Source of the DNA: an uncultured Nitrososphaerota archaeon
GTDB lineage: Archaea > Thermoproteota > EX4484-205 > JAAOZP01
Reading direction: 5' to 3'
Length of the DNA stretch: 64,000 nt
Assembly (NCBI GenBank): GCA_964635675.1
Contig: CAZWPT010000016.1
Location: forward strand, 18,522-82,521
Part shown: piece by piece, positions 1-64,000 of the stretch
How positions within the stretch are numbered: the stretch's first letter is position 1
How the letters are laid out: every line of letters begins with the position of its first letter
The notes under the pieces: generated by a model
Databases searched by the model: none
What the model saw: the letters and a program-made list of their open reading frames with translations, nothing else
Told to the model about the DNA's origin: nothing
Made by a program: the position numbers and the translations under genes

Positions 1-13
1 GGCTCAGAAGCCT

Positions 14-922
14 TTGAGAAAATACTGTCTGATCCCGGCGACCCTGACTCCTATGAAAGCAGATTTCGAGGTTGACTACGAGCAGCTGGAGGATTACGTA
101 AAATGGCTGGTTAAACATGGTATCGGAGGGGTTGCTGTCAACGTTGACACGGGTGAGGGCCCCCATCTCTATCCTGAGGAACGCGCCAGTATTTTGAGAC
201 TCTTCTCCAAGATCGTAGCTGGGAGGATACCTGTAATCGCAGGGCTACATGCTCGAAACACTATGGAGGCTGTTAGGCTCGGCCTGCAGGCTAAGGAGGC
301 GGGTGCAGACGGTTTGCTTGTTTTCCCGCATCCAGCCTTCGTAGGCGAGCCGAACAATCATGTGGTATACAACTACCACTCAGAGATATCTGAGAAGGTT
401 GGTTTACCAATGATACTGTTTCAACTGCAGCCAGCCCTGGGCGGCGTAGACTTCAAGCCTGAAACACTGTTAAGACTAGCCAGTATTAGGAGCGTTATAG
501 CGATTAAAGAGGCTTCTTTCGACGCTAGGAAATTCGTCAACGTTGTTCACACTTTGAAGAAAGCCGATAGGAAGATAATGATCCTCACTGGGAATGATAA
601 CTTCATATACGAGTCGCTGGTGCTTGGCGCGGAAGGCGGGCTACTGGGCTTCGGGACGATAGCCGTAGAACAGCAGGTTGAAATGTTTAACTTAATTGCC
701 AAAGGCAGGCTTGCTGAAGCCAGGGAAATATGGGAGGAACTGCTACCCTTGGAGGAAGCCGTTTTCGCTCAGCCGGTTAGAGACTACAGGGCGCGTCTCA
801 AAGAGGCTCTTGTAATGATGGGAGTATTGAAAACATCGTACGTTAGACCACCGTTGCAGCCGGTGCCGAGTGAGGAGAAGGAAGCCATAAGGAAGGCTTT
901 GAAAAGCCTGAGACTATTGTAG
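14..922 (+). CDS. DapA/DHDPS-family class I aldolase (dihydrodipicolinate synthase / KDG aldolase / N-acetylneuraminate lyase-like)
   Basis: 302 aa. N-terminus ...LIPATLTPMKADFEVDYEQLEDYVKWLVKHGIGGVAVNVDTGEG fits the DapA/NAL family pattern (TPf..dg.iD...l..lv..G..gl...GtTGE), and the length is typical. The TTG start at 14 means the true start could lie beyond the window edge. Confidence 0.7.
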   Translation: MRKYCLIPATLTPMKADFEVDYEQLEDYVKWLVKHGIGGVAVNVDTGEGPHLYPEERASILRLFSKIVAGRIPVIAGLHARNTMEAVRLGLQAKEAGADGLLVFPHPAFVGEPNNHVVYNYHSEISEKVGLPMILFQLQPALGGVDFKPETLLRLASIRSVIAIKEASFDARKFVNVVHTLKKADRKIMILTGNDNFIYESLVLGAEGGLLGFGTIAVEQQVEMFNLIAKGRLAEAREIWEELLPLEEAVFAQPVRDYRARLKEALVMMGVLKTSYVRPPLQPVPSEEKEAIRKALKSLRLL

Positions 923-926
923 GGAA

Positions 927-2141
927 ATGGCTGGAATAGACCTTTCAGTCAACATAGCCGGCGTAGAGTTTAGGAATCCCCTGATTGTTGCCTCAGGACC
1001 ATCCACGCTTTCCTCAGAACACATTTTAAAGTGCATAAGAGCCGGTGCCGCGGGAGCCGTTACCAAAACCATAACGTACGACGCAATCCAGCAGGTTCAG
1101 CCGAAGCCGAGGATGCTCGTGGTAAACCCGGAGGATGCTCTTAGAAACAGGTTTTACTCTTTCTACTCTATAGACTTGATGTCAGAGTATAAGCCTGAAC
1201 TCTGGCTTCGGCAAATCAGGGAAGCCAAGAACAGGAGCAGGGCTTACAGGGGTGTTGTAATAGCGAGCATCGCTGGCAGAACATTTGAAGAATGGGAGAG
1301 GCTGGCTAGGCTTGTTGAGGAAGCGGGTGCAGACATGGTTGAGCTCAACCTTTCATGCCCCCATTTAGAGAAGGGCGAGCTAATGGGGAGAGCCGTATCC
1401 TCCAGACCAGGGGAAGTTTCAGAAGTAATCAAGACTGTTAGGCGAGCCACGTCGCTCCCGGTAATAGGCAAGTTGACACCACAGGGTGCGAACCCGGTTG
1501 AACTAGCTAAGACCATGGTTTCCTCAGGGGTGAACGCTCTTGTTTCAACAGCCAGGTTTCAAGGCTTAATCGTCGACCTGGAGACGATGCAGCCAGCCTC
1601 CTGGGGCGGCTTCGGAGGCTACGGGGGGCCTTGGCAAACACCCATCAGCGTCAGCTGGACCGCGCACATAGCGATGGAGAGAATGGGAGTGCCCATAATA
1701 GGCTCCGGCGGGGTCTCAAAGTGGGGGGACGCCGTGCAGTTTATTCTCGTAGGCGCTTCAGCAGTCCAGGTCTGCACAGCGATCATGATAAACGGGTTGA
1801 AGATTATTCCAGAAATACTTGGCGGCATCGAGAAGTGGATGGTTAACAAAGGGTTTCAGAGCATAGCCGATTTCTCAGGGATTTCTCTTGATAAAATCGT
1901 GCCTTTAGAGAAGCTTGAGAGAAGAAAACGCTTCCACGTATTTATAGATGTTGAGAAATGTGTCAAGTGCGGCATCTGCATCAGGGTCTGCCCCTACAAT
2001 GCTTTAATCACTGAAAACGCCGCGAGTATCCCAACACTTGACCAGGAGAAATGCGACAACTGCGGCCTATGCCTATCCATATGTCCGAGAAAAGCAATAA
2101 GCTTCAAGAAAGGGTTGACCGCAGATGAGCAGCCCATTTGA
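927..2141 (+). CDS. Dihydroorotate/dihydropyrimidine dehydrogenase (PreA/PyrD class 1B)-like flavoprotein with a C-terminal 2x[4Fe-4S] ferredoxin domain
   Basis: 404 aa. It has a DHODH-like TIM-barrel N-terminal part (MAGIDLSVNIAGVEFRNPLIVASGP...). The C-terminus has two CxxCxxCxxxCP motifs (CVKCGICIRVCP; CDNCGLCLSICP). It is 4 nt from the upstream gene. Confidence 0.7.
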   Translation: MAGIDLSVNIAGVEFRNPLIVASGPSTLSSEHILKCIRAGAAGAVTKTITYDAIQQVQPKPRMLVVNPEDALRNRFYSFYSIDLMSEYKPELWLRQIREAKNRSRAYRGVVIASIAGRTFEEWERLARLVEEAGADMVELNLSCPHLEKGELMGRAVSSRPGEVSEVIKTVRRATSLPVIGKLTPQGANPVELAKTMVSSGVNALVSTARFQGLIVDLETMQPASWGGFGGYGGPWQTPISVSWTAHIAMERMGVPIIGSGGVSKWGDAVQFILVGASAVQVCTAIMINGLKIIPEILGGIEKWMVNKGFQSIADFSGISLDKIVPLEKLERRKRFHVFIDVEKCVKCGICIRVCPYNALITENAASIPTLDQEKCDNCGLCLSICPRKAISFKKGLTADEQPI

Positions 2142-3207
2142 AAACGGGAGATGGGTGCATCCACTTTGCTGCCCGCTTGAAGCAAGTAGAAACGGCCCCT
2201 TCCTCATCCTTGACGAAGACGCTTTAATGACTATAGATAGCGAGGGTGTCAAGACAAGCAGGGACGACGGGGAAAGCTGGTCTCCCCCAATATCCGTCTT
2301 ACCGGGGATAAAAAGCGAGGAACCCGGCTCATACTACATCTTGCGGACGAAGAGCAAGACTCTCGTAACCGTCTACTTGGATTTCACAACCTATAGGTTC
2401 AGCTGGGATGATGAAAAGGGTGAGCCAAAGGATGATTGCCGGCTGGAATTGTGGGCAGCCCGAAGCCTGGACGGTGGGAAAACTTGGGTTGACAGACAAA
2501 GGCTTTTAGAAGGCTACAACGCTAATTTCTTCGGCTTCATACAGACCAGGAGTGGAAGGATCGTCGCCACGGTTGAGCATTTGACTAGGAACCCAGGCCG
2601 CCTTGTAGCCTGCTCGCTGGTTTCAGATGATGAGGGGGAAACGTGGAGGAGGAGCAATTTCATCGACCTAGGTGGACGAGGACACCATGATGGAGCAATG
2701 GAGCCTACTGTAGCGGAATTGAGCGACGGACGCCTACTCATGCTTATAAGGACAACTCTCGACCGCTTCTGGCAGGCTTTCTCAGAGGACGGGGGAGAAT
2801 ACTGGCGGATCATTAAGCCCAGCCGGATAGACGCCAGCAATTCTCCAGGATACCTACTGAAGTTAAAGAGTAACCGTCTAGTCCTCGTATGGAACCGTTT
2901 AAACCCTGAGGGAAGAGTATGGGAGAAGGCTAAACCAGGACCGGCTTCAGAAAGACCCGTGTCTTGGCACAGGGAGGAGCTTTCAATAGCTTTCTCCGAG
3001 GATGATGGTGAAAACTGGACTAAGCCGGTTGTTATTGCAAGGCAGAGAGGTGGACAGTTAAGCTACCCGTATTTGTTTGAGCGTCGCCCAGGTGAGCTAT
3101 GGATTACTGCGGGCTTTGCCTTCAAAAAAGGATGGCGGGAGCCACTGCCGTTGAGGCTTAAGCTGTTCGAAGAGGATTTTTTAAAGAACATTTTGAAACA
3201 GGCTTAA
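2125..3207 (+). CDS. BNR/Asp-box repeat protein, sialidase (exo-alpha-sialidase, GH33)-like
   Basis: 360 aa with five S-x-D-x-G-x-T/W Asp-box repeats (SRDDGESW, SLDGGKTW, SDDEGETW, SEDGGEYW, SEDDGENW). It overlaps the upstream ORF by 17 nt. Confidence 0.65.
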   Translation: MSSPFENGRWVHPLCCPLEASRNGPFLILDEDALMTIDSEGVKTSRDDGESWSPPISVLPGIKSEEPGSYYILRTKSKTLVTVYLDFTTYRFSWDDEKGEPKDDCRLELWAARSLDGGKTWVDRQRLLEGYNANFFGFIQTRSGRIVATVEHLTRNPGRLVACSLVSDDEGETWRRSNFIDLGGRGHHDGAMEPTVAELSDGRLLMLIRTTLDRFWQAFSEDGGEYWRIIKPSRIDASNSPGYLLKLKSNRLVLVWNRLNPEGRVWEKAKPGPASERPVSWHREELSIAFSEDDGENWTKPVVIARQRGGQLSYPYLFERRPGELWITAGFAFKKGWREPLPLRLKLFEEDFLKNILKQA

Positions 3208-3297
3208 GGCAAGCCTATTGTCTAACCGCTTGCCGCAGCCGCTTTCCAAGTAGAAAAAGTTAATAGAAGCAGAAAACGTGAATCTATACGATGAGGA

Positions 3298-4785
3298 ATG
3301 AAGAGCACTAAAATAGGTTTAACAATGCTTCTTGACGAGAGGAAACATGTTTATCCGAATTATTATGAGAAATGCTACAGGGCTGTTGAAAACTGGGCAA
3401 GGTTCATCAGGGACTCGATAAAGTTTTCAGATGGCGGTTCCCCGGAGACAGTGGTTTCATCGGAACTCGTAAACTCGATAAACTCAGCCAGGAGGGTTGG
3501 AGAGGAATTTATGAGCAAGGGAGTTAGACAAGTAATCCTCGTTTACAACGTCTGGAATTTCCCATACCTAGTTTGGCCTTTTGTTAACACCTTGGGGAAG
3601 GATAAGCCGATACTCAACCTCTCGAACAACGAGGGCAAGTATCCTGGCAACGTCGGCCTACTCGCTACGGATGGTGCTTTGAGGCAGGCTGGCTTCAGGA
3701 CGCATAGGATTGTCGGCGATCCTGATGATCCGGTGGTGAAGGGGAAGGTGAAAAAATGGGTTATGGCGGCAATAGCCGCGACAAACATTAGGAACGAGGT
3801 TTATGGCATGTACGGTGGACATTCTATGGGAATGGAGACGGGCTATTTCCACCTCGTCCCCATACAGAGGTATTTCGGAACCACTGTAAGCCAGGTTGAC
3901 CAGTTGCTTCTGGTTGAGAAAATGAAGGAGATTGATGATCAGGAGGTTGAAAAAGGCTTGAAATGGGTTGAGGAGACGATAGGGGAAATAAAGTATGACG
4001 GAAAAATGCTTACGAGAGAAACACTCGGTAAGCAGATAAGAATGTACCTTGCAGTCAGAAGGATAAACGAGGAGATGGGTTTCGACTTCTGCGGAATAAA
4101 GGGTCAGAGGGAGCTTTCTGAGCACGTGGTTATTCCCGACGTCGCCGAAATGTTGCTTAACGATCCGTATGACTGGAACGGTTTGAAGGAGCCGACTGTC
4201 TGCGCCACTGAGGCCGATTCTTTTGCTGCATTAACAATGCAGATACTGAAGTATGTCAGCGGCGGGCTGCCTGTTCTCTTTATGGATGTTCGACTATACC
4301 ACCCTGACTTAAACGTGTGGGACTTCTGCAACTCCGGTAATCATGCAAGCTGGTATGCTTCAAGAAGCTTCAACCCTAGGGATAATCTGAGAAAGGTTAC
4401 GCTTCACCCCGCGTTAGAACTCTACTTTAAAGCAGGAGGAGCATCCGTCTCGTTCGACGCCGGTCCAGGAGAGCTGACATTCGCCAGACTAGGCTTATTC
4501 AACGACAAGATCTACATGATCATAGTTAAGGGTGAAAGCATAGAGCTCGACGAGGAAACAAGACGGAGGATTAACGCGGAAACCGATCCCACTTGGCCTC
4601 ACGTACATGCTAGGTTGAAATGCTCGTATGAAGAATTCGTCGAAATGTTCCCGGCCAACCATATTCACGCTGTCGCTGGAGACCGTGTTCAAGAACTCAA
4701 ATACTTCTGCGAAATAACTGGTGTAACACCCATCATCCTGGGCGGGGAAGAGCATTCGAAGCCTATTTGGGACATTCTCAAGTAG
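3298..4785 (+). CDS. L-fucose/L-arabinose isomerase family protein (short FucI-like)
   Basis: 495 aa. The N-terminal TKIGLTMLLDERKHVY resembles FucI PKIGIRPTIDGRR, and the C-terminal region (GNHASWY...LTFARLG..DKIYMIIVKGE) has FucI-like composition. I could not verify this without a profile search. Confidence 0.45.
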   Translation: MKSTKIGLTMLLDERKHVYPNYYEKCYRAVENWARFIRDSIKFSDGGSPETVVSSELVNSINSARRVGEEFMSKGVRQVILVYNVWNFPYLVWPFVNTLGKDKPILNLSNNEGKYPGNVGLLATDGALRQAGFRTHRIVGDPDDPVVKGKVKKWVMAAIAATNIRNEVYGMYGGHSMGMETGYFHLVPIQRYFGTTVSQVDQLLLVEKMKEIDDQEVEKGLKWVEETIGEIKYDGKMLTRETLGKQIRMYLAVRRINEEMGFDFCGIKGQRELSEHVVIPDVAEMLLNDPYDWNGLKEPTVCATEADSFAALTMQILKYVSGGLPVLFMDVRLYHPDLNVWDFCNSGNHASWYASRSFNPRDNLRKVTLHPALELYFKAGGASVSFDAGPGELTFARLGLFNDKIYMIIVKGESIELDEETRRRINAETDPTWPHVHARLKCSYEEFVEMFPANHIHAVAGDRVQELKYFCEITGVTPIILGGEEHSKPIWDILK

Positions 4786-4858
4786 AGAAAAATACTTGAC
4801 CCGAGTCTTTCCCCATCCACCATTATTTTTATAAACAGGCTGAAGCCTTTGAAAAAGC

Positions 4859-5905
4859 ATGGAGACCAACTACGACCCTTTAAACATATTTTTAGAAAAG
4901 TATGAGAAGGATATGAGGGTTTTCTCCTTCAATGCCAGAGATCTTTCAGAGTGGAAGTCTTGGCGTCAGGGTTTTAGAAGAAAGCTTACTGAGCTCATCG
5001 GCCTTGATTTCTTCGAATACACCGATATTTCTCCTGAAACAGTTTATAGGAAGAAGTACCCCGGCTACTTTAGGGAAAAAGTAATCCTGAGAAGCGACCC
5101 TTACACCGCAATCCCGGTATACGTCTTGGTCCCGGAGGAGTGTGAAGAGCCTCTTCCCGCCGTGGTGGCTATGCATGGCCACGGCTACGGTAAGGATGAC
5201 CTAGTGGGTATTTGGGAGGATGGGACCGACCGTGTCGACCCCACGTCCAGAGGCTATCAGAAGGATTTCGCACTGGAACTGGTGAAACGCGGGCTGCTCG
5301 TAATAGTGCCGGAGCAGAGTGGTTTCGGAGAACGCAGAACTAGGGAGGACATTACCCGGGGGAGCGAGCAGAGCTCATGTAAACCACTCTCCCTGTGGGC
5401 TTTAATGATGGGGACCACAGCCATAGGTCGGAGAGTATGGGACGCTATTAGAGTGGTGGATTATGCTTTGACTAGAGGAGATGTTGACCATTCAAAAATA
5501 GGCATGATGGGAATATCCGGAGGCGGAACCACGACGCTTTTCACGACAGCACTGGACGATAGAATTAAAGTTGTAGTGATAAGCGGCTACCTAAATACTT
5601 TCAGAAGCAGCATACTGGCGGTGGACCACTGCATAGACAATTATGTTCCGGGAATACTTATATACGGCGAGATGTATGATGTGGCGGCTCTAATCGCGCC
5701 AAGGCCCCTGCTAGTGGAAAGCGGTTCTAAAGATCCAATATTCCCGTTGGAGGCTGCGAAATACGCTTATGAGCAAACACGTAGAGCCTACGCCCTGCTT
5801 AAGGCTGAGGACAGGCTTGACGCAGACTTTTTCGAGGGGAGACATGAGATAAGCGGGAGAAAATCATATGAATTCATGGCGAAATGGCTGAACGAAATCT
5901 CCTGA
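4859..5905 (+). CDS. alpha/beta hydrolase (esterase; dienelactone hydrolase / carbohydrate esterase-like)
   Basis: 348 aa. It has a GxSxG nucleophile elbow GISGGG, an HG-rich oxyanion region (VAMHGHGYG) and a C-terminal His region. Confidence 0.6.
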   Translation: METNYDPLNIFLEKYEKDMRVFSFNARDLSEWKSWRQGFRRKLTELIGLDFFEYTDISPETVYRKKYPGYFREKVILRSDPYTAIPVYVLVPEECEEPLPAVVAMHGHGYGKDDLVGIWEDGTDRVDPTSRGYQKDFALELVKRGLLVIVPEQSGFGERRTREDITRGSEQSSCKPLSLWALMMGTTAIGRRVWDAIRVVDYALTRGDVDHSKIGMMGISGGGTTTLFTTALDDRIKVVVISGYLNTFRSSILAVDHCIDNYVPGILIYGEMYDVAALIAPRPLLVESGSKDPIFPLEAAKYAYEQTRRAYALLKAEDRLDADFFEGRHEISGRKSYEFMAKWLNEIS

Positions 5906-5974
5906 TGCCAGTTAACTTAGAAATGGAACCGTTTCGGCAAAAATTAATTACTACTCTCGAATGTTCACTACAGG

Positions 5975-6781
5975 GTGAAGAACGAGATGAAGATATGGAT
6001 AATGACGGATCTTGAGGGAGTTGCAGGGGTTTTCAGCTTCGATGAGCACGTGAGCCCGAAGGGCAGGTGGTATGATCTCTCGCGAAAACTCTTAACCCAG
6101 GAGGTTAATGCTGCTGTCGAAGGCGCGTTAGAACAGGGAGCGAAAGAAGTGCTTGTAGTCGACGGCCACGGGTGGGGTGGAGTAAACATAGAGGAGTTAA
6201 ACCCTGAGGCTAAGCTTCTCGCAGGCCGGCCCCTCCTACTGCCATGGGGTTTAGAAGAGAGTTTCGAAGCAGCCTTCATGATCGGGCAGCACGCTATGGC
6301 CGGCGTGGAGAAGGCGCACCTGAGCCACACCGAGAGCCATACTGCGATTCAAAACGTTTGGATAAACGGTGTTAAAGCAGGCGAGATAGCTATAGTTGCA
6401 GCCGTAGCAGGATATTTTGACGTTCCACTTGTTTTAGTCACAGGGGATAAGGCGGCATGTCTGGAGGCGGAGGCATTAATACCCGGGTTGGAAACAGTAG
6501 CCGTAAAGGAGGGGTTGAGCCATGGGGCGGCGGTAAGCGTAACACCGGTTAAGGCGAGGATGATGATTAAAGAGGGTGTGAAAAAGGCTATGTTGAAAAC
6601 AAGCATCATACCGCCCTTCAAAGTAGAAAAGCCGGTTGAACTGGTGGTTGAGTTCACTGAAGAAAACAAGAGTTCTGCCGAAACACTGTCTAAAAGAACT
6701 GGCGTGAAAAAGATCGACAATAGAACGATAAAGATAGAGGAGAACGATCTGCTTGAAGCTCTCGAAAGATGGTGGATGTAA
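5975..6781 (+). CDS. D-aminopeptidase DppA family (peptidase M55)
   Basis: 268 aa. The N-terminus MKIWIMTDLEGVAGV matches the M55 signature (MKiyIs.DmEGiaGv), and the length is typical. Confidence 0.65.
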   Translation: MKNEMKIWIMTDLEGVAGVFSFDEHVSPKGRWYDLSRKLLTQEVNAAVEGALEQGAKEVLVVDGHGWGGVNIEELNPEAKLLAGRPLLLPWGLEESFEAAFMIGQHAMAGVEKAHLSHTESHTAIQNVWINGVKAGEIAIVAAVAGYFDVPLVLVTGDKAACLEAEALIPGLETVAVKEGLSHGAAVSVTPVKARMMIKEGVKKAMLKTSIIPPFKVEKPVELVVEFTEENKSSAETLSKRTGVKKIDNRTIKIEENDLLEALERWWM

Positions 6782-6827
6782 CCCTTGTAAAATGTTTTTC
6801 ACAAAACGCCTTTTTGTTTTAAATAGT

Positions 6828-7466
6828 CTATTGTATTGTTGTCAGAAAAGGATTCGTGCTCCTCTCCCTTGCAATCGTTGAGGATGGGCCGTGACCCGGA
6901 TAAATCTTAGTCTCACCGGGAAGAACCATAAGCCTCCTCCCAATGGAATCCATAAGCTCCTTGAATGAGCCCCCTGGCAGGTCGGTTCTTCCGACAGAGC
7001 CTGCGAAAAACGTATCCCCAGTGAAAACGGTGAGGCGGTTGAGCAAAGATATGCTTCCCCTTGTATGACCAGGAGTATGAACAACCCTAAGGCTAATCTT
7101 TCCGAAAACTATCATGCTTCCATCAGTTAAAGTAGCGTCCGGCGTAACTGGTTCATGCCGGATGCCGAACAGAACCTGAAATCCCCGAGCGTCAGTCAAC
7201 ATGGGAGCATCATATTCGTGGATTAAGACTGGCGCGCCAGTCGCCCTCTTCAACCATTCATCCCCCGAAGTGTGGTCAGGATGCCAATGCGTATTGACAA
7301 TATACTTAATGTCTGCACCATATTTCTCTGCTTCACCCATAATAACCTGAAGCTCAGCCTCGCGAGTAAACCCGGGGTCTATTACGATAGCCTGCCGTGT
7401 TTCCGGGCAAACAAGCAGGTAACAGTTGGTTTGCAACACGCCGACTACAAGCTTCCTGATTATCAT
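6828..7466 (-). CDS. MBL-fold metallo-hydrolase (glyoxalase II-like)
   Basis: 212 aa with an HxHxDH motif (NTHWHPDHTSG) plus downstream His and Asp ligands (HTPGHT, GDTFFAG). Confidence 0.7.
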   Translation of the reverse strand: MIIRKLVVGVLQTNCYLLVCPETRQAIVIDPGFTREAELQVIMGEAEKYGADIKYIVNTHWHPDHTSGDEWLKRATGAPVLIHEYDAPMLTDARGFQVLFGIRHEPVTPDATLTDGSMIVFGKISLRVVHTPGHTRGSISLLNRLTVFTGDTFFAGSVGRTDLPGGSFKELMDSIGRRLMVLPGETKIYPGHGPSSTIARERSTNPFLTTIQ

Positions 7467-7608
7467 CTCTTGGGGGAAAAGCCTTCTGCTTTAAAAACCT
7501 ACGTTCCGAATTTCGCTAAACATGCAGAGAATTGTCTGCAAACCCGTGTGATAGCTGAAGCCTAAGAAGAGGGTTTTAAAATCACAGCTATATTCTGGGG
7601 TCGAACCC

Positions 7609-8577
7609 CTAATCCTGAAAAACGTTTTCAACCCACCTTTTCCTACCTGTTTTCACGAGGTGCTCAATCTCTGAGAGGCCTTCTGGAACACCCATCGGCC
7701 CCATTCTAGTAACCTTCAACGCGCCAGCAGCATTGGCGAAATCAAGAAGTCCTCTAAGCCCCCGTTTCTTCAAATAGCCGTATACTGCTGCAGCATCGAA
7801 AGCATCCCCGGCCCCGGTGGGGTCGACCTCTGGAACCATGTAGGCGGGCTCGAAAACAGTCTCCTGCTCACTTATACCCACGGAGCCCTTCTCGCCGATT
7901 TTCACTATTAAAAGTTTCACTCCATACTTGAATATTTCCTTCGAAGCCTCCTCTATATTTCTCTTTCCAGTTAAGTCGAACAGCTCAGCCTTAGAAGTCA
8001 TCACGATTTCAGCAGCTTCCAAAACTTTTTTCGATAGTTTACTTATCATGCGGGGCTCTATCAACTCAGCCCTAAGGTTCGGATCGTAAGTAACCATTAT
8101 ACCCGTCCTGTTCGCTATTTCAACAGCCCTGTAGCAGGATTCCCTGATTTCCTCCCCTATGGAGAGCGTGGAACCCATGATGTGCAGAACCTTGAACATT
8201 TTCACAAAATCCTCGTCTACATCATCCGGCCTGATCCTGGAGGCTGCGGAATGCTTTAAGTGAAACACGAATCTTCTACTACCGTCTGAGAAGTATGTTA
8301 CGAAGGCTATTCCAGTAGTGTATTCTTCACGGGTAAAAACATGCGTAGTGTCAACATTATCAGCAGCCAGCCTTTTCCTTAAAAGACTCCCGAAATCATC
8401 GTTCCCAACAGCGCCGATTATGGCTGATTTCAAGCCCAGCCTGGAGGCAGTGTCTATGAAGATTGCAGGAGCACCGCTTGGAAAAGGGCCAGCATATTCG
8501 CCAGTCTCATAATGAGGCATATCCCTCCCTTTCCTTACGAATTCAACAAGCACCTCGCCCACCGTTAGAACATCCAT
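7609..8577 (-). CDS. pfkB-family sugar kinase (ribokinase / 2-keto-3-deoxygluconate kinase-like)
   Basis: 322 aa with the C-terminal pfkB signature DPTGAGDAFDAAAVYG and an N-terminal Gly-rich substrate lid. Confidence 0.75.
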   Translation of the reverse strand: MDVLTVGEVLVEFVRKGRDMPHYETGEYAGPFPSGAPAIFIDTASRLGLKSAIIGAVGNDDFGSLLRKRLAADNVDTTHVFTREEYTTGIAFVTYFSDGSRRFVFHLKHSAASRIRPDDVDEDFVKMFKVLHIMGSTLSIGEEIRESCYRAVEIANRTGIMVTYDPNLRAELIEPRMISKLSKKVLEAAEIVMTSKAELFDLTGKRNIEEASKEIFKYGVKLLIVKIGEKGSVGISEQETVFEPAYMVPEVDPTGAGDAFDAAAVYGYLKKRGLRGLLDFANAAGALKVTRMGPMGVPEGLSEIEHLVKTGRKRWVENVFQD

Positions 8578-8684
8578 CCCGCATAGTCTCCTCTAAGGAG
8601 GAGCTATAATATTTTTCCTCAACTCGCGAGACTATAAAAAGTTGTAGCTGGTTCCTGAAAACAAAGCTGTTGATAAATGCTTAA

Positions 8685-9929
8685 ATGATGGTATTAAACA
8701 GGAGAGTCGAAATGTCGGCCTCAAGTAGGGAAGACAAGGGGGGAATTGAAAAACGAATGTACTGGTGGCTTGAAGCAAGGTTCGGCATGTTCATCCACTG
8801 GGGGCTCTACGCTATCCCTGCCCGCGGGGAATGGGTCATGTACTGTGAGAGAATACCTAAGAACGAGTATGCGCGTCTCGCTCAAAAATTCAACCCTAAA
8901 AGGTTTGATGCTGAAAAATGGGTTGCGCTTGCTAAGGAGGCTGGCGCCAGATACATGGTTTTAACCACGAGGCACCACGACGGTTTCTGCCTGTGGGACA
9001 GCAGCGTCTCAGACTTTACTTCCGTTAAAACAGCGGCGAAAAGAGATTTCGTAGCGGAGTATGTGGAGGCCTGTCGTAAAGCCGGCATGCGTATCGGCTT
9101 CTACTATTCCCTGCTAGACTGGCGTTGGCCAGCATACTGGGATGGGCCTGAGAAGAATCCGGAGGGCTGGAGAGAGTTTCGGAACTATGTTCACGCCCAG
9201 GTTAGAGAGCTCATGAGCAATTATGGCAAGATAGACATACTTTGGTACGACGGCGCGTGGCCCCACGGCCCGGATGCTTGGCAATCCGAGCAGCTTAACG
9301 CGATGGTTCGCAGTCTTCAACCAGAAATAATAATAAACAACCGGTCAGGGCTGCCGGAGGATTTCGACACTCCTGAACAACGCATAGAAGGGTCTAAAAG
9401 GCCTTGGGAAGCATGCATGACTATAGACGACCTCTGGTGGGGGTATCATCCCGGCGACCCGAATCTAAAATCACCGATGCAGCTTGTGCGAAACCTGGTT
9501 AAGTGCGTCTCCGGAAACGGGAATTTCCTTTTAAACGTGGGCCCTAAGGCAGACGGCACTATTCCACTGGAGCAGGCAGCCAGAATGAGAGCCGTAGGAC
9601 GATGGCTGCGGCGAAACGGGGAATCCGTATACGGTGCTGGCGCCGCGCCCTTCCCACAGCCTCACCTTGGTCAAGTCACCATGAAGGGTAACAGGGTGTA
9701 CCTGCACGTCATGTTCTGGCCTGGAAGAGAAATGTGTGTAGCCGGGATCAAGAACAAGGTTTTAAAGACGTACATGCTGACGAGCGGAAGAAAACTACGG
9801 TTCGAGCAGAAGGAAGACCGCCTTTTCATACGTGGACTACCGTTACGCGCGCCGGATCCAATAGACACCGTGGTTGCCTTAGAGGTTGAAGGCGAGCCTG
9901 AGGCTGCACCACCATCCTTCTGGAAGTAG
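8685..9929 (+). CDS. alpha-L-fucosidase, GH29
   Basis: 414 aa with the GH29 hallmark YMVLTTRHHDGFCLWDS and a WY/WPH-rich barrel. The true start is probably an internal Met (MSASS.. or MYWW..). Confidence 0.8.
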   Translation: MMVLNRRVEMSASSREDKGGIEKRMYWWLEARFGMFIHWGLYAIPARGEWVMYCERIPKNEYARLAQKFNPKRFDAEKWVALAKEAGARYMVLTTRHHDGFCLWDSSVSDFTSVKTAAKRDFVAEYVEACRKAGMRIGFYYSLLDWRWPAYWDGPEKNPEGWREFRNYVHAQVRELMSNYGKIDILWYDGAWPHGPDAWQSEQLNAMVRSLQPEIIINNRSGLPEDFDTPEQRIEGSKRPWEACMTIDDLWWGYHPGDPNLKSPMQLVRNLVKCVSGNGNFLLNVGPKADGTIPLEQAARMRAVGRWLRRNGESVYGAGAAPFPQPHLGQVTMKGNRVYLHVMFWPGREMCVAGIKNKVLKTYMLTSGRKLRFEQKEDRLFIRGLPLRAPDPIDTVVALEVEGEPEAAPPSFWK

Positions 9930-9943
9930 ACGTGTTAACGGCT

Positions 9944-10696
9944 CTAGAATTCTAGGTTTAGCCTTTTTCTTTCGCCAACTATATGCTCAGCAACCTCCGC
10001 CACAGGAGCAACCCATATCTCGTCGCGATGCTTATGCAGGAATCTTAAAAACCCGGAGAGGTCTTCGTAGGAAACAGGCAGGTGCCCCTCGTCAATACCG
10101 TGGAACGTGAATATGGCCCATCTACTCTCGTGAACAGTCTTAACGGTTAAGCCTATCATCTCTTCACACCGCATTCTGTCGGCAGACCATGACCATAGCT
10201 CGTGTAGGTCGCAGGCTAGAGGTGAATTAGAATACCCCTTTTCCCCGGAAGCCCTAGCAGCCAGGAAGATTTCAGCCACAACCGGCACGTAGCTCCGCTT
10301 ATTCAAGCCCCTGCCTACACTGGTTTGGTAACACGGGTATGCGAAGGTCCGGCTACCGCCAAGTATAACCCTTCTTATCCTGTCATGGGCCTCAAGTATG
10401 TCCATGCGAACATCCTCTAGAGTCATGTTCTCCAGCCCTCTGCAACCAGGGTCTCCTGAAAAGTTGCATGAGCAAGGATGCGTAACTGTGTGATTACCTA
10501 TTTCATGACCAAGGTCAGCAATCTTCCTCCATGCTTTCAAAAAATCTCCATACTCTTCCTTAGGGTTTACGTAGAACGTTGCATTAAAGCCGAGCTCCTC
10601 GAGCAGAGGCACGCCTAGATCCAGTTGCGAATGCAAACCATCGTCGAAAGTCAGCGAGACAGCTCCTTTAAAGTCGCCCGGCCAATTAAACCTCAT
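9944..10696 (-). CDS. polysaccharide deacetylase (CE4 / NodB homology domain)
   Basis: 250 aa with the NodB motifs TFDDG and GNHTVTHP. Confidence 0.75.
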   Translation of the reverse strand: MRFNWPGDFKGAVSLTFDDGLHSQLDLGVPLLEELGFNATFYVNPKEEYGDFLKAWRKIADLGHEIGNHTVTHPCSCNFSGDPGCRGLENMTLEDVRMDILEAHDRIRRVILGGSRTFAYPCYQTSVGRGLNKRSYVPVVAEIFLAARASGEKGYSNSPLACDLHELWSWSADRMRCEEMIGLTVKTVHESRWAIFTFHGIDEGHLPVSYEDLSGFLRFLHKHRDEIWVAPVAEVAEHIVGERKRLNLEF

Positions 10697-11025
10697 AACG
10701 CAACATTTTCAAGCATGCTTTAAAAACTTAACCAAGACCTCTGAAAAAACCAGCGTGCGCTAACACATCCAGCCGGCAAGACCCGTATTAAGGCTTCAGA
10801 ACGATTTTTACCAAGCCTTGCTCCTCTTTGCTGAGAAGCATTTCTGAAACCATCACTATAGTCCTCCAGCCCCGAAGTCCTTGCCAATCGCGGCTGACAC
10901 TATTATGGAACGCGGGGGAGGATCGCATTTGAGATAAGCCTGATAGAAAAACGTTTTTTAGAGCGTTTTTAGCTAGTCTCAGGGGCACTGGGTCTGTTCA
11001 GGGCATTCGGGACACGCTTTTCAAC

Positions 11026-11037
11026 AAAATTTATAAC
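11026..11037 (+). promoter_or_regulatory. TATA-box-like element (AAAATTTATAAC) about 30 nt upstream of the FtsX-permease ATG, which would give a leaderless transcript
   Basis: An AT-rich box at the canonical archaeal distance from the start codon, with no SD. Confidence 0.4.
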
Positions 11038-11064
11038 AAGGTTTTTCCATCTACCCCCAGCAAC

Positions 11065-14000
11065 ATGAAATACTGGGGAAACAGTAAAACGATTTTGACT
11101 ATTCCAGTATTAGCATTAACTCTCCTAGCGCTGCCTCTCGAAACCAGTTTTACGGGTTGGCATAATATACATGGGAAACAGGCGTTCTTCCAAACAGGCA
11201 TGGTAATCGATGCCGCAGCCTCACCTGCGGTCTCAATGCGCGTAAAAGTTCTGAACGCTTTAACTGGCGAAGCAATTCCCAACGCTACTTTAATAATTCT
11301 GGATTTAAAGAACCCCAGAAGGCCGGAGGTAGGGCAAAGCATTTTCTTAACGAACATGGATGGAGAGTATAATGTTCCAGAGGAAATTGTAAAACCCGGG
11401 AGGACCTATTGGGTTTACGCCTACAAGGGGAATCTTAAGGAGAAGAGGATGGACTTCGTGCCAGTTAAAAAAGAGATTCGTGTCGGGGAAACCGGCGGTA
11501 TTGAAGTGAACCTTTCACTGGTTCCCGGTGCACTAGTGGAATTGGAAAGCGTTCCATATATTGTTCAAGCATCAAGCCTTCAAGAGGGCAACATGATAAT
11601 AAAAGTCATAGTGAAACAGAAAGGTTTTAATTTCTCGTTAATCACTGACTACGGAGACGCGATAGACGTTTTCTACCTGGGGCTGGACAGGAAAATGATC
11701 CCGGTCCCGTCTGAGACACCTTTCGACCTTGAGGTCAGCGTCTCGCTCGTACTGCGAGAACGCGAGCGAGTATCAGAAATTTTCTACATTATGAACGGGA
11801 CGCAACCCTTCATCATGCCGCAGAGAGGTTACGCATCCGTTAAAATTTCAGAGTATAGTCTAAGAAGGGGCTTAGAGTATGTGAAATCAGCCCTAGTAGG
11901 GGTTTCTTCAAAGGTTGACGAGGCGCAGGAAATCGGGTTCACGGTTTTCGAGGAGAGGCGCACACTGGAGCATGCAAACCAGAAACTGGTGGAGGCCAAC
12001 ACTCTGCTGTCAAACGCGCAAACAGAGGAAGATTTTGAAAAAACATGGTTTACACTCCGAGAAATACTTGGGGAAATAAATTTCGTAGCCACGATGATAG
12101 AAAACAAGTATCTGGTTGGAAAGACTAACGCGGTTTACCTCTCCGCAGTGATCGTGGTATTCAGCACTGTTCTCGCATTCTTCTTCTTTGAAAAAACCAT
12201 GCTAAAAATTGTTTCACTAGCCGTCATCTACGTAGCATTACTGGGAACCATGTACTTTATAAACCCGGGTACTCACGTTGTAATCGATGAAAACCTTCCC
12301 CTCTTCTCCTGGACGGCAGCCGTCTCCTTCATCATAACCTCTACTATTGTCTTCGGCATTCCGCGCATCTGGAAGGAGAGGAATATTGAGGGGGAGGTTC
12401 AATGGAGGAGCGCCATCTCAGTAATATTCTCAATGAGTAAGCGCCAGATAAAACGCAAAAAGATACGTGGCTTCTTCACAATATTTTCAATATGCATGCT
12501 TATTTTAGCGTTCACCGCGCTAACTACCTTCGGAACAGCCTTCGGAATAATCTCTAAAAGAGTGGAGGGAACTCCGTCTTCAGACGGTTTCCTCATAAAG
12601 CGCATGGTTAACAGCTCATCACTGGTCTTCTCCCCTCTGGGAGCAGGGGACGCTCAAGTCCTCCTGAAGATAGTGCCCGCGATTAATGTGGCGCCAAGGA
12701 TGAAAAACGTTCCGCGGTACGACCCGGTTGCCAGAATCATAAACCCGGCCACCGGCAACAGCTACCCTATTCACGGTGTGCTCGCCATATCGCCAGGAAA
12801 CGAAACCGTCTACACGATGCTCGACGAGATGGTTGAAGGCAGTTATTTAAGCGACGAAGCGTATGGTGAAGCAATCTTAGGATTCGGAACGCTAAACAGG
12901 CTAGGCTTAAAAGTAGGCAGCAATGCCACGTTAGAGATACCGGGCACCACGATAATGGAAACCATCGTGATCAAGGGCTTCATCAGGGACGAGGAGTATG
13001 AGAGGCTAACGGATGTTGACGGAAGCCCTCTCGGCCCCGCGCGTCTCCTTCAAGACGGTTCAGTGAGAAGGTGTAACGGTTCAGAGATAATAGTGATTAA
13101 CCTTGAGACTGCGAAGAGAATTCAGGAGAAGATTAACAGTCTCTACGGTGCGAACGCCCCCCAGCTCGTCGTCCCTTCCGAGATACTTTTCAGGCTGAGA
13201 GACTCGGAAGACGCGGGAGCAGTTGTCAGAAGCATTATTTTCTTCTTCAACTACGACGTCTTCGTCTCATCTAAAGGCGTAGTGAACTACTACTATATTG
13301 GTTCATACATAGAGTTCGGCGGGGCTGCGGAGCTGCTGATTCCACTAGTGATGGTTGTCTTAAGCATAGGCATGGTTATGGTCAACAGTGTCTACGAGCG
13401 TGAAAGAGAAATAAAGACTCTTTCAACACTCGGGTTAAACCCGACGCACATAGGATTAATGTTCGTGGCTGAAGCAATAATAATGGGGATGGTTGGAGGA
13501 AGCATCGGATACTTAACGGGATTAGGCTTCTACAGAACCATGGTTTTCATAGGGCAGAACCTTTTAGAAAACCTCATGGTTAGAGAGAAACTGGAATGGT
13601 GGTGGAGCGCGCTGGGATTTGTTTTCGCAGTAGCCGTCTCAGTATTCTCGGCTGCAAGACCTGCAGCCCTAGCTATCCGCACGTACACGCCCTCGATGGT
13701 GAAGAGGGTCAGGAGAACGGAGGAACAGCGGAAGGAGCGGAAGGAGAAAATATTCAGGGTTTACCAGGCGAGAAGCGTCAGCATGCCTGTGAAAATACTC
13801 GCTAACGAGAAGGACTTCTTCACAGGCTTCCTCATCGACCACTTAAACCAGTTGAGAACAGGCTATAAGGAGAGAATCGAGAACGTTGAGGATGTTCCGG
13901 AAGTAGCGGATTCTAAAGGCGTGCTTACGAAAACCGTAAGATTCAACTATTATGTGGGACCGGTGGGGAGCAGGAACGGGACGAAGAATAGCTTGGTTTT

Positions 14001-14160
14001 AACCAAGACCCCGGCCGAGGAATACTACAGGGTTACACTTGTTACGGAGCCAACATCGCCAGGGATTCCGGAAAGCACGATAGATAGAGCGGTTGAATAC
14101 GTCCATTGGATTCTAATGCTATGGGTTAAGGAGAAGAAGAGAATAATGGGTTCGGCTTAA
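11065..14160 (+). CDS. FtsX/MacB-type ABC transporter permease-like giant membrane protein (8 TM, two large extracytoplasmic domains)
   Basis: 1031 aa with an N-terminal signal/TM, a roughly 320-aa extracytoplasmic domain, 3 TM, a second roughly 260-aa loop and 3 more TM. It carries the FtsX core motif EREREIKTLSTLGLNPTHIGLMFVAEAIIMGMVGGSIGYLTG and a roughly 150-aa cytoplasmic tail. No ABC ATPase gene is adjacent. Confidence 0.55.
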   Translation: MKYWGNSKTILTIPVLALTLLALPLETSFTGWHNIHGKQAFFQTGMVIDAAASPAVSMRVKVLNALTGEAIPNATLIILDLKNPRRPEVGQSIFLTNMDGEYNVPEEIVKPGRTYWVYAYKGNLKEKRMDFVPVKKEIRVGETGGIEVNLSLVPGALVELESVPYIVQASSLQEGNMIIKVIVKQKGFNFSLITDYGDAIDVFYLGLDRKMIPVPSETPFDLEVSVSLVLRERERVSEIFYIMNGTQPFIMPQRGYASVKISEYSLRRGLEYVKSALVGVSSKVDEAQEIGFTVFEERRTLEHANQKLVEANTLLSNAQTEEDFEKTWFTLREILGEINFVATMIENKYLVGKTNAVYLSAVIVVFSTVLAFFFFEKTMLKIVSLAVIYVALLGTMYFINPGTHVVIDENLPLFSWTAAVSFIITSTIVFGIPRIWKERNIEGEVQWRSAISVIFSMSKRQIKRKKIRGFFTIFSICMLILAFTALTTFGTAFGIISKRVEGTPSSDGFLIKRMVNSSSLVFSPLGAGDAQVLLKIVPAINVAPRMKNVPRYDPVARIINPATGNSYPIHGVLAISPGNETVYTMLDEMVEGSYLSDEAYGEAILGFGTLNRLGLKVGSNATLEIPGTTIMETIVIKGFIRDEEYERLTDVDGSPLGPARLLQDGSVRRCNGSEIIVINLETAKRIQEKINSLYGANAPQLVVPSEILFRLRDSEDAGAVVRSIIFFFNYDVFVSSKGVVNYYYIGSYIEFGGAAELLIPLVMVVLSIGMVMVNSVYEREREIKTLSTLGLNPTHIGLMFVAEAIIMGMVGGSIGYLTGLGFYRTMVFIGQNLLENLMVREKLEWWWSALGFVFAVAVSVFSAARPAALAIRTYTPSMVKRVRRTEEQRKERKEKIFRVYQARSVSMPVKILANEKDFFTGFLIDHLNQLRTGYKERIENVEDVPEVADSKGVLTKTVRFNYYVGPVGSRNGTKNSLVLTKTPAEEYYRVTLVTEPTSPGIPESTIDRAVEYVHWILMLWVKEKKRIMGSA

Positions 14161-14318
14161 CACAAGCAGCATAGCGTTCAAGTCGATTTTTAAACCCTCT
14201 GTGTCAAAGGCCTCAAAAGGTGGCTGAAGGCTTTATAAATCATCATAGTCGTTAACCCCAAGCTTCAAAAACCCGTGGGTAAAGAAGGTATAAATTTAAG
14301 CTTAGCACAGAAAACCTC

Positions 14319-15842
14319 GTGAACAAAGCTCCATACATCGTTGGAGTTGACCTTGGCACTTCATCCTGTAAGACTGTCGTCTTCACTCTAGACGGCAAGA
14401 CAGTTGCTTCCGCTTCCAGAGAATACCCGATTATTCAGCCTGAGCCAAGGTGGGCGGAGCAGAACCCTCTAGAATGGTGGAGAGCAGCTGTCGAAACCAT
14501 ATTGGAAAGCCTTAAGAAAGGAGGTGTAAGAGGCGAGGAGATAGTCGGTCTGGCTGTTGACTCTCAGAGAGAAGTTGTAGTGCCGATTGGGAACGATGGG
14601 GAAGTACTGTACAATGGTATAATATGGCTCGACGGAAGGACCGGCCCCCAGACGGAGAGGATGAGGAGACTGCTTGACCAGCGGGATGTTCTACGTATAA
14701 CAGGCGTAGGGATAAACCCTGTTTTCTCAGCATCCAAGATTCTATGGCTTAAGGAAAACAATCCAAGCGTCTTTTCTAAGACTAAAGTCTTCCTTTCAGC
14801 GAAGGATTTCATAATTTACAAGCTGACCGGGGAGAAAGTAATTGATTACTCCATGGCCTCGAGAACAATGCTTTTCGACATTAGGAGGAAAAAATGGTCA
14901 GCCGAAATATGCTCAGCCCTCGGCATACCTTTAGATAAGCTTCCCACACCCTTGGAATCCAGCGTTGTCGTAGGAGAAGTATCTTCTAAGGCCTCAGATG
15001 AAACGTCTCTCCCGAGAGGCCTACCGGTTGTGAACGGTGGAGGAGACAGACCCTGCGAATGTCTTGGGGCAGGAGTTATTCAGGAGGGGGATGTAAACGT
15101 AGGTACTGGGACGGGGTCTGCCTTCGAAGCACCTTTGAGCGAGCCGCGCCCTGATTTGAAGGGGAGGATTAGCTGCTGCTGTCACGTGATGCCTGATATG
15201 TGGGAGTATGAGGCAGCAATCTCAACGACGGGTGGTGCTCTACGCTGGTTCAAGGATGTTTTCGGAGAGAAGGAGAGGGCTGAGGCTGAGAGAACCGGTA
15301 GGGACCCATATGATCTGCTGCTCAACACCGCTTCTGAAACAAACCCTGGTGCGGACGGCCTAATGTTCTATCCCTATTTAGCCGGTTCTTTCCCGCCGAG
15401 GGTTGACGGTAGAGCCCGCGCCGTATTCTTCGGCATCAGCCTCTTCCACTCTAAAGGACATTTTGTTAGAGCCATATTAGAGGGGGTTGCCTACCATTAC
15501 ATCGTCATGCTCGAGCTCCTAGAGGAGCTCGGCCTTCATATAGTTGATATAAGCATGGTCGGCGGAGAGACGAGGAGCGATTTCTGGAACCAGCTTAAGG
15601 CAGACGCAACCGGTAGGAGAATAAGGATTCCTGAGGTTGAGGATGCAGCCGCTATGGGAGCAGCCCTGCTTGCGGGAATCGGCACGGGTCAGTATGCGAG
15701 TGTGAAAAAGGCTGTTGAATCGGCAGTGAAAACAAGAAGAATATACGTACCTAATGCTGGGAATCATTCCACCTATTTAAAGCTGTACGAGAAATATGAA
15801 GCAATATACGCGTTGATCTCGAAGGGATATGATGTTTACTAG
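14319..15842 (+). CDS. FGGY-family carbohydrate kinase (xylulokinase/ribulokinase-like)
   Basis: 507 aa with an FGGY N-terminal domain (YIVGVDLGTSSCKTVVF) and a C-terminal FGGY domain (ISMVGGETRSDFWNQLKADATG). The start is GTG. Confidence 0.8.
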   Translation: MNKAPYIVGVDLGTSSCKTVVFTLDGKTVASASREYPIIQPEPRWAEQNPLEWWRAAVETILESLKKGGVRGEEIVGLAVDSQREVVVPIGNDGEVLYNGIIWLDGRTGPQTERMRRLLDQRDVLRITGVGINPVFSASKILWLKENNPSVFSKTKVFLSAKDFIIYKLTGEKVIDYSMASRTMLFDIRRKKWSAEICSALGIPLDKLPTPLESSVVVGEVSSKASDETSLPRGLPVVNGGGDRPCECLGAGVIQEGDVNVGTGTGSAFEAPLSEPRPDLKGRISCCCHVMPDMWEYEAAISTTGGALRWFKDVFGEKERAEAERTGRDPYDLLLNTASETNPGADGLMFYPYLAGSFPPRVDGRARAVFFGISLFHSKGHFVRAILEGVAYHYIVMLELLEELGLHIVDISMVGGETRSDFWNQLKADATGRRIRIPEVEDAAAMGAALLAGIGTGQYASVKKAVESAVKTRRIYVPNAGNHSTYLKLYEKYEAIYALISKGYDVY

Positions 15843-16119
15843 CAACCATGCTTATAGCTGCGCGCGCTATCGTCGATGCTCTATTGTAAGACACTTACAA
15901 CCCTTTTTTCAATGAGATGAATGTTGACTTCACCCCTGTTATCCTGAAGTCTGCAAAATCATCGCTCCCCAGCTGTAAGAATTCAAATAGTTCTAACTTC
16001 ACCCAATCCGACGTATCAGCTGTTTAAACGCTTTTATAACAGTTACCCAGTTTTCCGTTGAAGAAAACAATAGCAACCAAAAGCATTAATATTACTATCG
16101 TGACTATGTTTCAACCATC

Positions 16120-17454
16120 ATGATTGAAGACAGAGCTGTTGAGCTTCACAGGAAGTATGGTGGCAAGATCCAAGTTATTCCAAAGGTACCTATTAAAAAC
16201 TTTGAAGACTTCTCCATATGGTATACTCCGGGAGTTGCCTCTCCATGCAGACTTATATCCTCCGATAAAGACCTTTCGTTCGAATTAACATCCAGATGGA
16301 ACCTGGTCGCCGTGGTTAGTGACGGCAGCAGGGTTCTTGGCCTTGGGAACATTGGGCCCTACGCTGGCTATCCGGTTATTGAGGGAAAATGCCTCCTCTT
16401 CAAGTTTCTGGGAGGCGTCGACGCTGTTCCAATAGCCTTAGCGACGCAAGATGCGGATAAGATAATAGAGATAGTTAGGCTGCTTTCACCATCTTTTGGC
16501 GGAATAAACCTTGAGGACATTGAAAGCCCGAAATGCTTCCAGATACTTGAAACCCTTCAAAAATCTCTGGAGATACCTGTTTGGCACGATGATCAACAGG
16601 GCACCTCGCTAGTGGTTTTGGCAGCGTTAATCAACGCGCTTAAAATCGTTGGGAAAAGGCTGGAGGAGGCTAAGATCACGATAATAGGCTCTGGAGCTGC
16701 AGGAATGGCTACTGCAAGGCTGTTGATGGAGGCAGGGGTGAGTGGAAGAAACATGCTGATTGTTGACAGCAAAGGGATTTTAAGCTCTTCAAGACCCGAT
16801 ATGGAAAAACTATCAATATTAAACCCTTGGAAGGCAGAGTTAGCTAGAAGGACAAATTTTGAGAATAGGGAAGGGAGTGCTGAGGACGCTGTGAAGGATT
16901 CGGACGTCTTAATCGCGCTGTCAGTGCCGAAGCCAGGTACAGTTAAGAAAGAATGGGTAAGTAAGATGGCTGGAGACCCGATAGTCTTCGCACTGGCAAA
17001 CCCTCTCCCCGAAATATGGCCTGAGGATGCTAAGGCTGGAGGCGCTAGAATCGTTGCTACAGGCAGGAGCGACTTTCCAAACCAGGTTAACAACAGTTTA
17101 GCCTTCCCCTCGGTGTTCAGAGGAGTTTTAACAGTAAGATCTAGAGCAATAACTAATCAGCTTTGCATAGAGGGCGCTAGGTCACTAGCCCGTTACGCTG
17201 AAAGCAAGGGTTTGAGCGAGAGCAGCATACTGCCGACAATGGATGATTATATGGCTTATGTTGAAGTGGCGCGAAACGTTGCGAGAAAAGCTATTGAACT
17301 AAACCTGGCAAGGAGAAAATATTCCGACAACGAGCTGTACGACGCGATACATTCAATAATAGCGTATCAAAGGGTTTTAATGAGAAGCATGATTAAAAGC
17401 GGGTTGGCAGGCGAATATCAGCCTAACACCCCGAGTGTGGCTGCAGATGAGTAG
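16120..17454 (+). CDS. NAD(P)-dependent malic enzyme (malate dehydrogenase, decarboxylating)
   Basis: 444 aa with a classic malic-enzyme N-terminus (HRKYGGKIQVIPKVPIKNFEDFSIWYTPGVA) and the Rossmann motif IIGSGAAGMA. Confidence 0.9.
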   Translation: MIEDRAVELHRKYGGKIQVIPKVPIKNFEDFSIWYTPGVASPCRLISSDKDLSFELTSRWNLVAVVSDGSRVLGLGNIGPYAGYPVIEGKCLLFKFLGGVDAVPIALATQDADKIIEIVRLLSPSFGGINLEDIESPKCFQILETLQKSLEIPVWHDDQQGTSLVVLAALINALKIVGKRLEEAKITIIGSGAAGMATARLLMEAGVSGRNMLIVDSKGILSSSRPDMEKLSILNPWKAELARRTNFENREGSAEDAVKDSDVLIALSVPKPGTVKKEWVSKMAGDPIVFALANPLPEIWPEDAKAGGARIVATGRSDFPNQVNNSLAFPSVFRGVLTVRSRAITNQLCIEGARSLARYAESKGLSESSILPTMDDYMAYVEVARNVARKAIELNLARRKYSDNELYDAIHSIIAYQRVLMRSMIKSGLAGEYQPNTPSVAADE

Positions 17455-17893
17455 CTTGAACGAGGATAAGCGCAGGTTAAGCGTATGGACAATAGGGCAT
17501 GGAGGCCTTTCAAAAGACTCTTTCTTAAGCCTATTGAAGAAGCATAAGATCAACCTGCTGGTGGATGTCCGCAGGTTCCCAACCTCTAGGCTTGAGCATT
17601 TTCGCCGAGAAAGCCTGGAGAAATGGCTTCCCAAAGAAGGCATTGGATACTTGTGGCTTGGAGAAGAGCTTGGAGGCTACCGTCGAGGAGGCTATGAGAA
17701 ACACATGGAGACCAAGGTTTTTAAAGAGGGGATTAGGAGGCTTCTGGAACTGGCAAGGCATGGAAGGACATGCATAATGTGTCTGGAAACGGATCCAAAA
17801 TACTGCCATAGAAGGTTTATAGCATCATATTTAAGAAAAAGCGGAGCCAGAATACTCCACATAACAAGGGGTTATAAAGCAGCCGGAGATTAG
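17435..17893 (+). CDS. DUF488-family protein
   Basis: 152 aa. The pattern WTIGHG...LVDVRRFPTSR...GIGYLWLGEELGG...CIMCLETDPKYCHRRFIASYL matches DUF488 conservation. It overlaps the malic enzyme 3' end by 20 nt. Confidence 0.6.
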   Translation: MWLQMSSLNEDKRRLSVWTIGHGGLSKDSFLSLLKKHKINLLVDVRRFPTSRLEHFRRESLEKWLPKEGIGYLWLGEELGGYRRGGYEKHMETKVFKEGIRRLLELARHGRTCIMCLETDPKYCHRRFIASYLRKSGARILHITRGYKAAGD

Positions 17894-17963
17894 CCTACCT
17901 GGATTTCCAGGATTAAAACCTTCGGATACTAGTAAAAACGGGCTTGCCTCCAAAATCTTCTGA

Positions 17964-18788
17964 TCACAGCTCTACCGTAAGCCCGTCGTAAGCAACTTCA
18001 ACGTTTTTGGGCTTTAGCCTCTCGACCAGTTCTTCATGCAGCAAGCCGCCGTTGTGTGAAAAATGCGTGGCGACAAACACTGTTTCACCATTCGCAATCC
18101 CCCTCCTCACCATCTCGTCTTTAACCCTTAATACACCGTCGATGCCCATGTGGTACTTGACTTGAGGCAAGGGGCCATGCGTGCAATCCAGTATCACTAG
18201 ATCCAGCTTAAAATTCTCAAGATGCCTCCATGTCTCCTCTGGAAACCATCCTGAATCATGCCCGTGTAAAACAGTTGTTTTCCAATCCGATACTACGTAG
18301 ATTAAGCATTGCTCCGTTTCCGAATGGTCTGCGAGCAACGGGGTAACTAAGTATCCTCCAGCTTTGAACTCTTTAAACGGTTCAACAACATGAGCCTCCA
18401 CCACACCCTTCAACCTCCCGTTCGTCGAAGAGTCTAATTCCCGAATCTTACTGTAGACAGCAGTATTCCCGTAGACATGAAGAACCTCCTCGTTCAAAAG
18501 CTTCGCGAAGGGCTTTGACCTCATGCAGAACTCTTCAAAATAGAAATGGTCCTGATGAGTATGGGTGACGAGAAGATTCTTAACATCAGCCAGCTCAATC
18601 CCATGCTTAAGGACATGATGATACGTGTCCGGCGGGAAGTCGATCTTCAAATCATTGTTTACCAGCGTTGAAGACCTTGTCCTCACGTTTCTACCATCAG
18701 CATTTCTTGCCCTCCTGCAATTCGCACACTGGCAAAACACCGCCGGCCACCCCTCGGCCGCGCCTGTCCCCAGGAACATGACCCTCAT
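17964..18788 (-). CDS. MBL-fold metallo-hydrolase (PhnP-like)
   Basis: 274 aa with HxHxDH (VTHTHQDHFYF) and an N-terminal Cys cluster CQCANC. Confidence 0.65.
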   Translation of the reverse strand: MRVMFLGTGAAEGWPAVFCQCANCRRARNADGRNVRTRSSTLVNNDLKIDFPPDTYHHVLKHGIELADVKNLLVTHTHQDHFYFEEFCMRSKPFAKLLNEEVLHVYGNTAVYSKIRELDSSTNGRLKGVVEAHVVEPFKEFKAGGYLVTPLLADHSETEQCLIYVVSDWKTTVLHGHDSGWFPEETWRHLENFKLDLVILDCTHGPLPQVKYHMGIDGVLRVKDEMVRRGIANGETVFVATHFSHNGGLLHEELVERLKPKNVEVAYDGLTVEL

Positions 18789-18857
18789 ATTTCGACCCCG
18801 AAGCCCCTAGTAGGTGTATATAGGCTTACAGTTAACGAGCTCAGCCATTAGCCAGCA

Positions 18858-20324
18858 TTAAGAATAGTTAGGCATACGGTTTTGTAAACGTCTTTCACCG
18901 TGAGGATTTAAATGGGGTTTTGCCTTCTCATGGGAGAGAACCCTCAACTCATAAGTCCATGCATCATAGTAAAGGTTTCCTCCTCTCCACTCAACCTCTC
19001 CGCGCTGATTATCCACAGTATCCGACCTGAAATGAGCTTTGGGAGGAATAAAGTTGGGGGAGATATCCGTGTTAGCCACAAGCCTATAGTGGTCGATATT
19101 CCCAAAATAGAACCTACGGTATTTCTCGATGGTTCTAAAATGGCCTCCGAACGACGGGTCTGCGTAAAGCCACCCGTAGGGTTCTACGTAGAACTGGGCC
19201 CAATCATGCGGGCTTGGCTTAACCGGATTAAGATACCATCCTGACTGCCACCTGGCTGGAACCCCGCTTATCCTGCAGAGAGTTATGAATAGCAAGGCTT
19301 GAACCCCGCAGTCCCCTCTAAGGTTTCTCGCAGCATAATCGCTGATGCATTCCATCGTCGAGTATTCCGGCACTAGGGCGTAACTAACGTTTTCAGTTAT
19401 CCACCCGTATATGCACCAAGCCTTAAGATACGGGTTTGACTCCCCGGAGACAAGCTCGTCTGCAAGCCTTCTCAGATACGGGGTGAAAACTATATGGGGC
19501 GGAGCCTCAGAAGTGTATTTTCTGTAGGACTCGTCCTCAACGTATGGACCTATCTTCTCGGGTTTTACCTCGACATAAGCTGCGTTAACCGCATACTCGT
19601 ATTCAACGCTGAATTCAAGCCCCTCGCCCCTGGCAGACTTTTTCTCGAAATATATTGTTCTCTGTGGAGCATCCTCTGGAGCTATAACATGCTTCTCTGG
19701 GACTGTTGACACGAGCCTGACAACCGGTTGCAACAGGCTCCTTTGAGGAAAAGGCATCCAGACCCTTACAGTTTCACCGTTAGGAACAACGTCAGGCTTA
19801 ACTCTCAACACCATCGAAACTCTGTTCCATACCGGCTCAAAATATCTGGCGTCGGAGCCTCCTCTAAGAATCACGGTGTCCAAGTGTTCAAACAGCATGC
19901 TCGTAATCCTATCAGCATCTTCCACTGCTCTCAGCCTACTCCTAATCTCCATCCTTTCCCTAACGAGATTAGGCAGAAAGTTTCTGAAGATTCTTGTCTC
20001 CCCCTCCATCCTAATGTGGTCTATGAACCCTTTCTTAACCCATTCGTTGAATTCATCCCTAGTCAAATCCGGAATCCGCTCCCTAAGAGAAACGAAAGCC
20101 TCTTCTTCGGAAAGTGAATAATCCCACTTGACCCTCCGAATTCTTTCCAATTCCCATTCCAGTCTGGATTTCAGAAGCCCTGGAAGCCGCCTCCCCTCAC
20201 CCAGGATCTGGTTTATTGTGGTTACTGCTTCTTCGAAAAGTCCGTCCTCCTCTAGGCGTCGAACCCTATCCGGCAGACCAGCCGTCAAAAACTCGTTTTC
20301 CAGAGCATCCGTTTTTCGCAACAC
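18858..20324 (-). CDS. transglutaminase-like superfamily protein
   Basis: 488 aa. The transglutaminase core Cys region GDCGVQALLFITLCRISGVPARWQSGWY is followed by His and Asp (PHDWAQFY..YADPS). Confidence 0.65.
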   Translation of the reverse strand: MLRKTDALENEFLTAGLPDRVRRLEEDGLFEEAVTTINQILGEGRRLPGLLKSRLEWELERIRRVKWDYSLSEEEAFVSLRERIPDLTRDEFNEWVKKGFIDHIRMEGETRIFRNFLPNLVRERMEIRSRLRAVEDADRITSMLFEHLDTVILRGGSDARYFEPVWNRVSMVLRVKPDVVPNGETVRVWMPFPQRSLLQPVVRLVSTVPEKHVIAPEDAPQRTIYFEKKSARGEGLEFSVEYEYAVNAAYVEVKPEKIGPYVEDESYRKYTSEAPPHIVFTPYLRRLADELVSGESNPYLKAWCIYGWITENVSYALVPEYSTMECISDYAARNLRGDCGVQALLFITLCRISGVPARWQSGWYLNPVKPSPHDWAQFYVEPYGWLYADPSFGGHFRTIEKYRRFYFGNIDHYRLVANTDISPNFIPPKAHFRSDTVDNQRGEVEWRGGNLYYDAWTYELRVLSHEKAKPHLNPHGERRLQNRMPNYS

Positions 20325-20383
20325 TGCTTAGCTTAAAGCGCAGAGGAATATTTAGGCATTAAGGCAGACATAGCTAAATCCTT

Positions 20384-21259
20384 ATGTATAGCTGGAGCCA
20401 GCAAATCATGGTGAAGCTTATGCGCATGGAGAAGCCGTCACCCTTCCCCTGCCCCGAGGAGAAAATACCTAGCTATATAGCCTACCGCGTCAACGAGCCG
20501 ATCCGGATTGACGGACTTTTAGACGAGGCTTGCTGGCGAATAGCACCCCGCTCACCGCGCTTCGTAGATCTTGTTAGCGGCCGGCCGGCCCTCTACGACA
20601 CGTATGTAGCAGTACTATGGGACGATGATAACCTGTACGTAGGCTTCTGGGTGGAGGAGCCCCTTGTAGTCGCCACCCTGACCGAGCGCGACTCCCCGAT
20701 TTACGAGGATAATGACGTGGAGCTCTTCATCGCTGGTAGAGACGCCTACTACGAGTTTGAGATAAACGCGCTTGGAACTGTCTACGAGGTTCTCTTCATA
20801 TGGGAGGATGCTTACGAGAAGGCTGGTTACAGCAGGCTCTCCGAGTTTCGAAGAGAACTCCCCGGAGTAAGGCTTTTCCCCGGAGTCGGTTTAAAAAACC
20901 ATCCCCGGGGACTTAGGATAGGCTTCTGGAACTGGGATTTCCCCGGCCTTAAAAGCGCTGTTCACGTCGACGGTACTCTTAATAATAATCATGACCGGGA
21001 CCGGGGGTGGACGGTTGAGATAGCCCTCCCCTGGGAGGGGATGAGGGTGCTAGCCATGCCTGACAACCGGCCGCTGCCCCCTAGGGATGGAGACACTTGG
21101 CGTATGAACTTCTTCCGCTTCAACCAGTATAAGGAAGCGCCTCCGGCGCAGGACTCTGGGGGCTGGGCCTGGGCCCCACACTACGTTTGGGACTCGCATG
21201 TACCCGAATGCTATCCTTTCATATATTTCTCGGAGAAACCCGTTACTGGAGCAGAGTGA
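20384..21259 (+). CDS. carbohydrate-binding family 9 (CBM9)-like domain protein
   Basis: 291 aa. The pattern IRIDGLLDEACWRIAPRSPRFVDL...VAVLWDDDNLYVGFWVEEP...EDNDVELFI...YYEFEINALGTVYEV resembles the CBM9-like family. This is unverified. Confidence 0.4.
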   Translation: MYSWSQQIMVKLMRMEKPSPFPCPEEKIPSYIAYRVNEPIRIDGLLDEACWRIAPRSPRFVDLVSGRPALYDTYVAVLWDDDNLYVGFWVEEPLVVATLTERDSPIYEDNDVELFIAGRDAYYEFEINALGTVYEVLFIWEDAYEKAGYSRLSEFRRELPGVRLFPGVGLKNHPRGLRIGFWNWDFPGLKSAVHVDGTLNNNHDRDRGWTVEIALPWEGMRVLAMPDNRPLPPRDGDTWRMNFFRFNQYKEAPPAQDSGGWAWAPHYVWDSHVPECYPFIYFSEKPVTGAE

Positions 21260-21316
21260 AGGCGCTGGCTTTCAGGCGTTTAAAGGAGGCCAGGTTTAAA
21301 CACGATAAACTTTTAA

Positions 21317-22825
21317 ATGAGCGGCTGCAGTGGTTGTAAGAAGGGGTATTATATGCTTGACGAACCCTTTTCCACGCGACTTCTACTGTCGTTTCTAGTC
21401 CTGATTGTTTTTTCAGCCGCGACTGTTTTCATTCTTAAAACAGTCTTCGAGACACCTGGGCCCCATCGACTAGAACTTACTTCGCAAATCCCTTTGACGA
21501 GCAGGTTATTCTGCCCTAAATGCCTCAGTTCAAGTGGTTTAGAGCTCACGGGCCATAATGCCGTGAGATGTAAAAACTGCGGTTTTATTTTCAGCCTTGG
21601 GGCTTCACGCTGGGAAGTAGTGTTGATGAAAAACTTAAACCATACTCCTAATTTGAAAACAGCCAGGTGCGAAGCGACGGCAAACCAGGCTGGAAGACGA
21701 GGAAAAGACTATTCATCAGCTAAGACGAATGGAACGAATCAGGCCTCATCTTATTTTCTGTTGCTAATACTCCTTGCCTCATTAGGAATTAGTACACCAT
21801 GCGTCCCCAGTGAATCAGGCTTTTACGCTAAGGAAGACTTCTCGGGATTCTACGACTACGACAAGTCTATTCCTCTAAACGCTACGGAGGAATTAATCAG
21901 GGACGAGGGCGTTTGCAAAATATACAGGGTCTACTTCAACTCTGTGAACGGTGAAAGGGTTCCGAGCCTGATTTCAACACCTTCCGGCTCGGGCAGATTC
22001 CCATGCATCGTTTTCCTCCACGGCTACGGCGGTTCAAAAGAGGACATACTATCGTTTGCCGGGCTGATCGCAGCCGAGGGCTATGCCATCATCGCGATAG
22101 ACGCAGAGTTCCATGGTGAAAGGAGGGAGGAGGGGAAAGCATTGTACTCCCCGAATCTTGAGGAGTCTAGGAACGGCATAATCCAGACCATCATCGACCT
22201 TAGGAGGGCGGTAGACTATATTGAAACCAGGGAAGAGATTGACGGGGAGAGGATTGGATACGTGGGTGGCAGCATGGGGGGAATCCTGGGAGCCATATTC
22301 ATAGGCGTCGAGCCTAGGATTAAGGCGGCTGCACTCCTAGTCGCAGGGGGAAACATGAGCCTGATGATAATGAAGAGCCAGCACTCAGCAATACCAGCGA
22401 TCAGGAAATACTTGGAGGAGCAAGGCATGACGTACGAGGAGCTTCAGGAAGCCTTAAACCCTGTCGACCCTCTTAACTTCATAGGGAATTTCTCGCCGAG
22501 GCCCGTGGTCTTCCATCTCGGTAAATACGACCAGATCGTTCCAGCTGAAGCAGGCGAACAGCTCTACAAGGCGGCTGGAGAACCCAAGCAAGTATACTGG
22601 TATGATTCTGGGCACGACCTCCCTTTAGAGCTCGTTGCGTCAAGGATCCTAGACTTCATGGATCGAGAGTTGAAAGGAAGGGTTTTCACATCTCATGAAG
22701 CAAGATTCTGGATGACCAGGTATGGCGTGCCGATAATGGCAGCCGGGCTTGCCGCCACAGTTCTAGCCTACTTCATAATTAGCTCAAAACGCTCCAAGCA
22801 GTCCAAAATTGCATCCGCATCTTAG
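21317..22825 (+). CDS. membrane-anchored alpha/beta hydrolase (S9/dienelactone hydrolase-like) with an N-terminal TM and zinc ribbon
   Basis: 502 aa. It has an N-terminal TM, a CPKC...CKNCG zinc ribbon and an S/T-rich linker. The hydrolase domain carries GGSMGG (GxSxG) and a His region. There is a C-terminal TM anchor. Confidence 0.55.
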   Translation: MSGCSGCKKGYYMLDEPFSTRLLLSFLVLIVFSAATVFILKTVFETPGPHRLELTSQIPLTSRLFCPKCLSSSGLELTGHNAVRCKNCGFIFSLGASRWEVVLMKNLNHTPNLKTARCEATANQAGRRGKDYSSAKTNGTNQASSYFLLLILLASLGISTPCVPSESGFYAKEDFSGFYDYDKSIPLNATEELIRDEGVCKIYRVYFNSVNGERVPSLISTPSGSGRFPCIVFLHGYGGSKEDILSFAGLIAAEGYAIIAIDAEFHGERREEGKALYSPNLEESRNGIIQTIIDLRRAVDYIETREEIDGERIGYVGGSMGGILGAIFIGVEPRIKAAALLVAGGNMSLMIMKSQHSAIPAIRKYLEEQGMTYEELQEALNPVDPLNFIGNFSPRPVVFHLGKYDQIVPAEAGEQLYKAAGEPKQVYWYDSGHDLPLELVASRILDFMDRELKGRVFTSHEARFWMTRYGVPIMAAGLAATVLAYFIISSKRSKQSKIASAS

Positions 22826-22827
22826 TC

Positions 22828-23640
22828 TTGCTGCAGATTTTAAAAATGGTTATAAGTGGTTTAAACCATTTTCTTCACATGGAGGAGCAGGAGAATTTAA
22901 GGGATAGGGCTGTTGAAGAAGGAGGTTTTTCAGAGGATTTTGAAACTAGATCATCATACTGGAATTGGAGGATAGACAACCATGCCGGCTTCGAGGTTGA
23001 GAGAAGCGTTTTAAGAATGTGGATGGGGCCGACGGAGGCCCTGTACTATTCGAACGCTGAGATAGCTGACGGCCTTTTCGACGACCTTCCATGGATTTTC
23101 AAGACTTTCGAGACTAAAGCTAGACTCGTAGGGAAACACTACGGTAGCGCTGGCTGGGGCTTCTGGAACCACACCATGGTTATAGACAGCTCCCTACCCA
23201 TCTGGTTTATATATCTGAGGACTAGGCGCCCCTATCCCTTTTCAGGTTTCTTCGCGCAAGTCGGGAACCGTTTCCAGCCAGTGATGCTTCTCGAGAAAAA
23301 CAGCAGGTTTCTTTTAGCCTCAATACTTTCTAAGGTTTCAAGCAGCATAATCGGGGTGGAAATAATTTCCCCTAAGCCCAGTATGCAGGAGCTTAAGCTT
23401 GACGAGTGGCACGAGTATAGAGTCGAGTGGGTTAAACAGGGGGTAAACTTTTACGTGGACAACAGGGAGGTGGCGAAAATCCCGTTTCCATTTAAGGAGG
23501 AAAGGGCTCGTGCAGACGTCTGGATTGACAATGCTGTCTACGAGATTAGGAAAGGCGACCCAGCAGGGGTCTACAGGCATGCGACGCAGGAGAATAGGAA
23601 GAAAGCCTTCTTAGAGTTAGACTATATCAAAGTCCATTGA
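22828..23640 (+). CDS. concanavalin A-like lectin/glucanase superfamily protein (GH16-like?)
   Basis: 270 aa. The C-terminal WHEYRVEWVKQGVNFYVDNREV resembles the GH16/ConA-like beta-sandwich motif. It is 3 nt downstream of the preceding gene. Confidence 0.35.
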   Translation: MLQILKMVISGLNHFLHMEEQENLRDRAVEEGGFSEDFETRSSYWNWRIDNHAGFEVERSVLRMWMGPTEALYYSNAEIADGLFDDLPWIFKTFETKARLVGKHYGSAGWGFWNHTMVIDSSLPIWFIYLRTRRPYPFSGFFAQVGNRFQPVMLLEKNSRFLLASILSKVSSSIIGVEIISPKPSMQELKLDEWHEYRVEWVKQGVNFYVDNREVAKIPFPFKEERARADVWIDNAVYEIRKGDPAGVYRHATQENRKKAFLELDYIKVH

Positions 23641-23674
23641 GACGATTATTCGTAAAGCCGCTGTTCCTGAGAAG

Positions 23675-24640
23675 TTAAACAATGAGCTCCCCCCTCTCCA
23701 AGAGGTGTTCTATGCACTCCCGGTAAATATCTTCCGTAGTGTAGCGCGGCCAGTAGCCGAGTAGCTGTTGGGCCTTCTCTATGCTGACGCAGGGAGAATG
23801 AACAACGTGATCCCTAGTAATGGCAAACGCCTCCTCACCAAGGACATCCAGCATTTTCTGCAGCGGGACAAATCTGAGGTTCGGCTTCCTCCCGAAAAGA
23901 GAGGCTACAAACTCGCAGCAGTACGAGAGAGTTACAGCGTAAGGCGCCGCAACGCTGAAAGATTCCCCCAAGGCTGCTTTACGGTTTAGGATCGCCAGTT
24001 CAAAAATCTGTGCCACATCCTCGGCATGAACATGATGAAGAGTTGCCAGTCCATCATCAGGCAGGTATACAACGTCTCCGCGAGCCAGGCTTCTGTACAC
24101 ACCAACACCGTTTCTAGTTCCCTGAGGATCTATGGGAAGCCATTTCTTCCCGCAAATGTGGCCCGGATGAATCACTGTTGCTGGAAAACCCTCCCTATCG
24201 TATTTCTTAAGGAGGTCGGCTTCAATCCCTGCCTTATTTATACCGTACTCTGTGATAGGCCTTCTGGGATAGTTCTCCCTGTAGGGTACTCGAGTGCTAG
24301 GCCCATATGCCCATATGGTACCACAATGGATAAAATGGCTTACACGACCCTCAAGGTTCTCAACCATAATCCTGTTCTGCTCAGGAGTAAAACAAATAAG
24401 GTCTATCACGACATCAGCCTCAACCTCAGCCATACGCTTCCCCCAGGAGCCGTTCTCCTCCTCCCTAATCCTGTCGGCAAGTATCCATTCAACCCGACTC
24501 CACAAGGCTTCGGTGCCGGCAGAACTATAATATGGCCTGGGGTTTCGCGCTAGAACCTGCACCTCATATCCACGCAACACTAAGCGTGGCACCAGGTAGC
24601 TTCCGATATGCCCGGTTCCACCGATTATAAGGACCTTCAT
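23675..24640 (-). CDS. NAD-dependent epimerase/dehydratase (SDR family)
   Basis: 321 aa with the N-terminal Rossmann motif MKVLIIGGTGHIGSYLV. Confidence 0.8.
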   Translation of the reverse strand: MKVLIIGGTGHIGSYLVPRLVLRGYEVQVLARNPRPYYSSAGTEALWSRVEWILADRIREEENGSWGKRMAEVEADVVIDLICFTPEQNRIMVENLEGRVSHFIHCGTIWAYGPSTRVPYRENYPRRPITEYGINKAGIEADLLKKYDREGFPATVIHPGHICGKKWLPIDPQGTRNGVGVYRSLARGDVVYLPDDGLATLHHVHAEDVAQIFELAILNRKAALGESFSVAAPYAVTLSYCCEFVASLFGRKPNLRFVPLQKMLDVLGEEAFAITRDHVVHSPCVSIEKAQQLLGYWPRYTTEDIYRECIEHLLERGELIV

Positions 24641-24669
24641 CCTTCAACTTGGTTTGGAAATATTTCCCA

Positions 24670-24688
24670 CATATAAAGATTTATATTT
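24670..24688 (+). promoter_or_regulatory. tandem TATA-like boxes (CATATAAAG / TTTATATTT) upstream of glpK
   Basis: They lie 28-45 nt upstream of ATG 24716. Confidence 0.4.
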
Positions 24689-24715
24689 CCTTACTTGGTT
24701 CCGCAACAGTGTTTA

Positions 24716-26293
24716 ATGAGCGAAAAGGTCGTGATGAGCATCGATCAAGGCACCACGGGTTCACGAGTCTCACTGTACAAGCATGATGGAACACCTTATC
24801 CTAACGGCTGGTGTTACGTTGAGCATTCGCAAGCCTATCCTAAACCCGGCTGGGTTGAACACGACCCTGTTGAAATATGGCTGAACATTAAGCACTGCAT
24901 AAGGAACGTTCTTGATAAGACCCGTGTTAAACCAGGAGAAATTGTTGCGATAGGCGTTACCAATCAGCGTGAAACAGTTGTAGCGTGGAACCCTAAAACA
25001 GGTAGGCCCGTTTCAAACGCAATCGTCTGGCAGGATCGCCGGACAGCTAAGCTGGTTGACCACCTCCGGGAAAACTTTTTAAAAGACATTGTCGAGAAAA
25101 CCGGTTTGATTCCAGATAGCTATTTCTCAAGCACAAAGATATGGTGGATGCTTGAAAACATTCAGGGTCTGCGCGAAAAGGCTTTGAAAGGAGAAGTCGT
25201 TTTCGGAACTATAGACACATGGATCATATGGAACCTGACTAGCGGCTCTAGAGATGTTCAGACCCCGGAGTACAACGGTGCCTTCGTAACCGATTACAGT
25301 AACGCGTCTAGAACAATGCTCTTCAATATTCACAGGCTTGCGTGGGACGAGGACCTTGCAGAAATACAGGGTAAAATACCTGTTGAGGCGCTTGCACTAC
25401 CGAGGCCTAGCAGCGATAAAGACGTTTACGGATGGACTGGCCCAGAGGTCTCAAGCCTTTTCGAAGGCTTAAGCAAGCCGGTGACCGGTGACGCTGGAGA
25501 CCAGCAGGCCGCTTTACTTGGCCAAGCGGGGTTTGAAGCCTATGATGTGAAATGTACCTATGGCACAGGTAACTTCATACTGATGAACACTGGAGAGAAC
25601 AAGGTGCGCTCCAAGTCCGGGCTGCTGGCCACAATACTCTACAGTGTTGAACCGGGTAAAGCAGTCTATGCTCTCGAGGGAAGCGTTTTCATCACCGGTG
25701 CAGCAATCCAATGGCTTCGCGACGGCTTGAAGATAATCGAGGTCTCGGGGGAAGTGAATCCCCTTGCCGAAGCTGCTGAAGACACAGGCGGCACTTATTT
25801 TATACCGGCCTTCACAGGGCTTGGAGCACCCTACTGGGACCCGTATGCGAGGGGCATGATAATAGGTTTAACCAGGGGGACGGGTAGGAGGCATATTGCT
25901 AGGGCAGTTTTAGAATCCATCGCATACTTGACTCGCGACGTGGTTGAAGCAATGAGCAACGATACTGGCAGAAGGGTGGAAAAGCTTAAAGCAGACGGCG
26001 GCGCATCCCGGAGTGACTTCCTGCTTCAATTCCAGTCTGACATACTCAATGCGATTGTCATCAGGCCTTTTGTGCAGGAGACAACCAGTCTGGGAGCAGC
26101 CTACCTTGCTGGCCTCGCCGTGGGTTTCTGGAGAAGCATAAGTGAGGTTGAGAAAAACTGGAGGATGGAGAAGGAGTTTTCCCCTAGGATGAGTCGGGAA
26201 GTTGGAGAGAGGCTGTATAGTGGTTGGAAGGCGGCTGTTAAAAGATCTTTAGGATGGGCTAGGGAAGTGCCTTGGGCCTACGGCTACGAGTAG
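24716..26293 (+). CDS. glpK: glycerol kinase
   Basis: FGGY family with glycerol-kinase-specific motifs (MSIDQGTTGSR, AIVWQDRRTA). The ORF track starts at TTG 24695, but ATG 24716 lies 28-35 nt downstream of TATA-like boxes at 24670-24688. Confidence 0.9.
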   Translation: MSEKVVMSIDQGTTGSRVSLYKHDGTPYPNGWCYVEHSQAYPKPGWVEHDPVEIWLNIKHCIRNVLDKTRVKPGEIVAIGVTNQRETVVAWNPKTGRPVSNAIVWQDRRTAKLVDHLRENFLKDIVEKTGLIPDSYFSSTKIWWMLENIQGLREKALKGEVVFGTIDTWIIWNLTSGSRDVQTPEYNGAFVTDYSNASRTMLFNIHRLAWDEDLAEIQGKIPVEALALPRPSSDKDVYGWTGPEVSSLFEGLSKPVTGDAGDQQAALLGQAGFEAYDVKCTYGTGNFILMNTGENKVRSKSGLLATILYSVEPGKAVYALEGSVFITGAAIQWLRDGLKIIEVSGEVNPLAEAAEDTGGTYFIPAFTGLGAPYWDPYARGMIIGLTRGTGRRHIARAVLESIAYLTRDVVEAMSNDTGRRVEKLKADGGASRSDFLLQFQSDILNAIVIRPFVQETTSLGAAYLAGLAVGFWRSISEVEKNWRMEKEFSPRMSREVGERLYSGWKAAVKRSLGWAREVPWAYGYE

Positions 26294-26321
26294 ACAGGGA
26301 TAAGTTGGCAGGTGGCTCACC

Positions 26322-27833
26322 ATGGCCGGCGAGACCCGTGTCGCGATAATAGGCGCCGGAGTCATAGGGGCCTCTATAGCCAGGGTTTTAAGCAGGTTTG
26401 AAAACCTGCAAGTGTATGTTTTAGAGAAAAACTATGATGTTGGAGGAAGCGCCAGCAGGGCTAACACTTCAGTAATACATCCGGGTCACGAAGAGGATCC
26501 TGATACTCATCCTTTGCGCGCGAGACTCTGCGTCGAGGGCAATGCCTTGTGGCGGAGATGGTGCAGTGAGCTAGAGGTCACGGCTAAATGGGTCGGCGAG
26601 CTCATGCTGTTCGAGAGGGGTGAGGAGGAGAAGGAGGCTGAGAAGTATGTTGAACTTGCCCGTAGGAACAAAGTCGGCGGCGTAAGGATTGTTCAAGGGA
26701 GGGAGTTGCTTGCGATGGATGAATCCGTCAACAGGAATGTTGAGGGAGGCGTTTACGCGCCTACGGCGGGCCTAATCTCCCCTTTTGAAGCAGTAGTGGC
26801 TTTGATCGAGAACGCTGTTGACAATGGTGTTAAGCTTTTCACCGAGACGCATGTAAAGAGCATCGTCGTCAGAAACAGTACTGTCGTAGGTGTTGATACG
26901 AATAGTGGGTTTATTGAGGCGGACATCGTCATCAATGCGGCTGGACTGAATGCTGACGAAGTGTCGCGTGCCGCAGGGGTTGAACCCTGGTTCAAAATAA
27001 AGCCCAGGAAGGGCGAATACATAATTTTCGACAAAGACGCCGAGCCTAGGCCTAGGCTCGTGCTGCACACAATGCCCTCAACCATTACGAAAGGGGTTTA
27101 CGCCTTAACAACGGTCCACGGCAACCTGATGATAGGCCCGACTGCTAAGGACCTGGACTATGATTCTAAGGAAGACACGTCCACGAGCTCGGAAGGCTTA
27201 GATTACCTGATGAAGGAGGCTGGGAGAATTTTTGCGAAAACCCCCTCACGTTCCCAAATAATCAAGTTTTTCGCTGGATTAAGGCCTGAACCCTCTGACG
27301 GAGAATGGCTTATAAAAGCATACTTTGAACCATACGGCTTCATAAACGTGGCAGGCATAAGGTCGCCGGGGTTAACAGCTGCACCCGCAATAGCCTATTA
27401 TGTCTCAAGCCTCCTCTCTGAGACATACGGTTTTAAACTTGTTGAGAAACCGGGTTGGAAACCTCTAAGGAGAAGAATTACTCCAGTCAGCGAAATGGAT
27501 TACGCTAACCTCGACAAACACATAGGGGAAAATCCAAATTATGGTGAGATCGTATGTTTCTGCAACAATGTTTCAAGAGCTGAGATCTCAGAAGCCATTG
27601 AGAGAATGCGGACAATCGGCGTCAAGACAGTGACCTTCGATGGCGTAAAGCTTAGGACGACAGCCGGCTTCGGCAAGTGCCAAGCTTCAAGATGCAGGAT
27701 ACGGGTTGCCCTCCTGATATCTGAAGCAACCGGGATCCCCCTGTGTCGCGTCGCTTTGAAAAGGTCTAGCATTGGTATTGGAGGGGTTAAGACGCTTTGG
27801 ATGGAGAGGGAGGGGAATGCGCAGGATGCTTGA
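26322..27833 (+). CDS. glpA: anaerobic glycerol-3-phosphate dehydrogenase subunit A-like FAD oxidoreductase with a C-terminal BFD-like [2Fe-2S] domain
   Basis: 503 aa with the N-terminal FAD motif VAIIGAGVIGASIA and a C-terminal BFD-like Cys pattern (CFCNNVSRAEISEAI...GKCQASRC). It is 28 nt downstream of glpK. Confidence 0.8.
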   Translation: MAGETRVAIIGAGVIGASIARVLSRFENLQVYVLEKNYDVGGSASRANTSVIHPGHEEDPDTHPLRARLCVEGNALWRRWCSELEVTAKWVGELMLFERGEEEKEAEKYVELARRNKVGGVRIVQGRELLAMDESVNRNVEGGVYAPTAGLISPFEAVVALIENAVDNGVKLFTETHVKSIVVRNSTVVGVDTNSGFIEADIVINAAGLNADEVSRAAGVEPWFKIKPRKGEYIIFDKDAEPRPRLVLHTMPSTITKGVYALTTVHGNLMIGPTAKDLDYDSKEDTSTSSEGLDYLMKEAGRIFAKTPSRSQIIKFFAGLRPEPSDGEWLIKAYFEPYGFINVAGIRSPGLTAAPAIAYYVSSLLSETYGFKLVEKPGWKPLRRRITPVSEMDYANLDKHIGENPNYGEIVCFCNNVSRAEISEAIERMRTIGVKTVTFDGVKLRTTAGFGKCQASRCRIRVALLISEATGIPLCRVALKRSSIGIGGVKTLWMEREGNAQDA

Positions 27834-29076
27834 GCAGGAGTATGATGTCATCGTCATAGGCGGTGGGCCAGCCGGATTGTCTGCAGCAACCAAGGCTGTT
27901 GAAAAAGGTTTGAAAACAATGCTTCTTGAAAACAGGGAGATGCTTGGCGGTATTCCTCTTCAATGCATCCACACGGGTTTCGGAGTGCATTGTTTGAAGG
28001 AGGATTTGACTGGAACCGAGTTTATAGCCAGGCTTATAGATAGGGCGGAGAGGCTAGGCGTGGAAAGCCTGGTGAGGACCCATGTCCTATCGATTAACAT
28101 CGAATCCCTCCGGGAGAAGACTGTTTACGCTGTCAGTCCTAAAGGCCTTTTAAAAATACGTGTTAAAGCAATAATATACGCTGCCGGCGCTAGGGAAAGA
28201 CACCAGTTTGAGGTTGGGCTGACCGGTGATAGGCCTGACGGTGTTTACACGGCGGGTGAGGCTCAGGCGCTCATGGATGTTTATGGCGTCCTACCCGGTA
28301 GGAGAATAGTAATCCTAGGCTCCGGGGACGTTGGGCTGATAATGGCTAGGAGGTTTGCCATGGAGAAGGCGGAGGTAAAGGCTGTGATAGAGGCCCTGCC
28401 CTACCCGGGTGGCTTGACTAGAAACGTCGTTCAATGTCTCCAAGACTTCGACATACCTCTCTACCTGAGTCACATGGTTCGAGAAGTCAGGGGACATGAC
28501 AGGGTTGAGAAAGTCGTCGTCACGAGGGTTAACGGAGAAATGAAGCCTGTGGAGGGGTCTGAATTCGAAGTAGAGTGCGACACTCTAATTGTTTCCGCAG
28601 GGTTAAGGCCGGATATAGACCTTCTGGAGAAAATGGGTGTTAAAACAGACCCGGCTACCGGAGGGCCTGTAGTGAACGAGTTCTACGAGACCAGCTTACC
28701 GCTGGTTTTCACCGCAGGCAATGCTCTCGTCATAAATGATCTCGTGGATTACGATGTGGAGCAGGGCGAGGCTGCGGCAACATTTGCCTCAAAGCTTTTA
28801 GATAACTACGAGACCCCGACCATAAATTGGAGACAAGTATACAGGGGGAGGAACATTAGGCTGGTTGTGCCCCAGCTCGTCAGCGGAACAATGGATGTTT
28901 TGTTCTACGCTAGGGTTCAACATCCAGAAAATAACGTGAACATTACTATTCGGGAAACAGGTTTTAAAAGAAGGCTTCTCAGGGTTAAGCCGGGAGAGAT
29001 GATTAGGATAAGGGTTCCAGTTGAAGAACTGGCAGGATTGAATGGAGAGAAGCTTATTTTCGAGGTGGTTGAATGA
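27817..29076 (+). CDS. FAD/NAD(P)-binding pyridine nucleotide-disulfide oxidoreductase (GlpB-like partner of GlpA)
   Basis: Carries DVIVIGGGPAGLSAA and a second dinucleotide motif RIVILGSGDVG. The start is probably Met16 of the track ORF (27817). It overlaps the glpA 3' end. Confidence 0.6.
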   Translation: MRRMLEQEYDVIVIGGGPAGLSAATKAVEKGLKTMLLENREMLGGIPLQCIHTGFGVHCLKEDLTGTEFIARLIDRAERLGVESLVRTHVLSINIESLREKTVYAVSPKGLLKIRVKAIIYAAGARERHQFEVGLTGDRPDGVYTAGEAQALMDVYGVLPGRRIVILGSGDVGLIMARRFAMEKAEVKAVIEALPYPGGLTRNVVQCLQDFDIPLYLSHMVREVRGHDRVEKVVVTRVNGEMKPVEGSEFEVECDTLIVSAGLRPDIDLLEKMGVKTDPATGGPVVNEFYETSLPLVFTAGNALVINDLVDYDVEQGEAAATFASKLLDNYETPTINWRQVYRGRNIRLVVPQLVSGTMDVLFYARVQHPENNVNITIRETGFKRRLLRVKPGEMIRIRVPVEELAGLNGEKLIFEVVE

Positions 29077-29459
29077 CCAGGATTGAGGAGTATACCTGTA
29101 TAGTCTGCCCAGCAGGATGCTTGTTGAAAGTCTTGACCGACCAGAATCATATTGTAAAGGTGGACGGTGCAGGATGCCAAAGGGGGGTTGAGTATGCCAG
29201 CCAGGAGTTTTCCGATCCTAGGAGAATGGTTTTCACCGTTATCAAAGTTAGAAACGGGGAGCTGCCAACGGTCTCTGTAAAGACGAGCAGGCCAATACCC
29301 AAGAAGCATGTTTTCACCCTGATGAGAATGCTGGCGTCGATAGAGTTGGAGGCTCCTGTCGAGATAGGGGATGTTGTTTTAAAAGACGCGTATGGCGCCG
29401 ACGTGATTGCTACAAGAAGGGTTGGCAGGCTGAAGAAACCGGTTTGCTGCTCCGATTGA
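29073..29459 (+). CDS. DUF1667-domain small Cys protein (third subunit of archaeal GlpA-type complexes)
   Basis: 128 aa with the N-terminal CIVCPAGC...GAGCQRG. It overlaps the preceding gene by 4 nt (ATGA). The arrangement of glpA, a NAD(P)-disulfide oxidoreductase and DUF1667 is known from Thermococcales glycerol operons. Confidence 0.6.
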   Translation: MTRIEEYTCIVCPAGCLLKVLTDQNHIVKVDGAGCQRGVEYASQEFSDPRRMVFTVIKVRNGELPTVSVKTSRPIPKKHVFTLMRMLASIELEAPVEIGDVVLKDAYGADVIATRRVGRLKKPVCCSD

Positions 29460-29524
29460 AACTTTTCAAGTTTTTACTTGCAGGCTAATAAAAATTAATA
29501 TAAGGATGATGGTGCAAGCAACAC

Positions 29525-30616
29525 ATGGGTTTAGAGAAATCTTTAGAATGGATTGTTGAAGAAGCTAAAAGGCTTGTCGACAAATCCATGTTGAAGGCTT
29601 CAGACGGAACGGTGCTTTTCAGGCCAGACGGTGGGGGAAACTATAACGCGCTTTGGACGAGAGACTTCTGCTACATGCTTGAAGGCCTCCCTGGCCATAT
29701 CGCGCATGACGACGCTGTTAAAGCCTATTTCTTAATACTCAGGGGTCAGAGAGAAGACGGTGCAATACCGGATAGGGTGGACGCAGACGGGAAACCCTAT
29801 TATAATGTTTTAGGAACAAGCCCTCCGACCGACAACCCCCAGTTCGCGGTTAAGATCGCTTGGGAAATATGGCGTTCCTACGGGGATATTGCCCCCTTCG
29901 CCCAGACTTCAAGAATGCTGACGAAAGCCTTACGCTCTCTCCCTTTAAAGTCGGATCTAGTCTGGATTGACCCGAGCAGCCCGCACTCAGCCTACGGCTT
30001 TACGGACTGTATTGCTAAAACTGGAGGGGAGCTCTTTTCCTCACTACTCCTGTATGAGGCGCATGTTAAAATGGCTGAGCTTTATCAAGCCATTGGGGAA
30101 ACGGTTGAGGCCAGGATGCATGAGGCTGAGGCGCGTAGAGTAAGAAAGGCCCTGGAAAGACTCTGGTCTGGGGAAGGCTATTTCTTCGCAGCCTCTGAAG
30201 ACTGTAGGCAGCCAGACGTATGGGGGTCTGCATACTCGGTATGGATAGGGGCGGTTGACAATCAGAGAGCCCTAGAGGTTTCCCGATGGCTTTCAAGCCG
30301 GTTCAGCAGGATAGTTAAGTGGGGGCAGGTGAGACACCTGCCTGAGCCATGTTTCTGGGAGAAAACGCTTACTGAAGTTGAGCCCGGCACCTATCAGAAC
30401 GGTGCCTACTGGGGAACAGCTTCAGGATGGGTTGCCTACGCCATATCTCTCACCGACCCTCAACTGGCTGAGAGAATGGTGATGAGCCTCGTTGATTTCT
30501 GTAAGTCGGAGGGGAAAGCCTGGGAATGTGTAAACCTGGGCTACAGGAAGTGCCCAGACTACGTGGCTACTTTAGCCTGTCCTTCAGCCCTGGTTGAAAA
30601 GCTGAAAACAAGCTAG
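29525..30616 (+). CDS. hypothetical protein, possibly an (alpha/alpha)6-barrel glycoside hydrolase-like
   Basis: 363 aa. The WTRDFCYM and W-rich segments are reminiscent of six-hairpin glycosidases. There is no firm family assignment. Confidence 0.3.
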   Translation: MGLEKSLEWIVEEAKRLVDKSMLKASDGTVLFRPDGGGNYNALWTRDFCYMLEGLPGHIAHDDAVKAYFLILRGQREDGAIPDRVDADGKPYYNVLGTSPPTDNPQFAVKIAWEIWRSYGDIAPFAQTSRMLTKALRSLPLKSDLVWIDPSSPHSAYGFTDCIAKTGGELFSSLLLYEAHVKMAELYQAIGETVEARMHEAEARRVRKALERLWSGEGYFFAASEDCRQPDVWGSAYSVWIGAVDNQRALEVSRWLSSRFSRIVKWGQVRHLPEPCFWEKTLTEVEPGTYQNGAYWGTASGWVAYAISLTDPQLAERMVMSLVDFCKSEGKAWECVNLGYRKCPDYVATLACPSALVEKLKTS

Positions 30617-30695
30617 TCGGCGTTCTTCAAAACAGGATTTAAAATCGTAAGGCTGGCGGATTTCAAGCCCGGCTTGGAAAACTTCTTAGGCAAGT

Positions 30696-31802
30696 ATGCA
30701 GGGATTCCTGAGGAGAGGAGGGCCAGCCATGGAGGTTAGGGAAAGGATTGTAAGCGTTCTTAGTGGTAGAATGCCCGACAAGATACCTTGGCTAATATAT
30801 TCAAACCATCTCCCCAGGGGGAGTTTTGAACGTAGAATGAGGGAAATGGGGCTTGGGCTGGATGAAAGATGCAGCATCTACAGGATCTTTATGCCGAACG
30901 TGAGGATCGAGAGTAGAACAATCGGAGACTATGTTTACACGACTTACCGTACACCGGTTGGAGAGCTTCACTCCAAGACTCGGATTGGAATGAGATTCCA
31001 ATTCCCAGGCGGCTCCTGGACGGTTGAATATCCAGTCAAAAACACGGATGATGTTAAGGCTTTAAGGTTCATGATAGAGGATACTGTTTACGAGCCGGAT
31101 TACGAGAATTATGTTCGAATAAAGGAGGAACTTGGAGAAGACGGGATTGTCACTGTCTGGGCTGACTACACTCCTTTAATGAAGATAATCGTCAGATACA
31201 TGGGTTTCAGGACTTTTGCATTAATGTACCGCAAAAACCGCGGTGTGATAGAAGACCTGATCAACATTTTAGACGAGAGCTTCTCAAAAATGTACAGGAT
31301 TATAGCTGATTCGCCGGCGGAAATAGTTAGGATAGGCGACAATACTGATTCACTACTGGTATCCCCAAGCCTGTTCGAAAAGTACTGTCTCCCATACTAT
31401 GACAAGTATGCCGAGACCCTTCACGAGAAGGGGAAAATAGTTATTTCACACATGGATGGTAGGCTTAAAGCGCTTAAGAATCTGATTGCTAAAACTAGGC
31501 TTGATGCTATAGAGGCCTTCACACCCCCACCGGGAGGCGATTTACCGCCTAGAGAAGCCAAGGAGGCTTGGAGTGATAAAGCTGTATGGATGAATTTCCC
31601 GGAGGAAGTGTTTCTTAGAACCCCTGAAGAGATTGAACGCTATACCACTGCACTGCTTGAGGAAATAGCTCCTGGAGAAAGCTTCATCATAAGTGTTACT
31701 GAAGACATTCACCCTGAGCATTATAGAAAAGGGATTGAAACAGTAACGAAGACACTCTGCAGGTACGGCGGACTCCCTATAAAGCCGCCTTTAGCCGGCT
31801 GA
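30696..31802 (+). CDS. uroporphyrinogen decarboxylase (URO-D) family protein (the same family as MtaA/MtbA-type methylcobamide methyltransferases)
   Basis: 368 aa. The N-terminus RERIVSVLSGRMPDKIPW and the central and C-terminal regions fit URO-D/CIMS-like conservation (..SPSLFEKYCLPYY.., ..ISHMDG..). The true start is probably MEVRER (30729). Confidence 0.5.
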   Translation: MQGFLRRGGPAMEVRERIVSVLSGRMPDKIPWLIYSNHLPRGSFERRMREMGLGLDERCSIYRIFMPNVRIESRTIGDYVYTTYRTPVGELHSKTRIGMRFQFPGGSWTVEYPVKNTDDVKALRFMIEDTVYEPDYENYVRIKEELGEDGIVTVWADYTPLMKIIVRYMGFRTFALMYRKNRGVIEDLINILDESFSKMYRIIADSPAEIVRIGDNTDSLLVSPSLFEKYCLPYYDKYAETLHEKGKIVISHMDGRLKALKNLIAKTRLDAIEAFTPPPGGDLPPREAKEAWSDKAVWMNFPEEVFLRTPEEIERYTTALLEEIAPGESFIISVTEDIHPEHYRKGIETVTKTLCRYGGLPIKPPLAG

Positions 31803-31952
31803 CTGGAAGCCTAGTTCACCAGAGTAGCGAAGCATGGAAAGTAGACAAGCCTAGACGGTTAAGTATACAAGTGGAACCCGTGAATAGGAAAAATGTTTTC
31901 CCTTTCACCAAAAAGTTAAAATATTTTCAACATCTCATTGTAACGATGCAAA

Positions 31953-32708
31953 ATGGGAATAGCACTGCAGCTTTACTCGGTGCGTGAAGACTGCGCTAAG
32001 GATTTTAATGGAACCCTTAAGGCGGTTGCCGAAATGGGTTATGAAGGCGTTGAGTTCGCCGGATATTATGGTAGGAGCGCCGAAAACCTTAGGAGTATTC
32101 TTGACGACCTCGGTTTGAAAGTGGCTGGAACACACATCGGCGTAAACACCCTGCTAGGTGAAGAGTTCGACAAGACTGTAGAATTCAACCGCATCCTAGG
32201 AAACAGGTTTCTAATAATTCCTGGTCTACCGGCGGAAATGCTGAGCTCAAAAACAAAGTGTCTCGAAACAGCCGGCTTGTTCAACGATATTGCTAGAAGG
32301 CTTAGGAAAGAAGGGATGAGGATAGGCTATCATAATCACATGGCTGAGTTCAAAAAGGTTGACGGGGAGAGAATATGGGACCTGTTTTTCAGCTCCACCA
32401 TCCCCGAGGTGGTGATGCAGCTCGACACTGGGAACGCGATGCACGGGGGAGTGGATGCGGAAGGCGTTCTGGAGATCATCCGGAAGTACCCTGGCAGAGC
32501 CGTAACCGTGCATGTGAAAGAGTATTCCTCTAAAGACCCTAAGGCGGTGGTTGGAGAAGGGGAAATGAGGTGGCGTGAATTCTTCGAGCTGTGTAAAACA
32601 ATTGGTGGAACCGAGTGGTATATTGTTGAGCAGGAGAGCTATGCCTACCGGCCTCTCGAATGCGTGAAGCGCTGCCTAGAAAACCTTAGAAGAATGAGGC
32701 TTGTGTAG
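31953..32708 (+). CDS. sugar phosphate isomerase/epimerase (xylose isomerase-like TIM barrel)
   Basis: 251 aa with the N-terminal GIALQLYSVRED...GYEGVEFAGYY typical of AP endonuclease 2 / xylose isomerase-like TIM proteins. Confidence 0.7.
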   Translation: MGIALQLYSVREDCAKDFNGTLKAVAEMGYEGVEFAGYYGRSAENLRSILDDLGLKVAGTHIGVNTLLGEEFDKTVEFNRILGNRFLIIPGLPAEMLSSKTKCLETAGLFNDIARRLRKEGMRIGYHNHMAEFKKVDGERIWDLFFSSTIPEVVMQLDTGNAMHGGVDAEGVLEIIRKYPGRAVTVHVKEYSSKDPKAVVGEGEMRWREFFELCKTIGGTEWYIVEQESYAYRPLECVKRCLENLRRMRLV

Positions 32709-32853
32709 GGTCCTTTTTCAAAATCAATTTTAAACTATTTTTAAAAGCCTAAATCAATCGTCTTCGCGTGTTAGAAAGCAATTTAGAATACTAAAGTTTA
32801 AAAAGACACATTAAACTTTAAAATCTTAGAAGATTGGAAGGAGGAATGCGTAA

Positions 32854-33642
32854 ATGAAGATATTGTACGAATTTATTCCGAAAGCAGACTTTTTAATTTT
32901 AGCGGAAGAAATAAAGGATTTAGTAGATGGTTTTAACATCACCGATAGTGCAGGGGGAATACCTGCTCCCAGCGCTACTGCAGTAGCCTGCGCGGTTAAG
33001 ATAAAGTATCCTCAAAAAATAATAATTCCAATGCTTATTACTAATTATAAAGGACCGGTTGAAATTGCTGCTGTAGCAAGTGCTTGTGAAGCCTTAGGAA
33101 TTTACGGAATGGTACCTGATCCGGGAGATGCTCCCAGATACGGATACCCAATAAGGACGAGAAAAGACGGAACCTGTGAAATTCTTTCCGATAAGGAGGA
33201 GATTGAAAGATTTAGGCGTGAAACTGGTCCTGCAGAAGAGGTTAGAGATTTCCTGCGTAATACCGTGAAGATTAAAAAGTTGAAATTAGGCTGTCTCTTA
33301 ACTAGTCGCAGACCTACGCAAGAGGCAATTGCACGCATAAGAGACGCTTGGGATTTCTCCCTTTTTCTGCGGTTAGAAAAGAGCTCTCTACCAAAGTTAA
33401 AAGAATTGGCTTTGGAGTGTAAAAACTTAGGAAAACCCATTTATCCATATTTTGTGGTTGAGACACCTAAAAATAAAAAGATTCTGGAAAGAATCGGATG
33501 GCCTTCTACAACAACCCTGGAAAAAGCGGAAGAATTTTTAGAAGAGCTTCAAGGAGTAGTAGACGGTATAATTTCTACTTGTCTGGGAGATATTGAGGCA
33601 GATAAAAAGTTGCTTAATAAACTGCAGAAATTTAGAGAATAA
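32854..33642 (+). CDS. methylenetetrahydrofolate reductase (MetF/MTHFR)-like protein
   Basis: 262 aa. The LYEFIPK motif matches MetF SFEFFPP and NITDSAGG matches VTYGANSG, and the layout matches the MTHFR TIM barrel. The gene is markedly AT-richer than its neighbours and is preceded by a strong bacterial-type SD (GGAAGGAGG). Confidence 0.5.
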   Translation: MKILYEFIPKADFLILAEEIKDLVDGFNITDSAGGIPAPSATAVACAVKIKYPQKIIIPMLITNYKGPVEIAAVASACEALGIYGMVPDPGDAPRYGYPIRTRKDGTCEILSDKEEIERFRRETGPAEEVRDFLRNTVKIKKLKLGCLLTSRRPTQEAIARIRDAWDFSLFLRLEKSSLPKLKELALECKNLGKPIYPYFVVETPKNKKILERIGWPSTTTLEKAEEFLEELQGVVDGIISTCLGDIEADKKLLNKLQKFRE

Positions 33643-34061
33643 GACGGGGAGAGATAAGAGAGAAAAATTTATTTTGGCGACGCAAGCTAGATCGCAACTT
33701 AGAGATAGCTAAACATCTCAAAAAAAATCCTTGGAAACGGGAGAGGGGAAGCCCTCTGGAAGATGAAGGTTCTGTCGGAGCACGCGACCCATGCGTAGAA
33801 TTGCCGAGGAAAGAGATGATTACTGAGCCGAATTAAAGCTCGCTACAACATTTAATGATTTTATTTATAGTATCGATGCGTGAAAACAATGGAGGATAAG
33901 CGTGCTAACGCCTAGGGGTTGAATTTTCATATCTCTATGGATTGAAAGGAACCTGAGACATATAGAAGTCATTAAAAGGCTGATGGCGTAGAGCGCCCCA
34001 TAGTCTCAGAAAGCCTTAAATGTTGGCTGTTTGTCATGCATGGGAAAGGAGGCGTTGAATA

Positions 34062-35798
34062 ATGCCGGTGAAAAAAAGCTGGCCGGTGCCGAGCGATATT
34101 GAAATCGCTTACAAAACCGAGCTTTACCCAATTAAAAAGGTTGCGGAGCATGCTGGGATTCTGGAAGAAGAATTGGAGCCCCATGGGAAATACGTGGCTA
34201 AAATCGATTATAGGAGCGTTCTCAACAGGCTGAAAAACAGGCCCAATGGAAAATTGATTATCGTAACTGCAATCACCCCCACGCCACTCGGCGAGGGAAA
34301 GACAACAGTCTCCATAGGTTTGGGCCAAGCCTTCTACGAAAGAGGTTTAAAGGTTATCAATACTCTGCGAGAACCATCTAAGGGTGTTACGTTTGGAATA
34401 AAGGGAGGCGCAACCGGAGGCGGCTACTCCCAAGTCCTGCCGATGGACAGGATTAATCTTAATTTCACAGGAGACATACCAGCGGTGGAAATTGCCCATA
34501 ACCTTTGTGCAGCAGCCATAGATGCTAGCATACTTCACGGAAACCCTTTAAGCATCGACCCCCTATCAATCGAATGGCCCTATTGCATGGATGTGGAGGC
34601 GAGGGCTTTAAGACGAGCCGTCATAGGATTGGGAGGAAGGTCAAACGGTTACCCTAGGGAGGCGCGCTGGAGCATAACTGTAGCGACGGAAACAGCGGCC
34701 ATTCACGCATTAGCCACTGGGCTGGAAGATTTAAGAAACAGGCTTGGAAGAGCTGTTGTAGCCTACACCTATAGTAGAAAACCGGTAACGTGCGAAGAGC
34801 TTGGAGTAGCCGGGGCCATGGCAGCTCTGCTCGTGGAAGCCATTAAGCCTAATCTAGTCCAATCCACAGAGGGCCACCCTGTTTTAATCCATGGATTCCC
34901 GTTTGCCAACATAGCGCATGGTACCAACTCGATAATAGCTGATCTAGTGGCTTTGAAGCTTGCGGATTACGTTATCTGCGAGACCGGGTTTGGCTCTGAA
35001 TGCGGCTTCTCCAAGTTCTGCGATATTGTATGCCGCCAGTCCCCCGAGATAAGGCCTGATTGCGCCGTCATCGTCTGCACGGTTAGAGCCCTTAAAGAAC
35101 ACGGCGGCGCCTTCCTGCTTAGCCCAGGAAAGCCCTATAAGAAGGTTAAAAGGGCGGCTGAGACGGAAAACCTCCAAGCGGTTGAAAAAGGTTGTGAGAA
35201 TTTAGCTAGACACATAGAAATAGTCCATAAATACGGTATTCCCGCCGTAGTAGCCGTCAACAGGTTTACCACTGACACTGAGAGGGAGATAAGGCTGGTG
35301 TGTGAAAAAGCCATTGAGGCTGGCGCCGATGACGTTGCCGTTGTAGACCCCTGGTCCAAAGGAGGGGAGGGTTGCCAGGAACTCGTTGACAAGGTTCTTG
35401 AAGCGATGAGGAAGCCGCGCGAGCTGAGGTTTCTTTACTCGGATGAAGCCACCATCAAGGAGAAAATAGAGACCATAGCTACAGAGCTCTATGGAGCTGG
35501 CGACGTGAAATATTCCCCTGAAGCAGAGGAAAAGATAGAGTTTTACAGTAGCCTAGGGTACGACAGGCTTCCGGTAAACATGGCTAAAACACCCCTCTCC
35601 CTTTCGCACGACCCTCTCTGGAAGAATGTGCCTAAGAACTACACGCTTCCAGTCAACGACATTTTCGTCTTCGTTGGAGCCGGCTTCCTTATCCCGATAT
35701 GCGGCGAAATACAGCTTATGCCCGGTCTCCCGAGGAAACCCGCCTTCCTAGGGGTCGACGTGGAAACGGAAACCGGAAGGATAAGAGGCCTCTTCTAG
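34062..35798 (+). CDS. fhs: formate--tetrahydrofolate ligase
   Basis: 578 aa with the FTHFS signature PTPLGEGKTT and full-length conservation. A perfect SD GGAGG sits 9 nt upstream of the ATG. Confidence 0.92.
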   Translation: MPVKKSWPVPSDIEIAYKTELYPIKKVAEHAGILEEELEPHGKYVAKIDYRSVLNRLKNRPNGKLIIVTAITPTPLGEGKTTVSIGLGQAFYERGLKVINTLREPSKGVTFGIKGGATGGGYSQVLPMDRINLNFTGDIPAVEIAHNLCAAAIDASILHGNPLSIDPLSIEWPYCMDVEARALRRAVIGLGGRSNGYPREARWSITVATETAAIHALATGLEDLRNRLGRAVVAYTYSRKPVTCEELGVAGAMAALLVEAIKPNLVQSTEGHPVLIHGFPFANIAHGTNSIIADLVALKLADYVICETGFGSECGFSKFCDIVCRQSPEIRPDCAVIVCTVRALKEHGGAFLLSPGKPYKKVKRAAETENLQAVEKGCENLARHIEIVHKYGIPAVVAVNRFTTDTEREIRLVCEKAIEAGADDVAVVDPWSKGGEGCQELVDKVLEAMRKPRELRFLYSDEATIKEKIETIATELYGAGDVKYSPEAEEKIEFYSSLGYDRLPVNMAKTPLSLSHDPLWKNVPKNYTLPVNDIFVFVGAGFLIPICGEIQLMPGLPRKPAFLGVDVETETGRIRGLF

Positions 35799-35990
35799 AG
35801 TGTCTGCCCACAATTCCTTCAAACATTACGAGCTGTGTGATGAAGCGCTTGAAAACCCGTGCAGAACATAACGCTCTTAGACTAGAGAGGCCGCTTTAGA
35901 AACAATCGTTGCGAGGCTCCTCAGCCTAACCATCAAGGGCTAAGTGTCCACTATGATTCTAAAAGTATAAAAAGGGGGTAGAGGAAAGGG

Positions 35991-36905
35991 ATGAGGATGT
36001 TCAGGTTTAAGCAGGAGCAGAAAATTTTTGATATTGCCGGCGTGAAGGTTGGTGGCCAGCCGGGTCAACTACCTACTGTAATGATAGGAAGCATATTCTA
36101 TGGTAAACAGAAAATATTTGAGGATGAGAAGGCTGGAGTGTTCTCTAAAGAGAAGGCTGAAGACCTCTTGAATAAGGAGGGGGAGATATCGGATAAAACC
36201 GGTAATCCGAGGATTGTAGACGTATGCTGCACATGGCCCCAGGCTTTTGGAAAACTCATCGAGTTCGTGGCTGACAAGATCGACGGGCCCCTCGCTATAG
36301 ACGGAACTACTGAGGAGGCGAGGATTGCAGGAGCCAGATACGTCGGTGAAGTCGGGTTGTCTGAACGCGTCGTCTACAACTCGATAATGCCGCATATTAA
36401 AGAGGCTGAGATAGCCGCGATTAGGGAGGCTAGGATCAAGTCCGCCGTCTTACTGACGTATAACGCTAAAAGCCCTACGATAGCAGGGAGAATGCAGGTG
36501 CTTGATGAGCTTTTAGCCTTAGCCTCGAAAGCTGGTGTCGAGAAAATCCTGGTGGATACGACTGTCCTCGACATCCCAGACCCGGGACCAGTCAGCAAAG
36601 TCGTCTACCTGGTAAAGGAGAAATACGGGTTACCAGCCGGGGCGGGAACGCATAACGCAGTCCAGAGGTGGAATAAGATGCGGAGAATGGATAAAACACT
36701 GTTCTCAATCGCAAGCAGCGTAGCCGACGTGCTTCCCATATTCATGGGGGCGAACTTCGTAATATATGGGCCTATAGACAATGCTTTAAACGCGTATTTC
36801 CACTGTGCACTGGCTGACGCTTACGTGGCTTACAGCATGCGGCAGGAGTTTGGAACAAGACCATTAACCAGCAACCATCCGTTGTTCAAAATATTCAAGG
36901 CATAG
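35991..36905 (+). CDS. MtrH/AcsE-family pterin-binding methyltransferase (methyl-THF/H4MPT:corrinoid methyltransferase-like)
   Basis: 304 aa. The N-terminus MFRFKQEQKIFDIAGVKVGGQPGQLPTVMIGSIFY closely follows the MtrH family start. Confidence 0.65.
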   Translation: MRMFRFKQEQKIFDIAGVKVGGQPGQLPTVMIGSIFYGKQKIFEDEKAGVFSKEKAEDLLNKEGEISDKTGNPRIVDVCCTWPQAFGKLIEFVADKIDGPLAIDGTTEEARIAGARYVGEVGLSERVVYNSIMPHIKEAEIAAIREARIKSAVLLTYNAKSPTIAGRMQVLDELLALASKAGVEKILVDTTVLDIPDPGPVSKVVYLVKEKYGLPAGAGTHNAVQRWNKMRRMDKTLFSIASSVADVLPIFMGANFVIYGPIDNALNAYFHCALADAYVAYSMRQEFGTRPLTSNHPLFKIFKA

Positions 36906-37046
36906 GGAGAACTCGACTAGCGGGATTGGGGTTGGCTTCAAACGTTCGCTTATGCCTGCTGACATTCCGAGTGATGGTTTTCGCTGGTCGTGTCAGCCAG
37001 CTAGAGACATGAGCGCTATTAAGCTTGTAGGCTTGGCAAAACTCTT

Positions 37047-37748
37047 TCAACACCTGTCTTGTAGGGGTTTCTCCTCCCCTCCGCGAAGTATCCTAGCCTT
37101 CCCGTGCTCAACTATGATTCTTCCTTCCTGGAAAAGACGGATCCCTTCCACCAAGGCTTCACCCTCAGCCTCTTGAACCCTCCTCTTCAAAGTCTCCTCA
37201 TCGTCATCTTCCCTGACCTCAACAGCCTTCTGTATTATTATTGGTCCAGCATCCATTTTCTCGTCAACAAAGTGGAGGGTGCAACCTGTAATCTTCACTC
37301 CGGATTCAAGCACTGCGCGATGGACGTTTAGGTCCCAGCCTAGAAAGGCTGGGAGAAGCGAGGGATGAATATTCATAATCCTATTCCTAAACTTTTTCAC
37401 GAACTGGGGGCTTAGGATCCTGTTATAACCTATGAGCAGCACGAGGTCAACCTTCCTACGCTCAAGCTCCACGGCGACCTGCATATCGTAATCCACAGGA
37501 TCCTTACCCTTAGGGTCTATGAATATTGCCTCTATACCGTTTCGTCTCGCCCGCTCCAGTGCGTACGCGTCCTTCTTATTGCTTATGAGACAGACTATTT
37601 CAGCATTCAATCTTTTGTCTCTAATAGCCTCCAGGATGGGCTCCATGTCGGTAGCGCGGGTTGATGCAAGTATACCTATTCTCAGCAACGCGCACACACT
37701 ACGAGGCCTCGGAGGCGCATTCCACCAGATTACGTATGATGGTCGCAA
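37047..37748 (-). CDS. purN: phosphoribosylglycinamide formyltransferase
   Basis: Formyl-transferase core (RIGILAS..., NIHPSLLPAFLG, HFVDEKMDAGPII). The track start (TTG 37748) overlaps the folD 3' end. The true start is probably near 37688. Confidence 0.75.
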   Translation of the reverse strand: MRPSYVIWWNAPPRPRSVCALLRIGILASTRATDMEPILEAIRDKRLNAEIVCLISNKKDAYALERARRNGIEAIFIDPKGKDPVDYDMQVAVELERRKVDLVLLIGYNRILSPQFVKKFRNRIMNIHPSLLPAFLGWDLNVHRAVLESGVKITGCTLHFVDEKMDAGPIIIQKAVEVREDDDEETLKRRVQEAEGEALVEGIRLFQEGRIIVEHGKARILRGGEEKPLQDRC

Positions 37749-38532
37749 CCGTCACCGGGCCCACCCCACCAGGAACCGGGGTTATCGCGGACACTTTTTG
37801 GGAAACGTTTTGAAAATCCACATCTCCCACGAGAGTGCCTTCGACGAAGCTGGTTCCAGCATCGATTACTACTGCGCCTTCAGCAACCATTTCGTCGGTT
37901 ATGAGCCGTGGGACACCGGTTGCAGAGATTAAGACATCCGCTTCCAGTGTCTTCTCGCTCAAGTTTTTAGTCTTGACGTGGCAAACGGTGACTGTTGCCA
38001 TTCGCGAGGTAAGCATCGCGAACAGGGGCCTTCCGACTAGTATACTGTTGTTCACGACGACAACATCAGCACTCTCAACGTTAATTCCATACCACTCCAA
38101 AATCCTAATCACAGCGTTTGCCGTCGCCGTGGGCCTGGCTTCCCGACCAGATAGCAATCTTCCAAGGTTTACCGGGTGCAGACCGTCAACGTCCTTCCTA
38201 ACGTCTAAGGCTTCCAATACGTTCAGCGGCGACACGTTTTTCGGAAGTGGTAGTTGAACCACTATACCATGAACACCTGTATCCTTATTCAACTCCTTTA
38301 TGAGCGAGATGAGCTCGGCCTCGGAAGGATTGTTAAGCTCATGCACCACTGCTCTCCCCCCTACAGAGTTGCAGGCTTTAGCCTTCATCTTAACGAAAGA
38401 ATCCTGGGCCTTTGAACCTGAAGCCTTTATAATGTGTAGTGATGGTGTGAAACCCAGCTTCTCGATCCTTGCCTTAGCCTCAGCCAGAATAGCGTCAGCC
38501 ACCGGCTTACCACTCAATATCCTAGCCGCCAT
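37699..38532 (-). CDS. folD: bifunctional methylenetetrahydrofolate dehydrogenase / methenyl-THF cyclohydrolase
   Basis: 277 aa. The FolD N-terminus ILSGKPVADAILAEAKARIE, VVQLPLPKNV and a C-terminal Rossmann domain are all present. Confidence 0.88.
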   Translation of the reverse strand: MAARILSGKPVADAILAEAKARIEKLGFTPSLHIIKASGSKAQDSFVKMKAKACNSVGGRAVVHELNNPSEAELISLIKELNKDTGVHGIVVQLPLPKNVSPLNVLEALDVRKDVDGLHPVNLGRLLSGREARPTATANAVIRILEWYGINVESADVVVVNNSILVGRPLFAMLTSRMATVTVCHVKTKNLSEKTLEADVLISATGVPRLITDEMVAEGAVVIDAGTSFVEGTLVGDVDFQNVSQKVSAITPVPGGVGPVTVATIIRNLVECASEAS

Positions 38533-38835
38533 CAGGAATCACCTTGGGCCCTTGTAAATCGTGAACCCCGACGCAAGAACCCTTGAAACGAGGGGGACGC
38601 ATCCACGTGTCCTGCTGAAGCCTACTTTCCAACCATGAGAGTTACGCCCATCTCTATTGCCAGCTTCATCAACCTTTACCAGTTCTCCAGCCAATGAGAC
38701 ATCGCGTCCTTCTCAAACACATGCGTCCTTATAAATGCTTCGATTCTGTTTCCCCCATCAGCCGAAATTTTATAAACCTTTAAAGCGCGAACCCCGGGAT
38801 GAGCAGCGCTTTCAACACGTGGGTTTCTAACGTTC

Positions 38836-40224
38836 ATGAAATGTTTTTATAGGGAACTTCTTTTGCAGTCGGGAATGAACGAGGGATCCGGCAACGCTAA
38901 GAATGAATTCAGGAAATTAGCGAGGGAAAGGATCCTAGCGATGTCGGGTCAGGAGAGGAAGGATAAGAGCTCAAAGGCGGTTTCGAATCTTAAAAGACTA
39001 GAGGAGTTCTCGAGGGCAAAGTGCGTCATGGTTTACGTTTCTAAAGAGGACGAGGTTGATACGATCGGGCTTATTACTGACATGTTGAAATCCGGTAAAA
39101 GAGTCGTAGTGCCTCTTGTTGATCAAGAAAGCGGGGAGCTGATTCCCTGCGAGATAACAACCCTTGAAGAACTAGTTGCCGGAACATTCGGCGTGATGGA
39201 GCCGGATCGCAAGAATGCGAGAATAGTTAGCACGGATGAGATAGACCTTGTGGTGGTTCCTGGGAGGGTTTTTGACAGAAATTGCAACAGGCTTGGCAGG
39301 GGAAAGGGCTACTTCGACAGGTTTTTAAAGAGATTTAACGAAGGGAAGAAAGTGATCGGTTTAGCCTTCTCCGAACAGGTTTTCGACAGTATACCGGTTG
39401 ACGAGAACGATGTGAAGGTTGACATCGTGGTTACTGAATCCAGCATCATACGGCGCGACCCTAGAGAACCGAGAGCGGTTTTAAGTAAAAAAACATTCGA
39501 CGTTCATAGGCTTGCCACCTCCTCCCTGTTCATGGCGCTCTTCATCGTGCTAAGGGCAGTCCCAGCCTTCCCAATCATAGGGGTACCTGGAGGAAGCTTC
39601 CCGGTTTCAGACGTCATTCTGCCGCTTTACGGCGTCTTGCTGGACCCCGTCCACGGCGCCACCGTAATCCTCCTGGGGACGATTCTAGGTTTCTTAATAA
39701 AGCCTCCTAGGTTCCTTTACCTAGACTTCCTACCACCGCTGGTTAACACTTTGACGGTAAGTCTGCTCTGGAGGAGGAAAACGTGGTTAGCAATCCTCAT
39801 CTATGTCTCCGCGTTAACCGTTTTCATGACGGGGCCGTTTAGCCTGCTCCTTATACACCTTGACCTTCCCGGCTTAGAGGTGGACTTGCCATTCCACTGG
39901 CTGCACCTCATCGCAATACCCGTCTCCCTGGTTCTCATTAGACTTGGCAATTTTAAACATAAGGCTGACCCAATATTATTGAAGCTTTCAGGATGCGCCC
40001 TACTCGGAACCATGGCGCAACACTCCACTGGTAGTGCGCTATTTGAATACGTGTTCGGCCTAACCGGAATGATTAACAGAGAAGGGTTTGAGAAAATCTG
40101 GTATACGGTCTTCTGGATATATCCTATAGAGAGGATGCTTCTAGTCCTAGCCAGCACGCTGGTTGGAGTACCAGCTACACGAGTACTGACTAGGATGATA
40201 TGGAGGCCTCAGAACCCGTCGTAA
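38836..40224 (+). CDS. 5-formyltetrahydrofolate cyclo-ligase (MTHFS) fused to a C-terminal roughly 240-aa polytopic membrane domain (ECF S-component-like)
   Basis: One uninterrupted 462-aa ORF. Residues 1-200 carry the MTHFS motifs (CVMVYVS, DLVVVPGRVFDRNCNRLGRGKGYFDRFL). Residues 225-462 form 6-7 TM helices with an ILPLYGVLLDPVHGATVILLGTILGFLI segment that resembles ECF vitamin S-components. Confidence 0.6.
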   Translation: MKCFYRELLLQSGMNEGSGNAKNEFRKLARERILAMSGQERKDKSSKAVSNLKRLEEFSRAKCVMVYVSKEDEVDTIGLITDMLKSGKRVVVPLVDQESGELIPCEITTLEELVAGTFGVMEPDRKNARIVSTDEIDLVVVPGRVFDRNCNRLGRGKGYFDRFLKRFNEGKKVIGLAFSEQVFDSIPVDENDVKVDIVVTESSIIRRDPREPRAVLSKKTFDVHRLATSSLFMALFIVLRAVPAFPIIGVPGGSFPVSDVILPLYGVLLDPVHGATVILLGTILGFLIKPPRFLYLDFLPPLVNTLTVSLLWRRKTWLAILIYVSALTVFMTGPFSLLLIHLDLPGLEVDLPFHWLHLIAIPVSLVLIRLGNFKHKADPILLKLSGCALLGTMAQHSTGSALFEYVFGLTGMINREGFEKIWYTVFWIYPIERMLLVLASTLVGVPATRVLTRMIWRPQNPS

Positions 40225-41537
40225 GGCTCACCCGACCATATCGGCCTTGCTTCCCCAACGGTGAAAACCGAGCCCGTAACCAGTATTCTACCTTCTTCCC
40301 CAGCGCACGATAATGCTCGAGCCACCGCCTCCCTAACAGTCGGCTTAGAACTGTATTTAGCATCCAGACTCTTCAAAACATCCTCCATCCTCTCAACCGG
40401 GAGAGCCCTCCCCATGACGCCATGCTGAGTCAGGATGAACTCGTCCGTGACCCTTGCAATAGACCGGAGAATCTTGTCATACTCCTTATCCGAGGAAATA
40501 CTGACGACTGTCTTAAACTTGGCTCCCGGCAGCATCTCCTCTATGCTCGACGACAATGCTTCAGCAGCCGCCGGATCCTTAGCGCAATCCAATATTACTA
40601 GGGGACGTTTACTAATCGGCTCCAGCCTCCCTGGCCAAACAATGTCGGCAAGACCCCTCCTTATGGCTTCCTCGTTAAAGTTTGATCCGCCAGTTAACTC
40701 GGAGAACTTGAGATAGCTCGCTATGGCCGTCGATACGTTCACCGCCTGAAAACTCCCCCTGAGCGAGACCTTAAGGTTCTTCAACAGCGTCTTCCCCAGC
40801 TCAATATCTAAAGTCATCCCGGTCAGGTCGGACCTTAAAACCCTGTGCTTGACATCCCTAGGTACCAAGGTGAGCTCTGAGCCCAATTCCCTGCAGCGTT
40901 CCTCTATGACTCTGAGCGCTGAGCCTGAACAAGCCGATACCGTGGGGCGTCCACGCCTTATTATGCCTGCTTTCTCAAAGGCTATTTTCTCAACAGTATC
41001 ACCCAAGTGCTTCATATGCTCTAAAGAGACGTTGGTTATTACTGAGAGCACAGGGTCGCATGCGTTTGTCGCATCGAGCCTGCCTCCCATACCCACCTCG
41101 ACGACGGCCACGTCAACTTTTTTCATAGAGAAATACTTATACGCCATCGAGACGTTACACTCGAAAAACGTTGGAAACCGTCCAAGCCTTTTCGAGACTT
41201 TTTCACCAGCCTCTTTAACCTCCTCATACGTCTCCACGACTTCCCTCCTGGTTATTTCCCGGCCATCCACAACTATCCTCTCGGTGAACCTGCATAGGTG
41301 AGGCTTCGTGAAAGTTCCAACCCTAAGACCCTCCTCGCGTAGGATTGAGCTTATCATGCTGACGGTGGAACCCTTCCCATTAGTACCCCCTACTAGGATT
41401 ACGGGATAGTCCTGCTCCGGGTTTCCAAGCTCGTTCAAAACCCCCTTGACAACATCCAAGCCTAGCTTTATCCCCCTCAGCTCGTAGAGCTCCTTGAGAA
41501 CCCGCAGGTACTCGGCGTCATCAGTCCAAGCACTCAA
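40209..41537 (-). CDS. folC: folylpolyglutamate synthase / dihydrofolate synthase
   Basis: 442 aa. It has the Mur-ligase P-loop VGGTNGKGST, and the FolC-type central and C-terminal domains are present. Confidence 0.8.
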   Translation of the reverse strand: MSAWTDDAEYLRVLKELYELRGIKLGLDVVKGVLNELGNPEQDYPVILVGGTNGKGSTVSMISSILREEGLRVGTFTKPHLCRFTERIVVDGREITRREVVETYEEVKEAGEKVSKRLGRFPTFFECNVSMAYKYFSMKKVDVAVVEVGMGGRLDATNACDPVLSVITNVSLEHMKHLGDTVEKIAFEKAGIIRRGRPTVSACSGSALRVIEERCRELGSELTLVPRDVKHRVLRSDLTGMTLDIELGKTLLKNLKVSLRGSFQAVNVSTAIASYLKFSELTGGSNFNEEAIRRGLADIVWPGRLEPISKRPLVILDCAKDPAAAEALSSSIEEMLPGAKFKTVVSISSDKEYDKILRSIARVTDEFILTQHGVMGRALPVERMEDVLKSLDAKYSSKPTVREAVARALSCAGEEGRILVTGSVFTVGEARPIWSGEPYDGF

Positions 41538-41709
41538 TTATTGAAGCGCCTCCTTTAGCGCGCCGAGGGAAACGCATCCTCTTCATCATTTCGTATCGGT
41601 GGAAATCGTCTTGTTTAAATGTCTTACTGAGACGTGTTGAAGCCGGGGAGCACCGGGTTTCATCGTTTCCCGCTCGTCGGAAGCACGCGCATCTCGACCA
41701 GGATGAGCC

Positions 41710-42711
41710 TTGAAGCAAGGCTCCAAGGAGGAAACCCGTTCCACACTTCGACGCGCGCGGATGGAATTGTGGGTAAGCCACCGGCTGTGTGTTGAGTTAA
41801 GGGAATCATTCAGAGAAAAGCTTAAAAAGCAGGATGAGGACGCGTTCCCCGTGGAGTATAGGATTCTAGGCAGAACAGGCTTCAAGGTAAGTATTCTCGC
41901 GATAGGGGGCTGCGGCCCGGGGATAGCTCCGAACACGGAGGAGGGTCTTAAGGCGTTTGAAAACGCTTTTGAGAAGGGTCTTAACATGGTTGACGTGGCG
42001 CCAAGCTACGGAGACGCGGAAACCAGGCTTGGGCAAATAATAAGGAGGAACCGTAGCAGGCTAGTCATAACTGAGAAAACGCTTGAGAGAACCAGGGAGG
42101 GTGCTTGGAGGGAACTAAGGCAAACCCTGTCTCGTTTCAACGTTGAAAACCTGGATGTATACCAGTTTCACGCAGTCAGCACGCTTGAGGAGCTTGAAAA
42201 GATTTTCAGCGAAGACGGTGCTATGAAAGCCTTTCAGGAAGCCCGTGAACAGGGACTTATAAAGTACATAGGGATAACGGCGCACTCGGACATGAGGATA
42301 GTTGTTAAAGCTCTTGAAAGATTCGACTTCGACACCGTCCTAATACCTGTAAACGTGGGAAGCATGCTTGCACCAGCGCCTGAGAACGATTTTAAGCCTG
42401 TCCTTAAGATTGCGCGGAACAGGGATATTGGAGTTATCGCAATAAAGGCTATTGCCAGGAGGAGATGGGTTGGCGAGAGGAAATACCAGACTTGGTATGA
42501 GCCCCTGGAGGAACAGGAGGATATAGACAGGGCCGTGTGGTTCACTCTCTCCCAGAACCCTGTTGCAACCTACTCCATGGCTTGCGACATCAGCCTCTGG
42601 CCAAAGATAATTAGTGCTGGCGAAAGGTTTAGAAGGCTTTCTGAAGAGGAGCAGGAGGCAGTTTTAAACCACTTCAGGGACAGGTCCGTGTTTCCTCTTT
42701 TCCCAGAGTAA
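41710..42711 (+). CDS. aldo/keto reductase
   Basis: The AKR core (YRILGRTGFKVS, MVDVAPSYGDAE, IGITAHS) is present. The true start is probably internal (Met18 at 41761 or GTG at 41851), because the first ~47 aa lack AKR homology. Confidence 0.8.
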   Translation: MKQGSKEETRSTLRRARMELWVSHRLCVELRESFREKLKKQDEDAFPVEYRILGRTGFKVSILAIGGCGPGIAPNTEEGLKAFENAFEKGLNMVDVAPSYGDAETRLGQIIRRNRSRLVITEKTLERTREGAWRELRQTLSRFNVENLDVYQFHAVSTLEELEKIFSEDGAMKAFQEAREQGLIKYIGITAHSDMRIVVKALERFDFDTVLIPVNVGSMLAPAPENDFKPVLKIARNRDIGVIAIKAIARRRWVGERKYQTWYEPLEEQEDIDRAVWFTLSQNPVATYSMACDISLWPKIISAGERFRRLSEEEQEAVLNHFRDRSVFPLFPE

Positions 42712-42756
42712 CGAAGAAAACGATGCGCGCGCTTGGCCATAAGCGCGCTTTAGATA

Positions 42757-43278
42757 TTAAACCCTAGCGTAACTCTGCAGACGAACTAGGCGGGAAGTAG
42801 AGTACTCTTGTTTCCTACTTGGATCATTATAGATTTCTATAACTTCAGATATTACGTTCGGCAGTTCCTCGGGTCTACCCATGCCGATTCCCGGGCACAT
42901 GGCAGCGTATCGATTCAAGTAAACATAATACTTTTCACCCTCATAGTAAAACTCAGCCTCCTTGCAACCGCCGTATTTCGGCTTCTCGAAGACCAAGAAG
43001 GGCCATACCTTACAAGAGAACGGCTTTAACCCTAGTTCCTGCAGACTGCACAGCCCGTATTCATTCTGGAAAATACATCTTCCCCCGATTCTTCTCAAGT
43101 AGGGCTTTACGTCAACCACCACGGCCTCCGGCATAAGGTCAAAAATTTTCGCATACTCGTATGGCCTAAGGGTTACATCGAATTTTACACAGCATGCTCC
43201 ACACCTTAGACAGGCCCAGGATTTCACTTTCCTCCAAGGCACTTCTCTCCCCATGGTTTTCTCCTGAGCGGCAACCAA
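42757..43278 (-). CDS. YkgJ-family Cys-cluster protein (CxxCxxCC, UPF0153)
   Basis: 173 aa with CLRCGACC followed by additional conserved Cys (GGRCIF, GLCSLQ, FSCKVWPF). Confidence 0.6.
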   Translation of the reverse strand: MVAAQEKTMGREVPWRKVKSWACLRCGACCVKFDVTLRPYEYAKIFDLMPEAVVVDVKPYLRRIGGRCIFQNEYGLCSLQELGLKPFSCKVWPFLVFEKPKYGGCKEAEFYYEGEKYYVYLNRYAAMCPGIGMGRPEELPNVISEVIEIYNDPSRKQEYSTSRLVRLQSYARV

Positions 43279-43442
43279 TTCTACATTGGGCTAAATATAA
43301 GTTTAGCGTGTTTCAACACAGCTGTGGCGTTCATCTTAATGTCGCACGCTAACGTTAGACACTAACACGGCGAAAATCAAACGCCGCCGACATTGATAGA
43401 AATCGGGAAAACAGATGGGAAAAGGATTGTCTCAAACGGCGT

Positions 43443-44390
43443 TCAAAAGTTTAAATCCCTTAGGGTCGAACCAGTTTTTTCCAACGAGGACTTAGCGTCT
43501 CTTAAACCAAGCTCAAAGACTATTGGTCCTCTGAAACCAGCCTTCCCAAGGCTTTCAAACAGGCTTTTAACATCCAGGTCTCCAGCACCCAGAGGCAGGT
43601 GGTCTCTAACAATAATCCTTTCGCCCTCCCTCCTTCTATAGGCATCGTGAAGATGTATCTCGAGAAGCCTTCTAGAAGACAGCTCAATAGCCTCCTCGAT
43701 ACTTATTTCCCCAGAGTACCCGGCGAGAATATGCCCGGTATCTATACAGATCGACGTGTCGAACGCCTCAGCGATTTCAAGCGTCTTTGAAAACGGGAAC
43801 TCTATTGACTCCAAGGCTATTCTACGCGAATCCACACCCATATCCGACATTGATGAGACTATCTGCTCAACGCTCCTCGAAGCGTTACGGGCAAGAGCTT
43901 CGAAGAAGAATTGCTTATAGTTTTGGCCCGCTTCCATCCTGTTAACCTCCGCAGCCAGCGGGCCTGCTACGTGAAGAACGTATGCAAGGGGTTTAAGTTC
44001 CTCTAAGACCGAAACCGGCTTGACAACCGCATTGACTGAAGCCCTCCGGATGTCCTCCACCGGAGAATCCAGCTCTACCGACCAGATCGGCAGGTGCGCG
44101 GAGAAAGAAACACCCACATCCTTCATAGAAAGCCATTCATCCATGTTTGTCCTAGAGAAGGAGGCGGGGAGAATATAGTATAGATCCATGCTGAGCTCAA
44201 CATGATTAAAACCGCTTTCAACAGTCTTCCTAACGAGCCTAGCGTAATCCAAGAGCACTCCACCATCTTCGAGCTCTAAGCCCTCCATTATTCCCTCTAG
44301 AGAGAGCGCTGTAGCCCCAAGCCTTAAGCCGGCGTGACTCCCCATGTTACTGAAATTCATAGACGGGACGGTTAATAAAGACTTATCCAC
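43443..44390 (-). CDS. sugar phosphate isomerase/epimerase (xylose isomerase-like TIM barrel)
   Basis: 315 aa with the pattern EIHLHDAYRRREG...DHLPLGAGDLD typical of this TIM-barrel family. Confidence 0.65.
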   Translation of the reverse strand: MDKSLLTVPSMNFSNMGSHAGLRLGATALSLEGIMEGLELEDGGVLLDYARLVRKTVESGFNHVELSMDLYYILPASFSRTNMDEWLSMKDVGVSFSAHLPIWSVELDSPVEDIRRASVNAVVKPVSVLEELKPLAYVLHVAGPLAAEVNRMEAGQNYKQFFFEALARNASRSVEQIVSSMSDMGVDSRRIALESIEFPFSKTLEIAEAFDTSICIDTGHILAGYSGEISIEEAIELSSRRLLEIHLHDAYRRREGERIIVRDHLPLGAGDLDVKSLFESLGKAGFRGPIVFELGLRDAKSSLEKTGSTLRDLNF

Positions 44391-44684
44391 TCATATTATG
44401 GCTTCAGGCATCAGGACTACTCTACTAGCCTCGTTCAAAACGGTTGACTGAGCCTCGTCCACCGAGACCACTCTACCATTTAAGACTATGGTAACGTCCT
44501 CGGAAACCTTTTCCGTCCCGGCTATGAAAACCCTTTCCTTAAACCTCTTACCGTATTTGTCAGCCATTCTCCTAATCAAGTCGCAAACAGTACTTCCCTC
44601 ATCCATATCTACTAGCGTCTCCGCAGACCCTACAATATCCCTAAACTGGCCTACGAGCTCAACGCGGATTTTCATGAAACACAC
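44391..44684 (-). CDS. small hypothetical protein (possible MoaD/ThiS-like beta-grasp, no C-terminal GG)
   Basis: 97 aa. It abuts the downstream isomerase gene (stop and start adjacent). Its composition is weakly MoaD-like but it ends ...LMPEAII. Confidence 0.25.
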   Translation of the reverse strand: MCFMKIRVELVGQFRDIVGSAETLVDMDEGSTVCDLIRRMADKYGKRFKERVFIAGTEKVSEDVTIVLNGRVVSVDEAQSTVLNEASRVVLMPEAII

Positions 44685-44726
44685 GCATAAAACCGGTTAA
44701 ATATAAAGATTTAGAGCATGGAATTC

Positions 44727-45425
44727 CTATAATAGGCTGATTAGTTCTTTTAGGCTAAATATTTTAAGGCACTGCTTGTCCCCGTACCTGCCCCTCCGGT
44801 CAATAAGAATGGCGTTCACCCCAGCTGCACGCGCACCCAGATAGTCTTCCTCATACTTGTCGCCGACGTGCAGAATTTTTTCCACAGGAGTCTTGGAAAG
44901 CCTAGATGCGACGAGAAATATTTCAGGATTAGGCTTCTCAAACCCGACGTCGCCTGAAGCTATGAGTATGGCGAAATACTCTAGGAGGCCTGCCTTTCTC
45001 AGGTATGTTGCAAGGTTCCTGCTGGAGGAAACGTTAGAAATAGTGATCAGCTGGAAACCACTATCTTTAAGTTTCTTCAAAGTGTGCTCAGCATCTTCAT
45101 AGACCCGAAAGCCTGCTTGAGACAACCAGTAGTCACGCAACTGCTCAGCAAGAGCCTGGTTAGGAATAGAGAGGTTTGAAACCATTTTTCGAAGCAGGCT
45201 AATCCAAGTATTTTCGTTCCAAACTTCTCTGGTCCTTGCTTTCTCACGGCTCCACCATAGGCGAGCATCCTTCAAAGCCTCCCTAACTTCAACGGGTTCA
45301 AACCGATACCCTAGCTTGAGCAGAATCCTGTGGAAAACTATGTAGTCCTCTTCAGCTTCGTAATAGAGGGTTCCGCCACAGTCGAAAGAAACTGTTTTAA
45401 CACTATTCTTAAACAATAAACACAT
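44727..45425 (-). CDS. HAD-superfamily hydrolase
   Basis: 232 aa with HAD motif I FDCGGTL, motif III K, and motif IV GDKYEED. Confidence 0.7.
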   Translation of the reverse strand: MCLLFKNSVKTVSFDCGGTLYYEAEEDYIVFHRILLKLGYRFEPVEVREALKDARLWWSREKARTREVWNENTWISLLRKMVSNLSIPNQALAEQLRDYWLSQAGFRVYEDAEHTLKKLKDSGFQLITISNVSSSRNLATYLRKAGLLEYFAILIASGDVGFEKPNPEIFLVASRLSKTPVEKILHVGDKYEEDYLGARAAGVNAILIDRRGRYGDKQCLKIFSLKELISLL

Positions 45426-45443
45426 CTTACGATGCTCGACAAC

Positions 45444-45881
45444 TTAACTTTTTTCCTTCCACCATTGGAAAAGCTTTTTACTCAACTCATGTATCTTCCT
45501 AGCACTATCTATTGCTTTTTCAGCATCCTCTTTGGAATACAGTTCTCTAGGAGGAATGAGTGCTTTCTCGTCGCCGTAGAAAGCTGGGCCTCTCTCCTCC
45601 ACAAGCCTCTTACTCGCAACGCTGATTGTCTCCAGTTCAAACCTGAACCAATCCGGGAGTTCCCTCATATGCGCTATCTCAACAAGGGCGTCGCTGACAT
45701 CGTGTTCACGCGGATACTCTATTCCCAGAAGTCTGAGAACAGCTTTCAGGCTTAGTTCAACACTTTCCTGTGCTCTCCTAATCGTTCTGTGATACATATC
45801 CTTGGCGAAGGCTTCTTCAGCCTCATAGAGGGAATACTTAGCGTCGTCGAGATAGCCTTTAGCCATAGCCTCAGTATTCAA
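45444..45881 (-). CDS. HEPN domain protein (toxin of a HEPN-MNT module)
   Basis: 145 aa, all-alpha, with a HEPN-like region. It lies immediately downstream of the MNT gene and overlaps it by 4 nt. Confidence 0.65.
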   Translation of the reverse strand: MNTEAMAKGYLDDAKYSLYEAEEAFAKDMYHRTIRRAQESVELSLKAVLRLLGIEYPREHDVSDALVEIAHMRELPDWFRFELETISVASKRLVEERGPAFYGDEKALIPPRELYSKEDAEKAIDSARKIHELSKKLFQWWKEKS

Positions 45882-46417
45882 ATCTCAACAGCCTCACCAC
45901 GTTTTATATCCGGTTTCAAATCCCAAAGCCATGTTCCGTTCTTAAGGTAGATACGTCTAGCTTTCAATTCATCCAGCCTTCTCCTGAGGCTCGTGAAAAT
46001 CGACTCCATGAAACTATCCTTGTCAACCAAGATAACTGCATCCTCAACCATATCCAGGTAGACAGGCCTATGGATTTTTGCTTCCTCCGGCGTAAGAGGG
46101 TAGAATTGCACCCACGTGTTAATGCCTTTCTTCCTAAGCTCCTTGTAAGCTTGAGCGTCTCTCAGCTTAATCAGGATTTTAGCCATGACCTCCATTTTCT
46201 CACTAATCCTTTTAGGAAGATTTTCTGCAACAACCAGAATATCCGTATCGCTAGTCGGCTTAGCATCTCCTCTTGCTACAGAACCGAAAACAACTACACT
46301 TACAAGTCTTTCTCCGAAAAAACCATTAAGAAGACTAAGAACCTCTTTAATAAACTTCCTTCTATCCGGATCCATTATACTGGCTAATCCATGTCTAGGC
46401 TTCATCAATCCTTGCAT
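45878..46417 (-). CDS. minimal nucleotidyltransferase (MNT; antitoxin/AMPylase partner of HEPN)
   Basis: 179 aa with the Pol-beta NTase signature FGSVARGDAKPTSDTDILVV. Confidence 0.75.
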   Translation of the reverse strand: MQGLMKPRHGLASIMDPDRRKFIKEVLSLLNGFFGERLVSVVVFGSVARGDAKPTSDTDILVVAENLPKRISEKMEVMAKILIKLRDAQAYKELRKKGINTWVQFYPLTPEEAKIHRPVYLDMVEDAVILVDKDSFMESIFTSLRRRLDELKARRIYLKNGTWLWDLKPDIKRGEAVEI

Positions 46418-46481
46418 TTTGGAAATATTTAAGACGTTACACTTTATATACTTTTAGTGGTGAGAGAAAGCGGGCTTCTAC

Positions 46482-46973
46482 GTGAGATGGAACAAGTCGA
46501 TATGGCTAACAGATGGTGAAGGAGAAACCTACAGCAAAATTAATATTATTCGGAAAACCTCCCGCGGCATGAGCCATGAAGTAATAGAGGTCTCGACAAA
46601 AACAAGGCAACAGCTTGTGGAAGTCACTTCAGCCATAAGGGAGCTGGTTAGAAGGAGCGGTGTGAAAAGGGGCGTCTGCTTCATCCATGTTCCGCACACA
46701 ACCGCCGGAATAACTCTGAACGAGAATGCTGACCTCAGTGTAGCCAAAGACATTCTCAACACTTTAGACCGCTTAATACCTGTGGAAGGCGATTACACCC
46801 ATTTGGAGGGTAATGCCCACGCGCATGTTAAAGCAAGCATCGTTGGACACAACGCGATCCTGTTCATAGAGAATGGGGAACTCACACTGGGAACTTGGCA
46901 GGGAGTTTTTCTATGCGAGTTCGACGGGCCCAGGAGGCGGAGGATTCTAGTAAAGATAATGGAGAATGCTTAA
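46482..46973 (+). CDS. YjbQ/UPF0047-family protein (secondary thiamine-phosphate synthase-like)
   Basis: 163 aa. The [22 protein letters not shown] and LGTWQG motifs are characteristic of YjbQ. Confidence 0.75.
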
Positions 46974-47683
46974 GGTTTGGAGCGTGCAAATAGCTCACTA
47001 TCGATGGCCAGCAATACTATTGTTAAGAAGTTAATGCATATGGCTGTTTGTATAACAGCATCGTTTGTAACCCAGGGAGAAAGGCGTGGTGTTTCAACCC
47101 TCAAGTATACTTCAGACGGTTCATCCGAGGAATTTGAAAGCTCCACCAGAACAACGCATCTTCCTTGCCCTCCCATGCTGAACCAGCCGAGATCAATCTG
47201 GTCAACCTTATCCACCCAGAGACAGCCTTTGAAAGAAACCCGTTTCAAAACGTTTCGCGTTTCACCAGTGTCGCTGATAACCGTAACCACCCCGTCGAGA
47301 CACCGTGTCCCGGGGCCGGTGATCCTCAGATGGTAAAACCCGCCCTGCTCCAAAACCAGGTCTAACTGCGTCCTTTTTTGAGTAATCGCTTGTGCGTGAA
47401 CCAGCTTCTTAAGCCCGCCGAACTCGGAGCAGAAAGCATAGGCGGATAACCCTAGGCCCAATAGAGACATCGCGAGCACCAGGGGTAGAAGCTTTCTCTT
47501 CAAGTTGCTTGCTTTGAAACCAGATTGGGGTTTTTCAAGGCTCGGGGACTGGGAAAAAGTAGTATAAATCATGAGTATGATGAGCATAACCACGGGTAGA
47601 CTAGCGCCATCCTCAAGCAGAGATATGACTATCGAGAGAGTGGTAAGGTAGATGGTAGCAGGGTTGACACTGTCCCCTGACAT
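46970..47683 (-). CDS. hypothetical membrane/secreted protein
   Basis: 237 aa with an N-terminal TM, a second TM and a C-terminal TM. No recognisable family. Confidence 0.35.
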
Positions 47684-47692
47684 TTTTAGAGC

Positions 47693-47929
47693 CTAGAGCA
47701 TAAGCTCAAGGGTTGCGCCCAGGGTGAACATCGTCAGGAAGACGCCTAGAAGCCTGAGATCCAGGTAGGCTGGGCCCAGCCATGTAGAAGTCAGAGTCCA
47801 GTTTTCCCCCTCGCCGTAAATCATATGGATACCCAGGAAATCCTTCCTAAGACCGAGGCTGATTGTGCCCTTGGCATACCCTAGAATCGGATCGTCTACT
47901 AAGAGCAGGATGTGCCTCAGCACCTGCAC
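47693..47929 (-). CDS. small hypothetical protein with a C-terminal TM
   Basis: 78 aa. It lies between two membrane-protein genes on the same strand. Confidence 0.25.
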   Translation of the reverse strand: MQVLRHILLLVDDPILGYAKGTISLGLRKDFLGIHMIYGEGENWTLTSTWLGPAYLDLRLLGVFLTMFTLGATLELML

Positions 47930-48013
47930 CGTGAAGAGCCTTGGAGAAACTATGCTGCCAGGCTTCCTGCAAAGGGCTCAGGTGTTTAGAGCAGCCCACA
48001 GCTCTGAGCCTCC

Positions 48014-49018
48014 TCAGAGATCCGTGTAGTCGAGCACTAAGGGGAGCCCGGGTAAGGCCGGTATTCTAGTTAGGCTGCTCGCCATCCTCCAGGCGTCTAT
48101 GCTCCACCTGCGCTGAGAAGGGGTTTCCGAACCCTTATCCTTTATTGAGAAGGCTTTCACGAGCATTGGTGAGGATGCTATGAGTGATGAGACTATTCCG
48201 CCTAAGAGGCCCAGCGGATTCAGAAAGACTGTTGCTAAAAGCCCGGTCAGCAAGCCTACTGCGACGATGGCTGCGGAGGCGGTTAGCATTGTTGCCCGTG
48301 ACCTTGTGCTCAACGGGTACTCGACGAATAGGACCCTGCCCCCGGACGCGTCTAGGAGAACCCTGTGCGGCTTACCCTTGTAGACGTACTCCATTAGCCA
48401 GAATGGGTAGTGGACGAGCCCAAGGTAGTTGACTTCAACGTTCTCAAGCCTCTTCGAGCCTCCGCAGCTCCTGCTAGCCTCAGCCATAGCCTGACCAGAT
48501 ATTAACCGGTATGCGGCGTTGTAGGCTTCCTCGTAGCTCAAGGTAGGCATGTAGAACCTGCTCCTCTGGGCTTGACCAGGGTTGAAGAAGCTTCTCCCCC
48601 TCACCGAGAACGAGAGTTCCTTGGCGTAGCTGTCGAGCCAGGTGCCTGTGTAAGCTGCCAGAATAGGCGTGTTCCGGGTCTCAAGGTAGCTGGCCTGCTT
48701 ACCGCCATAGGAGCAGGAGGAGTATGCCTTGCAGCTGAAAACATGGTAGGGAACGTTGTAGAGCTCGGCTTTGCGAAGATTAGCCTCAGCGTTGAAATCA
48801 TCCGGGACGCCGTACCTCCTGGTTATGAACTGCATTGCTTTACGCCAGGCTGACGGGCTCTCCACGTAGGCTGGGAACATGTAGTAGGTCCAGGTCTTCC
48901 CGGTTGAAAGCTCGAAGGTGTGGCCGCAGTAGGGGCAGACGATTATTGAGGCTGATTGCGGCGCGTTTATAGAAGCGTTGCAGTTTAGGCACGTGACTGT
49001 CTTCAGACTCATTTCCAC
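48014..49018 (-). CDS. zinc-ribbon membrane protein of unknown function (paralog A)
   Basis: 334 aa with an N-terminal CxxC-x17-CxxC ribbon (CLNCN...CPYCG), a roughly 200-aa soluble domain, a YxYKGK motif, and 2 C-terminal TM helices. Confidence 0.5.
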   Translation of the reverse strand: MEMSLKTVTCLNCNASINAPQSASIIVCPYCGHTFELSTGKTWTYYMFPAYVESPSAWRKAMQFITRRYGVPDDFNAEANLRKAELYNVPYHVFSCKAYSSCSYGGKQASYLETRNTPILAAYTGTWLDSYAKELSFSVRGRSFFNPGQAQRSRFYMPTLSYEEAYNAAYRLISGQAMAEASRSCGGSKRLENVEVNYLGLVHYPFWLMEYVYKGKPHRVLLDASGGRVLFVEYPLSTRSRATMLTASAAIVAVGLLTGLLATVFLNPLGLLGGIVSSLIASSPMLVKAFSIKDKGSETPSQRRWSIDAWRMASSLTRIPALPGLPLVLDYTDL

Positions 49019-49971
49019 CTTTCCTCCCTAACGTCGCTAACAGCCCTGCTCGCCAGGAGGGCTCCGGCTGCTGAAACAAGTATGAAGCCGAGTACTGGAA
49101 ACCATTCTCTGAAAGATGTTAAGAGGGCCAGTATGAAGGCGCCTGCCGCTACTGACAGGGTGCTTCCGAGTATGTACAGTATTCTCTGGCCTAGGAAGAC
49201 TGGTTCCGAAACCCTTAGGAATTGAAGGGTGTAGCCTGAGACGCTTGCCCTATACATTCCACCCTTATACTTGTATACTAGGCTCCAAATCGGGGCCAGC
49301 AGTATCCAGAGCGAGTTCACCCTGGCCTCGCAGGAATAGTAGTAGAAGCCGTCTAAGCCGTTGGAGGAGCGTGTGCTTTCCCTCAGCTCGTCCTCAACCA
49401 TGTCCTTAAGCTCGTCCTCAGCCTCCTCGGGGAGAAGCTCAGCGTTTAAAACCTGGAGCCCAACGTTCCTCCAGTCTATCGCAGCCAGGGGTTGAGGGTC
49501 TTTAGCGGACTTCGCCTGGCTCACAAGCTCCTCCAAGCCGTACTCGGCAGCCTCCCTCCTCGCCGTGAAGGCGAGCCTCATCGAAGTGTTGAAAGACCCT
49601 TTCTTCGTCACGGTCTTGGTGACGTATGATTTACCCCTTTTCTCAGTAACCCTCCGGAAGCCGGACCACTCGCCGACTGCGGAAACATCCCCCATGAGAA
49701 TCGGCACGTAGAAGCCCTGAGCCTCGACAAGCTCAATGTCGCTGTAGACCCTGCTCATATCTGGGTCGCTCCTCATCCTGCTCCAGAAGGCGTTCACCAC
49801 CTCGTCCCTTGTCCGAGTCGGCAGTATGAATATTTCAAACCTACCTGTGGAGAACCAGTTGACCGTCCCACAGTATTCGCACACGCACACTATTGTCTCA
49901 GGAGTGTAATTCAAGGGAGCACCGCAGTTTGAGCATTTGAAGACCTTTTCAGATATGGTTGACTCTGTCAA
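49009..49971 (-). CDS. zinc-ribbon membrane protein of unknown function (paralog B)
   Basis: 320 aa with an N-terminal ribbon (CSNCG...CEYCG), a YKYKGGMYRASVSG motif and 2-3 C-terminal TM helices. It overlaps paralog A by 10 nt and the upstream gene by 4 nt. Confidence 0.5.
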   Translation of the reverse strand: MTESTISEKVFKCSNCGAPLNYTPETIVCVCEYCGTVNWFSTGRFEIFILPTRTRDEVVNAFWSRMRSDPDMSRVYSDIELVEAQGFYVPILMGDVSAVGEWSGFRRVTEKRGKSYVTKTVTKKGSFNTSMRLAFTARREAAEYGLEELVSQAKSAKDPQPLAAIDWRNVGLQVLNAELLPEEAEDELKDMVEDELRESTRSSNGLDGFYYYSCEARVNSLWILLAPIWSLVYKYKGGMYRASVSGYTLQFLRVSEPVFLGQRILYILGSTLSVAAGAFILALLTSFREWFPVLGFILVSAAGALLASRAVSDVREERWK

Positions 49972-50378
49972 CGCCTACCAATCCTTGAAACTATTACCCC
50001 GACCACGACGATTATTATGAGGGATATGCTCAGGTTAAGCGGCAGGTTTCCGGTGAGAAGCGTTAGGAAGAGTGAGAAACCAAGGCAGCACATCACTAGT
50101 CCCCAAATAAGGTAGTACTTGAAGTCGGCAGCGTGAATCGAGAAGAAAACAGTGTAGAACCCAAGCATGATGAGCGGCAGTGAAACTAGAATAAGCGGTT
50201 CACCGTAGCCTGTTGAAAACAGTATGCCGTCTATGCCTATTGAAACTAGCAGGACAGCCAGCGCGTAGCCTCCATACCCGACTTTTCTACTCATCTCATT
50301 AGCCTCAGAACCACAAGGCGAGCTTTGAATATATAACTTTTCCCTATCTTCGCCAAGGATTGAAGGGACATTGAGCAC
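49968..50378 (-). CDS. small polytopic membrane protein (4 TM)
   Basis: Four hydrophobic helices. The likely true start is the internal Met at 50294 (MSRKVGYGG...), with a TATATA box at 50329-50337. Confidence 0.4.
   Translation of the reverse strand: MLNVPSILGEDREKLYIQSSPCGSEANEMSRKVGYGGYALAVLLVSIGIDGILFSTGYGEPLILVSLPLIMLGFYTVFFSIHAADFKYYLIWGLVMCCLGFSLFLTLLTGNLPLNLSISLIIIVVVGVIVSRIGRR
50329..50337 (-). promoter_or_regulatory. TATA-like box (TTATATATT on the minus strand) upstream of the 4TM / Zn-ribbon membrane operon
   Basis: About 35-40 nt upstream of the internal Met at 50294. Confidence 0.3.
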
Positions 50379-50384
50379 CTAGCC

Positions 50385-50690
50385 TCAATTTTCCTCGTTA
50401 TGCTCACCAATTCTTCTGGGCCAAGCTCCTCGTGAGAACCTAGCGCGCGCTAATAGGACAACCCTTCCATCCCTCATGAGTTTTCCGATACGTCTAACCG
50501 CCTCCTCAGGATTAACATGTGAAAAACCGTTTTCATCCCAAGCGGCAACGCCGCCAGACCTGGTCGCCACAAAGTAGTTAGACTGAGTGAAAAACCTCTT
50601 TAACAGGAAGGTCTTCCCGGTTTTCCGACTCCCGTAAACCAGTACCCATCCTATTAGACCTCTTAATTCGTCTTCCTCCCCCTGCTTACT
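50385..50690 (-). pseudogene. degraded N-terminal fragment of an archaeal-type P-loop ATPase (PF01637-like)
   Basis: An in-frame stretch ...GWVLVYGSRKTGKTFLLKRFF... (Walker A) has no in-frame ATG/GTG/TTG upstream. An ATG sits one frame off, with an extra G in a GGG run. The reading frame stops after about 105 aa, whereas family members are 350 aa or longer. Confidence 0.4.
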
Positions 50691-50700
50691 ATGATATGAG

Positions 50701-50736
50701 GAATATTCTCCACAGAATATTCCCTTTAGAATATTC
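50701..50736. repeat. three direct copies of the 8-bp palindrome GAATATTC at exact 14-bp spacing (candidate operator array)
   Basis: GAATATTC at 50701, 50715 and 50729, with context gGAATATTCtcc / aGAATATTCcct / aGAATATTCtca. On the minus strand the array lies just downstream of a TATA-like GTTTATGA, upstream of the ATPase fragment. Confidence 0.6.
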
Positions 50737-50812
50737 TCATAAACCTTTAGCTTATCCTATGCACCAGTTCAGATCTGCCTCTTGACCATCGACTCTACTT
50801 GTTTAATTCAAA

Positions 50813-51964
50813 CTATTGGAGCTTTGCACCGCAATTAAGGCAAAACTTTGAGCCCTCAGGCACCGTGGACCCGCATTTCGGACAGTTAACACTCTGAGGC
50901 TGCAACTGAGCTCCGCAGTTCATGCAGAACTTTGCGCCAGCAGGGTTCTGTGTTCCGCATTTCGGACAATTCACCGTGGCCTGCATGGGTGCACCGCAGC
51001 TCATACAGAATTTAGCTGTGCTCGGGTTCTGCGTCCCGCATTTCGGGCATGCTACTGTTCCTGCTGGAGGCGCGGCTGGTGGCTGCGCCGGCGGTGGCGG
51101 GGGTGCTTGGATGGCTGCGCCGCAGGACGGGCAGAACTTGCTTGTGGAGGGTACTTGTGCTTTGCAGCTTGGACATATGACCATTGGTGCTGCGGCAGCC
51201 TGCTGCATTAGCTGGGGCACCAGAACTATTCCTGTTCCAGCCGCCGCCCCGGGCGACTTGCTCAGGGACTCGGCGACGCTCTTAGTCGTGTCCATCGCCA
51301 TGACTTGTGTCGCAGCGCCGCCGGTCTGCTTTATCCAGAACAGCCTGTCCCTGTACTCCGGCGTGGTGTCAACACCCTCAAACTTTAGGTCTATGACGTC
51401 TACGCCGACACGCTTAAACTCCTCGTCTATCGTTGCCTTAACCTTGAACGAAACCTCCTCAAGCTTTGTGAAGACCGTCACAAGGTCGTATTTCGAGAGC
51501 TGCGTTATCAGCCTCTCGTTCATGAATCCCCGTAGGAAACTGTTTACGGATTCAGTGGTGTATGCGCTCTGCCCTCCCACGACCTCCATTACGAACGTCT
51601 TAGGATCCCCGATTTTAAACCAGAATGCCCCATAGAACTTCAGGGGTGCGAGCTCAACCGTCTGCCCGCTGGCTCCGAACAATCCTTTAAACTGCTTCGT
51701 GGAGACGAATATGACTGTGGCTTTGAAAGGCGTGGTCTCGAAGCCAGCCACCCTTGTTAACACGCCTGTGAGCAGCGGCAGGTTCATCGTTGTTAAAGTA
51801 TGTCTGCCAGGCCCGAAGACATCGTAAGCCTTGCCGTCCCTGAAGAATATTGCAGCCTCATACTCGTGGACGATCAGCTGAGCACCCCAGGTTATCTCCT
51901 CCTTCGGGTATCTCCAGACGATGTCGTCAGCGGAAGCCCCTATCCACTCTATTATCTGAGGCAT
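50813..51964 (-). CDS. SPFH/Band-7 superfamily protein (PF13421-like) with four C-terminal zinc ribbons
   Basis: 383 aa. The N-terminal IEWIG..DDIVWRYP...GAQLIVHEYEAAIFFRDGKAYDVFGPGRHTLTT matches the SPFH-like family. The C-terminus has a Pro-rich linker and 4x C-P-x-C-G...KFCxxCG. Confidence 0.7.
   Translation of the reverse strand: MPQIIEWIGASADDIVWRYPKEEITWGAQLIVHEYEAAIFFRDGKAYDVFGPGRHTLTTMNLPLLTGVLTRVAGFETTPFKATVIFVSTKQFKGLFGASGQTVELAPLKFYGAFWFKIGDPKTFVMEVVGGQSAYTTESVNSFLRGFMNERLITQLSKYDLVTVFTKLEEVSFKVKATIDEEFKRVGVDVIDLKFEGVDTTPEYRDRLFWIKQTGGAATQVMAMDTTKSVAESLSKSPGAAAGTGIVLVPQLMQQAAAAPMVICPSCKAQVPSTSKFCPSCGAAIQAPPPPPAQPPAAPPAGTVACPKCGTQNPSTAKFCMSCGAPMQATVNCPKCGTQNPAGAKFCMNCGAQLQPQSVNCPKCGSTVPEGSKFCLNCGAKLQ
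50816..51175 (-). repeat. in-frame tandem repeats encoding four zinc-ribbon modules (roughly 23-aa / 69-nt units)
   Basis: Nucleotide-level repeats (ccgcatttcggaca... three times) encode CPKCGTQNP..AKFCM.CGA..Q units at aa 264-283, 306-325, 333-352 and 361-380. Confidence 0.8.
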
Positions 51965-51966
51965 TC

Positions 51967-52503
51967 CTAGACACCTCTCTTAATGGAGACTATCTCCTCC
52001 TCTCTGGAGGAGAAGGCTGATTCAAGCTCCCTAGCCTTGGCTTCAAGCTGCTTCAAGAGATTTGGGAGAGCATCAAGGCTTCCGGCTGCAGCAGCGTTGC
52101 CAGCCTCCTCAGCTATTCTGGAGACCTCTTCACAAGCCCCTAGAAGCCTGTAGTCATACTCCATCAGCTTGTCGAGCTCAGCCTCGCGAACCTTGACGAG
52201 GTCGAAGAAGCCCGCGTAACCGTAGTCAGCATGCCCAATCTTGTTTATAACCCTGTCTAGGACCGCGGAAACCCTGTTTATATTCTTAAACAATCCAGCT
52301 GCATCCGAGTCAGCAGCCTCCCTTGAGACTGTTTTCAAATGGGACCTGGCTGCCTCAAGCTTTTTAACCATGAAATCCCTTAGAAGCTTGTCCGCTTCCC
52401 TCCTAACCTCCTTCTGCTTATACCCCCTGTAGCCGGGGAGATAGGAGGCTATCTTCTCAGCCAGTCCTCTTTTCTCCTCATACTCCTTTATGAATTCACT
52501 CAT
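51967..52503 (-). CDS. hypothetical coiled-coil protein
   Basis: 178 aa, charged and alpha-helical. It is 2 nt upstream of the SPFH gene, so it is probably co-transcribed. Confidence 0.4.
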   Translation of the reverse strand: MSEFIKEYEEKRGLAEKIASYLPGYRGYKQKEVRREADKLLRDFMVKKLEAARSHLKTVSREAADSDAAGLFKNINRVSAVLDRVINKIGHADYGYAGFFDLVKVREAELDKLMEYDYRLLGACEEVSRIAEEAGNAAAAGSLDALPNLLKQLEAKARELESAFSSREEEIVSIKRGV

Positions 52504-52567
52504 GAATAGATGTGATTCATAACTAGCTTAAAAACATTACTTATAGAAGAATTTAAAAACACGTTTC

Positions 52568-53575
52568 TTACAGTGGGAGCGTTACAGGCCTGCCCTCTTT
52601 AAGCGACCTGTGTACCGCCAGCGCAACCTCTAAAGCAGCCCTCGCATCCTCAGCTGAAACCAGCGGCTTCTCCAACCCCTTCACGCAGTTGATGAAATGG
52701 CTAATCTCGTCCCTGAGATATCCTCTAACCTGCCCGTGAACAACCGGCTGGTAGTAGGACAGGTTTTCCGGCCCCTTCTCACCCCAGAACAGGAAGCTGT
52801 CGCTGGGCTGGCTTATCCAGATGCTTCCCCTCGTTCCCACGAGTTCAAGTTTAAAGTCGAAAGACATTGTGGAAGGCAAGACCCAAATGTTTTCAAGAGA
52901 ACCCACTGTCCCCCCTTTAAACCTGAAGACAGACCAGACCGCGTCCTTGACACCGTAGGGCTTGAGAACCCTGCTCTCCGCCTCAGCGTAAACCCGGGTG
53001 ATACTCCTCCCAATTATCCACCTCATCACATCAATGTCGTGCACGCCGAGGAAGAGAAGCGGGGAGGTTTCCTTAAGCCAGGCTTTCAACCGCATGGGGG
53101 AGGTTATTGAGTTGTTTCTCCTAGCCCAGATTGAAACGGGTTTGCCGAGCAGACCCCTATCCATGTATTCCTTAGCCTTCGCGTAATTGTAGTCGAACCT
53201 CACTATGTGGCCTACGAGGAAAGTTATCCCTGCTTTTCTAACCGCTTTCACAATGGCGTCCGCATCCCTCAGAGTTGTGGCAATAGGCTTCTCCAGGAGC
53301 ACTGCTTTCCCAGCCTTAGCCGCCGCCACAGTAGGCTCCCGGTGGAGGTGATCTGGGACAACGATACTGACAGCATCAATATCCGGCCTCTCTAAAAGAT
53401 CGTTGTAGTCAGTATACCATTTCTCCGCCCCGTATTCCCTCGCAGCCTGCCTAGCCTTTTTCTCTATAACGTCCACGGTCGCCACGAGCTTAACCCCCGG
53501 GAGTTCCGAGTAGACGCGCGCGTGATACTTCCCCATAACGCCGCAGCCTATTACACCTACCCTAATCAGACTCAT
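52568..53575 (-). CDS. Gfo/Idh/MocA-family NAD(P)-dependent oxidoreductase
   Basis: 335 aa with the N-terminal IRVGVIGCGVMGKYHARV and an EKP motif. Confidence 0.8.
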   Translation of the reverse strand: MSLIRVGVIGCGVMGKYHARVYSELPGVKLVATVDVIEKKARQAAREYGAEKWYTDYNDLLERPDIDAVSIVVPDHLHREPTVAAAKAGKAVLLEKPIATTLRDADAIVKAVRKAGITFLVGHIVRFDYNYAKAKEYMDRGLLGKPVSIWARRNNSITSPMRLKAWLKETSPLLFLGVHDIDVMRWIIGRSITRVYAEAESRVLKPYGVKDAVWSVFRFKGGTVGSLENIWVLPSTMSFDFKLELVGTRGSIWISQPSDSFLFWGEKGPENLSYYQPVVHGQVRGYLRDEISHFINCVKGLEKPLVSAEDARAALEVALAVHRSLKEGRPVTLPL

Positions 53576-53586
53576 CTTTCTCCATT

Positions 53587-54597
53587 TTAAAGCATCCTAA
53601 CCCTCTCTAAAGGCTTTACTTTCGCAACCTCAGGGTTGAGAAGGCTTGGAGGAGCCTCCCCCCGGAGGACGCTTAGAATGTTTTCAGCAGCTTTCTCAGC
53701 AAGCCTCCTCCTAGCCTCGAAGGTGGCGCTCGCCATGTGAGGGGTTAGGACAACGTTATCCATGCTTATGAGAGGGTTACCGGGGTCGATAGGCTCATTC
53801 TCGAAAACGTCAAGCGCGGCTCCGGCTATCCACCCTTCTTTCAAAGCCTTAACCAGAGCCTTCTCGTCGACCACCGCTCCCCTGGAGACGTTCACCAGGT
53901 AGGAGGAGGGCTTCATACTCCTAAGCTCCCTTTCACCAATCATCTTAACCGTCTCAGGGGTGAGAGCAGTTGAGAGAACGATGAAGTCCGACTCCCTTAG
54001 AAGCTCGTCGAGAGTCCTGTAGGATATGCCTAGCTCAGCCTCAACATCCGGCTTCCTGGTCCTGCTGAAGTATACGACCCTCATTCCCAGACCCCCGGCC
54101 CTCCTTGCCAGAGCTTTTCCAATGGCTCCAAGCCCGATTATGCCGAGCGTCCTACCGCTTATCTCGGAGCCGAGCATGAACATCGGTGACCAAGCTATCT
54201 TCCAAGAGCCGCTTCTGAGAAGCCTGTCCGCCTCCACGACTCTCCTGGCAACCGCGAACAGGAGGGCCAGCGCGAACTCTGCAACAGCGTCTGTCAAAAC
54301 CCCGGGAACGTTCGCAACGTATACTCCTCTCGCAGTAGCCTCCTTCAAATCTATATGGTCGTAGCCAGCACTCATGGTACTTACAACCTTAAGTCTCTCA
54401 GCCTTCTCCAGAACCCCCCTGTCTATCCTGTCGCCTAGAAGTATTAGCGCGGCATCCTTGTCCTCGAGGCTCTTAACCAGGATACTCCTGGGCGCAGGGT
54501 GGTCGGAGTCGTTCAGCTCAACATCGCAGTGTTCTCTGAGAAGCCTCAGCGCGGAGTCCTGTATTCTCCTCGAAACGTAGACCCTCGGCCTAACCAT
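53587..54597 (-). CDS. D-isomer-specific 2-hydroxyacid dehydrogenase (glyoxylate/hydroxypyruvate reductase-like)
   Basis: 336 aa with the NAD-binding motif GIIGLGAIGKALARRA and catalytic R/E/H positions in the C-terminal part. It is 11 nt downstream of the preceding gene. Confidence 0.8.
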   Translation of the reverse strand: MVRPRVYVSRRIQDSALRLLREHCDVELNDSDHPAPRSILVKSLEDKDAALILLGDRIDRGVLEKAERLKVVSTMSAGYDHIDLKEATARGVYVANVPGVLTDAVAEFALALLFAVARRVVEADRLLRSGSWKIAWSPMFMLGSEISGRTLGIIGLGAIGKALARRAGGLGMRVVYFSRTRKPDVEAELGISYRTLDELLRESDFIVLSTALTPETVKMIGERELRSMKPSSYLVNVSRGAVVDEKALVKALKEGWIAGAALDVFENEPIDPGNPLISMDNVVLTPHMASATFEARRRLAEKAAENILSVLRGEAPPSLLNPEVAKVKPLERVRML

Positions 54598-54655
54598 GCT
54601 TACTCAGATTATTCATACTGTTTTATAAGTATTGGCGTCTCAAACCCTGTTCCCG

Positions 54656-55684
54656 TCAAGAAGGCTTTAAAACCATTATTCTCGGGCGAGCGTCGCCATG
54701 CCTGATGGTCCTCTCATGCTCAAGGCTTAACCCTATTTCAGAAGATATTTCTCTCAAGTAGCCAGGCTTGAGAGTTATTAGCACGATCTTCCCATCGTCG
54801 CTAAGAACCTTCCTCATCTCCGGCAGGCACCTGCTGTATAAAGCATACGGGTTGATCCTTGCCACCGGCTTAGTGCCGTAGGGAGGGTCTGTAACTATCC
54901 TGTCAACCTTAAACCTTAACGCTTTAGAAAGCCTCCTGCAATCAACCCTCTTGAAGACTATTTTTTCGGAAGCACCCATGGCTTCAGCGTTCAGCGCAGC
55001 ACCCTCCAGAAAATATTCTGAAGCATCGAACCCGTATATCTTAACGCCACTGGTTGAGAGAGCAGCCTCGATGGGTATGATTCCGCCGCCGCACATTGGG
55101 TCGAGAAGAATCGTCCCCGGCGTGGGGCTGGCTATTCTAACCATTCCGTACGCAACCGAGGGTCTGAGTGCAGCCGGATGTGTGAAGACGAAGTACCTGC
55201 CCGAGGCATACTCGTTTCTGAAAAGGCCTATGAAGCAGGTGTCTCCAACAATATCAAGGAAAACATTAGCCTGAAAATTCTCAAGATCCACTTTTAAGCC
55301 ATACTTGTCCACTACTGCTTGGCCAGCCTTCCTCTGAACATCCATGCTTGTAAACTCGTGCTCGCCACGCCTCCTGCAAGTCACTCTGAACGAGGAGGCT
55401 TCGCGAAAACCGCTGGGAAACTCGATTCTCATAACCTCATTGTATATATCCTGCAGGCCTCTTAGACTCGTGTCCACTTTAAAAGCCCCGACATACTCTA
55501 TGAACCAGTCTACGCTTCTGAGCGACAACAGTCTTGAAGAAGCCGGGGCAGGTATGTCTATAACTATCCTTCCGGGAACACCCTGAGGATTCTCCTCGAC
55601 GACGCTTTTAAAACCGATCTTCTCCTCCAGCTCAGACTTAACAATGTCCTCGAGGCCGCATGGAAAGATTATTAGAAACCTCAC
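54656..55684 (-). CDS. THUMP-domain RNA (guanine-N2)-methyltransferase, Trm14/TrmN-like
   Basis: 342 aa with an N-terminal THUMP-like region, the SAM motif LLDPMCGGGIIPIEAA, and the catalytic VTDPPYG. Confidence 0.65.
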   Translation of the reverse strand: MRFLIIFPCGLEDIVKSELEEKIGFKSVVEENPQGVPGRIVIDIPAPASSRLLSLRSVDWFIEYVGAFKVDTSLRGLQDIYNEVMRIEFPSGFREASSFRVTCRRRGEHEFTSMDVQRKAGQAVVDKYGLKVDLENFQANVFLDIVGDTCFIGLFRNEYASGRYFVFTHPAALRPSVAYGMVRIASPTPGTILLDPMCGGGIIPIEAALSTSGVKIYGFDASEYFLEGAALNAEAMGASEKIVFKRVDCRRLSKALRFKVDRIVTDPPYGTKPVARINPYALYSRCLPEMRKVLSDDGKIVLITLKPGYLREISSEIGLSLEHERTIRHGDARPRIMVLKPS

Positions 55685-55702
55685 GGCAGAGCTTTAAGGA
55701 TG

Positions 55703-57541
55703 CTAGCCTATAAGGTTTAGCCTCTTCAGGAGCTCGAGGGAAACGTCTCTAGTCGGGCTTTCCGGCCTAGAAAGGCTTCTGAAGGCTTGAGAAACATATA
55801 GTATTGTTGAGACTTCTTCATCGCTTAAAACACGTATCTTAATATTCCCGAGGGCCTCGAGGGCTTTCTGAAGCTCCGGGTCTACTGGACAAGTAGTAAG
55901 TAGAACAACCCTGTCGAGCTTCCTGCTCCTCGCAAAGTCTATAAGGGGCTCGATACTGCTTCTTCTAAGCCCCTCGGAAGGCTTCGGCGCTTTAATCATA
56001 ACCCCGACCTGCGCCCCGCCTCTAGTGTTATCGGTGAAAAGCAGGTCTATCTCCCTCTTCCTGGTTAGAGAGACGTTTATTCTCCTCCTGCCTATGAGGC
56101 TCTCTTTTCCAAGACCTGTTTCAATAAGGCTTGAAACAGCCTTTTCAAGAACGATCGCCCTCTCAGAGGATTTCTCAATGTTGTAGAACCTCGTCATTAT
56201 CTGGCTTTTAACATCGCTGTCCGGCGTAACCGGGGTTGCGAGCCTAGCGGCGGGCAGACCCATTTTCATAACGGCCTCCATCGCTATCACAGTATCCACG
56301 TAATCGGGTTGAGTAATGCCCCTCTCAAGTCTTTCAGCAAGTATCTCGATGCAGGCGAAACACTCTGATAGAAGCCTCCTGATTTCCCCGCCTGAGTTTG
56401 CCCAGAGGAGTTTAACACTGTTCATGGGAAACATGTTTGAATACGAGCGGCCGCCCCTGTCAAGATAGAGGGCCTTCACATACCTGTCGATTATGTCCTT
56501 AGCCTCCTCCACGCTTATCTTCTCGAGGCTTATCGGGGTTGAGGAAACCCTGCTGACTATTGCAGGCGCCACCCTGAACCTTTGCCCCTTCAACTCTTCA
56601 AACATTACTGGTGTTAAAAGCAGAAGTATGAATAGACCGCCCGGACCATTATCCACAATCCTTTTCAAAGTATGGAAGAAAAAGTCGATATTATCCTGCA
56701 CAAGCGTCTCAACCTCGTCAACAACGATTACGAAAGGCGAGTTGCTGACTAGCTTCGAGAGATTCACCAGCGTCGTTAAGAATTTTAAAGCATTCTCGTC
56801 GGACTCCCTGAGGTAGTCGTTCGAATGCTTAACACCCCAGCTCCCGTAATACGGGCTTGGAAGCCACAGTATCCATTTCGCCAGGTTGAGATCTATGAAC
56901 CTTCTCGTTTTCGAGGGCTCAAACCTTGTTTCAAACATTTTCTCCAGTTCTTCAAGCTCGAGCCTTACGAGCCCGGTTATCTCAATCACCCCTTCTTCAA
57001 CAAGTTTCCTAACAGTCCTGAAATCGTTTGAAATCGTGTTGAAAGCCTCCCTAGCCTTCTCAGCCTTCTTACCTAAGACTACTGAAATCAGCCCGACGCT
57101 AACGGTTTTCTGAAACAGTTCGTAACCCATCTTGGAGATCAGCGCCTGGTGTAGCCTCAGGGAAAGCTCCATGAGAAACTCTTTGCTGCCCAGCGTCTCC
57201 ACAACCTTGGAGGTGAAGAAGATGAGGGAGGGCTTGTAAACAGAGTCTTGAATAGTAGGCATGTATGAGAAGGACTGGCCTGGTTTCTCCTGGCTTAGAA
57301 GGTATTGAAGGTGTAGGGCGAGATGCGTCTTCCCGCTTCCAGCATCCCCTATAAGCATGTCGATCTTAGGCTCCTCAAGCCTGAACGAGTAGTCTATCTC
57401 CTCCCTAATCCTTTTCAACGCGTTTATCCTAGACTCCCCGCCAAGTATCCATATTCTGCTCGGGACAGGGGTCAGGGGGAACGGGTTGGCTTCAAGCATC
57501 AGACGAGAGTACTTATTTGACGATTGCATAATGGTAAACAC
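55703..57541 (-). CDS. P-loop NTPase (AAA_16/PF01637-like) with a C-terminal PD-(D/E)xK nuclease-like (DUF234-like) domain
   Basis: 612 aa with Walker A LIGDAGSGKTHL and Walker B FVIVVDEVE. The C-terminal roughly 180 aa carries a D...(V)xK-type signature (EIDLLFTD...GVMIK). Confidence 0.5.
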   Translation of the reverse strand: MFTIMQSSNKYSRLMLEANPFPLTPVPSRIWILGGESRINALKRIREEIDYSFRLEEPKIDMLIGDAGSGKTHLALHLQYLLSQEKPGQSFSYMPTIQDSVYKPSLIFFTSKVVETLGSKEFLMELSLRLHQALISKMGYELFQKTVSVGLISVVLGKKAEKAREAFNTISNDFRTVRKLVEEGVIEITGLVRLELEELEKMFETRFEPSKTRRFIDLNLAKWILWLPSPYYGSWGVKHSNDYLRESDENALKFLTTLVNLSKLVSNSPFVIVVDEVETLVQDNIDFFFHTLKRIVDNGPGGLFILLLLTPVMFEELKGQRFRVAPAIVSRVSSTPISLEKISVEEAKDIIDRYVKALYLDRGGRSYSNMFPMNSVKLLWANSGGEIRRLLSECFACIEILAERLERGITQPDYVDTVIAMEAVMKMGLPAARLATPVTPDSDVKSQIMTRFYNIEKSSERAIVLEKAVSSLIETGLGKESLIGRRRINVSLTRKREIDLLFTDNTRGGAQVGVMIKAPKPSEGLRRSSIEPLIDFARSRKLDRVVLLTTCPVDPELQKALEALGNIKIRVLSDEEVSTILYVSQAFRSLSRPESPTRDVSLELLKRLNLIG

Positions 57542-58022
57542 CCCTAGCTGTCTTCAACCCGTTACCTGGCTCCCCGCTTCCAGCGTGAAGTTGAACAGCG
57601 TATGGATCATTACTGTTCAACTCGGTTATCCTCCTGTTGAATTCATCGCCGCTTATATTTAATTCTTCAGATACTTTAAGCCTGAGATCAGATATTTTCA
57701 CGTATGGAGCTATTGGACTGGTTCTCACCAGCTCGCCATACTTCAACCTTAAAGTCTCGAGGAACCGTTCAGGCGACAGCTGTTCAGCCTCCTTGAGCCT
57801 AGCGTACTTTAAAACCGGGAAGCCCCAAACGTTTTCAACGCAGTAGGCCCTTCCCGACTCAGAAGTCCTATACTTTTTAACGGTTCTAGGCCTTCCTTCA
57901 ACCGCTTCTAGAAAGCCTTTTTTAACTAGTTCTTTAAACTCTTTTTCAGTAAGCCTGCCAGCCTTCTTAACCATCTTCTCCGTAACCCCCTTAGGAGTGT
58001 CGGCGAAGACAAGCGCGAGCAA
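57513..58022 (-). CDS. small hypothetical protein (possible winged-helix) coupled to the NTPase
   Basis: 169 aa, basic, with no recognisable family. Its 3' end overlaps the NTPase start by 29 nt. Confidence 0.35.
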   Translation of the reverse strand: MLALVFADTPKGVTEKMVKKAGRLTEKEFKELVKKGFLEAVEGRPRTVKKYRTSESGRAYCVENVWGFPVLKYARLKEAEQLSPERFLETLRLKYGELVRTSPIAPYVKISDLRLKVSEELNISGDEFNRRITELNSNDPYAVQLHAGSGEPGNGLKTARGVYHYAIVK

Positions 58023-58194
58023 TTGGAACTCGTTCAGCCGGTATCACCTTATTAAAAATGGCCTAAGGTAGTTTTTAAAGCTTGCCTGACGGCCCGCCAC
58101 AGCAAGCCCCATCCCCCGGGTATTCAGAGGTTTAGATAAAGTTAAATCCTACGAGGCGAGACGTTTCCCTACACAGGAAGGCAAACGGTTAGAG

Positions 58195-58659
58195 ATGAGG
58201 CGGAAAAGGAAGCGTAAAATGGTTTTTCCCAGAACCATGTTTGAATGCAGGGTGTGCGGGAAATGCTGCGTCGAGGATGTTAGGCGTGGTAGACGGATAG
58301 TTCTAACCAGGACTGACGCCTTAGAAATCTCGAGCGCTACTGGAATAGGTTTGAGCGAGTTTGCGGAGGAAAACAGTAGTGAAGCCTACCCGTATGCTAT
58401 TAGGCTTGTTAACGGGAGATGCTTCTTCCTTAAGCCGGACAACAAGTGTAGTATTTACCCGGTTAGACCCCTGGTGTGCAGGTTCTACCCTTTCGTAATG
58501 CAGAAGGTTGGAGAGACATACGTGTTTCACGCTGACCCTTTCTGCCCAGGGCTTGGGGAAGGCGCTTATCTTGACGAAGAATATTTCGAGAAGCTTGTCG
58601 AGCAGGCTGAGAAGCGTTTAAACAGGTCTACTGGGCTGTTCGAGGCGCGCCGCAGTTAG
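58195..58659 (+). CDS. YkgJ-family Cys-cluster protein (CxxCxxCC, UPF0153)
   Basis: 154 aa with CRVCGKCC plus downstream Cys (GRCFF, NKCSIYPVRPLVCRFYPF). It is a paralog of 42757-43278. Confidence 0.6.
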   Translation: MRRKRKRKMVFPRTMFECRVCGKCCVEDVRRGRRIVLTRTDALEISSATGIGLSEFAEENSSEAYPYAIRLVNGRCFFLKPDNKCSIYPVRPLVCRFYPFVMQKVGETYVFHADPFCPGLGEGAYLDEEYFEKLVEQAEKRLNRSTGLFEARRS

Positions 58660-59203
58660 GACACCTGGTCTCACCCTGTGGGAAAACGGTTCCACAATAC
58701 TTGCATGAAACAGTGGATAGCGCGTGCTGAACCTGGAGAGGCGGGGAAACCTGTATTTCGATGGTTTTACTCGTCGCATCAGGCCGCCCTTCTACAGCAG
58801 CAACCCCCTTCAGATTCCAGGCTACAACCCTATCTAGGCTCTTGAAAGAAGGCTGGGCTCCGGGAGGAATTAGGATTTTAAACTGGTAGCTCTGGACAAA
58901 ACCCTCGGGAACGTGCAGAGGCCCAGCCAACTGTGGTCTAGCCGAAAATATGACTGCAGAATCCCAGACCTGTTGCTCAACCTCCCTTTTAAGAGAAGCT
59001 TCGTAAACCCTCCTGGTTTTACGCACCCGCTCGACACACTCAAGCTCGCACCTTATCTCAGTGCAGTCGAACTCTTCCTGAGACTCGACCTGTACTGCTC
59101 CCTCCACGTTGTCACCAAGATAGAAGATCTGCTTCTTCAGAAGCAGAGATATGTTTACCCTGGGTGGGGTAACCTTATCCCTGAGTTTCTTAAACAGGCT
59201 CAC
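58628..59203 (-). CDS. SpoOM-like arrestin-fold protein with a C-terminal zinc ribbon
   Basis: 191 aa. The N-terminal MSLFKKLRDKV...LGDNVEGAVQVES resembles the SpoOM family start (MSFFKKL..VGIG..VDT.L...PGE.V.G.V). The C-terminus is CKYCG...CPNCG. Confidence 0.5.
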   Translation of the reverse strand: MSLFKKLRDKVTPPRVNISLLLKKQIFYLGDNVEGAVQVESQEEFDCTEIRCELECVERVRKTRRVYEASLKREVEQQVWDSAVIFSARPQLAGPLHVPEGFVQSYQFKILIPPGAQPSFKSLDRVVAWNLKGVAAVEGRPDATSKTIEIQVSPPLQVQHALSTVSCKYCGTVFPQGETRCPNCGAPRTAQ

Positions 59204-59262
59204 AGCAGGATTTTTCCACCGGGGGGATTTAAGTTTTAAACAACGCTGAAATTAAACGGGGC

Positions 59263-60417
59263 TTACAATGGTATTAGCAGGAGGCTTGACAGGATTATAA
59301 CCAGCCCGCCGATTAAAAAAGGCAGATTTATACTCATTGAGCCGGAGTATCCAGCCAAGAGGGGGCCGATGATGTTCCCCAGGGAGCTTACAAAGTTGAC
59401 TACATTGAAGTCCCTCGCCCTGGTTTCATCACTACAGTGTTTTTGAATCAAGTAGCTTCTGAGCGGGAGCCATACTGAAGCCCCGAGAGGATCGTGCAGA
59501 AGCCATAGTGCTGCAGACATGGTGAAATCACCCGGCACAGTGGCCAAGGCTGTGAAAACCCCCTGTATGCATGTGAAAAGGATCAGGGAGGATTTGTAAG
59601 AAAACTTTTTCAAGCCTGTGACAATCCTGCTGCTGAACAACATGGGTATTCCCAGACTAAGCCTGTGAACAGTCATTAGGATTGAAAGTGTTTCTGGAGA
59701 TAGTGAGAATTTCTTTGAAAAGAACATGGGTGTGATGAAGCAGTGCGTAGCTGAGCCTCCAATCGTCACAACAAGCCCTGAGGCAGCCAGAATAATAAGC
59801 CCCCTGTTTAAACCCTTGCCTCCACCATTTTCCTCAAGAGGCTTCTCAACATGCCGTACTCCTGCAGAATCCTGTTCGCTGAAGAATAAAGCGATCACTA
59901 GGAAGCCTATTACCTGAAGAAGCCCTGAAAAAACGAAGGGAAGCCAGTAACCATAGATGCTTATGAAAAGCCCGGAGGATGCGAGGCCCAACGCTTGAGA
60001 GATGAACTCGAGCCCTGATACTTTAGAGTAGGAGGCGATGAATCCCCTGCGATCCTGCTCGTAGACCATGGTTGCGAAAACAGCGTTCCTGATTGCAACC
60101 GCGGAGTCGAAAAGAATCTTGGCAACGCCCATTATAATCACTGATTCAAAGTAGGGTGTTAGAAGGTGGGAGAACCCTCCGAGCAGTAGAGCCGATGCGA
60201 TGAAAATTTTCCTACCGTACTTATCTGATGTAGCACCGAGAAAGATGCTGAGGAAGGCGATGAATATTGCCGAGGCTGTGAAAACATACCCGATTTCCAT
60301 GAGCGGAATGGAAACATAATCCATGTAAAGGGGAAACAGGATTTCGTAAAGCCCGAAGGAGAAGCCGAAGAGCCATGTGGATACGGTCAGCGCAGTCAGC
60401 CCTTTTCTGTCTGGCAT
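59263..60417 (-). CDS. MFS transporter
   Basis: 384 aa with about 12 TM helices and an MFS-like loop 2-3 (SDKYGRK). Confidence 0.75.
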   Translation of the reverse strand: MPDRKGLTALTVSTWLFGFSFGLYEILFPLYMDYVSIPLMEIGYVFTASAIFIAFLSIFLGATSDKYGRKIFIASALLLGGFSHLLTPYFESVIIMGVAKILFDSAVAIRNAVFATMVYEQDRRGFIASYSKVSGLEFISQALGLASSGLFISIYGYWLPFVFSGLLQVIGFLVIALFFSEQDSAGVRHVEKPLEENGGGKGLNRGLIILAASGLVVTIGGSATHCFITPMFFSKKFSLSPETLSILMTVHRLSLGIPMLFSSRIVTGLKKFSYKSSLILFTCIQGVFTALATVPGDFTMSAALWLLHDPLGASVWLPLRSYLIQKHCSDETRARDFNVVNFVSSLGNIIGPLLAGYSGSMSINLPFLIGGLVIILSSLLLIPL

Positions 60418-60494
60418 GTGCTACGGGCCGTTCAGCAAGAGGCTTATAAGCATTGACAACAAAGTTTTTAAAAGGCTTTTAAAGCAATAATAAT

Positions 60495-61043
60495 ATGGCT
60501 AAACGCAGTACAGGCGTGAAATATTTTGCTGAACCAGGCCCAGGGAACACTGGTAAAGTGATTAAGGCGGTCGCGGAAAGGATAGGGAAAGGGGGTGTTT
60601 CACAGGTTGTTGTCGCAAGCACTTCCGGGAGGACGGGAGTCAGGTTTGCCAGGGCTTTAAAGGGTAGGACACAGGTTGTAGCCGTATCCCATGAGAAGAT
60701 GGAGCCTAAGCTGAAGGAAAAGATAAGTAGTCTGGGCGGATTAGCCGAGGACGGTACGCACCTGCCGCTCCACGGAAGGGGCATGGATAAGGTTAGGGAT
60801 GCCTTCTACACTCTGGGACAAGGATTCAAAGTAGCTTTAGAAGTTATTCTGATAGCTGCGGACAGGGGGCTTGTTAAGCCGTATGAGGACGTCATAGGCG
60901 TCGGTGGAAGTGGAGAGGGTGCTGACACAGCAGTAGTGGCGAGAGCAACCCCGACGAAGGAGATTTTCAGCAGCGACAAGTCTAAGAGGCTTGAAGTAAG
61001 GGAAGTAATCTGCATGCCGCTGAAGAAGAAGTGGTGGGACTGA
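60495..61043 (+). CDS. hypothetical protein, pyruvate-kinase C-terminal-domain-like (COG1751-like)
   Basis: 182 aa. The Gly-rich alpha/beta pattern (VVVASTSGRTG..., IGVGGSGEGADTAVV) is reminiscent of the PK_C-like archaeal family. This is weak. Confidence 0.35.
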   Translation: MAKRSTGVKYFAEPGPGNTGKVIKAVAERIGKGGVSQVVVASTSGRTGVRFARALKGRTQVVAVSHEKMEPKLKEKISSLGGLAEDGTHLPLHGRGMDKVRDAFYTLGQGFKVALEVILIAADRGLVKPYEDVIGVGGSGEGADTAVVARATPTKEIFSSDKSKRLEVREVICMPLKKKWWD

Positions 61044-61159
61044 TCATCCTAAGAGCAGCTTAAACCAGACAGTTAAGCCGGTTTTTCTCTAAACGCTTAA
61101 GCATAGACGTTTAGACATAATCTTCTTGACTAAATCCATATATCCTGTTCTTTATCAGG

Positions 61160-61846
61160 TTGGGTTTAGAAATGGCTAGGAAGCTGCCTGATAGGTTTCT
61201 TAAATGGGCTTACTTCGACAGAGTCCGCTTCATCAAATCCATTCTGGACACAGGTAATTTGGATAAAGCGATGCTTCTCATAGAGTCGACAAGACATAAC
61301 CCTGCGCTCTGTACAGCCCGCATTAAGAACTCTGGGATAGAGTTGAACGCTAAGATAGTTGGCGCCGGCTTTGTGCCTAAGGAAAGTTTTCTTGAAGATG
61401 CTGTTAGAGATCTGAGGTCGCATGTGGAAGCAGGCTGCTCAATGACGAGGGAGGACTATGCTAGAAGAGGGCTGCAAATTCTGCTTAGACATGTATACTT
61501 CGAGAATGAGGATGAGGCGAATCGTAGAGTCGACTTTACGAAAATAGCGACCCTAGAAATAGGAGCGGGAGTAGCCGGATCCTCAAAACACACATGGGAG
61601 AACGTCCAGAGTTGCAGACGAGCAGCCATGCTTTACTATATGCCTCCCAACACCAGCTTCGAGGTGAGGGGTATGCTCGACGTATTGACTGAGGGAAACC
61701 ATTTTGAATTCGTCAATCTGGCCCATGATGCATTCCATTACACACCCGCTGAGAGGAGAGTCTTCAAACCATGCTATATTTTGAATGTTGAAGAGGTTTA
61801 TGATAACAGTGCTACGCAGGAGGGTTTCGGCCGCTTGCTGGAATAA
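61160..61846 (+). CDS. hypothetical protein
   Basis: 228 aa with no recognisable motif. Confidence 0.3.
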   Translation: MGLEMARKLPDRFLKWAYFDRVRFIKSILDTGNLDKAMLLIESTRHNPALCTARIKNSGIELNAKIVGAGFVPKESFLEDAVRDLRSHVEAGCSMTREDYARRGLQILLRHVYFENEDEANRRVDFTKIATLEIGAGVAGSSKHTWENVQSCRRAAMLYYMPPNTSFEVRGMLDVLTEGNHFEFVNLAHDAFHYTPAERRVFKPCYILNVEEVYDNSATQEGFGRLLE

Positions 61847-62041
61847 TTGTGAAACATTATAGAGACGCCTCCAGGGGATCTCGCCAAAGCCAGTCTTCTA
61901 TAACGAGATTCTGCAATTACCCTATGGCTTCAAACCGTTTAAAAACCAATATTCCTACGGAGGGCACGAGAACTTCTCCCGACGTTCTCATAGTGTTTCA
62001 TTAAGCCTATCCTTAATACCCTAGTTCAGCATCTAATGTCT

Positions 62042-63484
62042 TCACTCCGAGAAAACATCATTAAGCAGTTCAACCGCCGCATTTACGATCATATCCAACG
62101 CTTCAGGAACCAGCTTAGACCAGAAAATCTCGTGGCCTCCACGTTTGAAAGCCTCCTCCGTAGGAATATAGCCGACGTATTGATTAGTACAATGAACAAT
62201 GTAGGTCGGGTAAGTAGGCGAGGCTAACTTTATCCTTAACCCACCCTCTACAAACGGTTCTCCAGGTAAAGAAACAAATGCCGCATTTCCAATTCGAAAA
62301 ACCTGTATTTCATAATCAAACTCTGGTTCGCGTTTCCAAGTCAGATGCTTACTCCATGTCCACGCTGCATAACACCATTTTGTATCAACACGCGTCCGCT
62401 CCACATCAGCCCAGACTGGACGAGGATACTCTGCTAGAATCCTTTTAGCTTCTTCAAGCTCCTTGTCAGCCACTTTCCTGAGTGGAATCTTTAAATGTTT
62501 ACACTTCCACTTCAGAACTGTTTCATCCTTAAACGTAAGCCTTTCGATTACTTTTCTAGCCGTCCCAGCCAAGACCCTACCCATATAAGTATGGTCGCGT
62601 TTGTAATCCGGATCGAACGGGTTCCAAGGATTAATGTTCCCACAGGCACCATTGAGAACAAGCACGGAATCCGCGGAATAAGTCCTCCTTAGTTCCTCTG
62701 CCAATGCTCCCGGCCAATCTGCCGAAACAACGCCCCCATAGTCGTTATTAGCATAAACAACGACTGGATGACACGTATAATTAACCATTATGGCGGGAAA
62801 ATGTAAAGAATCTGTGCGGAAACACATGACCCCGAGTTCAGGATCTATGGGACCTTCAAGGTAGCGGATTTCAGTCCATCCTAGTGGCCGCGCTATAGGA
62901 TTCCAAAACCACGGCATCATTACAGTGCCTTCACGTGTCACAGCACGTCTGTTAAACGCCATTCTCCCCTCAATACCACTACCCACACCGACTTGAACAG
63001 GCGTTAGCCTTTCATTCGCAAGCCTGATGGACTCAATTATCCGTTCAACAGCAAACTGATTATAGCGTTCGTCACCACCGCGTAACCAGCCAAACTCTTC
63101 AGGAATATCCTCAAAATCCTCCGCGACCATAAAGTGGCCTAATGATGGTGCAGAATGAATCTGGATAGGATGGATCATTACCCCTTGAAAATCAAACCCG
63201 AACTTTTCAGCCGCAACTTTCCTAATCTGGTCACAGTAACGTTTAGTTGCTACACATAAATCGAGAGCTACGATGCAAACCTTGCGTCCACTGCTCTCCA
63301 ATACTAATGCCTTAGAAAAAAGCGGATCATTCACCACTCGAGCTGGCCGATGAACCCCTATGTTTCCGGATAGTTGAATACCCGCCCAAGGAGTTATGTC
63401 CACTTGAGACACTCCGACTTTAAACATCTCGTTCCTCTCCCCGAATACGTTGGGTTCTATATACTTACTTAAAACTTTTTGCAC
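62042..63484 (-). CDS. neutral/alkaline ceramidase-like hydrolase
   Basis: 480 aa. The N-terminal VGVSQVDITPWAGIQLSGNIGVHRPARVVNDPLFSKALVLESSGRKVCIVALDL...IHSAPSLG follows the neutral ceramidase N-domain pattern. Confidence 0.55.
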   Translation of the reverse strand: MQKVLSKYIEPNVFGERNEMFKVGVSQVDITPWAGIQLSGNIGVHRPARVVNDPLFSKALVLESSGRKVCIVALDLCVATKRYCDQIRKVAAEKFGFDFQGVMIHPIQIHSAPSLGHFMVAEDFEDIPEEFGWLRGGDERYNQFAVERIIESIRLANERLTPVQVGVGSGIEGRMAFNRRAVTREGTVMMPWFWNPIARPLGWTEIRYLEGPIDPELGVMCFRTDSLHFPAIMVNYTCHPVVVYANNDYGGVVSADWPGALAEELRRTYSADSVLVLNGACGNINPWNPFDPDYKRDHTYMGRVLAGTARKVIERLTFKDETVLKWKCKHLKIPLRKVADKELEEAKRILAEYPRPVWADVERTRVDTKWCYAAWTWSKHLTWKREPEFDYEIQVFRIGNAAFVSLPGEPFVEGGLRIKLASPTYPTYIVHCTNQYVGYIPTEEAFKRGGHEIFWSKLVPEALDMIVNAAVELLNDVFSE

Positions 63485-63513
63485 ATGTAAAGCCGATTTA
63501 ACGCGTTAAGAGT

Positions 63514-63942
63514 CTATAGAAGCATCTTGGCTTCAGAGTTCACTTTCCACCAATAGAGTTCAAACAATAAGCCTGAAGGCTTGGGCTTCACCTCATTGAT
63601 GAAGCCTTTTTCAAGCTCTAACGATTTTGCAAAGGCCTCGTCGGTGAGTCTCTTTAATTCCTCGACGGATGTTTCTCCTTTTAGAAATCCAGACCTTAAT
63701 TCCTCGGCCTTCGGATGGAGATAAGCCTCTAAAGACTCTACTTGGCTACGTATCTTTAAGAAGTATTCTTTAAAGGAGCCTAGCATCCTCCTGCTCAGCC
63801 TTTCATGAATCCACCAGACCGAGTCGGAATCGTAAAGCCTGCCCGGGGCCAGTTTTAAATCCGGTAGACCCGCCTCCATGAAAACCGGTTTGTAGACGCT
63901 TATACACGGCGTCGAGGTAGCCGTAAACCAGTGTATCTGCAC
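63514..63942 (-). CDS. hypothetical protein
   Basis: 142 aa. An in-frame stop lies 9 nt upstream of the ATG. A different frame is open upstream to the window edge, so a frameshifted longer gene cannot be excluded. Confidence 0.3.
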   Translation of the reverse strand: MQIHWFTATSTPCISVYKPVFMEAGLPDLKLAPGRLYDSDSVWWIHERLSRRMLGSFKEYFLKIRSQVESLEAYLHPKAEELRSGFLKGETSVEELKRLTDEAFAKSLELEKGFINEVKPKPSGLLFELYWWKVNSEAKMLL

Positions 63943-64000
63943 TTTTTCAAAGAGCTGTCCAACGTAGGAGGCTGCGGTCTGGGAGGGCCTTGTGAGTACT

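What the first reader, a model, noticed from the sequence alone, without database searches (positions are those of the whole stretch)
55703..58022. Translationally coupled pair: a small basic protein plus a P-loop NTPase with a C-terminal PD-(D/E)xK-like domain, a candidate defence or mobile-element module
The 169-aa ORF overlaps the start of a 612-aa protein by 29 nt. The 612-aa protein has Walker A (GDAGSGKTHL), Walker B (VIVVDEVE) and a C-terminal roughly 180 aa with a restriction-endonuclease-like D...xK signature (DUF234-like). ATPase plus nuclease architectures recur in anti-phage systems. A degraded copy of a related ATPase lies at 50.4-50.7 kb, which is consistent with a family that is turning over. 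Most archaeal PF01637/DUF234 proteins are uncharacterised.
Basis: partly seen in the sequence, partly recalled or inferred. Interest (0 to 1): 0.55.

Follow-up and report, generated by a model that had tools for sequence, protein, structure and literature searches.

The report
Fixed BrxD-like ATPase pair, degenerate nuclease
A small DNA-binding protein and a large ATPase carrying a degenerate restriction-nuclease-like tail form a real gene pair, but it sits at the same chromosomal place in every related archaeon found and evolves slowly, so it looks like a fixed lineage gene rather than a mobile or fast-changing defence module.

Summary
Both genes are real and translationally coupled. Homologues put the ATPase start at ATG 57529 (608 aa, 17-nt overlap). 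The small protein starts at an invariant CTG at 58037 (174 aa, pI 9.4).

The ATPase is not a PF01637/DUF234 protein. Residues 7-402 are a complete BrxD-like (PF10923-type) AAA+ module of the ORC/Cdc6-TnsC-MuB-BrxC clade. Residues ~438-608 are a Mrr-type PD-(D/E)xK domain. D495 is invariant, but the catalytic (E/Q)xK glutamate is M/I/V in all 28 clade members and the lysine is R in 5. Every more distant full-length relative but one (P0054) keeps E-x-K.

The small protein is a tandem winged helix. Its C-terminal domain recurs in tightly coupled upstream partners of distant relatives.

The defence or mobile-element reading is not supported at this locus. The pair sits in the same synteny in 14 species genomes and 9 metagenome contigs. 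Its dN/dS is 0.06-0.10, below its housekeeping neighbours, and its dS matches theirs. I found no phage, plasmid or IMG/VR relatives. The "degraded copy" at 50.4-50.8 kb is the remnant of an unrelated AAA_14 ATPase.

Most likely this is a lineage-fixed, ATP-dependent DNA-binding complex descended from a restriction-like ancestor.

The parts
58071..58083 (-). Conserved archaeal BRE/TATA-like element AAGCTTTAAAAAC upstream of the small gene
   Evidence: AAGCTTTAAAA is nearly invariant in the alignment of 16 orthologous intergenic regions. Coordinates checked. Promoter function is inferred, not shown.
58043..58049 (-). Shine-Dalgarno sequence AGGTGAT, 5 nt before the CTG start. It contains the in-frame TGA that closes the upstream frame.
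   Evidence: Conserved in all 18 loci.
57513..58037 (-). Small partner protein, 174 aa, CTG start, pI 9.4. A basic N-terminal winged helix (res 1-75, pI 9.6), a linker, and a neutral, highly conserved C-terminal winged-helix domain (res ~85-174).
   Evidence: Start codon. Homologues. AF2 model pLDDT 84 with two wH units. Best PDB match is the tandem-wH protein ScpB, then RPC62, YceH and MarR-type wHTH proteins. The C-terminal domain is homologous to partners of distant relatives. dN/dS 0.06-0.18.
57513..57529 (-). 17-nt overlap of the small gene's end with the ATPase start (ATG inside the ...YHYAIVK* codons; SD GGGGTG at 57541-57546 inside the RGV codons)
   Evidence: The junction is conserved in all clade loci. 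Overlap or abutment is also seen in distant relatives L005, L027, L028, L029, L026 and L023.
55703..57529 (-). 608-aa ATPase: a BrxD-like AAA+ module fused to a Mrr-type PD-(D/E)xK domain
57437..57496 (-). N-terminal LEANPFPLTPVPSRIWILGG motif (res 12-31). It is nearly invariant but predicted disordered. The NPFP motif is shared with BrxC_BrxD-family ATPases.
   Evidence: Invariant columns. dN/dS about 0.00-0.08. pLDDT < 50 for res 1-28. NPFP is invariant in 17 BrxD-like proteins.
57326..57349 (-). Walker A GDAGSGKT (res 61-68)
   Evidence: G61, K67 and T68 are invariant, 29/29.
56744..57247 (-). Large all-helical insertion (~res 95-262, about 10 helices) between strand 2 and Walker B. It occupies the position of the initiator-specific/HEH insert of ORC/Cdc6 and BrxC/D.
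   Evidence: Secondary structure of the model, pLDDT mostly > 90. It aligns with the corresponding insert of BrxD-like proteins. The HEH insert is described for BrxD in PMC12839542.
56714..56731 (-). Walker B VIVVDE (res 267-272)
   Evidence: D271 and E272 are invariant, 29/29.
56549..56614 (-). Sensor 1 (T306) through the box VII arginine finger candidate (S326-R327)
   Evidence: T306 and R327 are invariant, 29/29. The SR...PIxLExxxxEExKDII pattern matches Orc1/Cdc6 and BrxD alignments. The functional assignment is by analogy.
56375..56380 (-). Sensor 2 candidate R384-R385 in GGEIRRLL (lid domain)
   Evidence: R384 29/29, R385 28/29. It aligns to G..R..L of BrxD-like proteins.
55706..56218 (-). 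Mrr-type PD-(D/E)xK domain (res ~438-608), basic (pI 9.7), alpha-beta-beta-beta-alpha-beta core
   Evidence: Mrr_cat 13.7 bits in the window protein, below the cut-off. Mrr_cat_2 25.7 bits in orthologue P0030, above the cut-off. Secondary structure H454-473, E478-485, E491-500, E506-513, H523-535, E540-545. Foldseek match to AspBHI. dN/dS 0.08-0.22.
55991..56047 (-). Degenerate active site: D495 (56045-56047) is retained. The (E/Q)xK motif reads M511-I512-K513 (55991-55999).
   Evidence: D495 29/29. Position 511 is I19/M6/V3/E1, with E only in the distant P0030. K513 is K24/R5. The distant relatives that align at this motif all have E[VI]K except P0054.

Best explanation
This is a vertically inherited two-gene operon that was present in every Brockarchaeota-like (Thermoproteota) genome and contig recovered.

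Gene 1 encodes a 174-aa basic tandem winged-helix protein. Gene 2 encodes a 608-aa protein made of a complete BrxD-like AAA+ module (ORC/Cdc6-TnsC-MuB-BrxC clade) and a C-terminal Mrr-type restriction-endonuclease-fold domain.

Proposed mechanism:
- The partner binds DNA through its basic N-terminal winged helix.
- The partner docks the ATPase through its conserved, neutral C-terminal winged helix, possibly on the invariant disordered NPFP N-terminal peptide of the ATPase.
- The ATP-bound ATPase oligomerises on DNA through its arginine finger, as ORC/Cdc6, TnsC, MuB and BrxC do.
- The basic nuclease-fold domain contacts DNA.

The ancestor was probably an NTP-dependent restriction-like nuclease, because the more distant relatives keep D...E-x-K. 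In this clade the metal-binding Glu was replaced by Met/Ile/Val, so the domain most likely only binds or senses nucleic acid.

Shown here: gene structure and coupling, domain homologies, motif states, synteny, and selection.
Inferred: DNA binding, partner-ATPase contact, oligomerisation, and loss of cleavage.
For: - Pair and coupling are conserved in all clade loci and in six distant lineages.
- The ATPase is BrxD-like over residues 7-402: hhalign 99.9%, E 1.4e-35. 44 of 56 remote hits are PF10923.
- All AAA+ catalytic motifs are invariant.
- Mrr homology comes through P0030. The Glu position is M/I/V in 28/28 clade members and the Lys is Arg in 5. Distant relatives that align at this motif keep E-x-K, except P0054.
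- The partner is a tandem winged helix. Its wH1 has pI 9.6, its wH2 pI 7.0, and the REase domain pI 9.7.
- Same synteny in 14 GTDB species genomes and 9 metagenome contigs.
- dN/dS is 0.06-0.10 for the ATPase, against 0.11-0.19 for THUMP and 0.09-0.15 for 2-Hacid_dh. dS equals that of the neighbours.
- No viral, phage or plasmid relatives.
Against: - There is no experimental datum for any family member, and no solved structure of a close relative.
- The nuclease domain is still under strong purifying selection and keeps D495, E456, E493, D500, E527 and mostly K513. A non-canonical active site with a migrated acidic residue, as in Cfr10I-type enzymes, cannot be excluded. That comparison is from my own knowledge and was not tested here.
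- 'Present in all relatives' rests on MAGs, and the number of clade genomes that lack the gene is unknown.
- One contig (L033) lacks the whole ~9-kb block.
- Fixed, slowly evolving defence genes do exist.
- Contact between the partner and the ATPase was not modelled.
Confidence: 0.55

Rival explanations
1. It is still a working NTP-dependent restriction-type immune system, a fixed innate defence of the lineage. The winged-helix partner reads foreign or modified DNA. The AAA+ module assembles on it. The Mrr-like domain cuts, using a non-canonical active site (D495, K/R513, and an acidic residue recruited from E456, E493, D500 or E527).
For:
- Nearest ATPase relatives are BrxD, mad8 and SngB models in PADLOC.
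- A standalone BrxD-like dyad lies inside a type I R-M island (L064). A relative lies next to an EVE-domain protein (L023).
- Distant relatives are annotated 'restriction endonuclease' and keep E-x-K.
- The nuclease-fold domain is strongly constrained, dN/dS about 0.1.
Against: - The metal-binding Glu/Gln is hydrophobic in 28/28 clade members, and the catalytic Lys is Arg in 5.
- The candidate substitute acidic residues are also conserved in relatives that retain E-x-K, so they are not compensatory.
- No methyltransferase or other self-protection partner is linked.
- No island context, no presence/absence polymorphism, and slower evolution than the neighbours.
- The partner is not in PADLOC.
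Confidence: 0.28
2. It is a chromosome-maintenance factor of the initiator type. An ORC/Cdc6-clade ATPase lacking its own winged helix works with a separate tandem winged-helix protein (WhiP/Cdt1-like or ScpB-like) in replication initiation, helicase loading or chromosome organisation.
For: - Top fold hits include Orc1/Cdc6 and ORC subunits.
- The partner's best PDB match is the tandem-wH protein ScpB, and the human OCCM chain 8 also appears weakly.
- The pair shows core-like conservation and fixed position.
Against: - By sequence the ATPase is much closer to BrxD-like proteins than to Orc1/Cdc6.
- No repeated origin-box-like elements or notable repeats lie near the pair.
- The family is confined to one small lineage plus sporadic relatives, 128 hits among 1.84 billion representatives.
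- The ScpB and OCCM matches have TM about 0.26 and reflect generic tandem-wH architecture.
Confidence: 0.07
3. It is a relic or domesticated piece of a Tn7/Mu-like transposition machine: a TnsC/MuB-like AAA+ regulator fused to a TnsA-like restriction-fold domain, with a TniQ/TnsD-like DNA-binding selector.
For: - The only PHROG hit is the MuB-like 'DNA transposition protein' family phrog_296, E 1.8e-6.
- TnsA is a PD-(D/E)xK protein with QxK (my own knowledge).
Against: - No transposase, no terminal repeats and no integrase or tRNA nearby.
- Stable synteny, with dS equal to the neighbours.
- Sequence affinity is to BrxD-like proteins, not to TniB/TnsC.
Confidence: 0.04

Closest known systems
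BrxD / Pfam BrxC_BrxD (PF10923, formerly DUF2791), the ORC-Cdc6-clade AAA+ ATPase of type 2 BREX and its standalone relatives
   Same: - The whole ATPase module (res 7-402) aligns with 17 standalone BrxC_BrxD-family proteins at 99.9% probability.
[quoted passage not shown]
- Standalone BrxD-like genes also have a tightly coupled upstream gene with a weakly similar C-terminal domain.
   Different: - The window protein does not reach the Pfam, NCBIfam or PADLOC BrxD thresholds.
- It carries a C-terminal Mrr-type domain, whereas BrxD is described as a standalone ATPase.
- No BREX genes (PglX, PglZ, BrxC, PglW, BrxHI) lie next to it.
- It is syntenic and fixed rather than island-borne.
Mrr-family type IV restriction endonucleases (Pfam Mrr_cat PF04471 / Mrr_cat_2 PF13156)
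   Same: - The C-terminal domain is homologous via P0030, which passes the Mrr_cat_2 cut-off.
- It has the same alpha-beta-beta-beta-alpha-beta core, the conserved Asp on strand 2 and Lys on strand 3.
- Pairing a winged-helix reader with a Mrr catalytic domain is conceptually similar.
   Different: - The (E/Q) of (E/Q)xK is Met/Ile/Val throughout the clade, and Lys is sometimes Arg.
- The domain is fused to an AAA+ ATPase, and the winged helices sit on a separate protein.
Orc1/Cdc6, TnsC, MuB and BrxC: AAA+ switches that oligomerise on dsDNA
   Different: - Sequence identity is 12-17% only.
- There is no C-terminal winged helix as in Orc1/Cdc6.
- No transposase or BREX partners are present.
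- The helical insert is much larger.
Archaeal ATPase PF01637 with DUF234
   Different: No HMM match of the window protein to PF01637 or DUF234. The relationship is at superfamily level only.

Membership tests
Pfam PF01637 (ATPase_2) + DUF234 | HMM match of the ATPase region to PF01637 and of the tail to DUF234 | tested here: not met
   Neither family is listed at E <= 1 for the whole protein or at E <= 10 for the isolated tail, which shows only Mrr_cat at 0.068.
BrxD / Pfam BrxC_BrxD (PF10923) | Match to the curated family models above threshold | tested here: not met
   No PF10923 hit. NCBIfam BREX_BrxD scores 15.1 bits against a cut-off of 350. PADLOC BrxD E 0.0022 over res 249-320 only.
BrxD / Pfam BrxC_BrxD (PF10923) | Homology over the whole ATPase module, with the NPFP motif, Walker A/B, helical insert, Arg finger and lid | tested here: met
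   hhalign A2 vs A9: 99.9%, E 1.4e-35, 353 columns, res 7-402. 16 of 17 A9 members are PF10923. Motifs are invariant.
BrxD / Pfam BrxC_BrxD (PF10923) | Type 2 BREX gene context (BrxC, PglX, PglZ, PglW, BrxHI) | tested here: not met
   The neighbours are arrestin-like, CxxCxxCC, THUMP methyltransferase, 2-Hacid_dh, GFO/IDH/MocA and Band_7 genes.
Mrr-type PD-(D/E)xK restriction endonuclease | Match to Mrr_cat / Mrr_cat_2 | tested here: inconclusive
   Window tail 13.7 bits, below the cut-off of 21. Orthologue P0030 25.7 bits, above 22. P0053 16-17 bits. Homology is inferred by transitivity through full-length alignment.
Mrr-type PD-(D/E)xK restriction endonuclease | Catalytic D ... (E/Q)-x-K triad | tested here: not met
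   D495 29/29. Position 511 is I/M/V in all 28 clade sequences. K513 is R in 5.
ORC/Cdc6-clade AAA+ ATPases | AAA+ fold nearest to the initiator clade, with Walker A/B, sensor 1, Arg finger and sensor 2 | tested here: met
Orc1/Cdc6 replication initiators | C-terminal winged-helix domain and association with origin repeats | tested here: not met
   The C-terminus is a restriction-endonuclease fold. No repeat arrays lie near the genes.
Catalogued anti-phage systems (PADLOC-DB v2) | All components match models of one system | tested here: not met
   The ATPase gives a partial mad8 hit (1.2e-8, res 50-296) and weak BrxD. The partner matches no family. DefenseFinder was not available.
Mobile element / defence island cargo | Presence/absence polymorphism, island or element context, relatives on viruses or plasmids | tested here: not met
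   Same synteny in 14 + 9 loci. No tRNA in the window. No hits in IMG/VR, phage or plasmid collections. dS matches the neighbours.

The most novel reading that the evidence does not exclude
A restriction-like, BrxD/ORC-clade ATPase-nuclease module and its winged-helix adaptor were domesticated in the ancestor of one archaeal lineage. The nuclease was inactivated by loss of the metal-binding glutamate. The pair became a slowly evolving core chromosomal factor, for example an ATP-dependent DNA-organising, repair-associated or regulatory complex. More broadly, 'wH-partner + BrxD-like ATPase' would be an undescribed, widespread two-gene unit, whose partner domain has no Pfam or PADLOC model.
Probability: 0.25. 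Interest if true: 0.55.

Novelty: new variant of a known kind. Interest (0 to 1): 0.3.

Why it matters
If correct, this is a compact example of an immune-type NTPase-nuclease being fixed and repurposed in an uncultured archaeal lineage. It has a clear molecular signature: E-to-hydrophobic at the (E/Q)xK position, followed by strong constraint.

It also points to a conserved partner domain that accompanies BrxD-like ATPases, whose role in BREX-type systems is still unknown. Biochemistry on this simple two-protein version could inform how BrxD-like ATPases are recruited to DNA.

The invariant CTG initiation codon is a small but clean annotation lesson. Several database entries for this protein are truncated to 146-153 aa.

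Tried and rejected
- PF01637/DUF234 assignment: no HMM support.
- 'Degraded copy of a related ATPase': it is an AAA_14-type remnant with no tblastn similarity to the 612-aa protein.
- Word-indexed homologue search with a profile added nothing beyond 30 clusters.
- Sequence search of the PDB gave only P-loop-level hits.
- A viral-contig scan with the divergent alignment A5 failed for lack of conserved stretches. The scan with A1 found nothing.
- A 12-nt inverted repeat bracketing the ATPase start (57477-57488 / 57555-57566) looked like a coupling hairpin. Its arms are not conserved in the orthologous junctions, so I dropped it.
- Sigma-70-type promoter and terminator scans are not informative for an archaeon.
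- The downstream 249-aa gene of a standalone BrxD-like locus is not a detached nuclease domain.
- MADS literature gave no functional information on mad8.
- A clean 'empty site' was sought with the arrestin-like flank as marker. Only non-syntenic contigs (L037-40) and one contig lacking the whole 9-kb block (L033) were found, so neither is informative.
Full report
**1. The observation**

Both are real genes. Each has 20-30 homologue clusters in Thermoproteota/Brockarchaeota metagenome-assembled genomes, and both are under strong purifying selection.

Two boundaries need correcting.
- **ATPase start.** All ATPase homologues begin MQSS/MSxS. This corresponds to ATG 57529, with a GGGGTG Shine-Dalgarno sequence embedded in the partner's RGV codons. 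The result is 608 aa and a 17-nt overlap, conserved in every clade locus.
- **Small-gene start.** The reading frame upstream of the TTG is conserved as CTG AAC GAR TTY CAR in 18 loci. Apart from one Glu-to-Ala change in L011, the differences are synonymous third-position changes. The 'TTG' codon itself varies as TTG/CTG/CTA (Leu), once ATG. In-frame stops lie immediately before the invariant CTG, and AGGTGAT sits 5 nt upstream. The protein therefore starts at CTG 58037 and has 174 aa. Sister-lineage partners (L005, L027) extend even further N-terminally and align through this segment.

Walker A (GDAGSGKT) and Walker B (VIVVDE) are present and invariant. The small protein is basic, pI 9.4.

**2. 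What the ATPase is**

- **Family-model scans.** Pfam gives only sub-threshold generic P-loop hits (AAA_22, AAA_16, NACHT, KAP) and no PF01637 or DUF234. PADLOC gives a partial mad8 hit (1.2e-8) and weak BrxD. NCBIfam gives nothing near threshold.
- **Exhaustive profile search.** Against 1.84 billion representatives it found only 128 hits at E <= 1e-3. A handful are full-length relatives (P0052-P0056, P0081, P0084). The rest are mostly ~400-aa proteins, of which 44 of 56 sampled are Pfam BrxC_BrxD and 40 of 56 are PADLOC BrxD.
- **Profile-profile comparison.** The family against 17 standalone BrxC_BrxD-type ATPases gives 99.9% probability, E 1.4e-35, covering residues 7-402 of the window protein and nearly all of the BrxD-like proteins. 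This includes the N-terminal NPFP motif, the large helical insert and the lid.
- **Motifs.** K67, D271/E272, T306, R327 and R384 are invariant. The module therefore looks like a competent, oligomerising AAA+ switch of the initiator clade. This matches how BrxD is described in PMC12839542.

**3. The C-terminal domain**

Residues ~438-608 are predicted as alpha-beta-beta-beta-alpha-beta and are basic, pI 9.7. The window protein scores only 13.7 bits on Mrr_cat. Its 36%-identical, full-length-alignable relative P0030 passes the Mrr_cat_2 gathering threshold, and P0053 gives weak Mrr hits. NCBI names the P0052 cluster 'restriction endonuclease'.

In the alignment D495 is invariant. The residue two before the lysine, which is the (E/Q) of (E/Q)xK, is Ile, Met or Val in all 28 sequences of the window's clade. 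The lysine is arginine in five of them. The more distant relatives that align at this motif all read E-[VI]-K, with the exception of P0054.

Other conserved acidic residues (E456, E493, E527) are also conserved in the E-x-K-bearing relatives. They do not look like compensatory replacements. I therefore regard the domain as most likely non-catalytic in this clade. It is clearly still functional, because its dN/dS is about 0.1.

**4. The partner**

The AF2 model (pLDDT 84) shows two winged-helix units joined by helices. The best PDB match is the tandem-wH protein ScpB, followed by RPC62, YceH and many MarR-type wHTH proteins. No Pfam, PHROG or PADLOC family matches.

The N-terminal unit is basic (pI 9.6) and the C-terminal unit is neutral (pI 7.0). 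The C-terminal unit is by far the more conserved part.

It recurs in the genes immediately upstream of distant ATPase-REase relatives, which overlap or abut the ATPase gene:
- L005, 99.5% probability;
- L023, 99.0%;
- L027 and L028, clearly alignable;
- L026 (hhalign E 0.032, not significant) and L029, only a weak pattern in the alignment.

Only one relative (L024/25, Chloroflexota) lacks such a gene.

Standalone BrxD-like ATPases also have a tightly coupled upstream gene with weak similarity in the same segment: L067 at 88.8%, E 2.5e-6, and L064 at E 0.003. The two-gene unit is therefore older than the nuclease fusion.

**5. Is it a defence or mobile module at this locus?**

- **Synteny in species genomes.** The scan of GTDB species genomes found the ATPase in 14 genomes, all Brockarchaeota-like. 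In every one the order is arrestin-like / CxxCxxCC (opposite strand) / partner / ATPase / THUMP methyltransferase / 2-Hacid_dh / ... / Band_7, as in the window. The only difference is an occasional inserted peptidase gene.
- **Synteny in metagenomes.** A metagenome scan used the arrestin-like flank as marker. It found the pair in all nine contigs that retain the neighbourhood. The remaining contigs either have no synteny at all (L037-40) or lack the entire ~9-kb block (L033). No clean empty site was seen.
- **Selection.** Against seven close relatives, dN/dS is 0.06-0.10 for the ATPase and 0.06-0.18 for the partner. The neighbours give THUMP 0.11-0.19, 2-Hacid_dh 0.09-0.15 and MFS 0.10-0.16. 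The dS values track the neighbours, which indicates co-inheritance.
- **Mobility signals.** No relatives occur in IMG/VR, phage or plasmid collections. There is no tRNA gene anywhere in the window, and no notable repeats flank the pair.

Some evidence is compatible with a restriction-like ancestry:
- In sister lineages the positional orthologues (L005, L027) are only 30-36% identical, while neighbouring genes are 59-67% identical.
- A relative sits next to an EVE-domain gene.
- A standalone BrxD-like dyad sits in a type I R-M island.

**6. The 'degraded copy'**

Between Band_7 and the next gene (about 50379-50812, minus strand) lies a frame with ...VYGSRKTGKTFLLKRF..., ending after about 100 codons. 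The orthologous position in L008 carries an intact-looking ORF of at least 318 aa that matches AAA_14 (7.9e-8). Related sequence is also present in L012, L014, L015 and L020, and no match was found in L001/L003. This gene is variable and decaying, but it is unrelated to the 612-aa family beyond the P-loop.

**7. Verdict**

The pair is a genuine, conserved operon encoding a tandem winged-helix adaptor and a BrxD-like AAA+ ATPase fused to a degenerate Mrr-type domain.

- **Best reading (about 0.55).** It is an ATP-dependent DNA-binding or sensing complex, fixed in the lineage and descended from a restriction-like nuclease module.
- **Main rival (about 0.28).** It is still an active, fixed immune nuclease with a non-canonical site.
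- **Minor rivals.** An initiator-like or transposon-relic role.

It is a new variant of a known kind (BrxD-like ATPases, ATPase-REase fusions). It has modest interest, raised slightly by the conserved partner domain and the invariant CTG start.

Noticed in passing
window 58035-58037 (minus strand), with L001-L022: The small protein uses an invariant CTG initiation codon, 5 nt after an AGGTGAT Shine-Dalgarno sequence that contains the in-frame stop. Several database entries for its homologues are truncated to 146-153 aa because callers chose a later ATG.
   Followed up: yes
window ~50379-50812 (minus strand); L008 12858-13836: Remnant (about 100 codons, Walker A VYGSRKTGKT) of an AAA_14-type ATPase gene. 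It looks intact in L008. Related sequence is present in L012, L014, L015 and L020, and no match was found in L001/L003. This is a genuinely variable, decaying gene next to the Band_7 gene.
   Followed up: partly
window 58628-59203 (minus strand): A 191-aa archaeal protein matches Pfam Arrestin_N above threshold (35.1 bits) and has a C-terminal zinc ribbon. It is conserved at 43-96% identity in 34 metagenome contigs spanning several lineages.
   Followed up: no
window 48014-51964 (minus strand): A Band_7/SPFH protein with a proline-rich linker and four or five zinc-ribbon repeats. It is followed in conserved order by a small membrane protein and two ~320-330-aa zinc-ribbon membrane proteins, and preceded by a conserved 178-aa protein with no family match.
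   Followed up: no
L064 5225-8036; L067 1890-3980: Standalone BrxD-like (PF10923) ATPases also have a tightly coupled upstream 259-283-aa gene whose C-terminal part weakly resembles the partner's conserved domain. L064 lies in a type I R-M island. L067 lies next to a TGT-like (DpdA-type?) gene.
   Followed up: partly
L033 2086-2849: In one metagenome contig the arrestin-like gene is followed directly by a fragment of the homologue of the window's 49-kb zinc-ribbon gene. The whole ~9-kb block that includes the pair is missing or moved. A misassembly was not excluded.
   Followed up: no
L003 7429-9177, also L004, L015, L016, L035, L041: A 582-aa M48/M56 peptidase gene is inserted on the opposite strand between the ATPase and the THUMP methyltransferase in one subclade. 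L032 instead has about 4 kb inserted between the arrestin-like gene and the partner, with the CxxCxxCC gene absent.
   Followed up: no
window 58084-58110 and orthologous intergenic regions: A conserved AGCTTGC-like element about 20 nt upstream of the AAGCTTTAAAAA box. It forms an imperfect palindrome GCTTGCTG...CAGGCAAGC in the window and could be an operator for the winged-helix partner.
   Followed up: no
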